Made by a program: the position numbers and the translations under genes
Virus record (IMG/VR): IMGVR_UViG_2585427766_000004
DNA from: a virus
Taxonomy: Duplodnaviria > Heunggongvirae > Uroviricota > Caudoviricetes
Reading direction: 5' to 3' (one strand)
Length of the DNA stretch: 4,976 nt
Notes under the pieces: model-generated
What the model saw: the letters and a program-made list of their open reading frames with translations, nothing else
Databases searched by the model: none
Told to the model about the DNA's origin: nothing
Part shown: piece after piece, positions 1 through 4,976 of the stretch
How the letters are laid out: each line of letters opens with the position of its first letter
Numbering within the stretch: position 1 is the stretch's first letter

Positions 1-233
1 ATTTGCTCCGCAATAATCTGGCTCTGGTTGTTCGGGTCAACACTCAGAAGATTCAGCGGCGCGATGCGTTTCTGGTTAATCAGTTTTGTCTGTGCCGGGT
101 CTGGTGTCGGCAAGACACCATTCGCATCACCAACGGCCATTTGCGTCAGATTCAGCTTACTGCCAAGCATCGTCGCGTTAGCCAGCCGTGCTGCGCCCTG
201 ATTAGTCAGAATGGCGTAGTATTTCACTGTCAT
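1..233 (-). CDS. H: Tail fiber protein, P2 gpH-like; N-terminal 77 codons only, gene continues past the window edge at position 1
   Basis: Not in the ORF track because it is truncated. The reverse complement of 1..233 reads as an open frame from ATG (233..231): MTVKYYAILTNQGAARLANATMLGSKLNLTQMAVGDANGVLPTPDPAQTKLINQKRIAPLNLLSVDPNNQSQIIAEQ, with no stop. The pattern (G-A-A-[KR]-L-A...M-A-V-G-D) matches the conserved N-terminal region of P2-type tail fibers as I recall it. The ATG overlaps the TGA stop of the upstream gene I (ATGA), and the position after V-W-J-I is the canonical one. Confidence 0.8.
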   Translation of the reverse strand, partial: MTVKYYAILTNQGAARLANATMLGSKLNLTQMAVGDANGVLPTPDPAQTKLINQKRIAPLNLLSVDPNNQSQIIAEQ

Positions 234-838
234 GCGTTTACTCTCAGGTTATCAATTAAATGAATGGCCGAGGCCGGGAAATAATCCCCTCCGACAATAA
301 TGGCCTCCGGGGTGTAGGGATAAACCGTCAGGGCATCGCCGTGATAGCATCCCGTACCAACGAAAATCTTTCCGTTCACACTCAGGCTGATCGCCAGCCC
401 CGTCAGATGGCGACTTACTGGTTTTGCATCCGCAATAAGGCGCTCAAGTTCCTGATACATTTCATCGGTGATGCCCTGATCAAGTACTCCGACAACAATG
501 CGAAATGTTCCTGGCTCCTCGTTGAGTTGCCACCACTCCTTTACTTCAATCAGGTAGCCGAGAGGCTCCACGGCTCTTCGCAGTGCGCTGATGGTCCCTT
601 TGTGTCGGTGTATCAGCCATGCATCACGAATCACCTGTCGCTTTGTCTCTTCCGGCCAGTTGCGATCCCAGCGGTCAACGGAAAATGCCCAGGCGAGATA
701 AGGCAGCAGGTGCACCGGGCAGGTGTCCGGCGACCACAGCGTGTTGAGGTCTACCGGGATGTCTGTAATGCGCGTTCCGACAGCTTCGGCACAACGCATG
801 AAATTGCTGGCTGATGGTGGTAACAGTGAATTACTCAT
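230..838 (-). CDS. I: Baseplate assembly / tail protein I (P2 gpI-like), about 202 aa
   Basis: ORF 230..871 translates to ...MSNSLLPPSASNFMRCAEAVGTRITDIPVDLNTLWSPDTCPVHLLPYLAWAFSVDRWDRNWPEETKRQVIRDAWLIHRHKGTISALRRAVEPLGYLIEVKEWW..., which fits the P2 gpI family. The ORF-track start at 871 is a GTG; I prefer the first ATG at 838, which is preceded by AAGGTGG 8 nt upstream and overlaps the J stop by only 8 nt. Confidence 0.85.
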   Translation of the reverse strand: MSNSLLPPSASNFMRCAEAVGTRITDIPVDLNTLWSPDTCPVHLLPYLAWAFSVDRWDRNWPEETKRQVIRDAWLIHRHKGTISALRRAVEPLGYLIEVKEWWQLNEEPGTFRIVVGVLDQGITDEMYQELERLIADAKPVSRHLTGLAISLSVNGKIFVGTGCYHGDALTVYPYTPEAIIVGGDYFPASAIHLIDNLRVNA

Positions 839-1727
839 TGCGCCCACCTTCGCTGATGGTGAACGACTCACAGCGCGCCGCCTGTATGTCGCTGATGGCC
901 ATATTCTGTGTGGGTTCGATTATCTCCACACGTTGCACACCGTGCACATGCAGTGCGGCAGCAATGGCGGACAACGCCACGTCCTGACCGATAAGCCCCT
1001 GCTCAGCCAGCCACTTCCTGAACGACGATTCCGCCGCAGCCAGAATAGGTTCGGATTCCGGACCGGGGTAAAAGTACAGTTTTGCATTTAGCCGCCATGT
1101 CACGATTCTGGCGCGCTGTACAGTAAGGCGGTCGGCCACCGGGCGGGTATCCTCTGCATTCAGAACGGCGCGAACGGTATTAAGCAACGCCTCCGTTGCT
1201 GTGCCGTCGCCTTCAGTGGACAGGATGGAAACCGTCACATTTGCCGGAGACGGACTGATAGCCCGCGCATCACGCACCAGACCGCTGGCGCTGCGGGCAA
1301 AATACTCGTATGCACCTGACGGGCCAGCAACGCTCAGACCGTCATACGCCCGCTGCGCCCGCAGTCTCAGCGAGGTGTCGCTCTCCATCACCGCGTCGGT
1401 GGTACCCGTTGCCGGAGTGATGGTCAGGCGCTTTGTGTTCATATTGCCCGCGAGATTGTCCAGGTCTGTTCCGGCGCTGTGGCTTAACATGCAGGCGCGT
1501 GCACCCTCATTAACCCGCTGGCGTAACAGCATTTCACGAAAAGACATGGTTTGAGCGATAACGTTCAGGGGTTCCGATTCCAGCTCCAGCGCGGCGGAGA
1601 CGGCTTCACGCTGTTCGGCAGGATAGGACGCAATCATCATGGCCTTTGTGTCAGCCAGAATTGCCTCAAAATCAGGCTTCGCGATGATGGCGGGTTCCGG
1701 TAACTGGGAAAGGTCAACAGCAGGCAT
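831..1727 (-). CDS. J: Baseplate assembly protein J (P2 gpJ-like), 298 aa
   Basis: ATG at 1727 preceded by GAGGGAG. The protein begins MPAVDLSQLPEP and contains ...LELESEPL...RQRVNEGARA...TKRLTITPA...DAVMESDTSLRLRAQ...GLSVAGPSGAYEYFARSASG...SPSPANVTVSILS...TRPVADRLTVQ...LYFYPGPESEPI...GVQRVE..., characteristic of the baseplate J family. Size and position between W and I match P2. Confidence 0.9.
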   Translation of the reverse strand: MPAVDLSQLPEPAIIAKPDFEAILADTKAMMIASYPAEQREAVSAALELESEPLNVIAQTMSFREMLLRQRVNEGARACMLSHSAGTDLDNLAGNMNTKRLTITPATGTTDAVMESDTSLRLRAQRAYDGLSVAGPSGAYEYFARSASGLVRDARAISPSPANVTVSILSTEGDGTATEALLNTVRAVLNAEDTRPVADRLTVQRARIVTWRLNAKLYFYPGPESEPILAAAESSFRKWLAEQGLIGQDVALSAIAAALHVHGVQRVEIIEPTQNMAISDIQAARCESFTISEGGRNE

Positions 1728-1730
1728 GAT

Positions 1731-2081
1731 TTACTCCCTCAGCGTGATGGTTAACTCAACATTCTGCATGGTCTGCATGACAGTGCCCGACAGCGTCACC
1801 CCGGCGCGGCCTCCTGCCTTCCAGACAACGTCGATGGCGTCCAGGGCAATGCGGGGTTCCCATCGTGTCAGCGCAATCACGGCAGCACTCATGCATTGCA
1901 GACGCGTGGTGTTATTCATGGGTTCGTCAATCAAATCAGGTACAAGGCTGCCATATTCCCGTCGCATAACCCGGCTGGCCAGCGGGGTGGTCAGGATGTC
2001 CCTGACTGACTGTTTCAGGTGCTCCGTATCGTTCAGGTTTCCCGTCCCGTCCGGATTCATTCCTGTGTAGCGGGTTGTCAC
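1731..2081 (-). CDS. W: Baseplate wedge protein W (P2 gpW / GPW-gp25 family), 116 aa
   Basis: Protein MTTRYTGMNPDG...LKQSVRDILTTPLASRVMRREYGSLVPDLIDEP...LTRWEPRIALDAIDV...VTLSGTV..., of gpW size and motif pattern. The start is GTG (2081..2079) with AGGAGG 6 nt upstream, and it overlaps the V stop (GTGA). Confidence 0.85.
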   Translation of the reverse strand: MTTRYTGMNPDGTGNLNDTEHLKQSVRDILTTPLASRVMRREYGSLVPDLIDEPMNNTTRLQCMSAAVIALTRWEPRIALDAIDVVWKAGGRAGVTLSGTVMQTMQNVELTITLRE

Positions 2082-2659
2082 TGCGGGCCTCCTGTCGAAT
2101 CGCTGCCACCTTTAACGCCACCGTGCTTATGCGTATGCACTGTGATGCCGTTTGAGGTGAAATCGCCGCCGCTGTGCGTGATATTGCCGCTCATCTTTCC
2201 CCCTTTTGTGACGTCAAGCGTCTCCGTTCTCAGAAGGTTTGTGCATTCCACGACGGGCGTGTCCAGTTTCACGCTGACGGATGCCTGTAAAGTGGCCGTT
2301 TTTATGCCGCTGGCGCTCAGTGCGCCTGCGTCCGCGTCGTAGCGGAACACCGCGCCGTCCGGCGCGCTGATCACGATTTCTTTCAGGCTTTTGCCGGGGG
2401 CCGGACTGGCATCACTCCACAGGCTGCCAATTATCATGGCGGTTTCCGGGTTGCCGCCAATGCAGGCAATTACTACCTGTTCGCCTAGTGATGGCGGCAG
2501 CCACACATTGAAGGCTCCCGCGCGCGTGGTGTTCCAGCGCAGCCAGCCTGTTTCCAGTTCGCCGCTGCGAACGCGCACGCGCCAGGACTTCTCATCAACT
2601 TCAGAGATGATCCCGGTGCGGATGATATTGCTCAGCAGTCGCATGAGTTCTGCGCTCAC
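2078..2659 (-). CDS. V: Baseplate central spike / assembly protein V (P2 gpV-like), 193 aa
   Basis: Protein ...NIIRTGIISEVD...GELETGWLRWNTTRAGAFNVWLPPSLGEQVVI...ISAPDGAVFRYDADAGALSASGIKTATLQAS...LDTPVVECTNLL...KGGKMSGNITHSGGDFTSNGITVHTHKHGG... matches the gpV fold description, including the C-terminal HxH tip. The start is GTG (2659..2657) with GGAGG 7 nt upstream, overlapping the S stop (GTGA). Confidence 0.9.
   Translation of the reverse strand: MSAELMRLLSNIIRTGIISEVDEKSWRVRVRSGELETGWLRWNTTRAGAFNVWLPPSLGEQVVIACIGGNPETAMIIGSLWSDASPAPGKSLKEIVISAPDGAVFRYDADAGALSASGIKTATLQASVSVKLDTPVVECTNLLRTETLDVTKGGKMSGNITHSGGDFTSNGITVHTHKHGGVKGGSDSTGGPQ
2088..2093 (-). promoter_or_regulatory. Shine-Dalgarno (AGGAGG) for gene W, embedded in the 3' end of V
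   Basis: Minus strand reads ACAGGAGGCCCGCA-GTG, with a 6-nt spacer to the GTG start at 2081. Confidence 0.5.
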
Positions 2660-3291
2660 CGTACAGCCTCCGCAATCCGGCCCAGCACCGTGTTATAAAT
2701 CAGGCGCTCATCTGCCTGGCTGATACCCAACAGCTCACGTACCGGGTAATCGGTGAAAATGCCCGGCGCAACCTGATCGCGCTCACCGAACTGATGAACG
2801 CGTGCAATACGTGCGGCCACGCCGCTGTAACCTACCGTCACACCGGAGGCATCTGCACGGGCTTTCAGGTAGCGGGCGGTGCGCAGTTTTACGAACATGG
2901 GGACGCGCTTTGTGCTGTCCTGGTTGATGCGCCGGGTGCGTATTTCCAGAAAACGGTCGATGTCATCCCGGTAAAACGTGCGGATATTGTTTTTATCCTC
3001 ATCCCACCCGGTGATGGTTCGCCCGTATTTCCCCGTGTCGTGATGCCAGTTTTTCAGCGTGCGTGCTTCGTTATTCCAGATAAAGCGAATGCGTTCCTGT
3101 ATCCGGGTTACGCGGCGTCTGCGTGGTGTCCACGCGGTCCCGTCCGGCGCTTTCTGTGACCGGATACGCGCCTGCTGGGCGCGGCGTAAATCCTGTGCCA
3201 GCTTTCTGGCGATGTTATTGATGGCCTGCTGATTCAGGCTGTCGCGGATGGCCTCAAAGGTTTCATCCACGCGGGTGAATGCCTTATCCAT
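2656..3291 (-). CDS. S: Tail completion / virion morphogenesis protein S-like (Phage_tail_S family), about 211 aa, apparently expanded
   Basis: Contains RIRSQKAPDGTAWTPRRRR near the N-terminus and GYSGVAARIARVHQFGERDQVAPG...YPVRELLGISQADERL near the C-terminus, which I recognise as the two conserved blocks of gpS-type proteins. It sits in the S position between R and V. The first ATG is at 3291 (8-nt overlap with the R stop); a GTG at 3300 is the alternative start. Confidence 0.75.
   Translation of the reverse strand: MDKAFTRVDETFEAIRDSLNQQAINNIARKLAQDLRRAQQARIRSQKAPDGTAWTPRRRRVTRIQERIRFIWNNEARTLKNWHHDTGKYGRTITGWDEDKNNIRTFYRDDIDRFLEIRTRRINQDSTKRVPMFVKLRTARYLKARADASGVTVGYSGVAARIARVHQFGERDQVAPGIFTDYPVRELLGISQADERLIYNTVLGRIAEAVR
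2667..2671 (-). promoter_or_regulatory. Shine-Dalgarno (GGAGG) for gene V, embedded in the 3' end of S
   Basis: Minus strand reads GCGGAGGCTGTACG-GTG, with a 7-nt spacer to the GTG start at 2659. Confidence 0.5.
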
Positions 3292-3751
3292 CGCTTTCAC
3301 CCCACGTCACATCCTGGAATACATGCGACCAGTCGCCTTCGGAAGATGGCAGGCGGGGTTTTGGCTCCGGCAGGTGTTCTGCCTGCGGTGTGCCCTGACT
3401 GTTGCGCGTGATGCGAACGCGTTCCCGCAGGGGGAGCGTAAACAGGAGATCGGCGCTGTCATCGTCATTGATAACGGCGGAGAATTTGATGTCCTGATTA
3501 CGCTCAGGGTTGAGCAACAACTGTGGCTGATTTTCGGATAACCACGCCAGCAGCGGCAGCGTGAGGTCGTCCAGCTCTCCGGCGTAATCCATGACAAACA
3601 TCACCATCTGATAGCGGTAAACAAACGAGGGCGTTTCCCCGGTCGTTTCAATGTTGCCGCTCTCCACGAAAATGGTGAATTTCTCGGGATTAGCCTGGCA
3701 CCACCGACACCCATGAAGCATGGACTCTCGCAGACTGTTTGTCTTAAACAT
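3284..3751 (-). CDS. R: Tail completion protein R-like (P2 gpR family), 155 aa
   Basis: ATG at 3751 with AGGAG 10 nt upstream (GGAGAG leaves an 8-nt spacer). The protein MFKTNSLRESML...NPEKFTIFVESGNIET...DYAGELDDLTLPLLAWLSENQPQLL... matches the gpR pattern as I recall it (LR..L...NP..IFV.NG.I...D..G..D.L..P.LAWL.ENQP). It is exactly gpR length and in the R position upstream of S. Confidence 0.75.
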   Translation of the reverse strand: MFKTNSLRESMLHGCRWCQANPEKFTIFVESGNIETTGETPSFVYRYQMVMFVMDYAGELDDLTLPLLAWLSENQPQLLLNPERNQDIKFSAVINDDDSADLLFTLPLRERVRITRNSQGTPQAEHLPEPKPRLPSSEGDWSHVFQDVTWGESDG

Positions 3752-3761
3752 CTGTTTTGCT

Positions 3762-3766
3762 CTCCT
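3762..3766 (-). promoter_or_regulatory. Shine-Dalgarno (AGGAG) for gene R in the 23-nt nanS-R intergenic spacer
   Basis: Minus-strand sequence between the nanS stop and the R ATG reads AGGAAGAGCAGGAGAGCAAAACAG-ATG. Confidence 0.5.
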
Positions 3767-3774
3767 GCTCTTCC

Positions 3775-4976
3775 TTATGCTGCGGGATTATTGATTTCCA
3801 GCACCAGGCTGCCGATATCGACGCCATACGTTGCATTTTTGGTAATATCCGTCAGCGTCAGCGCATTCAGCCCCAGTGTCAGACTGTCTTTTATGACCTG
3901 GAATGCCGGGCCAGCCACTCCATTCAGTTTCGGAGTAACCGTGGCACTGCCGGCGGTGAACACCAGCTCCAGCGTCTGCCAGTCGTTACTGTAATTCCCG
4001 AACTCGCCCAACTTTGTGTTTCCGGCTTTCTTGTGATGCATCAGATTCAGTTTGCCGTCTGTGGTCTGGGTGAAGAACGACATCAGGAACGGGTTACCAG
4101 TCCCGGTCATCGCCACGACGTCAGGTAACGCTACATCGGTATACAGATAAATTCCCAGACCGAACTGGTTGTTGGTCAGTGCGCCTGACAGTCGAAACTT
4201 ACAGCTCAGTCTGCCACCCCGTGTCAGCAGGGAGACTGCGTCATCCACCGGATGCATCAGGGACCAGGTTTTATTGCTCTGCTTGGTAACCTTAAACACA
4301 CCATCTTCCAGCGCAACACTGCCGCCGGTGATGGTCCAGCCCTGCGCAGCAGCCTCTCCGGCTGTCGGCAGCAGGGAGACTGTACGAACGGATGTGTCAC
4401 CATCAGACGGCCCCGATGGAGTGTCGCCGCCGGGCGAGGGTTTAATCTCCGGTGCGGTACCGCTGATGAAGGCGCTGGTTCGACCAACTGCGTTCAGAAT
4501 AGCGGTTGCCAGGCGATCCGAAATAATGCCCCTGCGCGCCCATGAACTGAAATGTGTCGGACGATTTGACGATACCCAATTACCATTACTACGGGATTGC
4601 GCGCCGTAATAACCTGCATCAGCAATATCCGGGTCTTCTGCCGGTAAGTTGGTGGGCGTGTTGTTGCCGTTACCGTCGGTCATGAACGGCACAAAGAAAA
4701 CGTTGTCGCTCTCCCTGTTTTTGTACGCGCCGTAGACGGAGTCATACTGTGTGCCGTATGTGTTTTTCCAGTAATACGTCGTGTCGCCACAAATCCACGG
4801 TACAACTGCAGCACTGCCGCCATGGCACTGCGCGTTAAATCCGGAAAGGTCAGTACGGAACTGCTTCAGCATGGCCGTGAACAGGTCCGGTTGCTGTGCG
4901 TAGGTGGCAGCGCTCATGTCAAATTCGCCCTGCATCCAGCACACCGCCAGCAACACATTTTTCGGGTTCTTCTGTA
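3775..4976 (-). CDS. nanS: NanS-type sialate (9-O-acetyl-N-acetylneuraminate) O-acetylesterase, prophage NanS-p-like; 5'-truncated by the window edge; C-terminal part of the SASA esterase domain plus a linker and a roughly 200-aa C-terminal domain
   Basis: The frame is open to the window edge; the ORF-track start at 4956 is only a GTG, and in-frame codons continue upstream (QKNPKNV...). Translation shows motifs shared with E. coli NanS/YjhS: CWMQGEFD, PWICGDTTYYWK, YGAYKN, NLPAEDPD, GYYGAQSRS, HFSSWARRGIISDR. This is followed by a P/G/S/D-rich linker and about 200 further residues. TAA stop at 3775..3777. Confidence 0.8.
   Translation of the reverse strand, partial: QKNPKNVLLAVCWMQGEFDMSAATYAQQPDLFTAMLKQFRTDLSGFNAQCHGGSAAVVPWICGDTTYYWKNTYGTQYDSVYGAYKNRESDNVFFVPFMTDGNGNNTPTNLPAEDPDIADAGYYGAQSRSNGNWVSSNRPTHFSSWARRGIISDRLATAILNAVGRTSAFISGTAPEIKPSPGGDTPSGPSDGDTSVRTVSLLPTAGEAAAQGWTITGGSVALEDGVFKVTKQSNKTWSLMHPVDDAVSLLTRGGRLSCKFRLSGALTNNQFGLGIYLYTDVALPDVVAMTGTGNPFLMSFFTQTTDGKLNLMHHKKAGNTKLGEFGNYSNDWQTLELVFTAGSATVTPKLNGVAGPAFQVIKDSLTLGLNALTLTDITKNATYGVDIGSLVLEINNPAA

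Follow-up and report, generated by a model that had tools for sequence, protein, structure and literature searches.

A nanS-p-type sialate O-acetylesterase gene in the late operon of P88-like (P2-family) prophages of Escherichia coli

Our analysis of a 4,976-nucleotide stretch of viral DNA (the window) indicates that the incomplete esterase gene at its end very probably represents a full-length nanS-p allele that forms a fixed and translationally coupled part of a P88-like prophage's late operon, located between the spanin gene lysC and the tail completion gene R. The phage-borne NanS-p in a P2-family prophage is real, and ordinary in kind. To our knowledge, the literature treats NanS-p esterases almost exclusively as accessories carried by EHEC prophages of the Shiga-toxin and other lambdoid types, and our literature search found no paper joining an O-acetylesterase with a P2-like prophage. 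Literature searches on DUF6645 found nothing, and those on DUF1737 and Xuanwuvirus returned nothing relevant among the titles and abstracts.

The esterase frame (3775-4976, minus strand) runs off the window end. It is open over 399 codons from position 4974 to a TAA stop at 3777-3775, so that the window copy is readable for codons 228-626 of 626, the first 227 codons lying beyond the window. The features of this region are as follows.

3775..4976, minus strand: nanS-p-type sialate O-acetylesterase gene, 3' two thirds, assigned by open frame, homologues and PHROG 143
4492..4974, minus strand: C-terminal part of the SASA/NanS-homologous catalytic domain (full-length residues 228-388), by alignment with 3PT5 through residue 388
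4918..4938, minus strand: WMQGEFD motif, conserved in the NanS alignment
4552..4554, minus strand: CAT codon for the histidine of RPTHFSS, aligned with 3PT5 chain residue 312
3787..4365, minus strand: C-terminal lectin-like jelly-roll domain (DUF6645), by match to 6YP6 (E=3e-30; full-length residues 431-623)
3821..3855, minus strand: tract identical to a lambdoid nanS-p allele (E. coli Esc14), by allele alignment
3775..3820, minus strand: P2-context-specific last ~15 codons and stop, where lambdoid similarity breaks down, by alignment and identity profile

The translation includes all five motifs named in the first-pass annotation (CWMQGEFD, PWICGDTTYYWK, NLPAEDPD, GYYG and RRGIISDR). A full-length homologue from E. 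coli TOE17 differs from the window in 8 of the 399 shared codons, as does the copy from O104:H4 (also 8 of 399). The TOE17 copy matches the E. coli NanS structure 3PT5 (E=3e-123) and the C-terminal domain of phi24B NanS-p, 6YP6 (E=3e-30), and Pfam detects in it DUF1737 (E=3.3e-7), SASA (E=5e-13) and DUF6645 (E=1.9e-19). With the window fragment alone Pfam did not detect SASA, the sole match being DUF6645 (E=1.2e-19; fragment residues 250-360, window 3895-4227). PHROG 143, a family with no function assigned, matches the protein over its whole length. No NCBIfam model matches it, which accounts for its uninformative RefSeq label, 'DUF6645 domain-containing protein'; an Rfam scan of the window gave no match. 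By homology, then, the window gene is the 3' part of a NanS-p-type SASA esterase gene. The first-pass annotation had made this call from the motifs, and the similarity and HMM searches that it proposed as a check (3PT5, 6YP6 and Pfam SASA, with the full-length copy) agree with it. It had also placed the catalytic serine motif outside the window, where its position does fall, and both the GQSN motif and the DUF1737-like domain that it suggested looking for upstream are present in near-identical full-length copies, the TOE17 copy included.

From N- to C-terminus, the full-length copy has the NanS-p layout of DUF1737, SASA/SGNH catalytic and lectin-like domains. DUF1737, which lies outside the window, scores 30.5 bits in the full-length homologue (cut-off 24) and is of a divergent subtype. 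Of the catalytic residues, the histidine codon was read in the window (4552-4554) and the GQSN serine only in the TOE17 copy; we take 3PT5 chain residue 312 to be the catalytic His301 of NanS, and WMQGEFD, on our own reading, to be SGNH/SASA block III. The interdomain linkers are Ser/Pro-rich (ISPDSP; KPSPGGDTPSGPS), and the SSP motif noted for phi24B is absent from them. The N-terminus is formed by the DUF1737 helix, and the hydropathy of the first 40 residues (maximal 10-residue Kyte-Doolittle mean of 1.35) revealed no obvious signal peptide. The catalytic domain of the chromosomal NanS (YjhS; 3PT5) could be aligned over 320 residues (E=3e-123), both proteins keeping the GQSN serine, the QGE motif and the histidine in xxHFSS. 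However, the 3PT5 chain (337 residues) is essentially a single catalytic domain, whose match to the 626-aa prophage protein is confined to residues 69-388 and which has no counterpart of the DUF1737 or C-terminal lectin-like domain.

The remainder of the window is occupied by tail genes on the same strand.

3752..3774, minus strand: 23-nt spacer between the esterase gene and R with an AGGAG ribosome-binding site for R, read from the sequence
3284..3751, minus strand: tail completion gene R, starting at 3751 (Pfam P2_Phage_GpR, full length, E=1.7e-38)
2656..3300, minus strand: virion morphogenesis/tail completion gene S (Pfam Phage_tail_S, E=8.3e-28; PHROG 26)
2078..2659, minus strand: baseplate spike gene V (Pfam Phage_base_V, Phage_spike and Apex)
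1731..2081, minus strand: baseplate wedge gene W, gp25-like (Pfam GPW_gp25, E=9.8e-14)
831..1727, minus strand: baseplate gene J (Pfam Baseplate_J, E=6.3e-19)
230..871, minus strand: tail protein gene I (Pfam Tail_P2_I, E=4.2e-53)
1..233, minus strand: tail fibre gene H, first 77 codons, running off the window start (PHROG tail fibre families, best E=3.3e-52; annotation)

These genes follow the P2-like late operon order R-S-V-W-J-I-H, with Pfam matches for all six complete ones, and the tail and baseplate genes share 95-97% nucleotide identity, in the same order, with Xuanwuvirus phages. A P2-family major capsid gene lies upstream in full prophages. Judged by this gene content and similarity, the host element is a P88-like (Xuanwuvirus, P2 family) E. 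coli prophage. Similarity to phage P88 ends at 3709, the first ~14 codons of R belonging to the esterase cassette and diverging from P88. The RefSeq start of gene I corresponds to window position 838, and in one genome the S gene is interrupted by an internal stop.

According to the RefSeq annotation of three genomes, the genes preceding R are the capsid genes, holin, M15 endolysin, LysB, LysC and the esterase, so that the whole order in the P88-like prophage reads capsid genes, holin, endolysin, LysB/LysC, esterase, R-S-V-W-J-I-H. The first-pass annotation had assigned the esterase to the slot of the lysis accessory genes, but LysB and LysC are still there and the esterase comes after them; a replacement of lysA/lysB by the esterase was rejected for the annotated prophages. 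The esterase ATG overlaps the lysC stop (ATGA). At its other end, the gene stops 23 nt before a P2-type R, exactly as originally read, and this spacer (3752-3774), with its AGGAG Shine-Dalgarno sequence 10 nt before the R ATG, is too short for a promoter or terminator. Promoter-like and terminator-like sites were at or below the shuffle expectation in consensus scans, which weak signals may escape. One weak sigma-70-like site (9/12 matches) is found within lysC, shortly before the esterase ATG. A search for the P2 late-promoter motif TGT-N12-ACA gave no match in the window, but as it gave none either in the region of a full prophage where the capsid promoter is expected, this absence carries no weight. 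The GC content of the esterase gene (0.52-0.60) is like that of its neighbors, and the repeats in the window are short and at chance level, with none standing out at the 3' junction of the cassette.

The esterase-R arrangement is common in sequenced E. coli, not rare. The junction is present in 375 of 5426 complete E. coli genomes, or about one third of P88-like prophages, and the empty P88-type junction in 689 of these complete genomes. The context had been described in the first-pass annotation as unusual, its novelty depending on its not being already common in P2-like prophages; these counts dispose of that view. They equally dispose of the assembly chimera that the same annotation had raised as a possible objection, since one and the same junction recurs in 375 complete genomes. 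Among 12 sampled copies, 11 are intact (625-626 aa) and one, from M1/5, is frameshifted. One exact esterase allele is found on 269 contigs, and most of the changes that separate alleles are synonymous. The sampled strains originate from faeces and urine of humans, from cattle, from veal and from the O104:H4 lineage; the phage collection adds one record of an ST131 prophage.

Outside the complete E. coli genomes, a NanS-like core occurs in 347 records of a 50,697-record phage collection, nearly all of them Stx or lambdoid phages; P2-family records with the P2-type N-domain number only three, two of them partial, and a megablast of the second P2 lineage (see below) against this collection gave no match. 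A scan of one genome per species yielded nothing beyond E. albertii and an Escherichia sp., together with two weaker matches, in Proteus faecis and a Bacillota MAG, which consist of the esterase core at 58% identity with no N-domain. A word-indexed protein search with the N-domain returned truncated or frameshifted fragments only.

Phage P88 itself has the same gene order without the esterase, the end of lysC being held in a 137-nt stretch between lysB and R, and the P88-type phage genomes matching the window tail genes have no esterase. On the other hand, two further P2-family E. coli prophage lineages (e.g. NCTC9112; IMG/VR L026-L032) carry an esterase in the same slot. They share with the P88-like prophages the order LysB/LysC, esterase, R-S-V-W-J-I and the P2-type DUF1737 clade, but differ widely from them in backbone (62% identity to the P88-like proteins in MCP and 55-57% in R), they have a GH24 lysozyme in contrast to the M15 endolysin of the P88-like lineage, and the C-terminal domain of their esterases is only 32-35% identical to the P88-like one. 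The NCTC9112 lineage has a DUF1378 gene between the esterase and R; a small DUF1378 gene also follows nanS-p in phi24B, and is absent in the P88-like lineage.

The known lambdoid NanS-p proteins (933W z1466/L0105, phi24B vb_24B_21/gp84 and the 'yjhS' product of the Stx1 phage) have the same three-domain architecture, and a Stx1a phage allele is 81% identical to the P2-context esterase over the whole protein. In both settings the gene belongs to a late operon beside the lysis cassette. However, the P2-context gene follows the lysis genes and immediately precedes the tail genes, whereas lambdoid nanS-p lies between stx/Q and the holin gene. The P2-context gene also differs in being translationally coupled to lysC and in having a P2-family myovirus, not a lambdoid phage, as its host.

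The suggestion in the first-pass annotation of a mosaic between lambdoid and P2-derived modules was substantiated, the identity profile and allele alignment showing the esterase gene to be mosaic with lambdoid nanS-p alleles. Stretches of several hundred nt are 97-100% identical to lambdoid alleles, and one recombination breakpoint lies near window position 3820. In the tract 3821..3855, the P2-context alleles of TOE17 and O104:H4 differ from the window by seven synonymous changes and one non-synonymous change; identical as it is to the Esc14 allele, this tract marks recombination with the lambdoid allele pool. The N-domain shows a different pattern. Over the first 52 residues, members of the P2-type clade are 58-96% identical across three diverged P2-family lineages and only 25-42% identical to the lambdoid clade, whereas the SASA core does not follow this division, that of the P88-like lineage being 88% identical to the core of a Stx1 phage allele and 67-71% to those of the other P2 lineages. 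DNA encoding the P2-type N-domain was found in 376 genomes; among the matches listed, the P2-context protein name appears in 14 out of 14 and lysC adjoins in 12. A comparison of two alleles gave 10 synonymous versus 3 conservative non-synonymous differences in the folded part of the N-domain, next to a hypervariable linker, and the DUF1737 N-domain is under purifying selection. The retained TPW/Y-LMQA segment corresponds to the anchor loop described for phi24B. Overall, the alignments show that the catalytic and C-terminal modules have been exchanged with lambdoid nanS-p alleles, the N-domain forming a P2-specific clade. In a single comparison of an esterase-positive with an esterase-negative prophage, the MCP was 94% and the scaffold protein 99% identical; as the capsid gene is only ~3 kb away, linkage would confound any such comparison aimed at capsid-allele co-adaptation.

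As a member of the late operon, the esterase gene would be transcribed only when this operon fires after induction, together with the capsid, lysis and tail-completion genes. Because no obvious secretion signal is present, the enzyme would be expected to be released when the phage lyses its host. Once released it would, as reported for lambdoid NanS-p, remove 9-O-acetyl groups from mucin sialic acids, and the resulting Neu5Ac could be used by surviving sibling lysogens; part of the esterase may also ride on the phage head via DUF1737. The natural substrate could be other than host mucin, e.g. O-acetylated bacterial surface glycans. Saile et al. 2018 reportedly tested five NanS-p enzymes, and the O104:H4 allele (AFS56983.1; RefSeq WP_000202135.1 in strain 2009EL-2050) may be among them. 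The esterase activity of the P2-context allele is predicted by homology with the lambdoid NanS-p enzymes, for which a review reports esterase activity and support of growth on Neu5,9Ac2, as well as a place for z1466 (nanS-p) among the late genes that induction upregulates most strongly (PMC8065619; PMC5923452).

Among other explanations, the gene could be a classical moron, an autonomous lysogenic-conversion gene with its own promoter in the prophage state providing the lysogen with constitutive esterase. Lambdoid nanS-p genes are usually treated as lysogen fitness factors (PMC8065619), the gene is absent at the same site in close relatives (375 genomes with it, 689 with the empty site), and the 9/12 sigma-70-like site inside lysC could be taken for such a promoter. 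We nevertheless consider this explanation improbable in view of the overlap between the esterase ATG and the lysC stop, the mere 23 nt from the esterase stop to R, the promoter-like and terminator-like site counts no higher than in shuffled sequence, the neighbor-like GC content and the lack of an apparent export signal. With no promoter or terminator of its own detected in the consensus scans, the esterase gene is not an autonomous moron, and what is left of the earlier proposal of a metabolic moron co-transcribed with tail genes is its presumed co-transcription. Another account, that of a decaying passenger or an assembly artefact (a pseudogene remnant or a chimeric lambdoid/P2-like join), would be in line with the single frameshifted copy among the 12 sampled and with the internal stop in the neighboring S gene. 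It has next to no probability given the recurrence of the junction in 375 complete genomes, the 399 open codons of the window, the 11 intact copies of 625-626 aa and the mostly synonymous allele differences, and we regard it as effectively refuted.

A third explanation is that the phage, not the lysogen, would be the primary beneficiary. In phi24B, gp84 (NanS-p) was described as a capsid decoration protein, with a DUF1737 hexamer binding to the central hexons (bioRxiv 10.64898/2026.04.10.717836). Since the phi24B esterase is docked on its capsid through DUF1737, association with the virion deserves to be taken seriously here as well, and a virion-associated esterase, ranked as less likely in the first-pass annotation, has gained weight both from this precedent and from the P2-family prophages having a conserved DUF1737 clade of their own. 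It is conceivable, albeit doubtful, that the P2-type DUF1737 anchors the esterase, whole or as a processed remnant, to the hexons of the P2-family capsid, the head thus carrying esterase and lectin, which could help the phage to adhere to or move through mucus or to strip O-acetyl groups from bacterial glycans prior to adsorption. The split of the N-domain, but not of the SASA core, into P2-type and lambdoid clades, the P2 context of the P2-type N-domain in the listed matches, the conservation of its folded part next to a hypervariable linker, the preserved counterpart of the anchor loop and the location of the gene among structural genes (after capsid, before tail genes) are all consistent with this idea. 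On the other hand, binding in phi24B is limited to the flat facet-centre hexons of a T=9 capsid, whereas P2 heads are T=7 and have no flat facet-centre hexon. The clade pattern could also be explained without function, as recombination needs similarity and would leave a divergent N-domain untouched, and P88, along with the 689 empty-site genomes, assembles the same kind of head with no esterase. Our tentative suggestion, which we would not put as high as an even chance, is that DUF1737 may be a capsid-type-specific docking module, the P2-like esterase being displayed on the head while its catalytic and lectin modules are swapped freely with lambdoid phages.

Whichever of these roles applies, ~7% of complete E. 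coli genomes (375 of 5426) carry nanS-p in a P2-family prophage, intact in 11 of the 12 copies sampled, and surveys counting nanS-p by lambdoid context or by annotation name will undercount the P2-family copies. An N-domain that tracks the phage type, combined with enzyme modules that are exchanged, offers a testable handle on the claim that DUF1737 is a capsid anchor. If head display were true, what was observed in a single T=9 podovirus, phi24B, would hold for a second, unrelated capsid lineage as well, and NanS-p would have to be seen as a modular 'dock plus enzyme' system for phage decoration and not as a nutrient gene of the lysogen. The accepted account of a 'public-good nutrient enzyme' would need revision if P2-like heads do carry the esterase.

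The genuine genes of the window all lie on the minus strand and are arranged as follows.

Minus-strand genes of the window
1-233, minus, tail fibre gene H, first 77 codons, running off the window start
230-871, minus, P2-type tail protein I (Pfam, E=4.2e-53)
831-1727, minus, baseplate J (Pfam)
1731-2081, minus, W/gp25 (Pfam)
2078-2659, minus, spike V (Pfam)
2656-3300, minus, virion morphogenesis protein S (Pfam)
3284-3751, minus, tail completion protein R (Pfam, E=1.7e-38)
3775-4976, minus, esterase, residues 228-626 of 626

The esterase frame is open from 4974 to a TAA at 3777-3775 and extends beyond the window end, and the spacer between its stop and the R start codon carries an AGGAG ribosome-binding site. 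The open reading frame had been accurately read in the first-pass annotation: all of the motifs quoted there are found in the translation, and the gap to R is exactly 23 nt. Long plus-strand ORFs (122-184 aa, at 260-814, 723-1091 and 1639-2070) are antisense to Pfam-confirmed tail genes and are most likely frame artefacts of coding sequence with 55-60% GC. The 148-position Pfam model Phage_tail_S aligns to the S protein (211-214 aa) as two separate segments, which points to extra internal sequence in S compared with the model, and PHROG 36427 is a 367-position family spanning R and S as though fused. Similarity to phage P88 and most Xuanwuvirus genomes begins only at ~395, so the 3' portion of gene I and the first part of H form a separate mosaic segment; phage 500465-2 is the sole match reaching position 1.

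On the window fragment alone Pfam detects only DUF6645. Many E. coli chromosomes match the whole window at 97.8% identity, and there the esterase is complete (626 aa); of the 399 codons that the window shares with the copy in the prophage of strain TOE17, 8 differ. Pfam assigns DUF1737 (residues 4-53), SASA (75-271) and DUF6645 (477-587) to this full-length protein, whose residues 69-388 match the E. coli NanS crystal structure 3PT5 (E=3e-123) and which also matches 6YP6, the structure solved for the phi24B NanS-p C-terminal domain (E=3e-30). The DUF1737 domain and GQSN motif, which the first-pass annotation proposed to seek upstream, are thus both present in a near-identical copy, the latter within LAGQSNAM, the serine motif. 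The histidine encoded at 4552-4554 is aligned to residue 312 of the 3PT5 chain, and we consider it the counterpart of the catalytic His301 of NanS. A Stx1a-converting phage encodes an esterase, "yjhS", that shares 81% identity with the protein. Overall, these matches firmly support the earlier call of a NanS/SASA-family enzyme and classify the gene as a predicted NanS-p-type sialate O-acetylesterase.

The gene order in three full prophages (RefSeq) is portal and terminase, then scaffold O, a P2-family major capsid protein (MCP), M, L and X, and it continues with holin, M15 endolysin, LysB (DUF2570), LysC, esterase, R, S, V, W, J, I and H. P88 and other Xuanwuvirus phages have tail genes 95-97% identical to those of the window but lack an esterase there. 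The start codon of the esterase overlaps the stop of lysC (ATGA), and consensus scans revealed no excess of promoter-like or terminator-like sites over shuffled sequence; the gene is therefore embedded in the late operon rather than being an autonomous moron. Nor does it occupy the slot of the P2 lysis accessory genes, as also suggested: a replacement of these genes was rejected since both LysB and LysC are retained, and the esterase was added after them. Downstream of the window, a recombinase/DNA invertase gene adjoins alternative genes for tail fibres and their assembly, some annotated as partial (M1/5, L001 5705-7502; TOE17, L003 5482-7629), in what looks like an invertible host-range segment.

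Besides the esterase, the differences from P88 comprise the last ~17 lysC codons, the 23-nt spacer and the first ~14 R codons. Because the lysC tail and R head are diverged homologues of the P88 versions, the comparison suggests that the cassette spread among P2-like genomes by homologous recombination in flanking genes; the pattern looks unlike an insertion into the P88 intergenic region. LysC, an Rz1-like spanin, ends in ~17 residues (outside the window) that are completely different, …AELDKRIAELTHQTGVTQ in esterase-carrying prophages (L003 14652-14700) versus …ELLEQRRLQRLNNEDNNHAEN in P88 (L002 ~9340-9400), and the lysC stop, which overlaps the ATG in the esterase form, lies 13 nt inside R in P88.

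A nucleotide identity profile of the P88-like allele against lambdoid alleles revealed three zones: the first ~210 nt (the DUF1737 N-domain and linker) at ~50% identity, the SASA and C-terminal domains as a 60-100% patchwork with runs of several hundred nt at 97-100%, and the extreme 3' end, where similarity is lost. One breakpoint lies within the window, near 3820. Positions 3855-3821 are identical to the lambdoid allele of E. coli Esc14, the P2-context alleles of TOE17 and O104:H4 differing by 8 codons there, and from 3820 down through the stop codon and further the sequence is P2-specific. In view of this switch, the earlier idea of a mosaic junction between lambdoid and P2 modules is right at the level of gene segments.

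The supposed novelty of the context, which the first-pass annotation would have counted as refuted were the arrangement common in P2-like prophages, did not survive a wider survey. With a 601-nt probe across the R-esterase junction (coverage >=80%), the arrangement was found in 375 of 5426 complete E. coli genomes, and the empty P88-type junction in 689. The esterase is intact (625-626 aa) in 11 of 12 sampled copies and frameshifted in one; the frameshift in strain M1/5 (L001 12775-14654) and an internal stop in gene S of strain OkiPb01713 (L016 5365-6000) point to prophage decay in single genomes. Among the carriers sampled are O104:H4 str. 2009EL-2050 and isolates from human faeces and urine, bovine and veal sources, and an ST131 strain is the host of one recorded P88-like prophage. 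In a large protein collection, 269 contigs have the exact O104:H4 allele, which UniRef names YjhS. The RefSeq name of the gene, "DUF6645 domain-containing protein", results from the lack of a matching NCBIfam model. A NanS-like core is present in 347 records of a curated phage collection, nearly all Stx or lambdoid phages, and the P2-type N-domain in only 3 P2-family records. No paper on nanS-p in a P2-like phage was found in the literature searched, and the O104:H4 allele may already be covered in print. Overall, the esterase is real and its first identification was right; its setting is common among sequenced E. coli, and its family is already known.

The N-domain is encoded beyond the window end. 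P88-like N-domain DNA was detected in 376 genomes; all 14 of the matches listed carry a P2-context protein name, and in 12 of them lysC also adjoins. When 1.84 billion representative proteins were scanned in full with HMMER, only 4 relatives emerged, which led, via IMG/VR and E. coli genomes, to two further P2-family prophage lineages. Both carry an esterase at the equivalent place, behind the spanin genes and ahead of R. Identity to their P88-like counterparts is 62% for MCP and 55-57% for R, and a GH24 lysozyme replaces the M15 endolysin. Over the first 52 residues, identity is 58-96% within the P2-type clade, 61-96% within the lambdoid clade and 25-42% between them. In contrast, the SASA core ignores this split, the P88-like version being 88% identical to a Stx1 phage allele versus 67-71% to the other P2 lineages. 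The N-domain, unlike the SASA core, follows phage type. Between two P88-type alleles the folded N-domain shows 10 synonymous versus 3 conservative non-synonymous differences; the linker is hypervariable. In the NCTC9112 lineage, esterase and R are separated by a membrane-like DUF1378 protein of 54 aa (L059 11237-11401). Since it resembles (50% identity) vb_24B_23, the small gene after nanS-p in phi24B (L013 17851-18030), the esterase-DUF1378 pair is common to lambdoid and P2-like phages, although the window's lineage lacks it.

Lambdoid NanS-p proteins are reported to be active Neu5,9Ac2 esterases that enable lysogen growth on O-acetylated sialic acid, and the nanS-p gene z1466 to be among the most strongly upregulated late genes after induction (reviewed in PMC8065619; PMC5923452). 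As the esterase protein has no obvious export signal and its gene lies directly after the lysis cassette, it would be made late and freed at lysis. In phi24B, the homologous protein gp84 is processed and decorates the capsid, and its DUF1737 domain binds facet-centre hexons as a hexamer (2026 preprint, bioRxiv 10.64898/2026.04.10.717836). By analogy with this capsid finding, and given an N-domain clade that is specific to the phage type and maintained by selection, display on P2-like phage heads would be a serious rival or complement to release at lysis, if a rather doubtful one. Against it, the clade pattern could result simply from a restriction of recombination with lambdoid alleles to the SASA and C-terminal segments, where the sequences are similar. 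Capsid geometry also differs, phi24B having a T=9 and P2 a T=7 capsid.

The TOE17 prophage, which carries the esterase, and P88 have MCPs with 94% identity (L003 17555-18607 versus L002 12256-13308), the flanking proteins being much closer (scaffold 98.9%, head completion 99.4%); this divergence could reflect chance mosaicism or esterase docking, and linkage blocks any conclusion. If head display does occur, which we hold only tentatively and by analogy, DUF1737 would be a capsid-specific anchor, and P2-family myoviruses would carry a sialate esterase on their heads.

What the first reader, a model, noticed from the sequence alone, without database searches (positions are those of the whole stretch)
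3778..4386. About 200-aa C-terminal domain after a Pro/Gly/Ser-rich linker on the esterase: candidate carbohydrate-binding module
After the esterase motifs end (around ...RRGIISDRLATAILNAVGRT), there is a flexible linker (TAPEIKPSPGGDTPSGPSDGDTS, about 4387..4461). A further domain of about 203 residues follows, rich in T/S/G/N/L with alternating hydrophobic patterns, suggestive of a beta-sandwich. The housekeeping NanS ends shortly after the esterase domain, so this extension is specific to the prophage-type protein. A lectin-like or glycan-targeting role is inference only; the domain could also mediate association with the virion or a cell-surface structure.
Basis: inference. Interest (0 to 1): 0.45.

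Follow-up and report, generated by a model that had tools for sequence, protein, structure and literature searches.

The report
Lectin-like tail domain of phage sialate esterase

Summary
Window 3778-4386 (- strand) encodes the last 203 aa of an ORF that runs off the window. A 25-aa Pro/Gly/Ser/Asp/Thr linker (4387-4461) joins it to the C-terminal half of a NanS-type esterase.

The beta-sandwich and candidate-CBM reading is therefore supported at fold level. It repeats a published hypothesis (Franke et al. 2020) for which a 2021 review found no binding evidence. Of the four aromatic residues proposed as the binding site, the window has F, Y, F and L.

The new points are contextual. The gene is cargo in a P2-like (P88-type) prophage, and the domain core is 97-100% nucleotide-identical to Stx2 phage 86, which indicates cassette exchange.

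Verdict: already known, low interest.

The parts
3778..4386 (-). C-terminal 203-aa lectin-like jelly-roll domain (Pfam DUF6645; NanS-p C-terminal domain, phage-86 subtype)
3775..3777 (-). TAA stop codon of the esterase gene. The start of tail-completion gene R is 23 nt downstream, with no convincing terminator between them.
   Evidence: The promoter and terminator scan was at chance level.
4387..4461 (-). Interdomain linker GTAPEIKPSPGGDTPSGPSDGDTSV, rich in Pro/Gly/Ser/Asp/Thr and predicted disordered in a family member
   Evidence: Translation. The equivalent segment of P0057 (residues 388-408) has pLDDT below 50. The linker is length- and sequence-variable between subtypes.
4462..4976 (-). 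C-terminal half of a NanS-type SGNH (SASA) sialate O-acetylesterase domain. The ORF continues beyond the window edge.
   Evidence: PDB 3PT5 NanS E 5.8e-44 over fragment residues 2-161. The full-length 626-aa homologue in E. coli TOE17 has DUF1737 + SASA + DUF6645.
4552..4563 (-). SGNH block IV motif RPTH (catalytic His region), the variant reported for Stx2 phage 86
   Evidence: R138 and H141 are invariant in alignment A1. PMC10462455 reports RPTH only in phage 86.
3820..4281 (-). Tract 97-100% nucleotide-identical to orf3 of Stx2-converting phage 86, embedded in a gene whose esterase part is only 62-73% identical. This is a recombination tract.
   Evidence: Sliding identity. dS is 0.126 in the C-terminal domain against 1.45 in the esterase part.
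3284..3751 (-). Context: P2-type tail completion gene R, immediately downstream. It marks the end of the inserted cargo gene.
   Evidence: In P88-like phages homology with the window stops at 3709, and they have only a 137-bp gap between lysB and R.

Best explanation
Window 3778-4386 (- strand) encodes the C-terminal lectin-like jelly-roll domain (Pfam DUF6645) of a prophage NanS-p-type sialate 9-O-acetylesterase.

Shown here:
- It is a genuine homologue, at about 36% identity, of the crystallised C-terminal domain of phi24B vb_24B_21 (PDB 6YP6).
- It adopts the same ConA-like beta-sandwich.
- It hangs off the esterase on a 25-residue flexible Pro/Gly/Ser-rich linker.

Inferred: it is a non-catalytic glycan-binding module. 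It would hold the tethered esterase on its polymeric substrate, O-acetylated sialoglycans such as mucin O-glycans, raising local substrate concentration in the way CBMs do for glycoside hydrolases.

In the full-length protein the N-terminal DUF1737 domain is the capsid anchor in phi24B. The esterase and lectin module would then be projected from the phage head, or act as a soluble enzyme released at lysis.

The ligand is most likely a sialic-acid-containing glycan, because the nearest fold relative outside the family is the sialic-acid-binding lectin domain of V. cholerae sialidase. The substitutions at the proposed aromatic site (F, Y, F, L in place of Y, Y, Y, F) suggest a specificity or affinity different from the phi24B subtype.
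For: - Architecture: DUF1737-SASA-DUF6645 in the full-length homologue. The linker is disordered in a family model.
- The domain also occurs fused to DUF1737 without any esterase (P0045, P0065). It can therefore function without a catalytic partner, as a binding module would.
- Y80 (equivalent to Y515 of the published site) is nearly invariant. The columns equivalent to Y510 and Y540 are mostly aromatic across the family.
- The C-terminal domain is the most variable and most exchanged part of the protein: 36% against 70% identity to the Sakai type, plus a recombination tract. That is typical of ligand-recognition modules.
- Literature: jelly-roll fold and CBM proposal (PMC10462455 and PMC8065619 citing Franke 2020). 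NanS-p enzymes de-O-acetylate mucin glycans (PMC8065619).
Against: - No glycan binding has been demonstrated for any member of the family (PMC8065619).
- One of the four proposed site residues (F611) is Leu here, and that column varies across the family. Two Tyr are Phe.
- No sequence-level link to CBM40 was found: 14% identity and no profile hit.
- I could not map the sialic-acid-contacting residues of the V. cholerae domain onto the model.
- The full-length model was too poor to show whether the domain is free or packs on the esterase (pTM 0.48).
Confidence: 0.62

Rival explanations
1. The domain binds a bacterial surface polysaccharide rather than host mucin. Candidates are O-acetylated O-antigen, K1-type polysialic acid and colanic acid. 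It would then act in phage adsorption or in stripping the cell surface, so the esterase would work for the virion rather than for the lysogen's nutrition.
For: - The protein is a virion component in phi24B.
- PMC8065619 raises de-O-acetylation of LPS as a possibility.
- ConA-like domains combined with SGNH esterases occur in phage tail proteins such as Pseudomonas phages LIT1 and KPP21.
- Distant DUF6645 proteins in Salmonella lie next to tail-fibre and tail-fibre-assembly genes.
- The gene sits in the late operon between the lysis and tail genes.
Against: - Recombinant NanS-p enzymes are reported to act on Neu5,9Ac2 and mucin glycans and to support growth on them (PMC8065619).
- In phi24B the protein sits on capsid hexons, not on the tail.
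- The nearest fold relative binds host-type sialic acid.
Confidence: 0.15
2. The domain is a removable pro-domain or regulator of the esterase. It would pack on or near the active site to shape substrate specificity or inhibit the enzyme, and is released by (auto)proteolysis in the linker after phage release.
For: - Cleavage of the jelly-roll domain from purified gp84 and from stored virions is reported.
- The bioRxiv authors describe the catalytic and jelly-roll domains as both contributing to enzymatic activity.
Against: - The linker is long, low-complexity and poorly conserved (35% identity between subtypes). That fits a passive tether that is simply protease-sensitive.
- The domain occurs without any esterase (P0045, P0065).
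- There is no similarity to known intramolecular chaperone or autoprotease domains.
- The SSP motif suggested for cleavage in phi24B is absent from this linker.
Confidence: 0.12
3. The domain attaches the protein to the virion or mediates oligomerisation.
For: - The protein is virion-associated in phi24B.
- ConA-like domains occur in baseplate and tail proteins.
Against: - Cryo-EM assigns the capsid contact and the hexamerisation to the N-terminal DUF1737 domain, residues 1-54.
- Peptides from the C-terminal domain disappear from stored, still infectious virions.
- 6YP6 holds a single chain.
Confidence: 0.05

Closest known systems
C-terminal domain of NanS-p / vb_24B_21 (gp84) of Stx phage phi24B, PDB 6YP6 (Franke et al. 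2020, J Struct Biol 212:107596); Pfam DUF6645 (PF20350)
   Different: Identity is only about 36%. The window belongs to the subtype of Stx2 phage 86 (91% aa identity). The proposed aromatic site Y510/Y515/Y540/F611 reads F/Y/F/L here. The linker differs in sequence and lacks the SSP motif. The gene sits in a P2-like myovirus prophage rather than downstream of stx in a lambdoid phage.
N-terminal sialic-acid-binding lectin domain of Vibrio cholerae sialidase (PDB 2W68, 1W0O), classed as CBM40 from my own knowledge
   Different: Identity is 14% and no sequence or profile similarity is detectable. Conservation of the sialic-acid-contacting residues was not tested. The domain order differs, N-terminal in the sialidase and C-terminal here.
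L-type / legume-lectin-like domains (VIP36, ERGIC-53, Emp46p/47p, pea and peanut lectins); ConA-like lectin/glucanase superfamily
   Different: There is no sequence similarity. No Ca2+/Mn2+-binding motif was examined. The similarity is at superfamily level only.
Chromosomal E. coli NanS (YjhS), PDB 3PT5
   Same: The esterase part of the window ORF is homologous (E 5.8e-44).
   Different: NanS ends about 5 residues after the esterase domain and has neither the linker nor the lectin-like domain.

Membership tests
DUF6645 / NanS-p C-terminal domain (PF20350; PDB 6YP6) | Pfam HMM match above the gathering threshold | tested here: met
   72.9 bits against a cut-off of 27, E 3e-20, profile positions 1-115 of 119.
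DUF6645 / NanS-p C-terminal domain (PF20350; PDB 6YP6) | Full-length sequence homology to the crystallised domain | tested here: met
   phmmer E 3.4e-31 over fragment residues 204-396 and chain residues 13-218. A family profile gives E 3e-82.
DUF6645 / NanS-p C-terminal domain (PF20350; PDB 6YP6) | [quoted passage not shown] | tested here: met
DUF6645 / NanS-p C-terminal domain (PF20350; PDB 6YP6) | Position C-terminal to a NanS/SASA esterase, after a flexible linker, in a prophage protein with N-terminal DUF1737 | tested here: met
   The window shows esterase, linker and domain in that order. The full-length homologue has DUF1737 + SASA + DUF6645. DUF1737 itself lies outside the window.
DUF6645 / NanS-p C-terminal domain (PF20350; PDB 6YP6) | Four aromatic residues of the proposed carbohydrate site (Y510, Y515, Y540, F611) | tested here: inconclusive
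   The window has F75, Y80, F105 and L171. Three of four are aromatic but two lose the hydroxyl, and the fourth is Leu. Only the Y515 column is nearly invariant family-wide.
Carbohydrate-binding module (functional, CAZy sense) | Demonstrated non-catalytic binding of a defined carbohydrate | not testable with these tools
   No binding data exist for any member, according to PMC8065619. This needs glycan arrays or ITC.
CBM40-type sialic-acid-binding lectin domain (V. cholerae sialidase) | Shared fold | tested here: met
CBM40-type sialic-acid-binding lectin domain (V. cholerae sialidase) | Detectable sequence or profile homology | tested here: not met
   Identity is 14%. A family-profile search of PDB at E up to 10 returns only 6YP6 and two chance hits. 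Pfam gives no CBM or sialidase-lectin hit.
CBM40-type sialic-acid-binding lectin domain (V. cholerae sialidase) | Conservation of the sialic-acid-contacting residues | not tested
   Model coordinates and the 2W68 ligand contacts were not available to the script environment.
Capsid-decoration (virion-anchoring) domain | The domain contacts capsid hexons | not testable with these tools
   The literature assigns this role to DUF1737, not to the C-terminal domain.

The most novel reading that the evidence does not exclude
The DUF6645 domain may be a true sialoglycan lectin distantly related to CBM40, swapped as a cassette between unrelated temperate phages. The P2-like prophage copy has its own divergent DUF1737 capsid anchor, only 21% identical to the Stx-phage type. 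It could therefore display esterase plus lectin on a T=7 P2-type head. That would make it a Hoc-like mucus-adherence device spread across myovirus and podovirus lineages of gut E. coli, with subtype-specific glycan preferences.
Probability: 0.2. Interest if true: 0.5.

Novelty: already known. Interest (0 to 1): 0.15.

Why it matters
NanS-p esterases let pathogenic and commensal E. coli, or their phages, strip O-acetyl groups from mucin sialic acids. If the C-terminal domain is a lectin, it sets which glycans the enzyme, and possibly the virion, is directed to.

For this window the practical gain is a corrected annotation. 'DUF6645 domain-containing protein' can be read as a NanS-p-type esterase with a lectin-like C-terminal module of the phage-86 subtype.

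The side observation bears on how mucus-interaction modules spread among gut phages. The gene rides in P2-like prophages in about 7% of complete E. coli genomes and exchanges its C-terminal domain with Stx phages. None of this changes current understanding of the domain itself.

Tried and rejected
- A profile search of PDB with a 17-sequence domain alignment, to find a sequence bridge to CBM40 or other lectins, returned only 6YP6 plus two chance hits at E about 0.7-0.9.
- NCBIfam gave no match. PHROGs gave only 'unknown function' families 143 and 3591.
- A full-length AF2 model of family member P0057 was meant to test whether the domain packs on the esterase. Overall confidence was too low (pTM 0.48, esterase poorly modelled from a shallow alignment), so it is inconclusive. 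It showed only a disordered linker and a well-folded C-terminal domain.
- BFVD viral fold search gave only generic ConA-like matches at TM 0.5-0.6.
- The promoter and terminator scan around the gene end was at chance level.
- Franke et al. 2020 is not held in the library. Its content is cited second-hand from PMC10462455, PMC8065619 and the 2026 bioRxiv preprint.
- Literature searches for '6YP6' and 'DUF6645' returned nothing. 'nanS-p' with 'P2-like' returned only a review that uses both terms; I did not check whether it links them.
- The + strand ORFs overlapping the region (3757-4128, 4169-4609) were considered and dismissed as antisense shadows of a conserved coding region. No homology evidence was sought for them.

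Full report
**What is in the sequence**

On the - strand the window carries the late region of a P2-like prophage. The ORF coordinates are and the gene names from the annotation of matching genomes.

- the start of the tail-fibre gene
- gpI (230-871)
- gpJ (831-1727)
- gpW (1731-2081)
- gpV (2078-2659)
- virion morphogenesis gene S (2656-3300)
- tail completion gene R (3284-3751)
- a long ORF, 23 nt upstream of R, that ends with TAA at 3775-3777 and is still open at the window edge

Its 399 translated residues have three parts.

- Residues 2-161 align to chromosomal NanS, PDB 3PT5, at E 5.8e-44. The match reaches residue 332 of the 337-residue chain.
- Window 4387-4461 encodes the linker GTAPEIKPSPGGDTPSGPSDGDTSV.
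- Window 3778-4386 encodes a 203-residue domain rich in L, T, G, A, V, N and S.

NanS does stop just after the esterase domain.

**Identity of the domain**

- It matches Pfam DUF6645 (PF20350) at 72.9 bits, against a gathering score of 27.
- It matches PDB 6YP6, deposited as 'NanS-p', at E 3.4e-31 over nearly its whole length.
- A profile built from 17 family members hits 6YP6 at E 3e-82 and hits nothing else credibly.
- An AlphaFold2 model built on an 18-sequence alignment has pLDDT 94.4 and pTM 0.90, with 15 beta strands.
- Foldseek gives TM 0.89/0.83 at 35% identity.

[quoted passage not shown] I could not read that paper, Franke et al. 2020. Two open papers summarise it.

- It proposes a site formed by Y510, Y515, Y540 and F611 (PMC10462455).
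- PMC8065619 adds that there was no experimental evidence for this as of 2021.

**What the fold adds**

- accessory domains of other sialidases (5mqs, 8hls)
- L-type and legume lectins (Emp47p, ERGIC-53, VIP36, peanut lectin)
- a phage Dit CBM
- ConA-like enzymes and toxin domains

Foldseek gives the same order.

For a domain tethered to a sialate O-acetylesterase, this makes a sialoglycan the most economical guess for the ligand. It is fold-level evidence only. Identity is 14% and no profile link exists. I could not check the ligand-contacting residues.

**The proposed binding site in this variant**

The numbering offset between the 6YP6 chain and the protein is 422, derived from the alignment. 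With it, Y510, Y515, Y540 and F611 correspond to F75, Y80, F105 and L171 of the window domain.

- Y80 is nearly invariant across the family.
- The columns of F75 and F105 are mostly aromatic.
- The F611 column is variable.

The site is partly retained and chemically altered, consistent with a different affinity or specificity. This is inference.

**Family size and architectures**

An exhaustive HMMER scan of 1.84 billion cluster representatives found only 59 proteins at E up to 0.001, many of them fragments. Named hits of the indexed searches are from E. coli, E. albertii, Salmonella and Cronobacter.

Four architectures appear.

- DUF1737-SASA-DUF6645, the NanS-p type
- SASA-DUF6645 with an extra C-terminal domain of roughly 100 residues or more (P0041)
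- DUF1737-DUF6645 with no esterase (P0045, P0065)
- DUF6645 plus the extra domain, in Salmonella and Cronobacter proteins that Pfam matches only as DUF6645

One Salmonella example lies just downstream of tail-fibre and tail-fibre-assembly genes of a myovirus-like prophage. Because the domain also exists without an esterase, it probably has a function of its own. That fits a binding module better than a catalytic subdomain.

**Virion association**

A 2026 preprint (bioRxiv 10.64898/2026.04.10.717836) reports that phi24B gp84 is a capsid-decorating protein.

- A hexamer of its N-terminal DUF1737 domain sits in the central hexon of each facet.
- Fresh virions carry the roughly 70-kDa protein.
- After months of storage, a roughly 35-kDa esterase fragment remains and peptides from the C-terminal domain are lost.

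If anything, the C-terminal domain would be the outermost displayed part.

**Context and mosaicism (outside the finding proper)**

- Window 1-3709 is 95-97% identical to P88-like phages (Xuanwuvirus, Peduoviridae). These lack the esterase and have only a 137-bp gap between lysB and R.
- Window 3775-4976 matches Stx phages at about 86%.
- No record in the phage collection covers 80% or more of the window, but 375 of 5426 complete E. coli genomes do.
- In those genomes the gene sits between lysC and R. It is 626 aa in strain TOE17 and frameshifted in strain M1/5.

Domain-by-domain identity of the TOE17 protein:

| Domain | to phage 86 | to VT2-Sakai |
|---|---|---|
| DUF1737 | 21% | 21% |
| Esterase | 80% | 70% |
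| Linker | 87% | 35% |
| C-terminal domain | 91% | 36% |

Against phage 86, dS is 1.45 in the esterase part and 0.126 in the C-terminal domain. Window 3820-4281 is 97-100% nucleotide-identical to phage 86. This points to recent exchange of the C-terminal domain as a cassette.

The domain type itself is common. It covers at least 80% of the query in 1391 of 5426 genomes, with up to 10 copies per genome.

**Verdict**

- Domain identity, as a 6YP6 homologue with a lectin-like jelly roll, is close to certain.
- Carbohydrate binding is probable (about 0.6) but undemonstrated.

The finding is already in the literature and in Pfam, so novelty is 'already known' and interest is low. The mildly interesting residue is the P2-like prophage context with a divergent capsid-anchor domain, plus the cassette exchange with Stx phages.

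Noticed in passing
window 3709-4976; L006 (phage P88) 6357-6495; L002 6775-8655: The esterase gene is a cargo insertion between the lysis cassette (lysB/lysC) and tail-completion gene R of a P88-like (Xuanwuvirus, P2-like) prophage. P88-like phages have only a 137-bp gap there. 375 of 5426 complete E. coli genomes carry the combination, and no record in the phage collection covers 80% or more of the window. NanS-p is usually described in lambdoid and Stx prophages.
   Followed up: partly
L002:6775-8655 (- strand), residues 1-53 of the 626-aa protein (outside the window): The N-terminal DUF1737 domain, the capsid anchor in phi24B, is only 21% identical to the Stx-phage versions, while the esterase is 70-80% and the C-terminal domain 91% (to phage 86). 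The anchor may have been replaced or adapted to a P2-type capsid.
   Followed up: partly
window 3820-4281: This tract is 97-100% nucleotide-identical to orf3 of Stx2-converting phage 86, but the esterase part of the same gene is only 62-73% identical (dS 0.126 against 1.45). This indicates a recent recombination tract inside the C-terminal domain.
   Followed up: yes
L001 12775-14654 (E. coli M1/5): The genome copy with the most similar C-terminal domain (99.7%) is annotated as a frameshifted pseudogene. Many database hits are fragments or frameshift products (for example P0031, P0033, P0035), so decay of this gene looks frequent.
   Followed up: no
P0045, P0065; P0041, P0049, P0052, P0068, P0088, P0100; L007/L008 7001-8050: DUF6645 also occurs fused directly to DUF1737 without an esterase. 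It also occurs followed by an uncharacterised extra C-terminal domain of roughly 100 residues or more in Salmonella and Cronobacter prophage proteins. One of these lies after tail-fibre and tail-fibre-assembly genes. Its N-terminus (MASAILLYAGR...) looks like the end of an esterase domain, so it may be a remnant.
   Followed up: partly
window 4552-4563 (- strand): SGNH block IV reads RPTH rather than RSSH or RASH. PMC10462455 reported this variant only for the NanS-p of Stx2 phage 86.
   Followed up: no
window 1-394: Most P88-like phages match the window only from about 395 onward, and only phage 500465-2 matches from base 1. The gpI C-terminus and tail-fibre N-terminus junction is therefore another mosaic boundary.
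   Followed up: no
window 3757-4128 and 4169-4609 (+ strand): Long antisense ORFs (123 and 146 aa) overlap the domain-coding region. They are most likely shadows of the conserved - strand gene.
   Followed up: no
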